The position numbers were made by a program, and so were the translations under genes. Below, in pieces: positions 1-64,000 of a stretch of DNA of 64,000 nucleotides. The stretch is from Rhizodiscina lignyota (Eukaryota). The stretch covers positions 1,116,001-1,180,000 of the forward strand of contig ML978130.1 of NCBI GenBank assembly GCA_010015805.1. Direction: 5' to 3'. The notes below the pieces were generated by a model. The model saw nothing but the letters and a program-made list of their open reading frames with translations. It ran no database searches and was not told the origin of the DNA. How positions within the stretch are numbered: position 1 is the first letter of the stretch; each line of letters opens with the position of its first letter.

Positions 1-330
1 CGCCATTTGGGATGGATTAATTCCTTACTCTGGAGCATGTACAGTCGATGGACGAGAAAGGCTTCAATTATTTCCAAGGAAGGCGAGGACAACGGAATGT
101 ATTAGCCATCTACCGGGATGAGACGAAGTTAGGTTGAGACGACGTCCAACTTGGCGCGGCGCTAGGATCGCACCATGCCTTTCCTCGGTCTCCACTGTTC
201 TCGAGACAATCACAAGAATTCGGATTTCAAGCGAGTCTCAGCAATACATTTATTGATCGCCAAATAATTGAACTCCGAATCTTTTTATCCCCTTTGAGGG
301 TGAAGACAGCCATGTCTCTCGAAATGTCAA

Positions 331-3300
331 TTGAAAGACTCTCCCCAAGTCCCGACGAATCCATCGGTAGAGATCCTCCTTGATTATAATGCAGACACTG
401 AGCTAAAGACAAATACTTCGCGTTCGACGGCGCTCCACGTGGCTGCAAGTCATGGGTATGTTGAGATCGTTGAGACTCTTATAAAGAAGCGCGCAAGTAT
501 CGATGCGATAGATCTCAATGCGATAGATTTCGATGGATGGTCTGCGTTACATTACGCTGCAAGCAAGAACAACCTCCCTTTGGCAAAGGCACTCCTCGAA
601 AACGGTGCAAATACCGGACTAAAGACGCGCGGTACGGGTCATACTGCGCTCCACAAAGCTGTAGATGGTAAGTACGTCGAGATGATAAACTATCTCATAA
701 AGCAAAAAGCAACAAATATCGACGAGACAGACGATTATGGGTGGTCTGCTTTACATCACGCCACGGACAAGAGGTATATATCTGTACTGGAGGCACTTAT
801 CCGAAAAGGCGCGAAAATGGAGCTAGGCACAAGCACTACAGGTGCGACACCGCTACACCTAGCTATATATCGTGGATCCTTCAAGGTCGTGGAATTTCTC
901 ATCAGGAAGAAGGCAAACGTCTGTGCAATGACTTGGGAAGGCGAAACAGTTCTACACATTGCTCTACAATCTGCATGGGATGACGAAAGCGTGGGAGCCC
1001 AGGCAAATAATACAGGGGGTGGAAACAGGATTTTGGATCACATCATAAAAAATATTGACAAAGGGAAGCAGTGGCAGGAGCTATTGAACGTCGCTCGACG
1101 TGAAGAGAATCGATCTAGATTGAAATACTTGGTAGAGAGAATGGATAATGGGGACATGACAAGGTGGATGCCTTTGGAACGCATCTGGCTTGCTATGAGT
1201 GAAAAAAGGTTTCATGGATTGAAAGACAATCTCAGAGCTGAGGTTGGCCTCAACGCGTTTACAAGTAACATGAAGCAGGAGCTCACCGGCAATTGTGATG
1301 TTCTTAAGCTTGCAGCGTGCCTTGGAGAAGATGAGATTGTGAGGTGGCTTCTTAGAACTAGACACTGGTCCGAATCAGAAAAAGAAGAAGCGAAGAAGCG
1401 AACCAAGAGGCCTCAGTGGGTTACAAAGGAAGCCTTCGAAAGATTGAATGACGGGAAGCTCATCTGGGACACCCCATTTGTCCGGGATGGGAAAAGGGCG
1501 GCCGAAAAGTTTCGTCGACCTTCGCCAAAAGGGCTTGCCGAAAGTTTGCACGAGAACAAGCTTAAAGCTGCTATTATGGATTTTGTTGTCCATGATCAAC
1601 AAGTCGATTTCATGTATTTCGACCGCGATGTCTCCCAAATCATTTACGGAAAGGATGGCGCTGCCGGAGGAGAAACACTCAAAAAGTTTGCAAAGGACGC
1701 CGCAACGCAATTGGAAGATCCAACCATATTCCAGCCGGAATTGCGAGGCAAATGGCCCAGCTTCAGGTGGATACACCTACCCGCTAATTGTGTGAGTAAA
1801 AACAACCCACCCAAAAGCTAAGAACAATTATTGATATTACCCAGATAGATTGGATGAACGTAAGTAGCTCTTATGCTGCTCACAAGAATGGAGTTAACAA
1901 TTTACTCTTTAGGACATAACCTTATCCATATATCTTGAAAAGGATACAAGGAAGGATAATTGGCAAAGCACATTGCAATCTCTACGGCAAAGTTGGGATG
2001 AACTCCCACAGAATGAATCTATGGGAAGGTACATGCACCCCAAGTGCGTGGTATGGTTTGACTTGTCACAATATTACTCATGATATATTTGTTGGTCTGA
2101 TCTTTGTATTAGGAAATAAACGTGGCCCCGACATGGAGCAAGTTATCTGATGATGAACGATCCCGAAAGCCAGACTGTGAACGAAGACTAGCCCTCTATG
2201 TAAGTCTCCATACCACCAATGCTACATTTCTAACTTTTTCTCAAGATGCCGTACATCACTTTCGGGCCTTGCGGCACGAAATCCAAGGTTTTGTCTTACG
2301 AGGAAACGCTCCGGGATAAGCACAAGCATCATATCCTTCATTCTTCAAGAACTCTAGACCAGTATTCGCATAATATTGAAGACAAAAAGCGCGATCTGGA
2401 TCAAGTTGTCACCCGATACATCGATTGGATGAAACATTCTGATGAAGAGAACGGAGGGTACCTTGAGAAACGATACTCTCTCAAATCCAAGAGGAAAGAA
2501 CTGCTCAAGAACGAACATCCTACTAAGGAGAAGCATGATTGCACAAACTGTGAATTCGAGATCCTACGCGTCGATCAATTATGGCTATGGGTCATTGACG
2601 AGAGTAATTAACAGCATACCAAATATGAATTTCGATCCTAGCTGATGATTTCGTAGATACAATTGTTAGCTGCGGGACTCGCCCATTGGATGGTCGGGAC
2701 GATCAGATTTTCAAACGATTACTCGATCGTCTTTGTGAATGTCAAAGCAAACTCGACGGGAATGCCATACCTTCCTCGCTCGAGAGCCTCGTTACGTTTA
2801 TCACCAGCTTCTACATCAACATCGTAGACAACTTGACTACGAAAATCCTTGTTCCCACTCGGACATCCCCGACAAGTAAAGCTCCATTCCATTGATTGAT
2901 AGGCAAGCCCTAACATCGAAAGAATCGACGCCATCACTTTATAGAATGTTCGCCGACTCCATTGAATTGAATGTGGGTCTCCCCTTTCCTGATTGAGACT
3001 TGTGGACCCTAATTCCCCTAGAATAAAATGGAGAGCCAGCTCCGAGAGCAGTTCCAGGAAAGGATGGGCAAGTAAGCAAGCAGATCTCACGACATATACG
3101 ACTATATCAACGATGCTTTGGATATCCTCACCGACATAAAAGATATTCGCGATGAACTGATGATCATCAGCTCTGTAGTACAGAGCCAGAAGACTGTGTG
3201 GGACCAGCTCTCGAAGTCGGCATCCCAAACCAAGGAAGAGAGGGTAGATACGGATCAATGGACAACTTCGGACCCTAATTATGTTCTGGATCACATTAAG

Positions 3301-3902
3301 GATCTACTTCGATACTCCGAGGAGACTCAACGCAATGTAAGTGGGTTGGATATGGAGATGACTGTGAAGATACACCCTAACTTTGCGCTAGATTGACTCG
3401 ATTCTGAGTCTAGAGATGAACCAACTCAGTGCCTCTGAAGGCGAAGAAACACGCATTCAAGGCGAAATCCTAATGGTGTTCACTGTTGTGACGGTTGTCT
3501 TTGTAAGTAATGTTACATCTCCTGGCTGAAGTACTTGGAAGTGACACACATCAATTAACTTAAAACAATGCTCCAGCTGCCATTGTCCTTTCTCTCGTCC
3601 CTATTCGCGCTGAACGTTACAATATTTCCACATGAGGAAGGTGATCTGCTGTACAGGCCAGGCTGGATATTTGGAATCATCTGTGCGTGTCACAGGAACC
3701 GGCGGTGGAAAATGGGAAGCTAATAAATATAGTTGGGACAACGGCCGTTTTCATCTTACTTCTTGCACCTTTCTTGCCTCTCGAAATATTTCGAAAGCGA
3801 ATCAGAATGATATTCTTCCGCAAAGAGCGCAGTCAAGAGAAAAGGCGTTGGGGGATTCGGCGCAAAGCACGAGGTCCTACTGATACTGTTGGCAGTGTGT
3901 AA
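331..3902 (+). CDS. Ankyrin-repeat protein with C-terminal CorA-like (Mg2+ transporter-like) domain; multi-exon, start uncertain
   Basis: About 6 ankyrin repeats (STALHVAA, WSALHYAA, HTALHKAV, TPLHLAI). Family-typical motifs FRWIHLPANC, SRTLDQY, LRVDQLWLWVID, IKDIRDEL. C-terminal TM segment VFTVVTVVFLPLSFLSSLFALN. GT-AG introns include 1792-1844 and 1860-1912. No in-frame ATG at the 5' end. Confidence 0.8.
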
Positions 3903-4351
3903 TAGGGCATTTAGGTAGGTTCTCAAAGTTTCTCCTCTTTTAGCTGAAATTGCAACCACTTATATGGGAAGTTGTCAGTTAAGGTAATCCTCGATTCGGC
4001 GAATATCTGCCTTGACATTTGCGTGCGGTAATATTGAACAAACTTCCCGCAGTATATTTCTCTTGATCAGGACTCAGCTTAGGCTAATCTGAATGACAAT
4101 GCCATTTCAACTCCTTCGAGAATCGAGATATCGGATATCTTCATTTGATCATTTTGTTTCTTTATCCTAAAGACTTGCACGGGCTTAATACGAGTACTTC
4201 GTCTGCACTGCTTATCGTTTGCGCTAAATAACACTACACAAGCTTGTGCACATATCACAATTCCAATTCAATGGTATTTGGAACATTCAAACACATTATA
4301 TTACTAACGATCTAAGGGTAAACTGTACAATTTTCATCCGCAAATCTGCGA

Positions 4352-5607
4352 TCAAGCCATGACAGCCATACCAATTGCATTCGGAGTGACTCCCATACCC
4401 TCTAGGTTGTACACCTGCACCTGTTTCAGGTATCCCTTCTGGCCTTTGGTATCGAAGACGGTGACGGTACCCGGGAGAGTACCGTTTCCAGCATATAGAG
4501 CATAGATGTAGTTACCGGCAACAGCCGCGTCGAACATGCCGGGGTTGCCGTTGTTCAAGTTGAGGATCTTGATGATCTTTCCACTGTCGAGGTCGAACTC
4601 GACCAAGCGATTGACACCAGCATCAGTAGCATAGCCGCTACCAGTCTTCTCGGATGCGGTAACCCAGCATGTTGCCTTCTGACCTGAGATTGTGACTTCT
4701 TCGATAGATGCCTTCTGGTGGTCGACGGTCAGGATGTCCGCGCCAATAACTGTGTCAGCAACGACGACTTTGTCCGTACCCGGAAGAGACTCGGCACCGA
4801 AGAGAGTTCGCTTGAAGTTGGTGATGGGACGAGCACCCTTCTCGCTAACCTTGCCGAAAAACTCTACAGGGAAGGAAGAGAGGAATCCATTGGTGCCTCT
4901 CACGGTGGTGTAGACATAGTCCTCGTTACCACTGAAGATGGTCGAGCCGACGAGGTTGAGAGTAGAGTTCGGCGGCGTGGTCTGGCCGAGATCAAAGGGC
5001 CGAAGAGCGTCGGCGTGTCCAAGTCCCCTACCGGAGTAAGGAACACAAGAGACACCGGCCTTGGCTCCGCTGAAACCGACACAGGCAAGCTGATGCTTTT
5101 CGCTCGCTCCGACTGTGACGGGAAATTCTCCGGGGAGGTGTGCTGGTTTGCCCAGGAGTCTTAGCTTCGAGGAGTCGCGCTCGTCATAAGCTTCGAACAT
5201 GGAGAGTGAGTTGCTTCCTGCATTGACAGCAAAGACATACTGCAGGCACCATGTCAGCGGAAAGTAAAGTTCACCAAGCTCAACGACAAGAAGTTCAGAC
5301 GTACTTTGCCGGAAACAGCTACAGCACCTTGAGATCCAAGCGAATCAGGCGCCTGTGACATCGCTGTGTCTCCATTCGTGGCTATATTAGAACCCTGTCC
5401 GCCAGTCGATGTCTTTGATCCATGGGAGACGGTGCCGTCGGACTTGATTGGCAGAGAAATGACCGTATTGTCGGCATCGTTGCCCAGGATGTAGATGGCC
5501 TTTCCTACAGAATTCTTTCCGGAGCCTCCGTAGCTTGGCGGAAATGCATTGGCAACAGAGGACAAGAGCGGCGCGAGGAGGACCGCAGCAGCGACGTTGG
5601 ACAGCAT
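4352..5607 (-). CDS. Secreted beta-propeller protein, lactonase / 3-carboxymuconate cyclase-like
   Basis: Signal peptide MLSNVAAAVLLAPLLSSVANA. Intron 5240-5304 joins ...VSGK|YVFAVNAGSNSLSMF. Family motifs GEFPVTV and GQKATCWV. Confidence 0.8.
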
Positions 5608-7659
5608 TCTGAGCTCAGAAGTATGACTGCAGGGCTACTGTACGCGTAAGAGATTCGAAACTGAAGATCGTAAGAAATATTAGGAAGAGAGTGAGAACAG
5701 AAGCGAACAGTGACGACGTCGGAGAACAGAAGCGCGAGGTTTCCGAGCATCTAAATACGTCTGAATGAATTCCATTTTCCAAATATCTGCGGCCTAAGCG
5801 ATGGTGTACATAGATAGTACCTTGCAGCAAGCCACAGTTCATAAGGGGATCGAGCTCCCTTGCCGGTATCTGCACAAGCTTCGCTACCCGTTGCTCAGTG
5901 GATCAATCCTGCACGAAGGATGCAGACAATTACCGCATCTTACGGCCACTGCACCTAGCAATACCGTCAAGGCGATGTGGGCCCTGTTGATGTTGCCGAA
6001 CCGACCGTTGGCAACCGATTTGATGGCTCAGCAAACAAGCCTCTATGAGACGCGCGCTAAAACCAGATCCGTGGTTCGGTAGGCATGCTACATGGGATGA
6101 ACAGATCCGAAAATATGGAATCAAAATGTCGAGAGTTGTGAGCCATTCAATCCCCGCTTATGGCTGCGGGAATAATCCAATTTCTCTATCCCCTAGTGTC
6201 TTTCGGGGGACATGCTGCGAGTATCTTGAAATCTTATGACGTGAATATTCGAAGGACTGTTCGACCGTTATTCGACGTACAGAGATTTGGAATCTAGCTT
6301 ATTAACCATGTACAACATATGCACCGCCAACCCCATTTATCGATACAGTCCTACCGCAATAGTATTAGACGCAGAACAGACGAAAGCCACACCCGCAGAT
6401 CCGTTTGGACATTACACTGTTTGAAGGGTGATTTCTAAAATAGATGAAGAAACCTCAAAGCCTGCGAATGTCCTCTCGCGTAGTGCTTGGACCGAGAAAG
6501 CAACCTGGTTTTGCTTACAGTCCATGCCTGAACCAGATTCGCAGCCGCATAGAGTCACGCTCATGTCCTCAGAGTAAGTCCCCGGAGGCGAATATCGATG
6601 AACGTGGAAACAGTGGGATGCTCATTCGCACAGGATGCTTTGTCTGCACTCCGTTCGTGCAGGTAGCATGACACTACCTCCGTATAGCTATAACGAGATG
6701 AGGTTAGAATTGAACTCGACGTCGACAAGGCTGCAAGGCTGCAAGGGTTGGAGAAATTGTCGGCGCTTGGGAAACATTTTTCCGCGATTGATTCCTCATC
6801 ATATTGCTCGAGGTACCTACTTTAGACCCTGATATCTCGCTATGTCTTAGATTCATCGGGATACGAACACGTCCTGCGTCGTAGTGCTCACTGACAGACG
6901 CCATATTTTGTCATCTCTCCTCTTCATCGACGTTTGTGTCGCCGACGAAGACTTCGATTCGCCGTTTAGCCTGATCCATCTGTATCCCGTGGAGTATTGC
7001 GATGCGCCCGACCGCATGAATCAGCAAACCTTGCATTATTATTCCGAGAATGACTTGTCAGATCCTTAAATCAGGGAGGGCCAGGCTCGGTTGTTGTGGC
7101 CGCTGCCTCCGCTCTCGATGGGTTGATTTCTGATCTTCGCGACCGGACAGCGCAGCTGCAATGTGGGATGCAAAGTCATGTGTGGCCGTCTCCTGTTAGG
7201 CTTATCAATTCAAAATGGAGGACCAAACTGATCATTTCCTTTGTTATGCGTAATTCGCTAAACTTTCTCTCCGTACCGAGCTGTACACTGAGGAAACTGT
7301 CGAAGGTTTTAGCCTTACCGACGGATCAAGTGTGACATTATCTCCGCGATACAGAGTATGGCGCTCTTTGAATTGACTGACATAATATAGTTCGAAAGTG
7401 GAGAGACCCACCAAAGCTTTCCACGGCTCCAAATGGCTCTGGAATAGAATGTTCGATGTTCCTGTCTGCGTCTAATGTGGGAATCGTTTTACGCAGTTCA
7501 ATTCACACCGTCTGCAGAGATTAACCTATCTACTTAGGTAGTTCACCTTCAACGGAGCTCATACGATACGCTAAGCTTGACCAACTTACTAAATTCACCC
7601 CCTTTCACGGATCTCTCACCGTGCGTGGAGGTCAGCCAATTGCACAACTCATCTTACTC

Positions 7660-8240
7660 GACCGAGCTCGCACAGTGCGAAGAGGTTGGACCCTTCGCTC
7701 GGCCCTTCCGCTTCGAGCGTGCTTGCACTACCTATGTACAGAGATCATTACATCTACTGCGCTTACCTTCTCCCACGGGCCACGGAGCTCGCTGTATGCG
7801 TGAAGATTGGGCCTACGTACATACTTCACCCTCATCCACAGAGCTCGTACTATGTACGAAGCATTACTGAGTTGTCCGCCTCGCCTTCTTCTCGAAAGCT
7901 TACACCATGAGTGGAGAATTGTCTGTTTGCTTCGTAGGTATTCGACTTTAGCTTTCTCATGGACGTCGAAGTTCACTTCGATTATACGCAGGCGCTCAAC
8001 TTGCAACCTACTCAAGTCGATCTAGCTTTACTTTAGTCAAGTATATTTGCTCGGTGTCCGGCCTGCGTGTGAAGGTTGAGATTCAATTCGATTATAAGTG
8101 GGCGCTCAACTTACAATTTGTACACAGACACCAATTTTCACCTCAGATTAAGATCTCTTAACGCCTAGTGGCCGAATAGATGTCGAGCTTTAGTTTAATC
8201 ATCTGCAGGCGATCAACTTACAATTCGTCTACGTTTCCTT
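7660..8240 (-). repeat. Degenerate tandem repeat (about 110 bp period), probable pseudogene relic
   Basis: Three copies of a ggcgmtcaacttrcaa core near 7992, 8101 and 8208. Three copies of gagctcg...gaag near 7663, 7785 and 7841. Confidence 0.55.
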
Positions 8241-8503
8241 AGCTTCATCCGACGTGTACGCTCCGACCGAAAGAGCGGATAGCTTTGCAGTCACGCCCAC
8301 GTTCGAAGCCAAGATCCGATTTGAAAAGTTTCTCACAGACGGAGATATCGTCAAGGCAGTGTTCCTATTTAAAGAGATAAATAGGCCGGCTACTGATAGC
8401 AACGTAGCAGCGGGCGGTAGGATGGTATTTTGGGTTTGAAGCTGATGACGCGGTTGTAAGAAATCCTTTGTTAAAATTCACAAGACTATCAGTGAGTACG
8501 TTA

Positions 8504-10138
8504 TCAAGCAAACATCTCCTCTTCATGTATCTGACACATATCTTCCCAACCCAGCCAGGCTCCCATATCACTCCAGACGCCGCCCTTCTGCGTCCAAGGT
8601 TTCTGGACCTCGTCTTCGCCCTCTGCATTCCACCACACACGCCCATCAATCCGGCCTCTGGTAATGGGCTTCCTCTCTCTGTTCGTCTCTCGGACGGCGG
8701 CATATAGAAGCTCCATCCCATACGGAACGTACCACATTCGGCTCCACCACCAATCGATCATGTCTTTGCCACCGGTAACCGTGAAGTGGAATACGGCAAA
8801 GATTTGCTTCGTAGCCATGTTCGTGCCGAGCGGGAGCCCTGACCATGTTTGCAGCTCCTTACCGGAGGCCTGCTTGTCGCTCCTCGTGGCATCCTGCGGT
8901 CTGAAGCCGGCCGGGAAAGGAGCCGGCGAATTCCCAATGTCATCAGGCAGGTAGAATTTGCCAGCGGTGCTCTTTATCCTTCTTTTGTTGGAGCTCTTGC
9001 TCTTCTTCGACGACGATAATGTCTTCGTGATTGGGTTGTAATAATCATAATGTGTCCAACCCAGCCATGCTTCGTACCCGGCCGCTGTTTGGAACACTGC
9101 GCTCTCGTAATCCACACCAATATGGAACTCCGTCTTCTGTCCGTCCTCCCATTCCGGATACGTCGCGTCGCCGTTCGGCGGGGGTGGCTGTCTATTTTCA
9201 TTGAACAGCTCTCTGCGGCCCCAGATATCGGTCAAGTTCCGCCATATTTCCGTCCGTACCCATTCCTGGGTACCCCAGAGATCAGCCAAATACATCTGAT
9301 CCGACTGTCTCACCACATCTTCAGCCTCTTCATCGTACTCCCTGCTCATCATGACCATTGTGCCTTTGAACAGCTCCAGCAAATCCTTCACATTCCCCAT
9401 TATGGTCCCTGAATTGAGCCACCGCGCGCGATTCATCGAACCGCCCGAATCGGTATGCGGTCCCAATGCCCACTTGCCCACAGTGGACTGCGGAATCGCC
9501 CAGCACGCAGGACGGTTGTAATCCGCCGGCCAGCAGAATTTGTCCGGACCGAACAGGATCGTCTGCCTGATATTCTCGAGCTCCATCACGCCTTCTCCAA
9601 AGTCCTCCGCAAGCCTCTCCTCCGCCGCCGCGTTGACATCAAAATACCTTGAAATAAGCACATCAGGGCGAAGTTGGAGCCATACGTCGGATCCGTCAAC
9701 GATCAGCACCAAATCGTCGTTTCGTTCGGGAGGGAGAGACTCGAGATATCGGATTGTCCCAGTGATTTTGGCGATGGAGGATGTGCTGATATCGTACTCG
9801 CCTGTGGCGTTCCAGCCTACGAGTATGGGGGTCGGATAGTTTAGCACTGCGGCAGAGTAGAGGAGGCGGCAGAGGTTCAGATCGGCAGTCGTGGTTGGTA
9901 CTAGGAGGTGGAAGTAGGAGCGCGAGGAGCGATGGAAAAGGTTAAGCGATAGTGGTAGAAGATTGTATGACTGTTCAAGTACTGTATTAGCCGAGTTCGG
10001 AAGCCTATTACGCGGGGCACGTACAGAATCGCTGTTGGCGAGAAAGAAAAGGATAACGATTGTGCAGAGGAGTAGTATCAGGACGGTTCGTCTGGAGAAC
10101 GGTTTTCGTCTCGAGGACGGCGAGTAGCTTGCGCCCAT
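8504..10138 (-). CDS. Type II membrane putative glycosyltransferase, PLOD/LH3 GT-domain-like
   Basis: Intronless 544 aa ORF with an N-terminal TM anchor. Motifs LVLIVDGSDV, ILFGPDKFCWP, RWLNSGTIMG and SDQMYL parallel the LH3 GT motifs (VDSYDV, FSAESFCWP, FLNSGGFIG, DDQLFY). Confidence 0.75.
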   Translation of the reverse strand: MGASYSPSSRRKPFSRRTVLILLLCTIVILFFLANSDSVRAPRNRLPNSANTVLEQSYNLLPLSLNLFHRSSRSYFHLLVPTTTADLNLCRLLYSAAVLNYPTPILVGWNATGEYDISTSSIAKITGTIRYLESLPPERNDDLVLIVDGSDVWLQLRPDVLISRYFDVNAAAEERLAEDFGEGVMELENIRQTILFGPDKFCWPADYNRPACWAIPQSTVGKWALGPHTDSGGSMNRARWLNSGTIMGNVKDLLELFKGTMVMMSREYDEEAEDVVRQSDQMYLADLWGTQEWVRTEIWRNLTDIWGRRELFNENRQPPPPNGDATYPEWEDGQKTEFHIGVDYESAVFQTAAGYEAWLGWTHYDYYNPITKTLSSSKKSKSSNKRRIKSTAGKFYLPDDIGNSPAPFPAGFRPQDATRSDKQASGKELQTWSGLPLGTNMATKQIFAVFHFTVTGGKDMIDWWWSRMWYVPYGMELLYAAVRETNRERKPITRGRIDGRVWWNAEGEDEVQKPWTQKGGVWSDMGAWLGWEDMCQIHEEEMFA

Positions 10139-12100
10139 GGCACCGACATCTGGTTTCCTTCTTCAAATCTTCCTGATCTTCGAGTTCAACGATAGCTGTT
10201 TAACGGCGTAGCGCCGTATGAAATGGCCACGAGGGCAACTTGCGGAGCAAGTGAACGAACGGAGACAATAGAGACTAAATTAGGCGGAGTTGATGGAACA
10301 TGCAACTGCCATAGCATGTAGACACCTCATTGCTCCAGGTATCTCTTTGGGTGAAGCTGAAGCAACATCTCAAGTGTAGCAGATGCGTCAGCGTATCGCG
10401 AAATCAGGCTGTGCATTGGCAGCATTTAGGTCTCGCGACACGGGTGGTCCATACGAAGGACCGGGATGAGATGAGTTCAGGGATTGAGAGCAGGGGTAGC
10501 ATTGCGGCTCAATCTCTTCGAAGAGGACATAGAAGTTGTCTGGAGAACGAAACAGCAGTGATGTAGAGCCTCTACAATCAACAAGAAGCAAATGGTTGCA
10601 GATGGTATGTTACTATGGCAAGCACTCCGAAGAAGGTAGAGCTAGGCTTCCAGGACAATCTCGATTCTTGTGAAGTGCAAAAGCTTCGGCGTTACGGCTT
10701 GCTCCGGCAGCCAAATACATATTATTTCGACCCCCATAATCTCTTTTCTTCAATCGCACTATCTCCACCCTTCTCTGGCTCTCAGTATCAGAGAGACATC
10801 GCAATACCATGCTAAACGTTTTCGAGTACGCCTATACATTCCACGTCTTGATCGCGAGATCCGATTTAGACTCTTGCGGTTGGATTATCCTAGTTGATCA
10901 TTCTACTTCTTCTCAGCTACTCCAAATGGCAAGATATCATGAGAGCAATGGGAATTCACTAAATTTCCATTCTGTTATTCTTCAATCTTCAGTTATCTTT
11001 TCGTGAGTACTGAAGTGTAGAAGAACGAACAAAGGTCCGAGGATGCTTAATATTCATATCACTTTCAAGTTCGAGTAATGGAGAGTCATGCTTATATATA
11101 AGCAAAAGTCTTGCAAATGCGCCCTTCTTCTCCTCAGGGCAATGTAGAGCTTTACAAGCATCGCTCCTCTCTATTCCGTATTCTGCAGTCCTCCACAGTT
11201 TGCAGTTCAGGAGCATGCTTATCCAAATGAAACCTTTTTCCCAGCGCGGTAAGGCAACCGACCCGCTCGTATCCTCCTACTAAGAGCCGCAAATGCCCAA
11301 AAAATTAAGCATTTCTCAGGCAGGGGCACAGGCCTGTACCCGGCTCCGGGTTCCTGCATACATAAGGTACGCTTACAGGTTAGATTCTGGGTTCCTGAGG
11401 TTGTCGTAATGGAGACAGAGTTTCTGATGCCAAGGCCGCGCAATCAACTCCATATCAAAGGGTTTCGAACGCGTCGAGATACCAAGACAGCCGCGCGTTT
11501 GGCCAAGCTGTGAGCCCAAGAGATTGGCGGGAAACGGAATCTCAGCGGGAGAGGATCAATCCGTGCGCGGCGCCGAGTTGCCAATGACGCTGCGTGGCTC
11601 GTGAATGTTTGCGAGTGGACAAATCGACCTGAGACGTGAATTGTCGGAGAACGAGCAGGAGAGAGGACCAGCCGCAACTCAGCCACAGGTATCGTGGCAT
11701 TTGGTTCAAGCGATTCCAATTGACCATACAGGTTCTGGCGGGCTGCATGCAGAGCAGAGTGGACAGGTTCGAGAGCAGGTTTGGAAAACGTACAAAGTGA
11801 AGTATCACGAGTTTCCATTTTCCCAATTCCACTCCGTTGTTGAGGGGGCCTTAAAACTCGATATTTACAGCGCAATCGAGTCCTCAACCAGTCCAGTAAA
11901 ACCGTTCTTGCCGTGCAGAAGAAAAAAAGAAGCCATTTACAAAGGGTATGATGCCCCTCCCAATCCCGACCTGCGTAGGGTTCTATGTACAAGATAGTTT
12001 AATTATGTGCTGCTCTCGTCAAGAGTCCAGAACTCAAAATGCGGAGCCAGAGCGCTGAATGGGAATATCATCCCAAATCAAATTCAATGAAGAAATAAGT

Positions 12101-13487
12101 TTATGCATCAGTTCTCTTGCTCACTGCTTGATCCGTCTGTTGCTTCGCCACCTGCTGTACCGCCTGGGTCTTCTTCATCTTACTTGACAGCTCCACCTTG
12201 GAATACCACGCCGCGCCTGCCAACGCAACCACCATGCCTGCACCGTTCAGTGGGCCAACCTTCACGTTGAACAAAACAATGCCAAGCAGAATAGTCAGAC
12301 ACTGCTTGATATTGCCGCATACGCTGATCGTCAGCGCGCCGGCGAGTTTGTTCGTCTGGAAGGAGGTGATGTTGAGGAGGAAGGCGAGAACGCCATTGCC
12401 AGCTAAGGCAAGGATTTGGGGTCGGGTGAGGTTGCCGTCGGCGTAGTACTGGAGGAAGGAAGAGAGCTCGCCGGTCGCGCCGGAGAAGAGGATCGATTGG
12501 AGGGCTGCGAGGGGGGACATGCGGAGGAGGATTTCGAGAGCGGGGAGGGCGAGAGAGCCGGTCATCAGGCGGTTTGTTATGACAGTCTGTATGAATCCGC
12601 TGTTTTAGCACAGCTTCACTCTGAACACGACATAGGCGCTTCCGCCATTTGAATCGGAGGGAAATTGCAGTGTGTAATATGAGTATAACGAACCTTGATG
12701 GCTGCCAAGACAACTCCGGCAAGAGTGAGAACGAAGCCAACATTTGTGAAATAATAATCGCCGTAAGTAGCAAGTCCCACGCCGAGGACAAGCGGAATCA
12801 TGGAGAGGTATGTAGCGGTAGAGTATGAACGCGCATAGAAAACGCGGAAGATGACGATCGTGAACAGCGGAACGGTGGATCGCATAATTTGATGGAAAGG
12901 TACTGAAACCAAGGCGCTGGAGAACGACAGGTTAGCTTGAACAGGATAAACGGAGTGCTTGGTGAAGCTTACAGCGAAACGTTCGACATGGCAATGTTGA
13001 TGGTGAAGAGGAAGGAAAATGCAACGAGAACCATGTTCTCATATGTGGAGAGTTTCGTCAATCGGAAGTAACCTCTTAACAGGAGGCCGTAGCAGCCCAG
13101 AGCCGCGGAAGCGGAATGCAGCGCAGTCAATAGCCATGGAAACGCGAACTTTTTGGTTGTCAGCGCCTTTCGAACTCATCCTTCACAGAATTTGTGGCCA
13201 CTCACCTTCCCGAGAACCGCTTTGTTGTAAATCGTCAAGGCCAAGTTGAAAAAGAAGTAAATTCCCAAGTAGAACAGCTTCGTGTTCGTTGAAACGCCCT
13301 GTTCATATTGGACGTCCTCCTTTGGCGCGGCCTGTGGTATCTGTGACTCAACGTCCTTTGGTCTTAGGTCTCTCTTCTCAGCCTCCTCCATGTTCTCCTC
13401 CTCGTCGGAGCCGACCCCGCTATCGTGCCACTGCTCTTTTCCAGCGAAGCTCTCCCTTCTCTCTCCAGGATGTTGTAGTGACGCCAT
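12101..13487 (-). CDS. Nucleotide-sugar transporter, triose-phosphate translocator (TPT/DMT) family
   Basis: Four exons (introns 13149-13205, 12917-12972, 12587-12693). Motifs FNLALTIYNKAVL, VSVPFHQIMRSTVPLFT, LLRMSPLA, GALTISVCGNIKQ. Multiple TM helices. Confidence 0.9.
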
Positions 13488-15701
13488 TCGCAGTGCTGTA
13501 GCGTCGACGATGTCGAATTCGGCGAACGCGACTCAAAGTGGGCGCGGCGAGCGAGAATTAAGAGGGTGCGGAACGGTATTTAAGGAGGTCCCGAAAATTG
13601 AGGTATGCTTGGCTAATGAGACCATGTCGTCAGCACTGCTATTCGTATGTTTGTATTTGCTTGTCCATATGCGTCAAATGAAACGGGGGGTCGGCCACGC
13701 GCAAGCAGAGCCAGCGAGTATACGTAATCCCCTGAAAATTCCCACGCCGGCCCCAGGAATTTAGGCCAAGGAAGCGCCAAATGTCGCAAGTAGAAAACGT
13801 ACTTTGCAGAAACAAATTCGTCCACTGCCTCCCGGAACACGCTTATCCGAGATGGCGGTTATTTCAAGTCGAGCGGAAGCAAGAGAAACGAGTGTAAACG
13901 CCGAGCCTTGGTCGTTTTTCGTGCTGGATGCGGGAGTGGTACGCGTTTGCAGTGACGTTAACGTTGTCGACAGAGGGCGTCAGGACGGCGGGGAGAGAAA
14001 GATGTCTCCTACGGCAGCGAGGTGAGGTGGGAGGCGATAGGGCTAAATAGCGGTGCAGGAGCGCGCGATAGGGAGCGCGAAAGGAAATGGGGTGAGGATT
14101 ACTAGCAGGCGGGTGCAGTCGCGGCTGAGACGGGCATGGCGGCACATTGCAGGCAGCTGGGTGGAGGCATCAAGTCAAGAGTCGCGCGTGGGTAAGCAGT
14201 GCAGTGCATTTTCACCGACCGACAGACACAGTGCCACTGGCTTTCAAGGCCTTCGAGCTTGGCGCAGGAACGCCGGACCCAACGATATGCGAAATTGGAG
14301 CGGCTGGCCTGTTTTGGCCTCTTGGGACTTGCTCCTCTTGCAGCGCGTCTGCACGTCGGACGGCCATTCGCGCATGATTGGCGTTGATCACCCATCTTAT
14401 CCGATGACGGCATGGGCCTCCGAGCCACTTGAAAAGGCAGTCCTCTCACTGCCTTTGCAGGAGCTGTTGCATCGATACTTCTCGTGCGCCCATGCCACAA
14501 AGCCCATTGTCCGACGATGGAAGACGCGCCTCCATCATGGCAATTAGCAGCATCTCCTCATGACGCCCTTTCCGACCTAGTCCATCGTGCAAGTCCAGGC
14601 GAAATCCAGCTATCAGGACGTTATCACCGATAGAGCGTAGCGAGCCGCAAAGATGGGCCCAACTCAGGGGCTGCCGTCGCATTTTCGACGATCTGAAATG
14701 GATGGGATTGAGTTGGCTTATAGGGCGCGCCACCGCTATGCCAGTCTCAGCGCCGCGATTGTTCCAGAGTCCTTCCTTTTACGACAGCATATCAGACGAC
14801 TTCATTGGAGCACGTTTCTGTGGAGGATGCCCTTCTATCACGTCGCCTCCGGCTGCTGAGACGATGCTGGGGAACGCATTTCCATCGGAAAAGGCTCCGA
14901 CGATCGGTATTCGAAAGAGGCTCTCGACCGGAAATTGAATGTCGTGCAATGGAATGGACTATGTACCGGCTGCAAAATGGACGGCAAGTCTATGTATCCA
15001 ATCGAGAAATCACTATTTATTGGGAAGCGACAGTTGCGCAGCTAACCGCTTGCGGCACATCGTGATAGGAGGCAAAGGGGATCAATGCCCGTCGCTTCAC
15101 GCGCTGCCACGCTAAAATTAGGCTGACTGCTGAAGCTGCAGGGCAATGTGGTGTCCTGGAGCCCGGTCAAGCCACCACGCGCTCTAAATTGACCTCCGTG
15201 ATTGCAATCGTCTGCGTCTTGAACCTTCGTGGACGGCCGTAGTAAATAGGCCGGCGTGCCACAGTGGTGCGGCGCCTTCATATGTGGGCAGCGCTGCACG
15301 CTGCCAGGGGCACAGGCGCACTTAATTCCAGTTGTATTCCGTACCTGCACCAGCGTTAGCCCGAAGCTCCTGTCCAGCGTCAAGCCCGTCTTTTTGGCGG
15401 AGCCTCGAACCATCGCTAGCCTTTTCATCACCTCTTCCGTGCTGAGAAAAAATTGCAACTAACAAAGCTGCCGCAAGCGACCTTCACCTGGCCTTTCGTC
15501 TCGACGTCACACTGCTGCTGCCCTCGTGCGGTGACACGAAGCTGAGAGAGGCTCAGCCAGCTATAAATTTTTCTGCAGGGACCTGATTGCTGGGATTCTC
15601 GCTCAGGGACCGTTCACGGCCACCGATCACCAAATACAACTGCCCTCCGCGGAATCTCGTGAAGGCAGTGCCAGCCCTCAGTCGAGCCTTCTCGTGCCAC
15701 C

Positions 15702-17508
15702 ATGACGCTTCCAGTGCCCGCTGCGACAAACGGAACTTCTTCAGACCATAGCAGACCCGTCGCAACAAGGACAATCACCCCCGGCATCGAGCACGTCATG
15801 CGAACTTATGACCTCCTCAAGCTGCCTCACGGCAGAATCACCAAGATCTGCTGCATAGGCGCTGGCTATGTCGTGAGTACCCTCCTCTGCACGTCGCGAT
15901 AGAGTTTTGGGAGCCTTACTTGAGCAACCGCGTGATCAAACTTTATTTCCGCATCTCTTCGTCCCATCTCGAGAGCACCCCTGAAGCCTCACCGCATCCT
16001 CATACGCAACAGCGAAAAGGCCATATTTTCAGTGACTGACTGTAATATCTGTCTTCTAGGGTGGACCAACATGCGCCGTCACTGCCAACAAGAACCCTGA
16101 CGTTAGTGTAACCGTCGTCGACCTCAGCGAGTCCCGTATCGCAGCATGGAACTCCTCCACCCTCCCCATCTACGAGCCTGGCCTTTGGGAGCAGGTCCAA
16201 GGCGCACGCGACGGTGGTGCAGACCGCCCTCAGAACCTCTTCTTCTCTACAGATATTGATAAAGCGATCGACGAGGCCGAACTGATCTTCGTCTCCGTCA
16301 ACACCCCTACCAAGACCATGGGTGCTGGTGCAGGATTGGGGAGCGACACAAGTTACGTGGAAATGGCGATTCGAAAGATCGCTCAGGTCGCTACATCAGA
16401 CAAAATTGTTGTGGAGAAGAGCACGGTGCCAGTGCGCACGGCAGAGACGATGCGCGAGATTCTCAAGGCGATCGGAAAGCCAGGTGTCCATTTCGAGGTG
16501 CTGTCGAACCCCGAGTTCCTGGCTGAGGGCACCGCTATCCGCGATCTTCTCGCTCCCGACCGAATCCTCATTGGTTCTCTCCTGAATGACCACGGTCTCC
16601 AAGCCGCAGCCGCTCTCGCAGAAGTATACGCGCGCTGGGTGCCAAGAGAACGCATCATCACCATGAACCTATGGAGCTCCGAACTTGCCAAACTCGCCGC
16701 AAACGCCCTCCTAGCACAACGTATTTCCAGCATCAACGCTCTCAGCGCCGTATGCGAAGCAACAGGCGCCGACATTGACGAGATTGCCTTCGCCGTCGGC
16801 ACAGACAGCCGTATCGGCCCCAAGATGCTGAAAGCATCCGTCGGCTTCGGCGGCTCCTGCTTCAAGAAGGACGTCCTCTCCCTTGCCTACATCTCCGAGT
16901 GCCTGCACTTGCCCGAGGTCGCGGCCTACTGGCAGAGCGTCGTCGACATCAACGAGTACCAGAAGGACCGCTTCACCAAGCGCATCATCCGCTGCCTGTA
17001 CAACACCCTGAACAACAAGAAGGTCGCGGTGCTGGGCTTCTCTTACAAGAAGGATACGGGTGATACTCGTGAGTCGGCGGCTATCTCTATCATCGATGCC
17101 CTGGTTGCCGAGGGCGCGAAGATCAGCATCTACGACCCGCAGGTGCTGGAGAGCCAGATCTGGAGCGACATTGAGAAGTTCAAGGGCGCGAGGGGCGACG
17201 TGAAGCAGTACGTGACGGTGTGCAAGGATGTGTACAAGGCGTGTGAGGGCGCTCATGCCATCATCGTCCTGACTGAGTGGGACGAGTTCAGCAACAAGCA
17301 GATCGTGCCTGCAAAGGGAGGCGCAAATGGCGTTGCAAATGGCGAGAAGGAGAGGAAAAGGATGGACTGGCAAAGGGTCGCTGAGTCGATGGACCGCCCT
17401 TCGTTCGTCTTTGACGGCAGGAATATCGTGGATGCGGGCAAGTTAGAGGAGATGGGCTTCCGGGTCGAGTGCATCGGCAAGCCGGGCTCGGGTTGGTTCA
17501 AGGGCTGA
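15702..17508 (+). CDS. ugd1: UDP-glucose 6-dehydrogenase
   Basis: Intron 15873-16059 joins ICCIGAGYV|GGPT. Motifs VVEKSTVPV, SNPEFLAEG, catalytic GFGGSCFKKD, FSYKKDTGDTRES. Confidence 0.96.
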
Positions 17509-18490
17509 ATATGAGTTATGGAGATGATGAACGGACAGGAGATGAAGTATAATATATTTCGCTTTGGCTGGAGCCTCCCGCTCCTGTACAATTTTTCTTC
17601 AGTCTCTTGTATATCACATGGTTAGGGCTTCTTTTTGGGATCAAAGTATCTTTCTAGACGGGGTTTGCTTGTTAAAGCTCCGGCAGCGTCGGGATCTGGA
17701 TGGAGTGCACGTATATAGATTGTAGTGTCTCGCATTTGATTCATTGTTGGTTTGGATTTCCCTTTCCATTTCCTCGGCGGTTCTGTCTCGCTTGATGCCT
17801 CATGTCTCTCGTAAGATAGATTTCTGTTCATCGCAACCACCTCTCTCAGATGCGCGTCAGAAAAAAAAGAACCGCCTGTAAGTTCGTCGATAGTTCGTTC
17901 AGTGCATGTCAGAAAAAGAAAACCCTGTCCGCCCGCCCTCCAACGCCCATCCAATACGTGCCACAGGATAACATAGGCAAGTCCGTCCTCCCAAGTGTAC
18001 ACCAAACCACTGACGTCTCGACCTCCAAAGCTAGTTGTGGGTGTTGTGAAGGATGGAGTCCAGACCAAGATCGCGGATAGGGGCATTCGACAGGAACAAT
18101 AAATCAAGATGGTTTGATCACCCACGGAATACTTGCATTTCAATAACTTTTTGTAGCTGCAGTACAGTAGTCCCGAAGATGGATGCAACTTCGACGGGCT
18201 TGAAGCAATTATCGTGAGATATGGTTTCTCAACCTATCGCAAGACGAAATAGGCTTAGTCTAAATTTCCCTCGTGACATCGCCAGTCATCTAAGGTTTGC
18301 ATACATATCTCACTCACATCTTACTGACAAGATGCTGAATCTCGCAAATGCCATCCCTTTTCCATAATCTTAGCTGCTGTTGCAAATGCCATACCCAAAA
18401 AGACAATCCCCAACCTCATGACCTACCGAGCCATTCATCCGGCGGCCATGTCCTGGGCGACGTGAGCTGTGTTACAACATCGAATTCATC

Positions 18491-19567
18491 GTGGACAGCC
18501 ATAGAACAATCAGCCGACTCTTAATATCGCCACCAGCATCCCCTCAAGAGTGTCTTTTATCTCGGCATATTAATCAACAGACGGAGAAAAAATATACCTC
18601 TCGTTTTCTTGCCCTCCCAGCGGAGCTGCGCCTTCACATATACAGTTACCTCCTCCCAGATATTCCGTGCCTCCCAGCAATTCGAAAGCCTGAAAGGTGC
18701 CAGGAGTACCATGGCCATAATTGGGGTTGGCCAATGAGGCAGGATGGTAGTAAATCCGACGTCTCAATCATGCGTGTGAGCAAGATGATAAACGCCGAAA
18801 CTACCGACATGCTCTACAAATCTGTTGCTTTTGGGATCCAGATCTCTCCTCTGCGGGTTTCGTTCCCATGTCAAGAAATTCCATGCTGGGACTACTTCAC
18901 CCTGTGCCAAAAATTGCCTGCTGCCGACTCAGAGCTCAGAAACGCAATCCACCGCTTCAGGAAATTGCGTATCACGATCATTGTAGACAATTGGGAACCA
19001 ATCCCACCATTATTTGAGCAAATTTCAATCTCAGGGCAGACTCCAGGAGGCCGCAGGCTCAAAGACAATATTAACTGGGTTGCTGGTCATCTCAAGGCCA
19101 TGGATTGTCACGCCTGTGCGTGTAACACGTTCGAAGATGTCACCATAATTCATCCCGTCAGCGGCGAGGTCAGGCCCCTCGAAGATACTTGGAGATGGCT
19201 TTTAAACCCTTTTAAAAGCCTGCGAAACGTTCGAAATGCTGCAGTATTCTGCGTTGCCTGCGTTGCCCACGGCTCTCGGAACTCCCAGCCAGGTTGGATC
19301 TCAGTACCGTCAATAGGCGAGGGACAGCGCGACCCGACACAAGAGGGCTGTCAGAATAAAAGCATGCATACGGAAGAAGCAATATCGGCCAATGCATGCC
19401 TTGCACACATTTTTGACGAGGTATGCTCCTCCATGTGCAGCAGTATAGGCAAGCTACAGCCAGCAAGGATCCAAATCTTATCACTCCGCTGTGCCTCTGA
19501 TGGAGAAAGTCTATTATATCTACACTTAGTGGTAAAGGGATATATGTGTATATCGGACAAGAAGTAG
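18491..19567 (+). CDS. Hypothetical protein with N-terminal F-box-like motif; start uncertain
   Basis: 358-codon ORF containing SRFLALPAELRLHIYSYLL and IMRVSKMINAETTDMLY, typical of fungal F-box-like/2EXR-like proteins. Possible short first exon from the ATG at 18448. Confidence 0.6.
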   Translation: MDSHRTISRLLISPPASPQECLLSRHINQQTEKKYTSRFLALPAELRLHIYSYLLPDIPCLPAIRKPERCQEYHGHNWGWPMRQDGSKSDVSIMRVSKMINAETTDMLYKSVAFGIQISPLRVSFPCQEIPCWDYFTLCQKLPAADSELRNAIHRFRKLRITIIVDNWEPIPPLFEQISISGQTPGGRRLKDNINWVAGHLKAMDCHACACNTFEDVTIIHPVSGEVRPLEDTWRWLLNPFKSLRNVRNAAVFCVACVAHGSRNSQPGWISVPSIGEGQRDPTQEGCQNKSMHTEEAISANACLAHIFDEVCSSMCSSIGKLQPARIQILSLRCASDGESLLYLHLVVKGYMCISDKK

Positions 19568-19662
19568 TTTGCGCGGTCGTACACTGAGTTTTCCGGCAGC
19601 TAGCTCTGTTTCCTGAGCGGTATGGACTAAAGCAGTAACTCCCTGACTTTCTTGATATCCTC

Positions 19663-20082
19663 TCAAATTTGACCTAGGTCTCTATCGAGCCATTCATGTG
19701 GAGGAGTCCTCGCTTCTTGGAAAGATTTAATGGGATTCCGGACATATATCCAGAACGTCGCTCCGCTACCGACATTTGTCTCGACGCATGCCTGCTGAAG
19801 GAACGCGACACTGTACGAAGGTGCTCGCTGAAAGTCCAGTCCACTCAATCGACTCTGCGCGAAAGCGCTTTCGTCTGTAGTCCATGTGTTGTTTCCCGCA
19901 ACGCCATCTACACGACTGATGCACATGCTTGCTGTTATTAGACACATGATGTCATGGGTGAAGCATACTGCAGGCCGAAATGTTGGAGGAGCTGACTCTA
20001 AGAAGTTATTCGGGTCTTCGGCAATTAGTTGCTCTTTAGCCTTCTCGAATGTATCGTTGATACTCCATTTTGTCAAAGCCAA
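19663..20082 (-). CDS. Possible small hypothetical protein or gene fragment
   Basis: 139-codon ORF with protein-like composition, but it starts at TTG and has no recognisable family. Confidence 0.25.
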   Translation of the reverse strand: MALTKWSINDTFEKAKEQLIAEDPNNFLESAPPTFRPAVCFTHDIMCLITASMCISRVDGVAGNNTWTTDESAFAQSRLSGLDFQRAPSYSVAFLQQACVETNVGSGATFWIYVRNPIKSFQEARTPPHEWLDRDLGQI

Positions 20083-20488
20083 TCTATGAGATACGGGGTG
20101 CGCCGCTCAAGCGCCACAGGCCTTGAATCCTGCCTGAAGTGATTGTGCTCTATCATGGCCCCAACCGGTCCTTCAATCATCTTATCAGTGCTCTCTTTGT
20201 ATGGCGTTATAATTGGTAAAGCGCTAATCCGTTTGTGGAAATAGGACCCTGGTCAGTTTAGTGGGATAGCAGTTCCCTAGCGCGACTATGAGCTGAATTT
20301 GCCTCCCCGGACTCCTCCACAATTCTAAACTTAAAAGCCCTGCAATCTTACACAGCAGCATATTTCGTCCACTTAAGTCAAGGATGCTTGAAAAGGAAAT
20401 GCTGTAACTGGTGCGAAGGCATGACATGCCTTTGCGCTGAATTTCCGACAACCAGCTCAGCGGTTTGCCAGAGCGGAGAATAGTCACC

Positions 20489-22130
20489 ATGGAGGAAGCA
20501 ACTTCGAGTAACCTCCTCTGGATAAACTCTTCACCGTCTAATGTACCTTTCGGCAGCTCCAGGCACAGAGGGGAAGTAATGCGAAAAGTGGCTCAGAGAC
20601 GGAGAAAAGACCCAAGCCGCCCTCACCCTAACAGCAGACAACTTCCAATCTTCATACAAGATGACAACGCGAATGAGCCAATGGAAAGACAAAAAGATGG
20701 GAAAGACGCCACTGAGGCTGGATTCTTCGACAAGGTTGGCCACGTCCAACCCGTGAGGCTCGACAACGACGTCGTCGAATTTGGCAGTTCTCGTTTACAC
20801 ACCGAAACCCTAACACACCCGCGGGAGTTTGGGCTTGCATACCCACCGATGCTTACCAAGTGCAATGTGGAGCTTTTGGACTTGTCTTTCCTGGCTTCCC
20901 TCGAAGTTGGCCGATACACGGGTCAAAAGCTCCTTGAGAACAGAGAGAACTTGTCACATTTTTTGAGGGCAAAGAACTGGTCATACTTACCTTTCGTAGC
21001 CGGCTATCTTAATCAGAGTGCTCTCGTCCGCAGTGCCACAGACTGCGTCGTTGCTCAAGTGAGATCCCTGCTTACTCCCAATGAGCCTAAATGGGGGTCT
21101 ATAGCACTCTCGTCTTACTCCAAGGCGCTTTCAAAGCTGCAGGCGGAGATCGACCGCAACACTCAGAGTCCCACAACCGAAATTCTCTGCGCCACACAAG
21201 TTTTGGGCCTCTACGAAGTAAGACCCACCTGATACCTGTGCGGGCTGCTCTTGACACTCATGGAAATAGATGCTCAATCCCAGCCGAGAAAATGCATGGA
21301 TAAATCACGCCGCAGGCGCGGCTTGTATCATACGACTACGCGGTCCGGAAAGTTACAGCTCTGAATTCGAAAAGAGCCTTTTCATGAGCCACGTAGGGCC
21401 AATAGTGAGTCCATCGCCCACAGCCCTCGAATTCTGTGTGGGACGGCTCGTTTTAACTTTAAGCTAGATCACCGAATCGGTGCTGAACAACCAGGCCTGT
21501 TTTCTTGACCAGCCAGCCTGGAAAGCAGTCCTCCGATCAGTCATCACAGATAGTCCCCTCATACCCGAAAGAAACGCCCTGGTCATTTCTTTGCTCAGCA
21601 TTTTGACATCAATCCCTGGAATTTTCAGGGACTTTACGGAGGCGCTTTGCCATGACCCCGACTCACCGCGCGCGGTTATGAAAAAGCTAATGTCCCGGGC
21701 TCAAAACCTCCAGCTGGCACTGCAAAACTGGCACTCCAGAAATATGAGGCCCGATGGAAACCCAGTGAATGCACCGATATTCTGTGAGGGATTCTCCAAG
21801 ATTCAAGTATTGTTTTCCATCTGTTCAATGTACTCCAATCGCCTCAATACCTGCATCTTCTGGGCAGGAACACCCGGCATTGAGGAACTAGAAGAGGAGT
21901 CTCAACGCCTTGCGAACTACATAGTCTCTTTGTATAAGGAAGAAGCATGCTCGAGCCTTCAAAACTCGGTGATCCTGGCGCACAAGCTATATATTGCGGA
22001 GGCAATCATCGAATCTGCCGATGACTGGGGCAAACAGTTGAAGCTGGGCAGCGCTGGCAGTCAGCTTTTCAAAATGCCGAAAGAATCGTTCAAAAACTGG
22101 TGTTGCCTCTTTGGGCGTAAGACTTCGTAG
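20489..22130 (+). CDS. Fungal-specific transcription-factor-domain protein lacking the Zn2Cys6 cluster
   Basis: Three exons (introns 21218-21269, 21405-21467). Motifs YSKALSKLQ, ILCATQVLGLYE|ML, WINHAAGA..IIRLRGP, CFLDQPAW. Confidence 0.8.
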
Positions 22131-22607
22131 AAATACAGTCAAAGGAGCACGAGCGACTGGGCATGTAGATATTAGGGATTGCTGGACAGTTCGCAATAGA
22201 GTCCCTCTGATTCCAAGATGCCTGCATTAAACGAACCAGGGTATTATTGCCATTTTGAGCTGATCGCCTTCTGAGTCTCGCAATATGCATGATTACTCCA
22301 TTGATCCGACTCCCAATGGAGCTGCGCAGAAGTTCTGAATATTCAAGGCAGATGTTCGAGCGAATAAGGTGTCTCCGCGTCCCGAGAAATAAAACTGAAT
22401 AATGAGCCACATCGGCGACCATGCGTAATCGAACGCTGCGAGTTAGCACTTGTTAAGTCCGCCTCGCCAACAACATGCAAGACTTGAGTCTTATAAAACC
22501 AGATCTCTTGAACATTATGCTCACGCAACCTCTCTTGCAGAAGATACTTGCACACCCATCAACTGAGTGTTTCATTGCTTTCCCACATTCAACTCGGAAC
22601 CCTCACG

Positions 22608-23131
22608 ATGATCGACCACGCCGTAGTCGGGACCACTCCTGCCCTCTTCGCCACAACAGTCAAATTCTATGAGAAAGCCCTCGCGCCTCTTGCCTACAAG
22701 AAGATAAGCGAGATGCCGGACAAGGCGTGCGGATTCGGCAGTGCAGCTCCAGACTTCTGGGTCTTTGCGAATGGGCAGAGCGACACGCCCTCCCACGTCG
22801 CCCTCAGAGCCGAAGGTTCGTCTTTGTTATTTCTTCGCAGCATCCTGGGGCCACAGGCACCCCGGAGAATGATATTGAAATTAGATGGATACGGAACTAT
22901 GCTGAATGCAAGCAGATCGCGAAGCCGTTAGTAAATTCCACGAGGCGGCCGTAGAGGCTGGAGGAAAGGACAATGGCGAGCCGGGAGTCAGGCAGCATAT
23001 CCATCCGAATTACTTTGCTGCAGTAAGTTAGCCATTTTATTCCGCGGCAAGGTAGTTATCTGACTGGAAGGCAGTTTGTGCACGATCCTGCTGGCAATAA
23101 TGTCGAGGTTGTCTGCCATAACGCTGAGTAA
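22608..23131 (+). CDS. Glyoxalase / bleomycin-resistance / VOC-family protein
   Basis: Three exons (first intron 22816-22915). Motifs MIDH, FYEKALAPL, HVALRAE, FHEAAVEAGGKDNGEPG, YFAAFVHDPAGNNVEVVC. Confidence 0.9.
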
Positions 23132-23525
23132 AGAAGTTGAACTTACTGATGGGGCAATTGGAAGGGTCGGAGATGCGTATTTCGATCGTTTCGGATCTGA
23201 ATATATATAGAAAGCTCCTGCATCCTCTTCCTCTTCGAGGTTGGCTTGACATAATGCAGACAGCATTGATCTACTACCACATGCTCCTCAGCTCTTCTTT
23301 GCTATTGATTGACAACAAAGCACCGCGAACGTTTGGTGCAATGGTCAAGCGACAACCATTTACCCCCACTTCATAACTGTTTCTGTCGAGCTCCAGTAGC
23401 TTCGCTCACACATATGATAGCGTGTAAAAAGGAAGAGATGAGTCTGAAGCCAGGGATACGTTTTTCATTTGCAGCTTCCAGACCAGTGGCCATCTCGATA
23501 CAGCTTGTTGATTCTGACGATGCTC

Positions 23526-24477
23526 TTACTGCAGTTTGATGCCACCTCCACTGGCACTGACCACGCACCCTGTGATCCATCGAGCATCGTGGCTACATAG
23601 AAGCCCCACTACGTCTGCAACATCTTCTGGCTGTCCAAACCGAGGCAGACTCTGTGGAGTTATGAATTCTTGCTTGAAACCCTCGAGGTCTTCAGGTGGA
23701 CATTGCATGACGGAATCAGTCTGTGTCAGCCCTGTGGATACAGCGTTTGCGGTTGTACCGGCCATGAAGGAAAACTAAAGTAATTGTTAGCGAGCTGGGG
23801 CAAAATGCCGCCGGCACCATTACTGGAAATGATAAGCTAATTCAAGGATCCAAACACACCTTCTCTTCTCTGCCACCAAACGCCTGTGCCCAGGTCCTGC
23901 ACATTGATTCTCCGGCTGATTTCGTTGCCCCATACATCAGCTGCTTGGACCAAGGTTGCCTCACTCGAACAGAAGACATATGCACTATCCGACTCTCAGG
24001 TTGAAACATCTTTCTCTTCACTAGCTCTTCGACAATCAAGACAGGCGTTTGGATATTGCCAATCATGCTCTCTTGAATCTCATTAATCGTCAACTCCCCG
24101 AGGTTTCCCGCAAATGGGATAGCCGCATTGTTGATGAAGATGTCGACGCGGCCGGAGAAGTGCTTGGTCAAAGCATCAGCGATATCTTGCGCGCATGTTG
24201 GCGACAGAATGTTGGCAGCCAAGCCTATGATCTTTGGCTTTGAAGTGCTGTTTGTATCTTTGTAAATTCCTACGATACTGTGGTCGAGTGAGTCGATCAA
24301 GTGGATGCTTTCTACCCGTGAGCAAGTGCCTAGAATGCCGCATCCTCTCGACGCAAGATTGAGCGCAACGGAACGGCCGATGCCTCTGGATGCACCGGTT
24401 ATGACTGCGACCTTCCCGACGAGGTCTTGCTCGCGAAGTCGGAGACGAGTTGGGGTGTAAGATGTGGTCGTCGTCAT
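23526..24477 (-). CDS. Short-chain dehydrogenase/reductase
   Basis: TGASRGIG Rossmann motif, INNAA, catalytic YGATK, C-terminal RFGQPEDVA..WITG..SASGG. Intron 23775-23859. Confidence 0.92.
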
Positions 24478-24697
24478 TGCGCGGAGAGATTCTCGGGAGG
24501 GATGGCACGGACGGTGGCGCAAGCGGCTATGGGGAAAGCGCTGATTTCAGCGAAGAGGTTTTATATAATATCGTCTGACAAGGAAATCTGGTCTCTCCTA
24601 AGGAGAAGCTGAGACTTGTAGTTACGCAGCTCGGCATATGACCAATATCTCGATGCAGATTGAATGCAAGCAACCCCGCTCTGCAGCTTCACCTCCC

Positions 24698-26018
24698 TCA
24701 ATTTAAATTTTCGACGACAACATATTCCATTCTTCTCGCCCTTTTCTCCTTCTTCATCTGCGTCTGCCGCCCTTTCTTGCTCATCTGATCAACCTTCTTG
24801 TCCAATTTGGTTTCAAGATCACTCTTTGCTGCAGCGTTCTTCTGCAATCTCGTCTGTCGCTTCTGTTCAATTTTGTCCGCTTCTGCTTTGCCAATTTCCA
24901 GTTCCACTTGAGCTTGGAGATTAATCTTCTCTACCTTTTCTTCTAGCTTCTGTAAATCATCCTCTAGCGACTCTATGCTAGAGTCAGACTCGAAGTCAGA
25001 GTCGGTTGAGGCGCCTCCGTCAAGGTAGCCTTCATGATCGAATGCAGCTCCGGCCTCAGAACCTGTTGCGTCCTTCCTCATACGGGCTATTCTTTCTTCT
25101 CTTTCATCAAGCTGTTTCTTCTTTTTCAGTAGTACTTTTTCACGTCTCTCAGCCTTCCATTTCAACTGCGTCTCACTGATCTTATCCAATGCAGACCTTT
25201 GACTTGTCGGTGAAGGCACATCTGTGTCCAGCGGCGCCGTGTACGACGCAAGAGCCGCCATTCTCCGATCACGTAACGATATCCGATTCAACTTGATATC
25301 GATTGGCATAATAGCCCTGCCACTGGTAGGGAAGCCCACCAAGTCCGCCAAGTCTTGGTCCTTCTTTATCGACACTTTTAGCCCACGAGGGGCAAAATAT
25401 TCCGAATTTGATCTTTGAAGAAATCGCCTTGTCCGCACAGCCGCTACAGCCATCATTCCTGCTCCGGCAACTACTTGCATACCCGTGCCGATCGTCATTG
25501 CAGTTATTTCCGGGGCGAACCCGACCACCATACCAGCCATATTAAGAGCGTGGAAAGGAGGTGAGCTGGCCTGAACGACTGAGAGGTTGTCAAGGAAGGC
25601 AAGAAACTCGGGTTCTCCGACGTCGTGGGTCTCCAGTACTGGGCTGTAGGCACGAAGGAACGAGAGAGGGAAGCGAAGGCGATGTGCAATATCAACTCTT
25701 GGGATCGCTACCGGCCTCTGCAGAATGGACTAATGTCAGTAATGTCACATCAAGAGCTGGTGGACTGAAATTGTGGTGAAGGAATAGAAGGCGAACCTCG
25801 AGGCGGACCGCGGTCGCTTTCCTCTCTCGTGTGTTGGACGGGGGAGAAGGTATCCATTCCAGGGTCTGTTCTAAGCGTACTGACTCTTGTTGAATCTGAT
25901 CTTCACTAAGAGTGGCCTCCGCTTCGAGGCCTTCCTCGCTGTTGGTGGGGAGCAATTCATGGAAATGCGGTTGGCGCTGCTTGCTTTTATCGCTGTTTGG
26001 ATTTGATGGCCTTTCCAT
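24698..26018 (-). CDS. Conserved fungal hypothetical protein with an acidic/coiled-coil C-terminus
   Basis: Intron 25718-25796 gives RPVAIPR...FLRAYSPVL..EFLAFLDNL. Also N.EYFAPRGLKV, a charged C-terminus and terminal YVVVENL. Confidence 0.8.
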
Positions 26019-27620
26019 TATTTAAACTTGAGGTTGATACAGAAATTGATGCTCTGTCTTTCGCAGAGTAATTAAGCTTGTTGGACGAATGATTTCAGCA
26101 GGGAAGTGGGAAATGAAACAGTCCGATTGCATATGGGTACGAAAAATGAAGGCTTTTGGATTCATTAAATAGCACTGCTTAAAAGTTCTCATACTTAGTA
26201 AATCAATCCTGGCCTCGCAACCCTGAGAAACACACATACATATCGTAGTGACCGAAGAATACCTACATCGCGATCTATCGGCCGGTAGAGGTCGGTCAAG
26301 TAATGTATCGGCTCCGGCGTCTTCGGAACCGGAAGGATAGAAGTGGGTCGGGCTGGAGGAACGTCCCCTCATCTCTTCTGCTGGTGACCCTTATCAACAA
26401 CTGCAATATCTTGTCAAGTATTGATCTGGGCGTTCTCTGAACGGTAATATCTCTATTGTCTCAATAACAGCTGCTCTTTGCGACACTTCAAACGCGGTAA
26501 ACAACTGCGATCTCACACCACAGCCGAATTTGCGTCAAACGAGAACGCATTGGAGATTGATCTTTCCACGCTGCCTGTCCATATCACACTACCAGTGGCA
26601 CACTCTCGATAGATGCATCTAACGGAATATCCAGTTCAGCTAGAATGACTGACAATCATCAATCAGCAATCAACCCGAACACGTCAACACAGTTAATCAA
26701 TCCACAGTTTCCACAGAAAAGCACCGTGAGGAACATACTTTGGCCGTATTTAACTTCGCACCATTCGCAAAAGGAGCTGTAGAGGACAACTTTATTCTCT
26801 CCCCATACGTAGCGATCTCTTCTATATCCTTATGCCTCGTGTTTCCCGGTGTTCGGCGGAACTTTTAAGTTTTCGCGCAAAAGCCGAAAATCTGACATAC
26901 TTCTGCGCGTGTCAGAGCCCACAAATGTAGCAGTTGCAGAAGAGGCCAGATACTCTGTATAATCCTCTGTTTCAGACCTGCTCTGAGGTGGATACGTAGC
27001 TCTTTCGGATCCTTCACCTCAACTCGGCTTGTCGGCTCAGCTGCATGGATTTTATCGGGAATTGCCTCCTGTTCCTCGACAAACGCACGAAGTGGAACCT
27101 CTCGGAAACCAATAGATCACAAAATCGTGAGCCTGGTGACATATAACTCACTCTGCTTAGCGCCTTGGTGGTGCCCTACATATTCTGATAGAGGCAAGGG
27201 AATTTCTCCTCGACATAGAGAGGCCATAGCCGCCGCGATGTAGCAAACAGCAGCAGTGAATCCTAACCAATTATGCTTGGTCATTCCCTTCGGCTTTTTG
27301 GATGCCTTGGCGGCAAAGGCATCCTTCACTGTTCCTTGTGACATCGCGCTGCATTTCGCTTCGGCGCTTGGGCATATTTGGGAAGTATATAACGGTGCGC
27401 TTTCATCGTAATATTGCTCTCTAGTGGATTATCGTTCTTTGGACAGTTGATGCGGCAACGACATCGAAAATCTCTTTAAAACTGCTATCTCAACCCTCTC
27501 AACCCAGAAGACCCAGCAGCTCTTAAACGCCCCCATTTGAATCACACTATCACAGGGATTCCCTCGCGAACACCCGGGACTTGGACAAAGAAGCAAAACG
27601 TCTCGCAGTATACGAGTATC

Positions 27621-28343
27621 ATGTTCCGCTGCTATCTCAGGACTTACTTCGGCCGAGTGCCAGCGGTCTACATCCAAGGCGCTGGATTTATAGAAAAAGA
27701 CAACGCATGGGACTTCATTGATCCAGAGTCCATGTACCGCTTGCCTGTCGCGCGGTCTTCTCTCGATGAAGTACCGGTTCTGTGGCGACTCGAAGATGGC
27801 AGTACTACGAGAGAAATACCCGCCAACTTCCCCCAACCGAAGCAAGAGGTGGTCACCCAGGCCAGAATTGCGCTCATGCAGGGTTCTGTACTAGGTAAAC
27901 TCCATTATGGGGACTACATCGCCGAAATGCGCCAGCGTCGAGAACAGGCGTACGACGCCAATCCGGGCCGCCGTCCTGGCTTTCGAGCGATTGCGGATGC
28001 AGCACCACCTCAACCTCGACTTGCTATTACCGCGGGGCCTGAAGGCACGGGTGCTGAAGTTCCCGCGATTGAAGGCGGTGCGATGGGCGGAGGGGCTATT
28101 GCTGGTGGCATGGGTGGAGGGCGAATGGCAGGTGCTATGATGGGGGAAGCAATGCTGGGCGGGATGGAAGAAGAGATGCAGGGTATGGGAGGGAATCATA
28201 TGATGGGTGGCATGGATGTAGATCCGGCGATGGATGGCGGTATGGATGAAATGTACGCTGGACCACCTAGGCGTCGTCCAGGTGCCGGTGGACCTCCTGG
28301 GATGCCTCCTCCCTATCCTGGACGACCTAGAGGCTACTATTGA
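27621..28343 (+). CDS. Hypothetical protein with a Gly/Met- and Pro-rich low-complexity C-terminus
   Basis: Long ORF, first in-frame ATG at 27621. Ordered-looking N-terminal part followed by GGM-type repeats. Confidence 0.65.
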   Translation: MFRCYLRTYFGRVPAVYIQGAGFIEKDNAWDFIDPESMYRLPVARSSLDEVPVLWRLEDGSTTREIPANFPQPKQEVVTQARIALMQGSVLGKLHYGDYIAEMRQRREQAYDANPGRRPGFRAIADAAPPQPRLAITAGPEGTGAEVPAIEGGAMGGGAIAGGMGGGRMAGAMMGEAMLGGMEEEMQGMGGNHMMGGMDVDPAMDGGMDEMYAGPPRRRPGAGGPPGMPPPYPGRPRGYY

Positions 28344-29107
28344 TTATAATACCTCTATGATTTAAACAGGAAGGCTTCGGAGGATTCCTCTCCTTATTAG
28401 TTGTATTGTGGCACAGCCGGCGTTTAGCTTGATTGTACAGGGAGTTGGAATTCTACTACGGAAAGGAGTTGTTTCTCGAGATACGATGGTACATATAGAG
28501 ATATTCGATGATGTAAAGTTACTGAGGCCTTGGTTCTCCGTGCAGCAGTTCAGCAGGAGTATCACATGGGTGGGGCGGGTCTTTTTGCGCTAAACCATCT
28601 TCGAACGGCTGCATGCCTCTGCTCCAGGATGCGACATGGGCTCCTGGACGAGATTTCTGCCATCACCACTCTCTCATGAGCGATTTAATCCATTTGAAAG
28701 GGTAATCATGCTGCCCGTTGCATAGCAATCACAATGCCGCAACTCAGCTTTCTAGGTCTACTCACAATATGCCACTCATCCCAGGTATGTTGTACGGAAC
28801 CTGTCACTCTATCCAGCCACCAGGGGCGCAGCACGCGGCCTCAACAAAAGCGAGACCAATGAAATCGAACAAAATCCTACCGGTCGCTCGAAATGGAATT
28901 GAGAGGCCTGTGTGCCAGTCCGCATCCCTGCCTTGTTTGCCTGTTGATTGTAGCCTGGTAGTAACCTCAGCCTTTTTGCATCTCGCGAAACGTAGCTCGC
29001 CCTATATATTGAACGGCATTGCAACTAAGCGCTCTTCTCTTGACATCTCTCTGCACACTTGAAACTCTCTGGTCTCTCTTATACAGCTACCGCATAAATC
29101 CGTACAG

Positions 29108-31114
29108 ATGTCTTCATCAGTATCAATCACAAATGGGATTAACCCCAAGCCCGACACCCACGAAACCAACGGAACTTCACCGACAACCAACGAGCCTGGC
29201 CAGAAGAAGGAAACTGAAACTGGCGACGATTCCCCTCTGGGAAGTGTTTGCGAAGTCAAATGCCTTGCTGAAAGGACAAGCAAGACGGGCCAAGTTGAAC
29301 TTGTGGAGCGAGACGCTCCTGCGACCGGCGAAAAAACGGAGCATTCCAAGTATGCGGTCGTGTCCAAGCAAGTCTTCAACAATGAAGGAAAGCTCGAAAA
29401 GACAATTCTGGAAATCAATTCTCCTCAGCTACTCGAGGCTCTCCGCGACACGGTTGAGTTCTATCCTGCCGAACCGCTCTCATTCGAGACGAAAGCAACA
29501 TATGAGAACCCGTTCATGCTCTTGAATCACTACGCCAAAGACCTTGAGCAATATGGAGACCGCACTGCAGATGCATCAAAGAAGAACCACATCGCACTGC
29601 TCATGCGTGTGCTCACTTCTGAAGCAGGCGATGGAGGCATCGAAGCTTCCAAATTGATCCAGTCTGGTCTCATATCTTTCAAGTCTCTCTGGCGACTCTT
29701 TAGACCCGGTGAGCTCTTCTACAGTGAAGAGTATGGCTACGGGCGACTTTCTGTCGTTCAGAAAATCGGGTACGGATCAGACCCGCAAAATGGCCCCTAT
29801 TTGGAGGTGTCCGTCTCGTTCACCGCCCATGATGGGGTCAGGGCCGGAACAGCCTTGGAGCGCGTCAAAATCTATGAGAATAGAGACTTCGTTGGTGGCA
29901 GCTCATCGAAGATCACATCGCTTCCACTGTATCCGCTCGAATTTGTAAGTAACCAGCAGGAAGTCATTGATCGATTAACCGATCGCGGCCACCGCTATTT
30001 AAAAATTGGCGGGAAGGGGATATTCCAATATGACGGTCTCCATCAGTATCTTAAGCCACCACCGGAAGACTTCTACGACGAGTGCTCTTCATTCTCCGGA
30101 AAATGGCTTCCACAGACTGGATCGGGCCGTGTCGTCATTGATGCGAAGACCTTCTCGGAAGAGGAAGCGAAGCAGAAACACAGCATCTTTAACGTTATGA
30201 CGAGGGCACGAAAGGGAGAGACTCCAGAGCAGGAGACATTCAAGAGTCTTGATGTTGATCCGAAACTTGCACCGCCATTTGTCTTCGGCTACAATCTTGA
30301 CACGAAGCGATGGTGCAAGTTCTACGTTGACTTGCTTGAGCCCGTGAACTGGAACCCAGACGCCATGGAGAGGCTCATCATTCCCCCGATGCAGAAGAGA
30401 CTCATCTCCTCCCTTATCAGCGCCCACGAGTTTCCTGAGCATGCAAGGAATGAAGAGCAGCTGAAAGGCAAAGGACTGATCATCTTGCTCCACGGTACTC
30501 CAGGATCAGGCAAGACACTCACAGCAGAAGTAGCGGCAGAGCATACCCAACGACCGCTCTTGAAGATCTCCACTGGTGAACTCGGAAACTATGGGCCGCT
30601 CATCTCAGTGGCATTGAGGAAACTGCTAGCATATGCCTCTATGTGGCGTGCTTTTGTGCTTATTGACGAGGCCGATGTATTCCTTGAGACACGAGTCACT
30701 GGTGCTGATGCTCTACAGCACAACAACCTTGTGGCTGTATTCTTGCGTCAGCTCGAGTACTTCCAAGGGATCCTCTTTTTGACGTCGAACCGCGTCGGAA
30801 TGTTCGATCCAGCAATTCAAAGTCGAATTCACCTTGCGCTTCAGTACGACGCCCCTGACGAAGAGCGGAGGATGAGGTTGTGGAAGCAGGGTCTCATGGC
30901 TGTTCCTGAACATGAGAGAAATGCGGAATTATTCGATGGGCTGTGGGAGCTTGCGAAACCTGGGCTTAACGGAAGAGAGATATCAAACAGCATCAACACT
31001 GCGAAGACTCTGGCTAAGGGCGAGAAGAGCAAGATGTCTTTGGACCATCTTCAGACTGTGCTTGGCGTGTGGTCCGAATTCCAAACTGCGGTTAAGACTT
31101 CATTCAGCACTTGA
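29108..31114 (+). CDS. AAA+ ATPase (fungal family with long N-terminal extension)
   Basis: Intronless 668 aa. Walker A HGTPGSGKT, Walker B VLIDEAD, FLRQLEYFQGILFLTSNR, FDPAIQSRIH, LNGREI. Confidence 0.93.
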   Translation: MSSSVSITNGINPKPDTHETNGTSPTTNEPGQKKETETGDDSPLGSVCEVKCLAERTSKTGQVELVERDAPATGEKTEHSKYAVVSKQVFNNEGKLEKTILEINSPQLLEALRDTVEFYPAEPLSFETKATYENPFMLLNHYAKDLEQYGDRTADASKKNHIALLMRVLTSEAGDGGIEASKLIQSGLISFKSLWRLFRPGELFYSEEYGYGRLSVVQKIGYGSDPQNGPYLEVSVSFTAHDGVRAGTALERVKIYENRDFVGGSSSKITSLPLYPLEFVSNQQEVIDRLTDRGHRYLKIGGKGIFQYDGLHQYLKPPPEDFYDECSSFSGKWLPQTGSGRVVIDAKTFSEEEAKQKHSIFNVMTRARKGETPEQETFKSLDVDPKLAPPFVFGYNLDTKRWCKFYVDLLEPVNWNPDAMERLIIPPMQKRLISSLISAHEFPEHARNEEQLKGKGLIILLHGTPGSGKTLTAEVAAEHTQRPLLKISTGELGNYGPLISVALRKLLAYASMWRAFVLIDEADVFLETRVTGADALQHNNLVAVFLRQLEYFQGILFLTSNRVGMFDPAIQSRIHLALQYDAPDEERRMRLWKQGLMAVPEHERNAELFDGLWELAKPGLNGREISNSINTAKTLAKGEKSKMSLDHLQTVLGVWSEFQTAVKTSFST

Positions 31115-31360
31115 GTTTTCACTCAACGATATCCGTAGGAAGATGTAGACACTTTCCTTTACTGCTGATTCCCCGCCAGGGCTCTGCGAAATCCTCCCGA
31201 TTTTCATGGTCTCAGATAGCTGAGCTGTCCTGTCCTTTGAGGTTTGTACTTCTGGTTCAAATACAATCTTTATTATTTTGGGTTATGCTTCATTGCTATG
31301 TACGCCCTGTCGTTGCTTGACAAAGCAAAAGGTGGTGAACAATGGTGAGTACCTTCACGC

Positions 31361-31833
31361 TCACTTGTCGGCCGGATCCAATGGTTTTTGGCCCTCGCTC
31401 TCGACAGCCTGTCTCTTCGACTCCGCAGGCTCGTTCGGGTCTCTCTTTACATTCTCTTGCGACGGCTGTGGCTCCTCTTGCTGTCCGATGCTGCTTTGGC
31501 TGGGATTAGACACTGGTGTCTGGGCAGACTTGGTGTCCGGGCTGCCCTGGCTTGCATCTGTGGCCCGGCTGCTGTTTACCTTCCCCGCATCGGAGCTGGA
31601 GCTGGTTGGGTTTGTCGGACGGACATTCGATGCGGTGCCTGGAGAGGCTTCAGGGCTTGCTTGTGCATTAGATGATGCGGCACGGATTTGCAATGCTGTG
31701 AAAAGAGTTTGAAATTAGTTGAAGCGCTTTACACTACGTTTGAATAAGACCTACCTGCAGGGTAGAAGACCGGCGACCGAATCTGTAACGCGGGACTTGC
31801 GGTGCGTAGGCTTCTAATGTAACGAGAATGCAT
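31361..31833 (-). CDS. Small hydrophilic protein, possibly mitochondrially targeted
   Basis: ATG at 31833 and intron 31696-31754 give MHSRYIRSLRTASPALQIRSP... (Arg/Ser-rich, no acidic residues), followed by a disordered tail ending ENVKRDPNEPAESKR. Confidence 0.7.
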
Positions 31834-33926
31834 TTTGGAGAAGCGGAGAGGGTCTGATCTGTAGTTAAGAGATGGGGGAGAGTGAAAGCTTAGTTTTTGT
31901 CTGAAAAAGGTCTCTTGATAAAATTTCTAACTTCTCTCGACCTGAGGTCATTTCTATCGATCATGACGCTATTCAGCGTACGTTGCATTTAATACATACA
32001 TGCGGGATCTGTACCTGCATCCGTTGTTGTCGTCAACTTGACGTATGCTCTAACCTACATAGCCTTGACAAAGCGTCCTCCGTTTTTCAAGTGCAACGCC
32101 AGGAGATACCTTATTTCAAAGCCATTCGTTCCATGTTACGGTAGTCAATTTGACGACGCGTCTATGGAGTAGCAATGAATCACACTGCCTCCGACGTGAT
32201 CGATTTCTGATTGGAGGGGCAGCCTCCCGGGCCTAGGCCCCGCCCCACCTAGGTTTAAGTGCACTGCCATGCAGTGCGGTACCCCTTAGTTATATATACA
32301 TAACTTCCCACTATGTACTCAGCTTAACGCCTTCTATACCGCCAAACATTCTGTACCTCTAGTGCAATGGCACTCCGACATTCGTATCTCATTTCATATG
32401 GGTTTTCGCCTGCGACAATGGCTCCTGTTCTACCACTTCTTCGAACATATCGATGGGATACGACTTATCTTCATCTGTGCGATGAGGCTAGCTCTGTTCG
32501 CGTCCGCGAACTTGCAATTGGACTGTAGTCATGACGCTATCTAGTAGTCGCTCATTAGCTTCCAAACCTTAAAACGGCGGCCTAATTTTCGAGTTGTATT
32601 GGTATTTCTGCTGCCACCACCTAGACAGAGGCAGACGCAATCCAAGGTTCCGGCTGAAAGGTTCATTGAAGGACAAAGAGAATTGTATGAGAACCTGGGG
32701 TACAAGAGTCATTTTCCATTCTTTTATTCCGTAATAGTGCTGTGCGGTTTACTCTCAAGTGTCTTTCCTTCTTTTTTTCAACAGCATCATTCAAGCGAAA
32801 CAGCAAACATGGTCGCGCAGGATGATTACGGTGGTGCTTCCCATCTTGGCTTAAAGCGTTCCCCAATCCTCATTCTCTATTGAAAGCGTTACAACTAGTT
32901 CAATCAGCTACATCATCGCTCAATATGCTCGATACGGTCATATCCGCTATTTCCTTCATTCTCAACGTTCTGCAATACCTGGCGAATACGATGTTATTCT
33001 GCGTCTTAGTCCTGTTCTTTGTGGCAATTATCGACTATTTGAATGCCATTATCGGAATCCTCAAGGCGATTCGCAAATTCCGCAACACTGATGTTCACGG
33101 GTTCGCGAGGCTGTTGCAGGGATCTGTGAGTATTAGAATCCTATTCGTCTAAGAGCCAATCTTGCTGGGAGTTACGGTAGCCGCAGTCGCATGACACATC
33201 AAGAGCGGATGAATCAAAGTTCCGTGAGTGGGGGACGTGCAAAAAGAAGTTAGTGACGGGGGTCTTGAGAAGGAAAGAATGCTGTGGGGAGTGATGGAAA
33301 GGGCAGACAATGGGGCGGAAACTGAGGGTGTGCGGATAATTGCGGTGTGAGACACGGCATCTGGGTTGAAATAAAGCAAAAGTTAGATCGGCGAGATATG
33401 GAAGCAATATCGCAGCGAATACGACACTACGCTTCGATGGAGCGAGTATGCTACATGACGCGAGCCGAAAAATGAATACATAAGCAGTGAGTGGGTTGTT
33501 GGAAAGACGCTCGGGTTCGGGTTCCCAAGCTTTAGGAAACGGACGCAGATCATATCGAACCGCAGCTCGAATGTGATTGGACAGACGCATAACATTACAA
33601 ATCTCTCCTCAATACTGGTATGTGCAGGAAACAATTGTGCTCGAGCTAGTCTCATACTTTGGAAAGATCGCTAGTGATGTCTCGCCGATTAGCTGCGCAC
33701 GCGTTCAAAAGCCCTTCAAAAAGAGCATGCTCGTCGGCGTTCTATATGTGAATAGTATGGTTAATATATTTAGTTGAGCTAATCAGGACAGCAGCAGCCT
33801 GCTGTCAAAAATATATATCAGGCGCCCTTTCAGTCCTCTTCGGAATAGGACTACTGCAACTACTCTGCGATCGTTACGGTCGTAAAGCTTGACAAAACAT
33901 AACAAATTAAACACCCAAAATGAAGA

Positions 33927-35677
33927 TTACCGCTTTTCGCTGCGCTGACTCAGACGATGCTCGGAAGCAAGCGCTTTGTCCGTACTTCGATGTTTGATGA
34001 ACAGAGAGGAAAGTCCGCCGAGGGCCGCAAGTATCGTCAGTACCAGAAAGACGGTTTGTATTCCTTTTGCATACGCTACGTTGTACGCGTGGCGGGCCGG
34101 TGAAGATGTAGGCATGCTGTGCAGTATCGTGACAAACCCTTCCGAATCTGTCGCAGCACCAGGAGGGAGATGAAGATTCTTAAGCTCTTGTTCCAAACGA
34201 TTCTGAAAGACTGCGCTACCGATTGCGACTCCGACGCAGAAGCCGAACGAGCGAAGGAAGGTGTACATGGCGGTGGCGTAAGCGACGATTTTGGGGTCCG
34301 TGACGGCTTGGATCGAGTATCCGACAGCCATGAGGATAAGTCCGTGCCCGCCACCGACAACGCAAAAGATTACGACCCACACCCAAGTCTTGGTATCGGC
34401 ATCGAGAAGGATTAGCAATCCCTGGGATAGAATCGTGATTGTCCATCCAACCCATATGGCGGGCCGGAAGACGCCGTATTTGCGCATGAGCGCGCCAACG
34501 ATGGCGCTTGAGGGTAGAAGGATGACCGTGACTGGCATGCACCCAACTCCGGTTAGAAGGGGAGAGAAGTCTTGAGTTACCCGAAGATACAAAGGAATAT
34601 AGTAAAGGATACAGAATAGCTGCACGACTAGTTAGCCACGGTACCAAGAACTGTAAAAGGAAGCTATAGCTTACTAGCATTCCCTGTGTGAAAGCTCCAA
34701 AATATGCGGCAACACTAGAGACGTTTGAAAAGATAGATAATCGGAGAAATGGCGTTGATGTTCCATAAACCTCCCAGATAATCGATGCTCCAACTCCAGC
34801 AGCACCGAGAATGAGCGGGACCAGGGTGTGCCAGCTATCCCAAGGGAACTGCGAACCTCCCCACAGAACGCCGATGAGGAAGCTGGTCGTGCTTGCGATG
34901 AAGAGGAATGCTCCGACCCAATCCACTTCCAAGAAGAGCTTGAAGCTAAAGGCACGAGGCGCCTCCAGTTTCACAACAAGCGGCGCCATGATCAGTGATA
35001 TGGCGCATATTGGGAAGTTGAGATAGAAGACCCAACGCCATGTTGTGCTTTGCGCAATTGCTCCTCCGAGAAGTGGGCCGGAGACAGTTCCAACTGCCCA
35101 AGCGGCCTGGACAATGGCGATGAAGCTCGGCCGCTGCCTGAGGGGTATGATGTCTGTTAGGATAACCTGGGCGAAAGCAATGACGCCGCCTCCACCAACG
35201 CCTTGCACACATCTACCCGCGAGCAGTTGCGTGAAGTTTGGGGCCGTACAACAGACTATCGTTCCGATGGTAAACAGTGCAAGGGATACGATAAGCAGTG
35301 GCCGGCGTCCGAATATGTCCGATAGTGAGACGATGAAACACTGGAAAACGGCGCTTGTGAGGAGGTACGTGGTGCCGATCCAGAACGCCTCGGTCGACGT
35401 GCCATGCAGATCTCTTGTGATTTCCTGCTCTCCATTAGTTCTGCATCAAAGAGAATAATCAATTGTGACAAACCGGTAATATAGTGACAAATATCGTGGC
35501 ATCAAGTGAGACGATGAGAGATGCCAGGGCGAGACAGCTCACAACCAAATACTCCGCCCGGTTTGGTTTCCATTCGGGCTCTGATTCTTTCGCTATCTCG
35601 ACGTCCTTGGGGGGAGAGAGATCACCAACACGTTCATCTTTTGTGAAGTAACTGGACGGTGTAGGGCGCGGAGCCAT
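33927..35677 (-). CDS. MFS drug:H+ antiporter (DHA2, 14-TM type)
   Basis: Introns 35425-35473 and 34620-34674. Motifs SLDATI, SDIFGRR, QGVGGGG, TDIIPLRQR, WRWVFYLNFP. Confidence 0.93.
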
Positions 35678-36810
35678 AGTGGAATGCCACTTCGCAATTC
35701 AATCAATCCGTCAACGTTGTTGAATGTGAAACGGCATGGAAGAGACTGGGTTGAAATGTTGCAGAGCCGATGGACAGAAAGAGGAATATCAACATAGGGA
35801 GCAACGATACCCTGCATATGTATACTATCACTCAAATTGCAGAAGCCTCGTAAGGCCGGGCCTTTCTAGACTACTTACGCCGCCATTGTGCATCTACGAT
35901 AGCCTGGAACGGGACCATCTCCGCCAACGAAAGGTGCAGTCCGTTCATACCGGACTATCCAGCAGGATCTGCGGACTTGCTCTGGTGATTTCTCTAGTTC
36001 TCAGTCAGTGGTGGAGGCTGGGGCTGATAGCAGAGACGAACGCACCTGCGGATCGGTCCAACCCGCGAGTCAAGGTCAAAGGCTACTTCATCGGATTGGT
36101 TTGAAGGATGCGGAATATGCAGAGCATACCCGCTTGGAGCAGCAAGGATGACGCGAGCGCACCGTATGGACCGCACGATGCGAGAGCCATCGTAGCCCCG
36201 GCGGAATCGACATGTGTGCATTCCGGTAAGGAAATACGACATGAAGACATAAATGACGTTGCGAAATGGAGGTTGATAACTGGCGCATGGGGCTGAAGTC
36301 GCGGATTCAGAAACCGCGTCGGGCTAGTGCGGACTCAGTTAGCCTATGTTCCTAAATAAAACGTGGCGGCTCTCGCACGGGCGACGGAATTGTGCCTCGA
36401 TCGAGGGACAGCCACCATGTCATATTAGAGTCGCAATACTCCACTATCTCACGTCAAGACGGGAAAAATAAGCTTAAGATAGCAATGCTAGAATCTCATT
36501 GTTCAAGTAGCGCACGGCGGTGCTCCCATAACCAAAGCATGCGGCCCCGCCATGAAGATTTTTGAGGCAGTGCTCGCGATTCGTTGCTGTAGAACTGAAT
36601 GTCAAATCTTGTCAGGATCGGCGGGAAAGCACACTATTCTACTTTAGCACCAGGTGCTTGGTCGGCATTAATTGTCTTACTCACCTTTGAGGCTATAAAG
36701 CTAGCATATTGAAGTATACATATGAGACGTATGGCGACGTAGAATCCCATGCGTAATTTAATATTCCATTCGTTCATTCGTTTCAATTTTCAGCCTTATC
36801 TGCCCGCCGG

Positions 36811-37749
36811 ATGGAATATACCACCGAATCTCACTCGCAGCCAAATGTTCGCCCACCGCGGATCTTCGAACGACTGAGCCAATGTGTTGTTTTATCATCT
36901 CCCGTACCGCATCAACCGTACATAAATCAAGGCGAGCCTGAACTGATCGTGTTCTGCTCTTGGATGGGAGCCGCTCCTCGACATATCCGGAAGTATGCCG
37001 AACACTACAGCGAAACGTATCCGCATGCTGCAATCCTTCTCACCACTACGTCAGTGGCGGACATGCTCCTCCGTCCTGATTCGCATCAACTGCAGAGACT
37101 CAAACCTGCAGTTGACAGGATCAAAAGGACCATAGCAGAAGCTTCTGCCATGCAGAGGAAACCGAGGATCCTGTTCCATGTATTATCGAATGGTGGCGCT
37201 CATACAGCATGTGGAATCGCCGAAGCATTGCATAAGGAGCTATGCAGGCCGGTGCCTGTCACTGCAATGGTACTGGATAGCTGTCCTGGACGCGGGGACT
37301 TTATGCGCTGTGTCCAAGCGATAAGTGTCAACCTTCCAAGGTCACCTGCTCTTTATGTTATTGGTATCGTCGCAGTCTACACCCTGCTTGCATACCTTTG
37401 GCTCCTCGGCCATCTCCTGGGCTGGGCAAACGTCATCGAGCGAGCGCGGCGGCGGCTGAATGACGAGAGCCTGTTCGACTCCAGAGCTCCTCGACTCTAT
37501 GCGTATTCGAAGGCTGATCGAGTCATCGGTTGGAACGATGTGAAAACACACGCCGACGATGCGTTAAGGCGCGGCTGCGACATAGTGGAGATGCAGTACG
37601 ATAACAGTGCCCACGTCTGTCTTGTACGCGATAATAGCAAGCTGTACTGGGCCGCAGTCAAAGGAATATGGATGATCGGGTTCAAAACCTTGCACGCGGC
37701 AGCTATAACGTTCGTATTCCCAATCCCTGCAAGGCTGAGTTCATTCTAA
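36811..37749 (+). CDS. DUF829 / TMEM53 / PaxU-like alpha/beta-hydrolase-fold protein
   Basis: Motifs CSWMGAAPRHIRKY, HVLSNGG, LDSCPG, RLYAYSKAD, SAHV. Confidence 0.88.
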   Translation: MEYTTESHSQPNVRPPRIFERLSQCVVLSSPVPHQPYINQGEPELIVFCSWMGAAPRHIRKYAEHYSETYPHAAILLTTTSVADMLLRPDSHQLQRLKPAVDRIKRTIAEASAMQRKPRILFHVLSNGGAHTACGIAEALHKELCRPVPVTAMVLDSCPGRGDFMRCVQAISVNLPRSPALYVIGIVAVYTLLAYLWLLGHLLGWANVIERARRRLNDESLFDSRAPRLYAYSKADRVIGWNDVKTHADDALRRGCDIVEMQYDNSAHVCLVRDNSKLYWAAVKGIWMIGFKTLHAAAITFVFPIPARLSSF

Positions 37750-38914
37750 TTTATCTTTCCTGTTAGCATGCCCACTTCTCCGACACCAGTTTCGCCAGTG
37801 TCCGCAACTCCAAATAAACGATACTCTGCTGTCACTTTCGCGGATGGGTCATCGTCTCCAATGCTCCTATCACCAGGCTCCGCTACCCTAGTGGATCGAA
37901 ATTCGATTAATTTTGCACCAAATCGGAACTCGGGAGCCTCGTTTTCGGACATACGTAGTTCTCCGGTACCCATTTCACCAATGTCCGCATCACTGGCAGA
38001 CCGAGATTCGGCAGCAACTTTGCTAGGAAGTAATTCGAGCCATGCAGATAAAAGAACTACCATATAAATAGAATGGATAATGGTGCAAACGAAACTATAA
38101 TAATTTACGCTTAAATCACCGGTCATACCGCGTGGGTGGTGACTCGGCGGCTGGTGGCGAATACCACTAAAGCTGGAGCGCATTGACGTCAATTCCGCAG
38201 GCTGTATAGGCCAACACCAAAAGAAGAAATCGTTGAGTCAATTCAAATCTTGTCTAGCTGAAGGACTTGCTGCAAGACGGTCTGGAGTACATCCCACGGA
38301 GCGTGGCTTATGAGGTCAAGTAGTACGTGAGAGAAGACAGAGACTGCAAGCAGACTGGAATGCTTAGAAGAGACAGCATGATTGAAAAATAGGAAATTAG
38401 AACTCTGCACGGAATCGGGAATATTGATAGATACGCGGAGACTACTCCGTATTTCGCAGGTGGAATAATCTCACTTTACCTGTGTAATAGCAGTGGAAGC
38501 TCGATTTCTATAAAAAGTTGGCAGTAGTACATACCTCAAGCAGTCATCGCCTCACTGCATGAAGCCACAAGAGCTATCAGCCCTACGGGGCGGTACCTGA
38601 ATGAAACGCTCACTACCGATACCTGAGAAGCTTTGCCTTTAAGTAGCGCCGACGATATGCTTGGGACGTCTTAAACAATTGCCGCATCAAGACAACGGGG
38701 CTGAGAGAACGGTCGAGACGAATCCCTAATACTATGATATGAAGACTTCGGAGGTAGAGTGATAATTGGTGACAAGGTTTCAGTCCACGTGACAGGCTTG
38801 GCGGCGGAAGATTAATTTGCCGATCTACCGATTCACGTTTATGCTTTGACGCGTTCAATTGCGCAACAAGCTCAACTTCTCCCACCTCTCTCACTTCACA
38901 CACGCAATGCGAAG

Positions 38915-40888
38915 ATGGCAGCGCATCAGCTTACTATAGCGAAAGCTGCTTTCACAGCAGGCCTTTTGCGGCCTGACCCATCTTCGATACCGGTCACGAA
39001 AAATGAAGTTAATAACTTCCTATCACTCCTCGATACTGCGCTCATGCAGTGCTCGCCCGCAAACATTCAGGTTTGGCCTAAACACGCCGCTTTTCGTAGG
39101 GGCAAACTAAACTCCGTGGATTAGAACTGCAAATCATGGGTGTTGACCAACATTACCACGTCTGGCGCGAGAATCGGGGCGTTCGGGAAATACTTGACTG
39201 CTCTGTCTCGCTCATTCACAATTCCCTCGGAGGCTAAGGGAATAGAAGCAAAAACATCGAAGCCTGCGAAATCGCTCCACAAGAAAACTCTACATGCGCT
39301 GTATCTCCTGAATGAGCTGTTCCACCACTCCAAACACCATGACAAACGCGCGCATGCTGCCTTGCTGAGCAACTTGCAACCGAACCTCGTCGAACTCGTC
39401 TCCTTAACGGCATCGGCAAACCCGCAGAAGAACCGAACACTGCATCGGAAAATCAAGGAGCTCCTAGACATATGGGCTGCCCGTGGCTATTACGCGGAGG
39501 AGTACATTGGCAAGTTGAGGGAAGCTGCCGAGAATGCTGCAAAAGCAGGCTCTGATGCTGCGGTCAAGGGCACCACTGGAGGTGCCTTGCTGGCGGGCGA
39601 CGGCAAGCTGGCACAGGACAGCTCTAAGAACATTGCGAATCGCGATCGTCCGTATGTTATGCCTGCCCTTCATGGAGATAATGCTACCACATTTCACGAT
39701 CTTCCAGCTGGAAATATGTTACCGCACGTCGTTCCACGCTCGCGACGTCCCTTCTCGAGTCGCCTCGTTAGGTCCATGCAATTTGTTGCAGGTCCAGCCG
39801 ATTCATATACTGTCGACGCTCTCAAGGATATGCTCGGACACACCGATCGCATCCACAACAGAACTATCCCAGAGGACGAAGGAATCGTTGCGGACATTGC
39901 TGAGATGGGTCAACATGTTGCTGCCGAAGATGGCTCCAGTGATTTCCCTATCAACGAAGCCTATTTTGGTTTCTCGCGTGAATTCTGCTCGGGCATCAAG
40001 AACCGCAAGCGAGAGAAACCTGCGGAGAAGCACGAAAACGAACGTGGTAGGAGTATCAGTCGCAGTCGCAGCCGAAACAGGAGCGAGACCCCGAGAAAGC
40101 GGATGAGGTATGACTCATCCAGGTCGCGAAGGTCGAGTCAAGTATCATATGGAAGTCAAAGACCGAGCCAGGGACCAAGTCGGGCCCCTAGTCAGGCATC
40201 AAGTCGACCATCGAGTCGCATGTCGAGTCGTAGATCGAGCTTTCGGTCAAGGTCACGCTCCCGTCCACGATTCGGCCGCTATGACGAAGGCAGATCCCAT
40301 CACTCATCGAGGGACTCTCGCTCACGATCCCCTCATCGTGGATTCCGTCATCTACGCTCACGCTCCCGAGAGCGCGTGCACGGAAGTGATCGCGAGAGGC
40401 CTCGTTCACCCCCTTCCTCAGACTTCCGACGTCCTCCTCCACAGCAACGTGCTCCTCAATCGGCATTTACTCCAACCGCACCCTTAGGCCCCTCACGTCA
40501 ATATGCGTCGAGCCCTCCATTCACGGCTCCTTTCCCAATGCCTCTAGGCCTGAATGGCATGCCGATCCCTCCTCCACCACCGCCAGGCTACCAAGGCCCA
40601 TGGCCACCACCGCCACCGCCGATGTCGGAACCTGGAAACTTCAATCCGCATGGTATGGGCTATCAGCAGCAGGGCTTCGTGCCACCACCACCACTGCCGC
40701 ATCACCAGAACATGGGAATGGGCTTCCAGATGCCAGGTGGTCCTCCCCCTCCTCCCCCACCACCACCGCCGATGGGTCAGTGGGACAATCGCATGAATCA
40801 GGGACAAGGATATGGCGGCTACGGAGGTGGCGGATACAGAGGCAGAGGAAACGGAGGCAGGGGCAGGGGAAGAGGAAGATTCCATTGA
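38915..40888 (+). CDS. CID (RNA polymerase II CTD-interacting) domain protein with RS-, Pro- and RGG-rich tail
   Basis: Intron 39071-39124. Motifs CSPANIQ|NCKSW, LHALYLLNELFHH, LLDIW. Long RS/poly-Pro region and C-terminal RGG repeats. Confidence 0.88.
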
Positions 40889-41228
40889 TGGGATATTACG
40901 GTTGACGAGGTGTATGCGTGCGGACGAGATGAAGTTCAAGATGACAGGTAGTGAGCCGGAAGATGTCAATGGCTTGGATGAAGTTTGGAGATGTTGATGT
41001 TGAGTTGGATAAGGTATACGGTGCAGCTAAAGATGAAAAAATGCAGGTGATGAGCTGGAGGACGAAAACGGTTCCGATGAAGTTTTCAATCTCGAGTCGT
41101 GTGAAGCCACGGCTTCAATGGTATACCATGGGCATTCATCGTGTATTGATAAGGCACTTGCAAAGTGTACGATGGTGGGATGGATGCCTCTAAGCATAAA
41201 AACATTTCTATCAAACCAACTGTGCTGA

Positions 41229-41560
41229 TCAACCGTTGCTATCATTCTTTCCTTCCTCCTCCCGCCTCCGCTTTCTATGACGGATCAGTAAGAGCACAAG
41301 GACCGCCAGAATGAGCAACACAATGCCTCCGGTAACTGCACCTACAATGATCCCCGGATTGACCTTATGTGATGTTTGAACGGCGCCTGTGTCCGTTTCA
41401 CAGGATCGGTAGCTTCTGTGCGAGGAGTCGAGGTCGAGGTTGAGGTTGGGGACACAGTAGTAGATACTATGGTTGATGGATTTGGTACGATGCTGATTGC
41501 CTGACATGAGATGGACTGGTACTGGCTTGCTGGCAAGCTGGTTCCTTCTATTGTCTAATT
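41229..41560 (-). pseudogene. Degraded single-pass membrane protein gene (Ser/Thr stalk + TM)
   Basis: Ser/Thr-rich segment (STTVSPTSTSTST) and TM plus basic stop-transfer segment (GIIVGAVTGGIVLLILAVLVLLLIRHRKRRR) lie in different frames. Upstream frame has TAG stops. Confidence 0.45.
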
Positions 41561-42049
41561 AGGCTAGCGCAGTGCGGGGCTGCCCCGCTGTCGAAGTGAT
41601 ATCAGCTAGGCAGTTGGAGTGTGAAGATCTGAATTAGACAGCAGAACGCCAGCCAGCACTTGTTGAGGTCCTTGTCTAGGACTTTTGCCCTCAGCGGACA
41701 GCACATTGCCCATCTGGGGCGCTGTTCCCTTCTGAAGCTTCGCTGGAGGGCCTTACCGCCCAGAACTCCACCTCAACCACTCAAGCAACTGATAGATAGG
41801 ATAATGCCTACCTGGGCCGATCATGAAGCTATGAGAAGCCTACCCCGCTATCCGAATGCTGGGCAGAGGGACCGACGCACCCTATGTACACATAAGACCG
41901 GCAGCCGCTCGGCTAAGCAGTATACGGGACACCTTGTGAAGGTTTCAGTAATAAGTACTGACCCGGGGGATCGATGCTTCTCCCCTTCATCTTGACCTTT
42001 TGCCCTGCACTGATCTCGAAGGAGCAAATCGTGATCGCCAGTACCCATA

Positions 42050-43129
42050 ATGTCCATCCGTCAGTACAAAGCCGCCATCTCTCAAGCAGAGCCTTGCTGG
42101 TTCGACCTCGAAGGAGCCGTGAATCGTACAATCGAACTCATCGAAGAAGCTGCAGCCAATGGCGCCCTACTCCTCGCAACGTCAGAGGTTTGGATTCCTG
42201 GGTATCCAAACTTCCTATGGGGAGGTACATACAGCGAGAACATTCCTCTGGTCCAGAAATACATGAAAAACAGCATGACAGCCCATGGACCAGAAATGCT
42301 ACGCATCCGTCAAGCCGCAGCAGCAAATCGAATCCATGTCGTTCTCGGCTTCAGCGAACGAGTATTCAGCTCGCTTTATCTCGCCCAGGTCTTAATTGAT
42401 GATGAAGGAGACGTTCTTTTGCACCGACGAAAGATCAAGCCTACGCATCTCGAACGTACTCTGTTCGGTGATTCGACCGGCGACTCTCTGCAGACAGTTG
42501 TCGACACGAAGCTTGGGAAAATCGGCATGCTCAATTGCTGGGAGCACTTTCAACCACTGCTAAAATATCATACCTATGCACAGAACGAGCAAGTCCATAT
42601 CGCAGCCTGGCCGTACAACGGCGATGCTCTTGGAGACGAGCCGTGGTCGGTTTGCAACGAAGCCAACGAAGTTACCGCGAGCCGAATGTATGCTCTCGAG
42701 GGACAATCTTTTGTTCTCGTCACGAATCAACCAATTTCTGAGAAGGGGTTGGCCAAGAACACGGAGACGCATGCATCGACGGGCAAGTCTTTCTCGTGCG
42801 GTGGAGCGGGAGGTGGTGCCGCGAAAGTCTACGCTCCAGATGGCCGCCAGCTTACCGAATCGGTGGATCCGTCATTTGACGGGCTTATCTATTGCGATAT
42901 CGACTTGGACGAGATTGACAAAGCGAAGACTCTTGCAGATCCTGTCGGTCATTACTCTCGCCCTGACTTACTTCGACTCGTCATTGATGACGTGCCGAAA
43001 CATTACGTTGAGAGAGCTGATGGAAAGCCGCCTGCCACTCTTACTTCCGCATTCAAGCCGTTGGGAGAGACTGCTTCTGGGTTTGAAAAAGGCAAAGGCA
43101 AAGCATTGGCAAACGGAATGAGCCATTGA
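42050..43129 (+). CDS. Nitrilase (arylacetonitrilase/aliphatic nitrilase type)
   Basis: Catalytic triad contexts SEVWIPGYP, RRKIKPTHLER, LNCWEH. C-terminal DPVGHYSRPDL. Confidence 0.95.
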   Translation: MSIRQYKAAISQAEPCWFDLEGAVNRTIELIEEAAANGALLLATSEVWIPGYPNFLWGGTYSENIPLVQKYMKNSMTAHGPEMLRIRQAAAANRIHVVLGFSERVFSSLYLAQVLIDDEGDVLLHRRKIKPTHLERTLFGDSTGDSLQTVVDTKLGKIGMLNCWEHFQPLLKYHTYAQNEQVHIAAWPYNGDALGDEPWSVCNEANEVTASRMYALEGQSFVLVTNQPISEKGLAKNTETHASTGKSFSCGGAGGGAAKVYAPDGRQLTESVDPSFDGLIYCDIDLDEIDKAKTLADPVGHYSRPDLLRLVIDDVPKHYVERADGKPPATLTSAFKPLGETASGFEKGKGKALANGMSH

Positions 43130-43636
43130 ATGCGATATGCTTTGTGAAACGGCACTACCGGACCAAGATGTCGACGAACGAGAGATGATGTTGTATATAC
43201 CTGTTCCTTCATGTTTCCGAAGATACGAATTACGATTGATGTTCTCGCTCACAGATTAGATTTGAATATATCGTATCACCTGTCAAGACGCTTAGGCAAA
43301 TGCTCTCCATAGCCTCGCTCTTCTATTCGAAGTCACCGTGCTGGGTGTGCATTCCTTGACTTGTTAGTGCCAGCTTCTTGAGGCTGCCTACCTATGTCTT
43401 CTCTTCCTTTTAGAGTTGCTAAGTAAACATTTACACCACAATTTGTATTAGTTCTCAACTCAATTGGATGCTGGCTTCTCAAGCGAGGACTTGCCAAAAA
43501 AGCATCGCATCCAGCCATCAGCCTGGATAGGCAATGATAGCAAATGTCGTCCTCGATTAAGAAACCGAGTTACACCCACGGAAGTCAGTCACTGTTTCGC
43601 ATATCGACATCTGGAGCTCTGGTTGAACTCGCGCGA

Positions 43637-44278
43637 CGGTTCCGGCCTTCACAGCAAGTAGCTCAAGGAACGAGATGCGATGAGTTTCTACGAAGTGGCT
43701 AGAGTGCTAAGGATCGAGACCAGGCCGGCTAGATATTTGTGGCATTTCTAGAATAGGGGTCAGGCGGGCAGGTACCATCCTGAATCGTATTGGTTTCAAC
43801 GTATTCCCGCCTGTATACACTGCCTGTCTTCTATTACATCTAATGTGGATTACTGGATAGCCACTTGAGCAGTTTGGATAGTTAGGATTGAGGGAATAGC
43901 TAAATCATCGGCAGTTAAGCGCATAAGACAATACACCGGCTCCGGAGATATATGCAGAGCTACGGAGTCTGTCTGGCGGCTCCGATTAGGACCCCGAACC
44001 GCTTACTCTTGGTCTCGGTGTGAGCCAGTGTCGCGGACAGATAAAGCTGGCCTTTCGTTAGATCTTCGAGCTCTGAAGCTTTTCATCTTCATTTGTGCAA
44101 TTTGCAGCACCGGAAGCATCAGAGTTTCTCGGAGATAACCAAGTAACCTCATTGACCAGCTGAAATAGGCAAGGAGACTCGGCCGATCCAGATTACCGTA
44201 TCAGGAAATTCCAGGAAAGTCCGTCCGAAGAGGCCATCGAAGTTGATACATACTGTATGTCTTTGATGGACGGTTCCG
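43637..44278. promoter_or_regulatory. Four CGGYTCCG inverted-triplet motifs, candidate Zn2Cys6 binding sites
   Basis: cggttccg at 43637, cggctccg at 43937, cggctccg at 43977, cggttccg at 44271, upstream of the SDR. Confidence 0.5.
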
Positions 44279-44418
44279 AATTACATGGCGACAGATTGGA
44301 AGCCTTGTGAAAATGGATGGGAGCAGAATTCACATATAAGAACCGGGCTCGCTGCTACGGAAGAGTTCGCTGCAATTTCCATCTTTCAATCGTAACAACT
44401 GCAACAAATCTATCAATA

Positions 44419-45269
44419 ATGGCTTCGAATTCGATCCTCTTCATTACTGGTGCCAATACCGGTCTTGGCTTCGAAACCATAAAAGCATTATGCCACTCGT
44501 CAACAGCATACACGATTTTGCTTGGTGGCCGGAACTTGCAGAAGGCCAAAACTGCTGCAGAAGCGGCACGAAGAGAATTCCCAGAGAGCCGCAGCATCAT
44601 AACTCCGGTTCAAATAGATATTGAGGACGATGATTCGATTCGTGAAGTGTTCGATCGTATTTCTTCGAAATATGGGCGCCTCGACATCTTGATCAATAAC
44701 GCAGGCAGATATCACCCGATCATCCTTCAAAACTGCTAATGACTGACTTATATGCAGGATCACAGCTCGACCAACAGTTTAAAAATGGCACTATGTCGAT
44801 GCGAGATATGTGGAACAAGTCCTGGAGTGTCAACACTACTGGAACTTTCATTCTCACGCATACTTTTGTGCCACTGCTGTTGAAAGCTGTGGATCCGAGA
44901 CTCCTCTTCATCACAAGCGGCACGTCGACACTTGCCGAAAGTGGAAATACAGCGCTGCCTGTTAACAAACCTCTTGCCAAAGGCTGGCCGAAGCAATCTC
45001 TGGGAATCCCAGCCTACCGGTCCGCAAAGACGGGGATGAACATGATGATGCGCCAGTGGGTTCGAATTCTGGGAGAAGACGGTGTCAAGGTTTGGTGCAT
45101 TTCGCCGGGATATCTGGCAACTGGACTTGGTGGCAGCCTAGAGATGAATAAGAAGATGGGCGCACAGGACCCGACAATCGGAGCTCACTTTATACGGGAC
45201 GTAGTCGAGGGCGCTCGGGACCAAGATGTCGGAAAAGTTATCCGGAAGAACGATATACAACCTTGGTAA
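44419..45269 (+). CDS. Short-chain dehydrogenase/reductase
   Basis: TGANTGLG, DILINNAG, catalytic YRSAK, ISPGYLAT. Intron 44705-44757 (GC-AG). Confidence 0.9.
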
Positions 45270-45479
45270 ATTGAATATGGAGTTGCGATTGCTATTATTA
45301 ATATCTACATAGTGCTTCAGCAGAGTCTAGATGCTTGTCAGTTCCCGTTTCTCACCACATTAACTGACAAACGTCATGGTGTGCTTCACCGCGCGCACTG
45401 AGCTCTCTAAACGACTAAAAGCCTTTCCCTTCCATCTGGTACTATTTTTCAACGTCACAGAGTTCTTCAATCCGGTCCT

Positions 45480-46754
45480 TTACCAGCCATAGTCTGGCAA
45501 CTTCCATTCGTCGTCCGTCCCCTCGCCGAGCAATTGCGCGAATCTGTGGAAGCCGACGAAGGTTACAACTCTCATTGTCGTTCTTAAGATACCGATACCA
45601 AAACGAGTTTGTGGACTGGCCATCTGCGGGAATCCCGGTGGCATCTTCTCATGCTTGCTCACCAACGGTCGTAGGATCTCCTCATGCCGCGTTAGTGCTG
45701 CCGCGATGTCGCCTTGTTTGCTTGAGGCCACTTTTGACAACTCTCCCGCGACTAAATACGCTCCAATCATAGCTAGGCTGGTGCCCATACCCATAATGCA
45801 GTACGCGCTATCCCCTACCAAGACGCATCTCCCTTTGCTCCACTTTGGTGTTCTGACTTGGGCCGTTTGTTGCATGTAAAAGTCGTCCGCGAGATCCATA
45901 GCGTCGAGAGCACGCTCGGACTGGAAGCCAGCGCCCGCGAACTTCGCACGCATGTAAGCCTTTTGCGCAGGGACCCCCTTGAGGAGCGCTTCGTCAAGCT
46001 CTGGCATTCGCTCCCTCTTCGAATTTGTGACGGTGAGATAAATTCCCATCGTAGTCTTGTTGCGATGCGGACGGATGTGGATACCAATGCCACCAGGCGC
46101 GACATACCAGCGCCATATATCAGTATCACCCTCCACGCGCGGCGCAGTAAAGAAGGCGATATACTGCCCCATGGGCTTAATGGATTCCTGAGACGCATCT
46201 TCTCCAAAAATCATGCTCCGCGTCTTTGATGACATCCCATCCGCTGCGACGACAGCATCAAACTTTTGCGTGGTGAGCTTCCCATTTGCAAACTTCACCT
46301 GCACGCCGTCGTCGCTCTCTTCGAGCGACTCGATGCTCTCGCCATACACGATGTGCACATTTGCTCCTTCAGTTTCTTTAGCAACTTCCACCTCTTCAAG
46401 CAGTAGACTCGCCAATTCGCCCCGCAGAATCTCGAACTCGCTCGTTGGGCTCTTGTTATTGCTAGTCATGTCGAATTGCGCGAAAGGTTCGCCATTGGCG
46501 CCGACGAACGCGATTCCTGTTTCGCTCGTGTGTCGCTGTTTGATCTTCTCTTCAAGCCCAAGAAGGCGAATCACCGGTATGGCAGGGCCACGGATGTCAA
46601 TGGCTTGGCCGGTAGTGCGCGGTGTTGATGAGCGCTCGACGAGTGTGATGTTAGGCTTGGGACTGAAGGAAGGATGGCGTGCCAGCATGAGGGCGAGGGA
46701 GGAGCCGGCAATACCTTGACCGGATATGAGGATTGAAAGAGGTTTGCGAGACAT
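45480..46754 (-). CDS. FAD-dependent monooxygenase
   Basis: ILISGQGIAG, RTTGQAIDIRG, VVAADGMSSKTR (DG motif), CVLVGDSAY (GD motif), GTSLAMIGAYLVAGEL. Confidence 0.93.
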   Translation of the reverse strand: MSRKPLSILISGQGIAGSSLALMLARHPSFSPKPNITLVERSSTPRTTGQAIDIRGPAIPVIRLLGLEEKIKQRHTSETGIAFVGANGEPFAQFDMTSNNKSPTSEFEILRGELASLLLEEVEVAKETEGANVHIVYGESIESLEESDDGVQVKFANGKLTTQKFDAVVAADGMSSKTRSMIFGEDASQESIKPMGQYIAFFTAPRVEGDTDIWRWYVAPGGIGIHIRPHRNKTTMGIYLTVTNSKRERMPELDEALLKGVPAQKAYMRAKFAGAGFQSERALDAMDLADDFYMQQTAQVRTPKWSKGRCVLVGDSAYCIMGMGTSLAMIGAYLVAGELSKVASSKQGDIAAALTRHEEILRPLVSKHEKMPPGFPQMASPQTRFGIGILRTTMRVVTFVGFHRFAQLLGEGTDDEWKLPDYGW

Positions 46755-47089
46755 TTTGGTATACTGAAATAGGTGGATGCGAGTACAAAGCAAAACCTTG
46801 TGCTGTGGGTTTAACAGGGGGCAATGCTTCACATTCGAAGAACTCGAGAGAGGCCTCGATCAACGAGACACTATGGTATCGAGCACATACTTATCACTTC
46901 AGAGGCCTGCAGATAACACGTCTCTTCAAACCGAGAACTGCTTCAAGTTTGTAGCGCACATTCTAAACTCTCGATTTTGAGCACTGAGTCAATGATGTCA
47001 AGACAAAGTACAGTACCATGCATATTGCATACGATATGCAGGGTCCGATCGCGAGGCAGAAGCTCGAAGGGTAGAACTTGTTTCGCCTT

Positions 47090-47097
47090 CGGCTCCG
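47090..47097. promoter_or_regulatory. CGGCTCCG motif in the divergent monooxygenase/regulator promoter
   Basis: Same motif as the array at 43637-44278. Confidence 0.35.
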
Positions 47098-47432
47098 CCA
47101 CGAAGAGAAATCTTAGGAGCGGTGGATAGTTATAACCCGGAAACCCGTATATACCACCCGAAGGCCCGAGTTAAGGCAGTGATGAGGCTAAGCTTAAACA
47201 AGATTAGGATAGAGCGGACCCACATCAAATCCTACGCTTTGTCCAACTCAGCAATAGACATGTCAGGGGCCAGGGGAGTTCAGCCGCATCATTACGGGGT
47301 GAAAGGTGTCCGATTCTCTATCGTCAAAACTTAGAACTACTCTGTCCGAGCAGATGAGGCTCTGCACACTTGAACCGCAACCTCTTTCCGCCGCAAACTT
47401 CAAATCACCAAGCCGTCTACCATTCCCGCTAC

Positions 47433-49544
47433 ATGATGGCGGATATATCTAGCTTCACGGGCAAGTTCAGGGCTCAGAAGGATGACTCCTCACGAGGACG
47501 AGTCACCAAACGGCCACGAGAGTCATACGTGTGCAACCCATGCCGCAAGTCCAAACTTCGATGTGATCGCGGTCAACCTTGCAACAGCTGTGCCAAGCGA
47601 CAGGATGGAGCTGTTTGCAGTTACCAACGCGAGACCAATCATCAAGCATTGCCTAGCGACAGGCTAAATCACCTCGAGTCAATGATCAAGCTTTTGATGC
47701 AAAACCAGGCATCATCGCAATCCAGCAATGGTGTGGTGGTCTCAAAGCCCGTGACGCCACCAAGTCTACCTCAAGACCCAGGCCCTGTTGATCAGACGCG
47801 AAGTGAAGAAGCTGACGGGATAAAGTATGTCGGCTCCACACATTGGTCATCCGTACTGGACGATATTCAGGAGCTAAGGGCGGCCCTTGGTGGCTCTCTT
47901 GGTGACCAAGAACTCGAGGAACCCATGGGACGCGAAACTTCGGCAGGTAGCGAGCTGATATACGGCTCTTCGAAGAATTATGCCCTGCAACAGATCATTT
48001 CTCAGCATCTGCCTTCAAAAGTTGAGGTTGATCGCCTCCTTTCCATATTCTTCAAAGGAATGGCATACGTAATACCATTCGTCCATACCTACCACTTTCA
48101 GCGTCAGTATCGAGCCTTTTGGCCTGACATTGCAAATGTCAACCCTCTCTGGCTGTCTACGTTATTCTCGATCTGTTACCTGGCATCTTTGATTGGCGGA
48201 GCCAATGCCTCGCATCGTTCTTCAGACAATGATTTAGTGCTGGGGCGGCCAGACTTTCACACAGCTGCTGGGCAATGTCTCGTCCTCGGAGAATACCATA
48301 GACCACAACAATTTGCTTTAGAGGCGCTTGTGTTGTACGCCCAATCTAAAAATGCCAGGAGCCTTGATCCTTCTCGGGAAGCTGGAGCAATCCTAGGAAT
48401 GGTAGTGCGCATGGCGTATGAGATGGGCTACCATCGGGATCCGGATTCGTTCAAATGCTTCACAGTGTTTGAAGGCGAGATGCGCAGACGGTTTTGGGCA
48501 GCATGCAAACAGATGGACCTCATGCTCTCCTTTCAGCTCGGCCTCCCAAGCAATATTCGGTTTGAAAACAGCGACACAAAACCACCGCGGAACCTCCTCG
48601 ATTCTGACTTTGATGCCGACACACAAATCCTGCCGCCCTCACGACCCGAAAATGAACTTACGAAACTTCTCTGGTTCATCGTCAAAGCCCGTCTAATGCC
48701 AAGTTTCAATAAAGTCTGCCAAGATGCTCTTTCGTTCAAAGAGAAGTCCGATGAAGAGATCATTGAGCTTGACCGAGAAATTCGGCAAATGCACACAACA
48801 CTTCCCGACATTCTCCGCCCTCGCCCCATCTCTGAGTCAATCGCAGATGAGCCTTTGCACATCATGACTCGGATTTACGTTGATTTTATTCATCTAAAGT
48901 GTCGATGTGCTCTACATCGCAAGTACATGGCCCGCGGCAATGCTTTCAGTACTACAAGCTGTATTGAAGCTGGGAGGAAGATCGTCAGCCAGTTCATCGA
49001 CATATACAAGGAGTTCTCTCCCGGTGGTCAACTACAAGGAGAGCGATGGTTACTCACGAACTTCAACTGGAACGACTTTCTGCTTGGTGTTATGGTGCTC
49101 TGCCTTGCTGTGCACATCCGCCGCAAGAGGGGTTCGCACAACTCGACAATAGATGCCGCTACCGAGAACGAAATTCTTGCACTTCTCGAACAGGCGTGTG
49201 GAATCTGTGTCGAAAAATCATCGGCCAGCAGAGACGTACGTCGAGTCTCACAAGCAATTAGGCTGACGCTGAATAGCGCCAAATCTCCCATTTCGCCGCT
49301 TAATTCAGCTTCCCTCACGCCGGCTATTACAATCGATGCTGCCTCCGATATATCACTATCAGGAAGTAACCCTCAAATAGCGGACCTTGCGACGCTCTCA
49401 TTAGAGACCCAGCACAATCAGATACCTTGCGATGAAGCGGCTTTTGGGGTGCTTGATCCTTTCAATTTCATGACCAATGATATCTCAAACATGGACTTCA
49501 CAATGTTTGACGCACAGCCCTGGATTCAGGACGAATGGCAGTAA
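47433..49544 (+). CDS. Zn(II)2Cys6 transcription factor with fungal_trans middle homology region
   Basis: CNPCRKSKLRCDRGQPCNSC...C cluster. Middle-region motifs MGYHRDP, EGEMRRRFW, PRNLLDSDF. Confidence 0.95.
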   Translation: MMADISSFTGKFRAQKDDSSRGRVTKRPRESYVCNPCRKSKLRCDRGQPCNSCAKRQDGAVCSYQRETNHQALPSDRLNHLESMIKLLMQNQASSQSSNGVVVSKPVTPPSLPQDPGPVDQTRSEEADGIKYVGSTHWSSVLDDIQELRAALGGSLGDQELEEPMGRETSAGSELIYGSSKNYALQQIISQHLPSKVEVDRLLSIFFKGMAYVIPFVHTYHFQRQYRAFWPDIANVNPLWLSTLFSICYLASLIGGANASHRSSDNDLVLGRPDFHTAAGQCLVLGEYHRPQQFALEALVLYAQSKNARSLDPSREAGAILGMVVRMAYEMGYHRDPDSFKCFTVFEGEMRRRFWAACKQMDLMLSFQLGLPSNIRFENSDTKPPRNLLDSDFDADTQILPPSRPENELTKLLWFIVKARLMPSFNKVCQDALSFKEKSDEEIIELDREIRQMHTTLPDILRPRPISESIADEPLHIMTRIYVDFIHLKCRCALHRKYMARGNAFSTTSCIEAGRKIVSQFIDIYKEFSPGGQLQGERWLLTNFNWNDFLLGVMVLCLAVHIRRKRGSHNSTIDAATENEILALLEQACGICVEKSSASRDVRRVSQAIRLTLNSAKSPISPLNSASLTPAITIDAASDISLSGSNPQIADLATLSLETQHNQIPCDEAAFGVLDPFNFMTNDISNMDFTMFDAQPWIQDEWQ

Positions 49545-49620
49545 GCAAAGCAGCGAATTTGAAAGAGCTGAGAACAGAAGACAATAGAGTCGACCAATCG
49601 CTTCAACAAAGATGCCAAGC

Positions 49621-52600
49621 CTACGTAAATTTGAAAATACTCTTCTCACCGAAGCTGAAGCCTGCCAGTAACTTTGTCTTGTCACTATCCCAGTCTTGTA
49701 TCTCAACACCCCTGACAATTGTACATCCGACGAACCGACCGCTCCCTGAGCTGCTGTCGAAATCGCGCATCACGACTGGGAATGACAGCCCATCAAGCAG
49801 TACAGCAATGGCATCGCCACAAAATTCAACCCCAGGGCTAGTCAGACCTAGAAATCCCTGTTTTGTCTCGAAGAGAACACGACCCCAGAATTTGGCCGCA
49901 ACGGAATGGAAGCTTTGGATGCGCGCTGCTACGACTCTATCGACAGCTCCGAGCTCGTCCACCTCGGCGCGCGTCCTGTAGTCGAAGGCGATTTCGTTCA
50001 GCTCCGTTCCGGCCGCCTTTAGCGCCCCGATTAAGCGCATAAAAGCCGCATGGTTGTCGCAGTCGAGGAGGATGGCATTGCAGAGGCCATTGTAGTGATA
50101 CAAGCCACCCCAGGCTGCCGCTGAGTTCTTTGTTGTCTCCTTGATCTCTGTGAGGAAACTTCGAACCCTTTTGATAAGAATTCTTGCTCGTTCCGTCTGG
50201 TCGCTTGAGGGTAGCTCGGGCATGGCCTGCCAGTGCTCACTGATGGCTTCTGACCATGGCGACGCGCTCGTGAGACGGTCCAGTACAAACTCGAGATTCT
50301 CCCAGTCGAACACGCATGCACCGATGAAATCCACTGCCACTGTGTGAAGGAAGATATTATTCATCCTTGGACTAAAAATGTCTTGTAGCAGGCCCGGTTC
50401 AGCAGTGGAGTCATCGTCTGGCTGCCCGAAAGTACCTCTCCTACCGACGCTGAAAGCATGCCCGGTTAGAATATCCCAGGATGGCAAGCAATCTACTATA
50501 TTAGGCGGCAGGGAGCCATTGCTACCAGGGTATGACGTCCATTCCAGTATACCTCCTTTGGTATGGGAAATGCCGTGGTTCCTTTCTTCAGACGAGGTGT
50601 CGTTGCACAGTTTGAGGAAAACGCCAAACCATGGGTCCTGCTGTTCCTCATGCGGCATGACATAGTTGAGGTGGACTTGATTTCGATTGATTACTTGGTC
50701 GAATTGCCAGAGCCATCTATGAATGTTGTATTCGTCGCATCCGAGATGCACGTGTCGAATGATCGAGTCCAGTTTGTAGCCTTCGGCATGAAGCGTATGA
50801 TTCAAAACCACTAACTTCGGCTTATTCTTCCTGGAAGCGAGATGATTCCGCGGTATCAAGTCTGTTTCGACCGGCTCGACGCGGCGAGTGAAATCCGGCA
50901 ACCAAGACGGTAGCCGACGGTCGTCGGGCGCGTAACGGAATGGATACCACCAAAGCATGTCGCCCCAGCCCTCAAACTGGATGAGAAACACGGCCAGGCA
51001 GGCAAAGAGCAGCTCCGACTGCATGAAATAGTCTGGCACGAACACCTTCCGGAAGACGGGGTCGAAAATCTCCCGCAGACCGTAAATCAAGTCTCGCGGA
51101 TCAGTAGACCGAGCCGAGAGCTCACGATACAGACGACTCGGTATGTCGTAGCCATGAGTCGCAGCCCTGCGGGAGATTAGATCCGAGATGCGTCGTATAT
51201 CGCTGCTGAACTGCGGCATTGGCTTCCCAATTTTGTTCTGGACATCGGCATGGAAGTTCGAGCTAGTGTCTCCGTGCCAATAGAGATCCCACGACAGAGC
51301 CATCAGCAGACCTATGTCTCGCTTCAGTGCGGCGTTGCCAGTGTGTTCGCTGCCCCAGTACCACACTGGTTCATCTGAGGCAAGATAGAACTCCTGCATT
51401 ATCCAGATTCGGCTCCACCAGGGCCTGAGGCAGAGTTCCACAAAACCTTTGCACACGTCATACTTGTCTACTCCACAACTCTGAAATAGAGTCTCAATAT
51501 TGATAGTCTTTCCATCACTGCCCTCTTCCAGTGCGTTGCCATCATCAACCCTGTTGAGGAACTTGAAAAGATCGCTAACGGGGTTCGAAGCCGGTGGTGG
51601 CGGTGGAGCACCCAGAAATACGACGACTGTTTTGGCCAGGCGGTAGATCTCACCCATCTTTCGGACCTCAATCGATCGTTCTCTCGTATTTACTTGATTA
51701 ACGCAGATGGCGTCAATCCAGATTCTGCGTTTGGCGTCGGACAGGCGAAGCGCAAAAAGGGCATCGAAGAGGTTGGGATTGACTGGAGCATTTATTCCAT
51801 TCACCTGGATCATTCGTGCGGGATTAGGTGGTCCCCAGACGTACGACAACGCTTCATATGCATTTTTGATCTCGTCCAGCGGTTTCCTTATTAGCTCTAC
51901 GTGAATTTCATCGGACGAGCCTGGTAAGATTTCCACGAGGCGGATTGACCTTAGATCGAGGCGTAGATCGGCATAGACTTTGCTGTCCCATGTCTTGTAG
52001 TTGCTGATCGTGTCTTCTAGCTCCCTTTCAATGGAAGCAGGGAGAGGAGAAGACGCTGGCTCTGTTGGTACACTATCGGCACCTTCCTTGATGGTGTCTA
52101 TGAATTTTCTGGTCTCGTATGAGAGCGTCGGAAACACGCCGCCGGTACCCGATGTTCGCTTCTCGAAGGATGGCAGCGCAACCTTCATAGAGGACCTCAT
52201 GTATTCAGACACATAAGCTTCTTGGGCTTCCTCAGGCGCGTCGTCTTCGGGCTCTAGCGCCGGCTCGGACTCGTTTGATTTGTCTCGATTCGATTCTATT
52301 CTCTCACGCAGTGATTGCATGTTGCGGACCCAGTCTTTGCCAGTCTCCGGGACTTCTTCGCTTTGCGAGTCTTTGTCGTCTCCCGGATCTTCATGACTCG
52401 ACGAATCTTCCCCAATATCCTGGTCCACAACCTCATCATGGTCAGTAGGCGGCGGAGGCGGAGGCGAGTCCCGGACAACTACTGTCCTTCCTTCTGGAAT
52501 GGCATCCCCAATCAAGTTGACGATAGTGTTCACCACAGCATCTTCCTCGGCCTGGGTGGGCTCACTAAAGCCTGCCCCTGGCGGGTGGATGTCTTTGAGC

Positions 52601-52815
52601 GTTTCCTTCTTCCCTAAAATCGCGCAACATCAGCGACTACTCTGTCTTTTATCAATATTTCCATTATTGGTGTGTCACATACCAAAGCCAACAGAATTCA
52701 TAAATTTGAAGGCAGCCGGCTTCAGCTGCTCCAGGAATTGAAGGCGCCGCCATATCACAGTTCCCAACTTGAGGAATGGCTGTTTGAGTTGTTGCCTTGA
52801 GTTAGCACTTCCCAT
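49621..52815 (-). CDS. Heterokaryon-incompatibility (HET) domain protein, HET-6-like
   Basis: Motifs IRLVEILPG, YEALSYVWG, NLFDAL..LR, WIDAICVNQ, MGEIY..A..V, PWWSRIWIMQE, TDPRD..YGL, LPSWLPD. Inferred first exon 52815-52683 and intron 52614-52682 are in frame with the 971-codon ORF. Confidence 0.9.
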
Positions 52816-54026
52816 TGTGATTGTAAGTGTTGAATGATGGTTTTGAGGACATCCATGATTAGAGATCTTGCAAACGCGTTTATCTAAGGATGTTCAGCTG
52901 AGGGTCTCTTGAAAGTTAGGTGGGTAGCAGATGCAGGATGCATCCAGAGAAGCAGCATTATTGGTGCGATTACAAGCCCTACACAATCTTCGTTCCAAGC
53001 AGGCTAAGGCGAAGCTGAGCAACCCTGGACGCTGCTAGAAAATCTGATTGGATGCCAAGTGCATTGCGGATGGTATGTTCTCATGGTGGAAAGGAAAAGC
53101 TGCTATGCTGCCTGGCACATTTTGCTCAGCGCATTCCTCTCTCGCTCATTTAGACCACTAATACCAAGAAACCTGCGCGAGACTTTCAAGTCTTGAAGCT
53201 TAAGAAAGTGACCTTCTGGCCCAGTTAAAAGATTCTTGTTCAGATTGGCATTATGAGGCCAAGGCACAGGATCGGTCTCGGCCGTTTGTGGCTTGCGGTT
53301 AGTTTTGCGGGGTGCCAAAGTCGTCGCCGGTGAGGCAGCTGCTGATAGTGTCCATAGCACTCTATGACGACTGCCATTCTGTCTGGAACTTGCTGCCTGT
53401 GAAAGGATGCGCGGACGTCCAACGCCTTTGGTTGTGAAGAAATGGCGTCACTGCGGTTACAATACGTGGAAGGATTGTCGTGTCCTTTGCAATGAACGGA
53501 GAGGGATGCCGGGCCACTGGAAAAGTAGGTGACAAAATCAGGTCACCCTTTGACCACTTCAGATCAGCGTCGGCTCTGTCCTTCGGCGCGCTCACTTGTT
53601 GTACAAAGTGGTTAAGGTACATAGGTGTGGAGTAGATCAGATGCGACGTTCGGCGCCATCCGAACGGACCCACATTTACCGGTTAACCTCCAGATTAAAT
53701 GGGCCGTACATATCTAATCGAGTTTTTCTCACTCTTTTAGATCAAGTGTTTGACATTACTGAAGCATTCTTCGCATTGCGAAAGATATATCTCGTCATGA
53801 AGAAACACCTACAGTGACGGTGGAAAGGGAATATGTTGACGGCTCCCGATTTACCAGGAGAGGACTTTCGGATTCAAGGGCTTGGAAATTTAAAAATCAT
53901 GAGTGCAAGTAGTTTAAATTTCTATAACCACACCCAGAATTCGGTCTTTTTCTCCAGGATCCCTGATAGCCCTGTCTCCGTTGACGATAGTGCGGAGACT
54001 TCGGAGGGTCGCATTTCTTCAACATC

Positions 54027-54545
54027 TCAATTCAAGTCTCGCTCTGGCCCAATAAACCGTCTTCCATGTCTCCAGAACCAACCCCACCTGCAGAGTCCCA
54101 ATGGGACTCCATACCCCATACTAGCAATGTTGACTTTGAAGGGCCACCAACTCTGATCCTTCTCTGCCTCTGTCTCCGTGTGACGACCGCACTCGTTGAA
54201 GCTGCTCCAATGCCTCATGGGCAAGCTCTCCGGTTTCTCGTTGGCGCTCGCTGAGTTGTTGGGTTCCGTAAAAGGCACTTTCATCACCCGACCTCCTTCA
54301 TCAGGGGTACTCAGACTGCCCACAATGGTGATGGACATATCCGTCGATTCTGTTAATATGGCAGTTGTAGAAGGGGTTGATGGAGTTGCAAGAGGCGTAG
54401 GCTGCGCCGACTGTGGCGTAGCATTGTGTGGAAAATCGTTACGGCGGTCACTAAGATTATTGGCAAGCCAGAAAAGAAGTACGAGTACGGTTAAAACAAC
54501 ACATAGGGCAAAAAGCATGGCTTCAAGCCGGATATAGTCGGACAT
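54027..54545 (-). CDS. Small single-pass membrane protein, hypothetical
   Basis: ATG at 54545, hydrophobic helix MLFALCVVLTVLVLLFWL, then a Thr/Pro-rich region. Confidence 0.5.
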   Translation of the reverse strand: MSDYIRLEAMLFALCVVLTVLVLLFWLANNLSDRRNDFPHNATPQSAQPTPLATPSTPSTTAILTESTDMSITIVGSLSTPDEGGRVMKVPFTEPNNSASANEKPESLPMRHWSSFNECGRHTETEAEKDQSWWPFKVNIASMGYGVPLGLCRWGWFWRHGRRFIGPERDLN

Positions 54546-54955
54546 CGTGAGAGGGAAGAGTTTGAGAACAGAATCGGGCTCCGATAATTGTGAAGCTGAT
54601 GACAAACTGCTTTGGTAGGGAATGGAACTTATAGACGCCGGTTGGGGAAGAATTTATATACAGCAAAACAAGTTTGGCAGACAGTATGGAGTATGACAAT
54701 AGGGTTCAGAATCTTTAAAACACTGAAAGACTTGTTTCAGACGCATCAATGACACAAACACGATGTTTGAAATCCTCAACCTTTTCGACAAAAGAAGCAA
54801 AAGTAGTCTCACTCATGGAAGACAATAAGTCGCATGTTAGTTGAACAAAGGATGAAGTGCAGTAATCGATTACAATTCTCATAGAACAACAAAGCTACAA
54901 GAGTAGCAGCGAGAGTGATATCATACGGCACGTCGAACTCTACGTCTTAACAAAC

Positions 54956-56844
54956 CTACGCGCTCTGTACAAGTGCCCTCCTCGCCAACCTCAGCTTCCT
55001 CTTCAGGGCCAGGCTCTGCTCAGCAGGTGGATCGATCAAGCTTCCCCATGTGTCCTTCGGATCCGGAGTATTGTTGCAATCCTTTGTATCGAGCACCTCG
55101 CTGCCCGTCTTGCCAGCGCAGTTGCCTTCAGTTGGGATGTTCTGTGCGCGGCAGATGGCGAGGTGGTCCTCAGGAATGGTGATGCCGAGCTGCTGGAGAT
55201 GGGTGGGTGCTTCAATGATGGTGGCGCGCATACCGGCCTCCATATGCCATTCCATGTGGCAGTGAACTGTATAGCGTTGTATCAGCAAATGAAGGAGTGG
55301 CAAAAGGATAGCCGGAAAGGAGACTTACTCGGCCAAACACCAGGGTTGTTAGCTTGGAAGCGGATGACAAGATGACCGCCTGGGACCGTGGTGGCAGTGT
55401 CCCTCTTCATTGGGACCTTTGGAAAGTTCTTTGTATTTCCATCCCACTTGCCCACACCTCTCGCGACAACCTGGAAGCGGTGGCCGTGCAAGTGGATCGG
55501 ATGCGGAAATTCATCCAAGTTGTTAATGACGACTTGAACAACGTCACCCTGCTGGACGACATAAGGGTTTGTAGCGAAGCCATAGACAGCAGGGTTATTG
55601 GCCTCTTCGCCGGTGGTGAGTGCAGTATAGAGAGAGGGCACTTTGGGGGCGATGTAGGATTCGTTGCCAAAGGTCATTCTACGATTGAGACGTCAGATAC
55701 AAGCGACGAGTTGTAAGTGAGATACATACCGTGGACCAGCTTTAGTTTCGATGTAATGTACATCCAACTCAATGGTCTCCGTCACTGGCTCGAGCAAAGG
55801 CTGGTTATCCGTAGGGACAAGGGTCATGTCATCGATCGGAACGCCGGGGAGAGTAGCGGGAATTCTTGCCAGCGGCAGCAGTGGCTTATCGGTGTACTTA
55901 AGGGTCGCGGTATTCGAAAGGAGCGAGTCAATCATGCGGGAATAGATGCCGTAGTTTTCATTTGTGGTGGTTTTGGCGGTAATAACGACGTCGTACCGCT
56001 GTCCGGCACCAATTTCGATGGCTTCGGCATTGGCGGGTTTGACAGGAGCGCCATCGACAGCGACGACAGACATTTTGTGACCCTCTAAACGCACATGTTA
56101 GAGATATCTGATAAGCTTGCAAATAAACCTGGTAAGCTTACGGAATTCAATTGTGTGCGCCATGAAGGCGGACATGCTAATTATGCGGAAGAGATATTTC
56201 TTTCCGGGCAAGATGTCAAACGATGGACCTTCTTCAGCGTCGTTCATCAAACTCGAATCGGGAATGGGCACTTTGCCCGTTGTGAGCATCTGGTGAACCA
56301 GGTATGGAGCTTGTTGATGATACCTTTCTCAGTTAGTATTGTCGCTAATGATTTGAGACGAAATAACTAACCAGTCAGACACTGTAATAGTGTACTGTGC
56401 GTCCACTCCCAGAGACTTTTCCCAGGCAGGGTCATGTACAATCATCGGTCCCCTAATGCCATCCGGGTACTGCCCCTTGCTGTGGGAGTGGAACCAGTGT
56501 GTGCCCGCTGGATTCGCAGTGAATTGGTGCGTGAATGTGCCACCGGGTTGAATTGGGCATTGCGAGACGGAAGGAACACCGTCCATATCAGCCGTACCCG
56601 TTTGGAATTCGCCATGGCAGTGAATGCCCGTTGTCTCGTTGCCCAAGTTGTTCTTCAAGTTCAAGACCACAAGGTCTCCGTTATCGACTTCGATGGACGG
56701 GCATGGCCATTTGCCGTTGATACCAATTACAGGTCGTGCATATCCATCCGGAGCAGCAGTGACCCAATCTATACTCCAATCGAAGGTTACGGTTTTCGCG
56801 GCAGCAAGCGAGATGAAAGAAACGAGAGGAAGGAGAATACCCAT
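54956..56844 (-). CDS. Secreted multicopper oxidase (Fet3/Abr1-like laccase-ferroxidase, no TM anchor)
   Basis: Signal peptide. Copper motifs HCHG, HWFHSH, HPIHLHGH and HCHMEWH. Four introns, the last at 55269-55328 joining NPGVWP-I-HCH. Confidence 0.93.
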
Positions 56845-58577
56845 CTTGAACGAATGAACAATTACAAGAAAAGCAAAAGGACGTCTAATGAGAGAGAATG
56901 AGGGCGATTGAGAAAATTTCGTTCACATGGGCCAAGGCCGAAGGTAGATATAGCTCTTGAGAACAGGTGAATCTATGCAGGGCTTGCTCTGAATATTGCA
57001 ACTCCGAAATGCCATAAGCCGACAGGGCAAGGGTCGAGACGACCTTGGAGAGGCTCAAGATTCATGTCGAGCATCTGCCCTATAGAAAAATCCCTGGTCC
57101 GGACTTTCTCAATGGTGCAGAGCTTGGAAAATCGCCATCAAGACGGTAAAGCAAAGCTTTTTCCGTAGTGTGGCAGCTGAAGATAATTGGAATAGCGCGA
57201 AAGCTGCAAGCCGGATTTTCACAGTTGTTTGGATGGCGTCCATTGAGGGCGGGAACAAGCAATTGGATAAGGCTTGTTTCAGCCACGGCACACAGGATAG
57301 GCCATGACTTTCGCGGAGATGTTGCTAAGGGATCGGAGAGGCAGTGGAGATCCAAGACATGTTCATGGAAAGCGTTGCACGAGGTCGAGAAATTTTGCAT
57401 TAATGGTCCAGGGAGAGTGCCGATCATAGGGCCACAGCACAGCTGGGCGCTGGGCGGAAAGGTACAGCTTGGCGAGAGAGCGCCATCGGGGAAGCTATAG
57501 TGCTGTGTGAAGATACTAAATTCGGTCAGGAGAAAATAGAGTTGGTACAGATGAGGAATGTCAAGAAAAATCGAGAAAATGGAGTGAGACTCGGCCCGCC
57601 GATCCTGTCTTGTTTTCGGTACTGGTCCAATCTCCGGTGGTTATGGATTGAAAGTCTGAACTCTATCGATGTCAAATCGTGACATCAGCAGAGTTAGAGC
57701 ATCAAAAGATGTCTTATCTTCGCAGCATTGCGGCGGCATTTAGGTAGCGGTCTGGCGGTGCTGCGATGTGTGGTGGTGGGCGCTATCATTGATTGAAGTT
57801 AGGACACCTGCACCGGCCGGAAATTTCTTGTCGATCGGGGTTCGGTATGCCACTAGGCTCTAGAGCGAGATCCCAAGGTCCGATAGACAAATGAAGGTGC
57901 GGGATCTTGCATTCTGCATGTACGTGTGCGCATGCTGTTTCCAAGTTGTGGGAAGAAGTGCCAGCCGCGCCCAGGCCCTATTTTGGGTGCCACAGACGGG
58001 TGAGGGCGCGGCTCCCCAGCATGCTGCAGAAGTCACATCTGCATATCCAGGGACGCGGCAGTGGCAAGCAAGCTTTGTGCTCGTTCTCCTGCACTGTTGG
58101 CCAGCGGCAGTGTTCGTTGTCCACTCAAGGGACCACGGTGCAATCTTCTCACCAGACGCGTCGTTGGCGATGTCCTTGACACGCTTCTGGTGCCCTGTCG
58201 GCGTTTTAGGGCAGTTCTGCTGCCGACCTGCCTGATCCAACGCTGCGGCCACCAATGATGATCGTCGCTCAATATCAATGTTTCGCGGATGATGCCGATG
58301 TGGATGAGACACGTTGAAGAGGCGTGCCAAAAGCAACAACAGTTCAAAGACATGAGGCATCAGCGGGATGCAAGTCGCCATCGGCTTTCCCGAAGAACTG
58401 CCCATCATCATTTCCACATTCCTCATTCATCGATATCGCAATTCGCTCTCATATTTCCGGACAGTTCACGTCATCACTGTGAAAAGCCCAAACATTTTTG
58501 GTAACCTTCGATCGAATTTACTTAATCATCGGAATCCATCGACCATACACCGTCGCAATCCAGCACAGAATATATGA

Positions 58578-59420
58578 TCAGAGCATGCTGATGGTTGCAG
58601 GTGCGCTCGCCCTCTCGATATTCGAAATCGGCAGAAGCAGTCCATCTTCTGATCCGCCGTCATCGAGCGCATACTCCACCAACTTCTCCGCCATCCACTC
58701 CATCGCACTGTTGATCCTCTCCCACAGAGTCTCGTCCAACTTCCTCACCTTCGCTTCCTTATTCGCATTCTGTTTGGCTCTCGTGCTGCGTATCCTTTCT
58801 CCCATATCCGGCGTTCCAGGCAAGCTCTGCCAGCCGCTGATGATGGGACTCGCGATGGCCCTGGCAGTATCCGCCACCACAATCCCCGCGGACCGCGGCC
58901 GTGGTGGTGAACTCCTGCTTCGTTCTCTGCTAAGTCTCCAGCGCTGAGGCAGGGGCATCAGACTCTCTTCATCGAATTGGCCTCTGCGCAGTAACCACTC
59001 GAATTCAGAGTTTCGATCGTCCTCTGCGTCTTGCGAATAATCGGAGTATGGCGAGCGAGACCTGAGCGACGTGTTTGGGTGCTGTTCGGTATTGACGCCT
59101 AGCATAGTGACGTTGTCGTGCCAAACCTCAAGGTCCATACCTCCGCTGCCATGGACCTCATCTGCAGGAAGCCTTTCATATTTCACCTTCCTCTTTCTGC
59201 TCAACAGTTTTGTTAACCTGCCAACGAAGCGGGGGACGTATGCGAGGCTGCGATTCGATGGCGGAAACACCGCAAAGTAAAGTAATGCCGTTGTTAAAGC
59301 ACCGATTGTGGCCGCAATGGCGATGAAAATGATCGCCGACAAAGGAATTGGCGGTAACTCAGGTAATGATGTTCCAGAGAGTGGAATCGTTGAAGGCGTT
59401 GTTGCTTGTTGTGGCTCCAT
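58578..59420 (-). CDS. Single-pass membrane hypothetical protein
   Basis: ATG at 59420, TM helix AIIFIAIAATIGALTTALLYF, basic juxtamembrane segment RKRKVKY, disordered tail. Confidence 0.7.
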   Translation of the reverse strand: MEPQQATTPSTIPLSGTSLPELPPIPLSAIIFIAIAATIGALTTALLYFAVFPPSNRSLAYVPRFVGRLTKLLSRKRKVKYERLPADEVHGSGGMDLEVWHDNVTMLGVNTEQHPNTSLRSRSPYSDYSQDAEDDRNSEFEWLLRRGQFDEESLMPLPQRWRLSRERSRSSPPRPRSAGIVVADTARAIASPIISGWQSLPGTPDMGERIRSTRAKQNANKEAKVRKLDETLWERINSAMEWMAEKLVEYALDDGGSEDGLLLPISNIERASAPATISML

Positions 59421-59956
59421 GGTGTTTCGTGTTCGGCGCGTCACTGATTTTGCGCCTGCGCGATAATAGCCCAAAGACTGTCAAACAAATGGCTCATCGC
59501 CACAGAGAAAGGAACGGTAAGCGCTTAGCGCCCTGGTGCGAGACTGTTTGAGAGGCAAAGCACGAACGGTGTTTGATATAAAGTCTGTTGACAGCGCACA
59601 AGTCGGAGAGATGGGTTAGTTCGTGACGCAACACAGTGAAAGCGAATTTGGTGGCAAAATATTTCACATTTTTCATTTCATCCAGTCCTGGTTGGGCACT
59701 AGAGGCCCGAGTACTTCCATGCCAACTCAGCTTTATGCAATGCTAATGTACATTTTCTGTCACAAGCACTGCTGCACTGCAAGTCTCCATATACACCTTG
59801 CGCCTTTGAAATACTGTCAGGAAGCCGACTGCAGCCTCCCCAGTCTAATATTAGTCCCATACACACGCTCTATCGTTTATCCTTTGCTCTCAAAGTCTAG
59901 TATTTTGATCTTATACTTTTACCACGTATCTCCAAGTCTTACACGTATCTTCAACT

Positions 59957-62900
59957 TTATCGCTTGTTGAAGTTCAAGTATCTTGCCTGCATTACTCATT
60001 AGCTTGCAACGAACACTAAAGACGAAGGGAAAACTTACGGCAAGGAACAACAAAATCAAATTGCTTCCAATGAACGCCGCAAAGATACCAAAGTCTCTCC
60101 ACCGGTGGTCAAACGAATACCCCAACGGTTCGTAGAACTGGTCGCCAACGCTGTAGGCGCAATATCCACAATCGCTGGTACTGTTGTCAACAATGTATCC
60201 TGGCCCGCCTGCAGTGAAGAAGTTCTTCATGTATTCTCCGCAGGTTTGTCCGGACGGCGCAGTAAAGCGGTTCAGCTCGCCCTCCTTGCATACGACCGGA
60301 CGGTCATGCAGTTCGGTGACAACCATGCCAGCGATGAGTCGAGTAAAAGGATCGAGCTGGTACAGCCATGCGCGCCAGAATCCAGGGATCTGTGGTCTGG
60401 GGACAGTGACACCGCAGAAGAGAGCGAACACGATAATGATGGGTGGGTTCAGCAGCGCGGAGATGAACGGGCTAGGCGTGAGAGCGGCGACCATCTGCCC
60501 GAGTGTGACGGAGAAGAACTCGGTCACTAGCACAATGAAGAATTGGTAACCAGCACGCGAAGACGCCGACTGGAAGCCTGGGATGTAGTACAGCGGGAGG
60601 AAGAAGCCGACAGCACAGATGATGGAGTAGGGTACTTCAGCGAGGACCATGGACAGGGCGAAGGGGAAGGTCTTGTACGCTTTCGCTGTCTGCTCACGAT
60701 ACGCTATCATTCTCGCGATGGCGTATTTCGGTTCGACTTGTGCGAGAATGAGCGCGGGCAACACGGTGACTTGGAAGATGACGAAGATGCGGTACTGCAG
60801 CGATGCGCGAGAGTTGTCGAGCTGCAAGAACATCAAGCCGGTAAGCAGCGCGATGATGACGTGGTTGAAGAAGCGCGTGAACCCATAGTTTGGCGTTCGC
60901 CAGAATGAGAGATGGGTTCTCTTGTTGACAACCTTGATCTGATGCCAGAGCGGAGTAGCGTACTCCTTCTGCATCACAGGCTCTGCGTCACCGACTTCTT
61001 GGATGCGCTGCTCTTTGATGCGCACAATCTCTCGCTTCGTCTCCTCGAACTCCTGGCTGTCGCTCCAAATATCTGCCCAATCTTTCGGTCCGATCCGGGG
61101 GGTTTGGCCTGCGCCGATAGCATCAAGCATCCATTCAGCGGGGTTTGCCTTGGGAGGGCAGTCGGCGCCGTTCTTGCGGAAATACTCAAGAAGGACATAC
61201 GCATCTTTGCCGATGTCGCCGAAGTAGACGCACTGGCCTCCCCTTTGCAGCAGGAGGAGTCTGTCGAAATTCTCAAAAAGGGCTGAGTTCGGCTGGTGGA
61301 TAGTGCAGAGAATAGCTTGCCCAGCGGCGGCGAGCTTCCTCAGGAAGCGCACAATGTTGAACGCAGACTGTGAGTCCAGACCAGACGTAGGCTCATCAAG
61401 GAAGAGCAGAAGCTCCGGTTTTGCAGCGAGTTCGACGCCGATGGTAACACGTTTGCGCTGTTCGACAGCGAGGCCTGACTCCGGCTCTCCAATGATAGCG
61501 TCGGCGATGTCTTCCATTTCGAGCAATGAAATGACTTCCTCAACATAGGCGTACTTCTCCTCTTGGCTGGTCTCATATGGCTGTCTCAAATCTGCACTGA
61601 AGCGCAATGCTTCTCTAACAGTCTGTGCCGGCTCATGTACATCCAATTGCTCCGCGTAACTGGTTCCGCGCTGGAATGCCAAGCCAGGGGGTTTGCCATC
61701 GACGAGCTCATCACCGGTGATGACGCCAATATTTTTACGAGCCGCTAACACGTCCAGCAGTGTGGTCTTGCCCGCTCCAGAGGCTCCCATGAGAGCAGTC
61801 AGCGTACCGGGCTTGACATAGCCGTAGATGTTCTTCAGAAGTCGCAGCTGCCCGGATGGAACAGGCACGTCGTAATTGATAGCCTCCCAAGTGAGGACGG
61901 CTTTCGAAGCGATATTCAGGCCTGCGCCTGTGTTATCTTCCTCCTCTTTCCTATTCCTCTTGTCCCGCTTCTGCTGCAATTTCTCATTAAGCTCCTTTCG
62001 CTCTTTATTTTCCTTTGCGAAAAAGGTCACGGTCTTTCCGCCTGCGCCCCATTTCACGTATTCGCCAAGAAAAGCGTTAGCGATAAGGAACCCAACGATC
62101 AAAGCGAGGATGATTCCCCAATTTCTCCACAAATCTTTGGGGTTGTATGTGAAGTTCGTCTCGATGTACCTCGTTCCGCTGACTAGCGGATTGCCACTCT
62201 CGCTACCAGCGAGTGTGCAGACCTGGTGATTGATGTCGTTGTAGCCAGGACCCGATGGGATGAGTGATTCAGCAGTACATCGGAGGTCGAGGTGTCGAAA
62301 TTCGTTCATCATCATTGCAGAGAAACCGAGACCGAGAGCGTTGATGTAGAATATCCAACGGAGCCAAACTTGTTCGGACTGCCATTGAATGAGATAGCCG
62401 GAAGTGAGGACGAAAAGCGTAATTATGAGGGCGGCAAGACTGCGACACATTAGGATATAGCTCAAACTCTTCAAATAGAAGACTATAACTCCCAGAGGTC
62501 AGGAAGAGGCTTACCGAATCGCAACGTCAAAGTCTGGACACAGACAGCCCACTGTCCGGAAGAACAGCGTCATTGCGAGGTATCCAGATATGATCATCAG
62601 ATAAAAGATGAAGAATGCGCCCGCATCCCGTACCAAATGGCACATGAAATATACCATAATCGAGAAAACCATAACTTGCACCGCCGCAAACGCCATGTCC
62701 ACAATGATCTGTGCGATCCACAGTGCACTGGGCCGATGGAAGGTATACGCACGATGCTTGTTGACGATCGGCCTACCCACCATCGTGCTGGCCAGCTCAC
62801 CGAACGCTTGGAAGGCGTTGAACAATAGCGCGATGAAAAGCACACCACCTCTCGTGAAGGCTCCGGCACTTGTGACGGGCAAGTTGAGCCACACGGTACC

Positions 62901-64000
62901 AATGATGATAGCAATGATAATTGCAGTCGCCCAAGACACTACAAGTGAGAATTTGTCTTGCCATTTGAGCAAGTATTGGCGCTTCATAAGGGCGTAGACC
63001 TGGAGGTAGAACGGGATGCTGTACACATTCTTGTTTGAGGTATGGCGCTTCGAATCATGCACGGCGGTCTGGAAGTCCTCGTAGACATGGCGCTCGTTGT
63101 CAACTTGTTGCTTGTACGTCTGCACCTCCTCAGCGAGCTGCGTAGCATACTTGGACTCATTGAATGCGGATACAAGAGCGTCCGGAGTGCTCGGGACGTC
63201 GGAGGACGAACGACCGGCTCTGTACTCGCGCTCAAACGGATCAGTGCAGCCTGTCAGATAGTCTGGCGTCGTTTGGCGAGGCTTCTCGAGGAATCCCAGG
63301 CCCTCAAAATATGCTCGAGCTTCCTTCGTCGGACCCAAGAAAACTTGTCGGCCCTCATCGATGACCATAACCTTGTCAAAAAGCTGGTAGATGTTCTCGC
63401 TTGCTTGATACAAGCTCACAAAGGTGCTAATCTGGTAAATGTCCGTCATGATCCTGAGAGATTTCGTGTAGTCAAGTGCGGTAGACGCGTCCAGTCCACG
63501 AGTCGAATTGTCCCAAGAGCATACTGTCGCGCCTGTCACCATCATCTCGGCGATGGACACCCGCTTGCGCTCTCCGCCTGAGATACCACGGACGAAAGGG
63601 TTTCCGACAATCGTGTTACGGGTGTGCTCGATGTTGAACATTTTCAGAAGTAGCTGGATGACTCTTTCTTTGAAATCTTTCCTGGACATACCAGCAGGTC
63701 GCTTGCCCGGAACTTTCGTCTCCAATGCAAAATCGAGGGTCTGACCAACGGTGAGGGTGGGATGATGGATATCATCTTCGCCGTTGTAGACAGCTTCGCC
63801 TCGATATCTCTTCTCGAACGTCTTGCTGTCGTACGGGCCGTATTCAACGTTGCCTTTGATGTTGGTATACCCATATCGCTGGTTACTGATGACCTTCAAG
63901 AATGTTGTGCACCCGCTCCCAGGCCGACCCAGAACCAGCACCATCTCGCCAGGCTTGACGACACCTCTGAAATCTCTCAGGATCTCAACCTCGCGTCCTT
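59957..64000 (-). CDS. Pleiotropic drug resistance (ABCG/PDR) full-size ABC transporter; 5' end lies outside the window
   Basis: NBD1 GRPGSGCTT, ISGGERKRVSIAE, WDNSTRGLD. NBD2 GASGAGKTTLLD, EQRKRVTIGVEL, LDEPTSGLD. Introns 62440-62514 and 59987-60038. Last exon ARYLNFNKR*. Confidence 0.96.

Follow-up and report, generated by a model that had tools for sequence, protein, structure and literature searches.

What might a nucleotide-sugar dehydrogenase, a nucleotide-sugar transporter, and a membrane-anchored glycosyltransferase be doing side by side in a filamentous ascomycete? These three genes, here Ugd, NST, and GT, respectively, lie within what I call the window, i.e., the 64,000-nucleotide stretch of Rhizodiscina lignyota DNA that was analysed. 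An initial annotation described them as a three-gene unit for synthesis, import, and transfer, with an orphan GT as the putative glucuronosyltransferase. The answer argued for here, held at a probability of roughly 0.6, is that they belong to a conserved Pezizomycotina cluster which would add glucuronic acid (GlcA) to secretory-pathway glycans, with the activities predicted from sequence.

The genes themselves are real and intact (Table 1). Their arrangement is as annotated, that is, three neighbours, with transporter and dehydrogenase divergent across about 2.2 kb (2214 nt between start codons) and the GT downstream on the transporter's strand (1962 nt from NST stop to GT start, both on the minus strand). 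In the public annotation of a near-identical genome they are consecutive accessions, KAF2096221-223, with no gene between. The public models splice an in-frame 54-nt intron out of the GT stem, giving 526 aa, and start Ugd at a later ATG. Run X1, whose reads are probably those behind the assembly, has one contig that covers positions 8000-17900 with zero letter differences. A 184-aa frame at 11444-11998, along with other intergenic frames, was rejected as spurious, having no Pfam match and no credible tblastx match (80 loci).

Table 1. Features of the GT, NST, and Ugd genes and of the spacer between the latter two (positions within the window).
Feature	Position	Strand	Remarks
LH3/PLOD-type GT-A glycosyltransferase (GT; predicted)	8504..10138	-	single open frame, 544 aa, type II membrane protein
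N-terminal transmembrane anchor of GT, single (predicted)	10037..10093	-	residues about 16-34; model helix 16-34
Metal-binding DxxD motif of GT (D148, D151)	9686..9697	-	Ser150 inside motif
His451 of GT, putative third metal ligand (LH3 His253 equivalent)	8786..8788	-	
TPT-family nucleotide-sugar transporter (NST)	12101..13487	-	4 exons, 388 aa, ten hydrophobic segments
NST exons	13487-13206, 13148-12973, 12916-12694, 12586-12101	-	GT-AG introns of 57, 56, 107 nt
UDP-glucose 6-dehydrogenase (Ugd; predicted)	15702..17508	+	2 exons, 539 aa
Ugd exons	15702-15872, 16060-17508	+	one intron, 187 nt
Divergent intergenic region common to NST and Ugd	13488..15701	.	
GCCAAG sites in NST-Ugd spacer	13608-13613, 13765-13770, 14258-14263	-, +, -	

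By homology, Ugd is a eukaryotic UDP-glucose 6-dehydrogenase, predicted to convert UDP-Glc to UDP-GlcA. All three of its UDPG_MGDP_dh domains (PF03721, PF00984, PF03720) score above the Pfam cut-off, and human UGDH is matched at E 3.7e-164. Its catalytic Cys, Lys, Glu, and Thr motifs are identical to those of human UGDH in alignment and are present in the public model too. Ugd is single copy, the sole UDP-glucose dehydrogenase of the genome, and the protein is without a membrane segment. NST matches TPT (PF03151) at 130 bits, with a cut-off of 30, and is a TPT-type family member with a predicted ten helices. Its lasting linkage to Ugd points to UDP-GlcA as the probable cargo; sequence is, in the excerpted text of PMC5790919, a poor predictor of NST substrate.

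A single-sequence search of the PDB with the GT returned chance matches only, and fold assignment by search needed a profile. The Pfam GT_PLOD match is weak, at 20.2 bits (cut-off 27), with two paralogues from the same genome and two orthologues scoring 28-38 bits. Foldseek nevertheless matches the GT to LH3 at E 2.8e-11, and the GT model aligns to the LH3 GT domain with Z 23.7 (rmsd 2.5, 236 aligned; next fold Z 12.7), Z values to LH3 and mimivirus R699 being 21.8-23.7. Profile and structure searches thus agree on a predicted LH3/PLOD fold, which sustains the annotated assignment. Pfam finds no lysyl-hydroxylase domain in the GT. Its anchor is the sole hydrophobic window above 1.6, an anchor being found also in 58 of 72 full-length homologues, and the catalytic domain is by predicted topology luminal. 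As Ugd is single copy and lacks a membrane segment, a transporter would therefore be needed. Residues D148, D151, K124, N242-S243-G244, D280-Q281, and H451 are invariant in 118 of 118 fungal sequences, and these motifs align to LH3 except for His451, whose equivalence to LH3 His253 is taken from position in the fold rather than residue by residue.

The cluster persists in distant genomes while its surroundings vary, so that the linkage anticipated for Pezizomycotina is indeed found. In Saccharata, Acrodontium, Lecanora helva, and Dothideomycetes NU459 the accessions or locus tags of GT, NST, and Ugd follow one another directly or nearly so, while Polyplosphaeria, Decorospora, and Periconia have GT and Ugd at a distance of two accessions. 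NST and Ugd were matched to contigs of the same length in 14 of the 19 named genomes with matches to both. GT is linked to Ugd in 9 of 15 informative named genomes and on a different contig in the other 6. Aulographum, one of these 6, is the closest relative, yet its GT and Ugd are on separate contigs. Among metagenome GT loci, 24 of 78 have Ugd or NST and 13 have both; by locus group the former count is 17 of 51, or 6 of 10 where each flank is 6 kb or longer, the remaining 4 of those 10 having neither gene. Six different complete gene orders occur, with one to three GT paralogues per cluster, and the linkage extends over at least three fungal classes. Flanking genes are unrelated, no group sharing any with the window, nor distant groups with each other, and no fourth gene recurs besides Ugd, NST, and GT in the 26 loci examined. 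Six orders along with no fourth gene are more easily squared with selection for clustering than with inherited synteny. Within the data searched, Sordariomycetes did not display the linkage, NST homologues alone being found there.

The process proposed begins with cytosolic Ugd, which, its enzyme identity resting on homology, would oxidise UDP-glucose to UDP-GlcA. NST, as a TPT-type antiporter, a family it clearly belongs to, would then carry this putative substrate into the ER/Golgi lumen. There, at least one LH3-type GT-A enzyme, membrane-anchored and Mn-dependent, would transfer GlcA, probably with retention and so giving alpha-linked GlcA. The acceptor, on mannan or galactofuranan chains, may be mannose or galactofuranose (Galf), whether of glycoprotein chains or of wall or matrix heteromannans. 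For this last step it is fold and metal site that were found, from which donor, acceptor, and linkage are conjectured.

What is known of related enzymes bears on that donor from both sides. UDP-GlcA binds LH3 beside Lys89/Asp190/Asp191, and changing Asp190 to Ser in LH3 abolishes glucosyl transfer (PMC10342707); Ser occupies the Asp190 position in 118 of 118 fungal GTs. LH1 too carries Ser there, however, so this residue is not diagnostic. Counting against GlcA as donor, LH3 is weakly inhibited by UDP-GlcA, and trypanosome ESAG3 employs UDP-glucose only, rejecting UDP-GlcA. As for the product, the excerpted literature reports GlcA in Sporothrix O-glycans, lichen alpha-mannans, and Trichoderma and Fusarium walls, with no enzyme named in those excerpts. 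Walls of Zymoseptoria tritici, which has Ugd and NST homologues, are in a similarly excerpted source without detected GlcA. Wall GlcA is best documented in Sordariomycetes.

It is also conceivable, though rather unlikely, that a single side chain is built by mixed activities: some GT paralogues would be alpha-1,2-glucosyltransferases like LH3, e.g., placing Glc onto Galf, with GlcA coming from a single clade or from some enzyme encoded at an unlinked site, and with NST carrying perhaps both UDP-Glc and UDP-GlcA. The characterised relatives LH3 and ESAG3 do transfer glucose, from UDP-glucose, and Glc(alpha1-2)Galf is found in Neotestudina and Fonsecaea glycans (PMC5583699), the same chemistry as the Glc(alpha1-2)Gal of LH3. 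Clusters, too, hold GTs from distinct clades with differing pocket motifs. Nothing, however, would keep a glucosyltransferase alone beside Ugd while the genes were repeatedly rearranged, and Ser in place of Asp190, the change by which LH3 loses glucosyl transfer, is the norm in the family. On Galf itself the genome search is uninformative: PF03275 (bacterial UDP-galactopyranose mutase) has no match in the genome, and that model misses fungal enzymes.

The GT of the window is itself somewhat unusual. Its residue 121 is Ser where 115 of 117 homologues have His, and its residue 150 is Ser where 116 of 117, and both paralogues in the genome, have an aromatic. The equivalent LH3 residue, Tyr114, stacks on uracil and is required for activity. 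Since His121 and Tyr/Phe150 are lost here, and are both kept by the two unlinked paralogues, this GT may be impaired or altered, in which case transfer may fall partly or wholly to those paralogues. The annotated unit stands as regards linkage, but its version with just one orphan GT is weakened. From this it might be supposed that the functional pair is Ugd and NST only, the GT of this genome being a decaying or non-catalytic passenger while other enzymes use the UDP-GlcA. Further departures (Thr82, a short insertion after His451), the loss of DxxD and His from several clustered GTs elsewhere, and the tighter linkage of NST than of GT to Ugd all lean that way. The supposition is nonetheless improbable: the frame is intact, every metal ligand is kept, departures from consensus number 9 of 106 conserved columns against a median of 7, and most linked groups have at least one fully canonical GT. 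A common origin of the degenerate copies is not claimed, as the tree is from FastTree only and long branches meet among them. Double-GT proteins of 940-990 aa (P0002, P0361, P0362) were rejected as true fusions, most simply being merged annotations of tandem genes; the halves of P0002 match two separate frames of L011 at 96-97%.

Could the sugar instead be xylose? Ugd would then feed an unlinked UDP-xylose synthase, NST would import UDP-xylose, and the GTs would be xylosyltransferases. The window contains no such synthase, as annotated: none of 29 PF16363 matches genome-wide falls there. The window's contig does, however, carry a homologue at a distance of 1.08 Mb (E 2.6e-72 to human UXS1), so absence from the window is no argument against xylose. 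UDP-Xyl also binds the LH3 pocket, and known UDP-xylose transporters are TPT-type. Such a route is very improbable even so, with the synthase sitting in a trio of its own beside a GT2 and an acyltransferase, and with no gene beyond Ugd, NST, and GT recurring in the 26 loci examined. Bacterial contamination was considered for contig C6 and then discounted, since fungal genes surround its bacterial-type epimerase and GC there is normal. Neutral, inherited synteny of three unrelated housekeeping genes, for which it can be said that the genes are apart in some genomes, is largely refuted, and extremely improbable, given the varied orders and orientations, the unshared flanks, and the span of fungal classes.

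Returning to a GlcA-adding cluster, its divergent spacer carries GCCAAG, a putative PacC motif. Six such spacers have 19 copies versus 5.6 in shuffles and 6.7 in real DNA, an approximately threefold excess for a motif picked after the fact; held-out spacers have 12, versus 5.4 in shuffles and about 8 in bulk DNA. A broader and quite tentative proposal, one that I lean against, is that the fungal PLOD-type family represents the missing alpha-glucuronosyltransferases of filamentous ascomycetes, its collagen-glucosyltransferase fold retuned for UDP-GlcA (Asp190 to Ser, glycoloop His) and multiplied into paralogues of which some are active and others catalytically dead, with a pH-regulated cluster yielding the acidic glycans of lichen matrix, black-fungus slime, and Sporothrix and Fusarium surfaces. 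The glycan cluster is genuine, its product putative, and it is apparently undescribed, literature searches having found no description of Ugd, NST, and PLOD-type GT together. It supplies three testable gene families for acidic, GlcA-bearing glycans of ascomycetes, with a so far unstudied GT family as their likely maker at fungal surfaces. If the GlcA reading is true, then there would be as well a candidate UDP-GlcA transporter for filamentous ascomycetes and a new donor for the LH3/PLOD fold. Presence of the cluster in lichen-forming fungi bears, in addition, on whether the acidic matrix of lichens is a product of the fungus itself.

How, then, does this compare with known systems? With the GT domain of LH3/PLOD3 (GT_PLOD, PF25342), R699, a glucosyltransferase, and ESAG3, the fungal GTs share a GT-A fold, the DxxD, Lys, NSG, and DQ motifs, and a C-terminal His; unlike those three, they cluster with Ugd and NST. 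The window GT differs from LH3, a collagen glucosyltransferase, in being a stand-alone type II protein of ~500 aa with large insertions, about 20% identity, no Asp190, and no lysyl-hydroxylase domain, the Ser at the Asp190 position and a His at the glycoloop end being family-wide. Fungal Ugd beside a glycosyltransferase is otherwise seen in many genomes, per the excerpted PMC4059230, as with the UGD-GT1 pair of Wangiella dermatitidis and UGD1 of Aspergillus fumigatus (acidic glycolipid). In those excerpts the UGD-GT1 partner is a group 1 glycosyltransferase, a transporter goes unreported, and just one Dothideomycete has the pair, whereas here the partners are NST and a PLOD-type GT-A enzyme and are common in Dothideomycetes. 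Ugd has NST on one side and an unrelated gene on the other, and none of the five PF13692 (group 1) matches in the genome is on the window's contig. The UNGD and chitin-synthase-like pair of fungi and algal viruses likewise joins a nucleotide-sugar dehydrogenase to a presumed transferase, though with, as excerpted, another dehydrogenase class, a GT2 synthase, and no transporter. In Cryptococcus neoformans, capsule GlcA is beta-linked (excerpted PMC6912366), alpha linkage being what is expected of an LH3-type enzyme, and no capsule-type gene recurs in the 26 cluster loci. What survives of the annotated capsule comparison is its logic, i.e., the making of UDP-GlcA in the cytosol and its subsequent import into the secretory pathway, steps which Ugd1 and Uut1 of that yeast provide (excerpted PMC5790919, PMC6912366) and which Ugd and NST would provide here.

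A UDP-glucose dehydrogenase (Ugd), a TPT-type nucleotide-sugar transporter (NST), and a membrane-anchored, LH3/PLOD-type glycosyltransferase (GT) had been proposed in the initial annotation to be neighbors, and so they are. That is, coordinates and strands are as described there, all three genes are intact, NST and Ugd diverge across 2214 nt, and in public annotation GT, NST, and Ugd have consecutive accessions. A contig of run X1, which perhaps is source data of the assembly, displays zero differences from this stretch. Further along, at 42035-64000 of the window, a nitrilase, an FAD monooxygenase, a Zn2Cys6 regulator, a HET-like protein, a multicopper oxidase, and an ABC transporter can be recognized by eye.

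Gene trio (positions within the window) and sugar-related genes elsewhere (contigs C10 and C6 of the source genome)
Feature	Position	Strand	Remarks
GT	8504-10138	-	intact gene
NST	13487-12101	-	four exons, intact
Ugd	15702-17508	+	two exons, intact
GT2 glycosyltransferase, UDP-xylose synthase homologue, Acyl_transf_3 acyltransferase	G000:C10:40200-45900		trio (locus L102)
Bacterial-type epimerase	G000:C6:805500-806700		intron-free, fungal genes around (loci L089, L108)

Synteny across Pezizomycotina, which had been suggested as a check, is indeed seen. GT, NST, and Ugd are consecutive in four named genomes, i.e., Saccharata proteae (with the gene order of the window), Acrodontium crateriforme, Lecanora helva, and Dothideomycetes NU459. 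Among pairs preselected as apparently sharing a contig, GT and Ugd are one or two accessions apart in five of five. NST and Ugd apparently share a contig in 14 of the 19 species found in both hit lists; as to the other five, Lecanosticta has the two apart, and four multi-member or multi-contig entries may mix assemblies. Once Aureobasidium, Zasmidium, and a Quercus-labelled record are set aside as uninformative, 15 species remain, and 9 of these have GT on the contig that carries Ugd. The six with GT elsewhere are Aulographum, Xylogone, Polychaeton, Neophaeotheca, Fulvia, and one Teratosphaeriaceae strain; a different GT paralogue may still adjoin Ugd in these genomes.

With metagenomes, the best 80 of 130 GT matches represent 78 loci, 24 of which carry Ugd or NST and 13 both, the majority of unlinked loci being too short for linkage to be judged. 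Grouped by DNA likeness, these same best 80 of 130 matches have Ugd or NST in 17 of 51 groups, and in 6 of the 10 whose flanks reach 6 kb or more on each side. The 12 complete groups display six gene orders, and the number of GTs ranges from one to three if the split GT in locus L059 is taken as one. One complete locus is Penicillium-like, as its GT shares 79% identity with a protein from P. argentinense. Because linked loci include this locus along with the named genomes, the linkage spans Dothideomycetes, Lecanoromycetes, and Eurotiomycetes; no Sordariomycete cluster locus was seen among the named genomes and metagenome loci compared. Among 26 loci examined, no gene beyond these three turns up repeatedly in distant groups, nor are the window's flanking genes shared by the cluster loci compared.

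The route that we favor, at a probability of roughly 60%, is one in which Ugd would make UDP-glucuronic acid (UDP-GlcA) in the cytosol, NST would import it, and GT would then attach GlcA in alpha linkage to mannose or galactofuranose residues of glycans that are secreted or belong to the wall. What the analysis establishes is which genes these are, how their proteins fold and are oriented in the membrane, and that the genes are linked; what NST carries, and what GT takes as donor and acceptor and makes as product, are inferred. Ugd has three of three Pfam domains above cut-off, matches human UDP-glucose dehydrogenase (E 3.7e-164) with catalytic motifs intact, is without a second family member according to two genome searches, and yielded no membrane segment when scanned for one. 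P0123, a dehydrogenase attributed to a MAG of Terriglobus roseus, is 84% identical to this Ugd; it probably comes from a fungal contig that was wrongly assigned to a bacterial genome.

NST is a TPT-family protein (130 bits) with ten hydrophobic segments. It is only 26-28% identical to its two nearest paralogues in the genome and 56-74% identical (last exon compared) to homologues from Dothideomycetes, lichen-forming fungi, Leotiomycetes, and Sordariomycetes. UDP-GlcA is its predicted substrate, one which is not deducible from sequence given the explicit statement, in the Uut1 paper, that NST substrates are unreadable in that way (PMC5790919).

GT possesses a single N-terminal anchor. Its claimed PLOD/LH3 type agrees with an AlphaFold model (pLDDT 84.7; 118 sequences), which is closest to LH3, i.e., human PLOD3, and to the mimivirus relative R699 (Foldseek E 2.8e-11; Z 21.8-23.7, far above the 12.7 of the next fold). 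A profile search gave 585 clusters with E < 1e-30, the closest Atlas clusters being unnamed ascomycete proteins. All 118 aligned homologues, without exception, have K124, D148, D151, N242-S243-G244, S279-D280-Q281, R295, H451, and K458. The fungal family as a whole departs from LH3 twice at the donor site: Ser stands in place of Asp190, and the glycoloop ends in His. With LH3 itself, Asp190Ser abolishes glucosyl transfer, and UDP-GlcA is a weak inhibitor, bound beside Lys89, Asp190, and Asp191 (PMC10342707). An acid lost and a His gained would suit a carboxylated donor; LH1, however, likewise has Ser there, which makes Ser undiagnostic of UDP-GlcA use. The main rival reading is that some GT paralogues instead are glucosyltransferases, and Glc(alpha1-2)Galf in fact occurs in Neotestudina and Fonsecaea (PMC5583699). 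ESAG3, a trypanosome protein and, like the fungal GTs, a stand-alone LH3 relative, has UDP-glucose as sole donor; fungi are not mentioned in the portion consulted of that preprint (bioRxiv 10.64898/2026.01.27.701950).

For GlcA transfer, the reading preferred here, candidate products include Sporothrix O-glycans, with one GlcA on a mannobiose core (PMC12112902, PMC8541085), lichen alpha-mannans, on which GlcA, a sugar that routine hydrolysis can easily overlook, has been reported (PMC7164778), and the GlcA of Trichoderma and Fusarium walls (PMC11170279). GlcA was not detected in Zymoseptoria tritici walls (PMC11170279), and this speaks against the product being a bulk wall component among Dothideomycetes.

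The window's GT copy has Ser121 versus His in 115 of 117 homologues, Ser150 versus an aromatic residue in 116, Thr82 versus Ala in 113, and a short insertion following His451. Position 150 equates with LH3 Tyr114, which stacks on uracil and whose loss leaves LH3 nearly inactive (PMC6082870). Constraint on this copy, judging from nine departures at 106 conserved columns (homologue median 7), is normal overall. Two more GT paralogues, on other contigs, have canonical motifs, with no sugar genes among the neighboring frames listed; one groups (support 100) with Ugd-flanking GTs of three metagenome loci. Because the window copy is altered, while these unlinked paralogues are canonical, GT activity in R. 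lignyota may be found partly outside of the cluster. Two or more motif types exist within the family, and several clustered copies, whose position in the tree is unsure, have lost the DxxD and His. At eight of the DNA loci compared (L010, L013, L018, L029, L034, L036, L053, and L059), paralogues without these ligands adjoin a canonical copy, possibly as its non-catalytic partners. Three public proteins of 940-990 aa (P0002, P0361, and P0362, from Alternaria, Elsinoe, and Teratosphaeria) contain two GT_PLOD units each, that of Alternaria, at least, matching two separate tandem frames.

The genome also has a UDP-xylose synthase homologue, 1.08 Mb off on the window's own contig and beside a GT2 and an acyltransferase, as well as the C6 epimerase, which we take to be of the UDP-glucuronate 4-epimerase kind; UDP-GlcA thus has other possible uses. 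The C10 trio has the look of a unit making a polymer that contains xylose and is acylated. Neither synthase nor epimerase was seen in the 26 cluster loci examined. A second bacterial-looking sugar epimerase is present at C6:1983270.

GCCAAG, which matches the PacC site and which was chosen post hoc after an 8-mer screen, is enriched roughly threefold in six independent NST-Ugd spacers (window 13488-15701 plus L008, L010, L022, L059, and L075), having 19 copies there versus 5.6 in shuffles (maximum 10 in 200) and 6.7 in sets of real DNA, none of 300 such sets reaching 19. The top 8-mer is only borderline on the independent set, as 7 of the 200 shuffles and 21 of the 300 sets of real DNA did equally well, and ten held-out upstream regions contain 12 GCCAAG, where shuffles have 5.4 and bulk DNA would lead one to expect about 8. 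PacC control of the cluster would be a lead only, as read from these motif counts.

No description of the cluster or of a fungal PLOD-type family was found in full-text literature, a scope outside of which most subscription journals lie. Fungal Ugds have been surveyed in a preprint devoted to hyaluronan synthases of fungi, the word transporter being absent from the portion consulted, and the portion of PMC6994554 consulted holds nothing specific to the cluster. The cluster is of a precursor-transporter-transferase type, built on an uncharacterised enzyme family. The Cryptococcus route shares only its logic, and the closest described fungal arrangement, the UGD-GT1 pair, differs in employing another transferase class and in having no transporter (PMC4059230).
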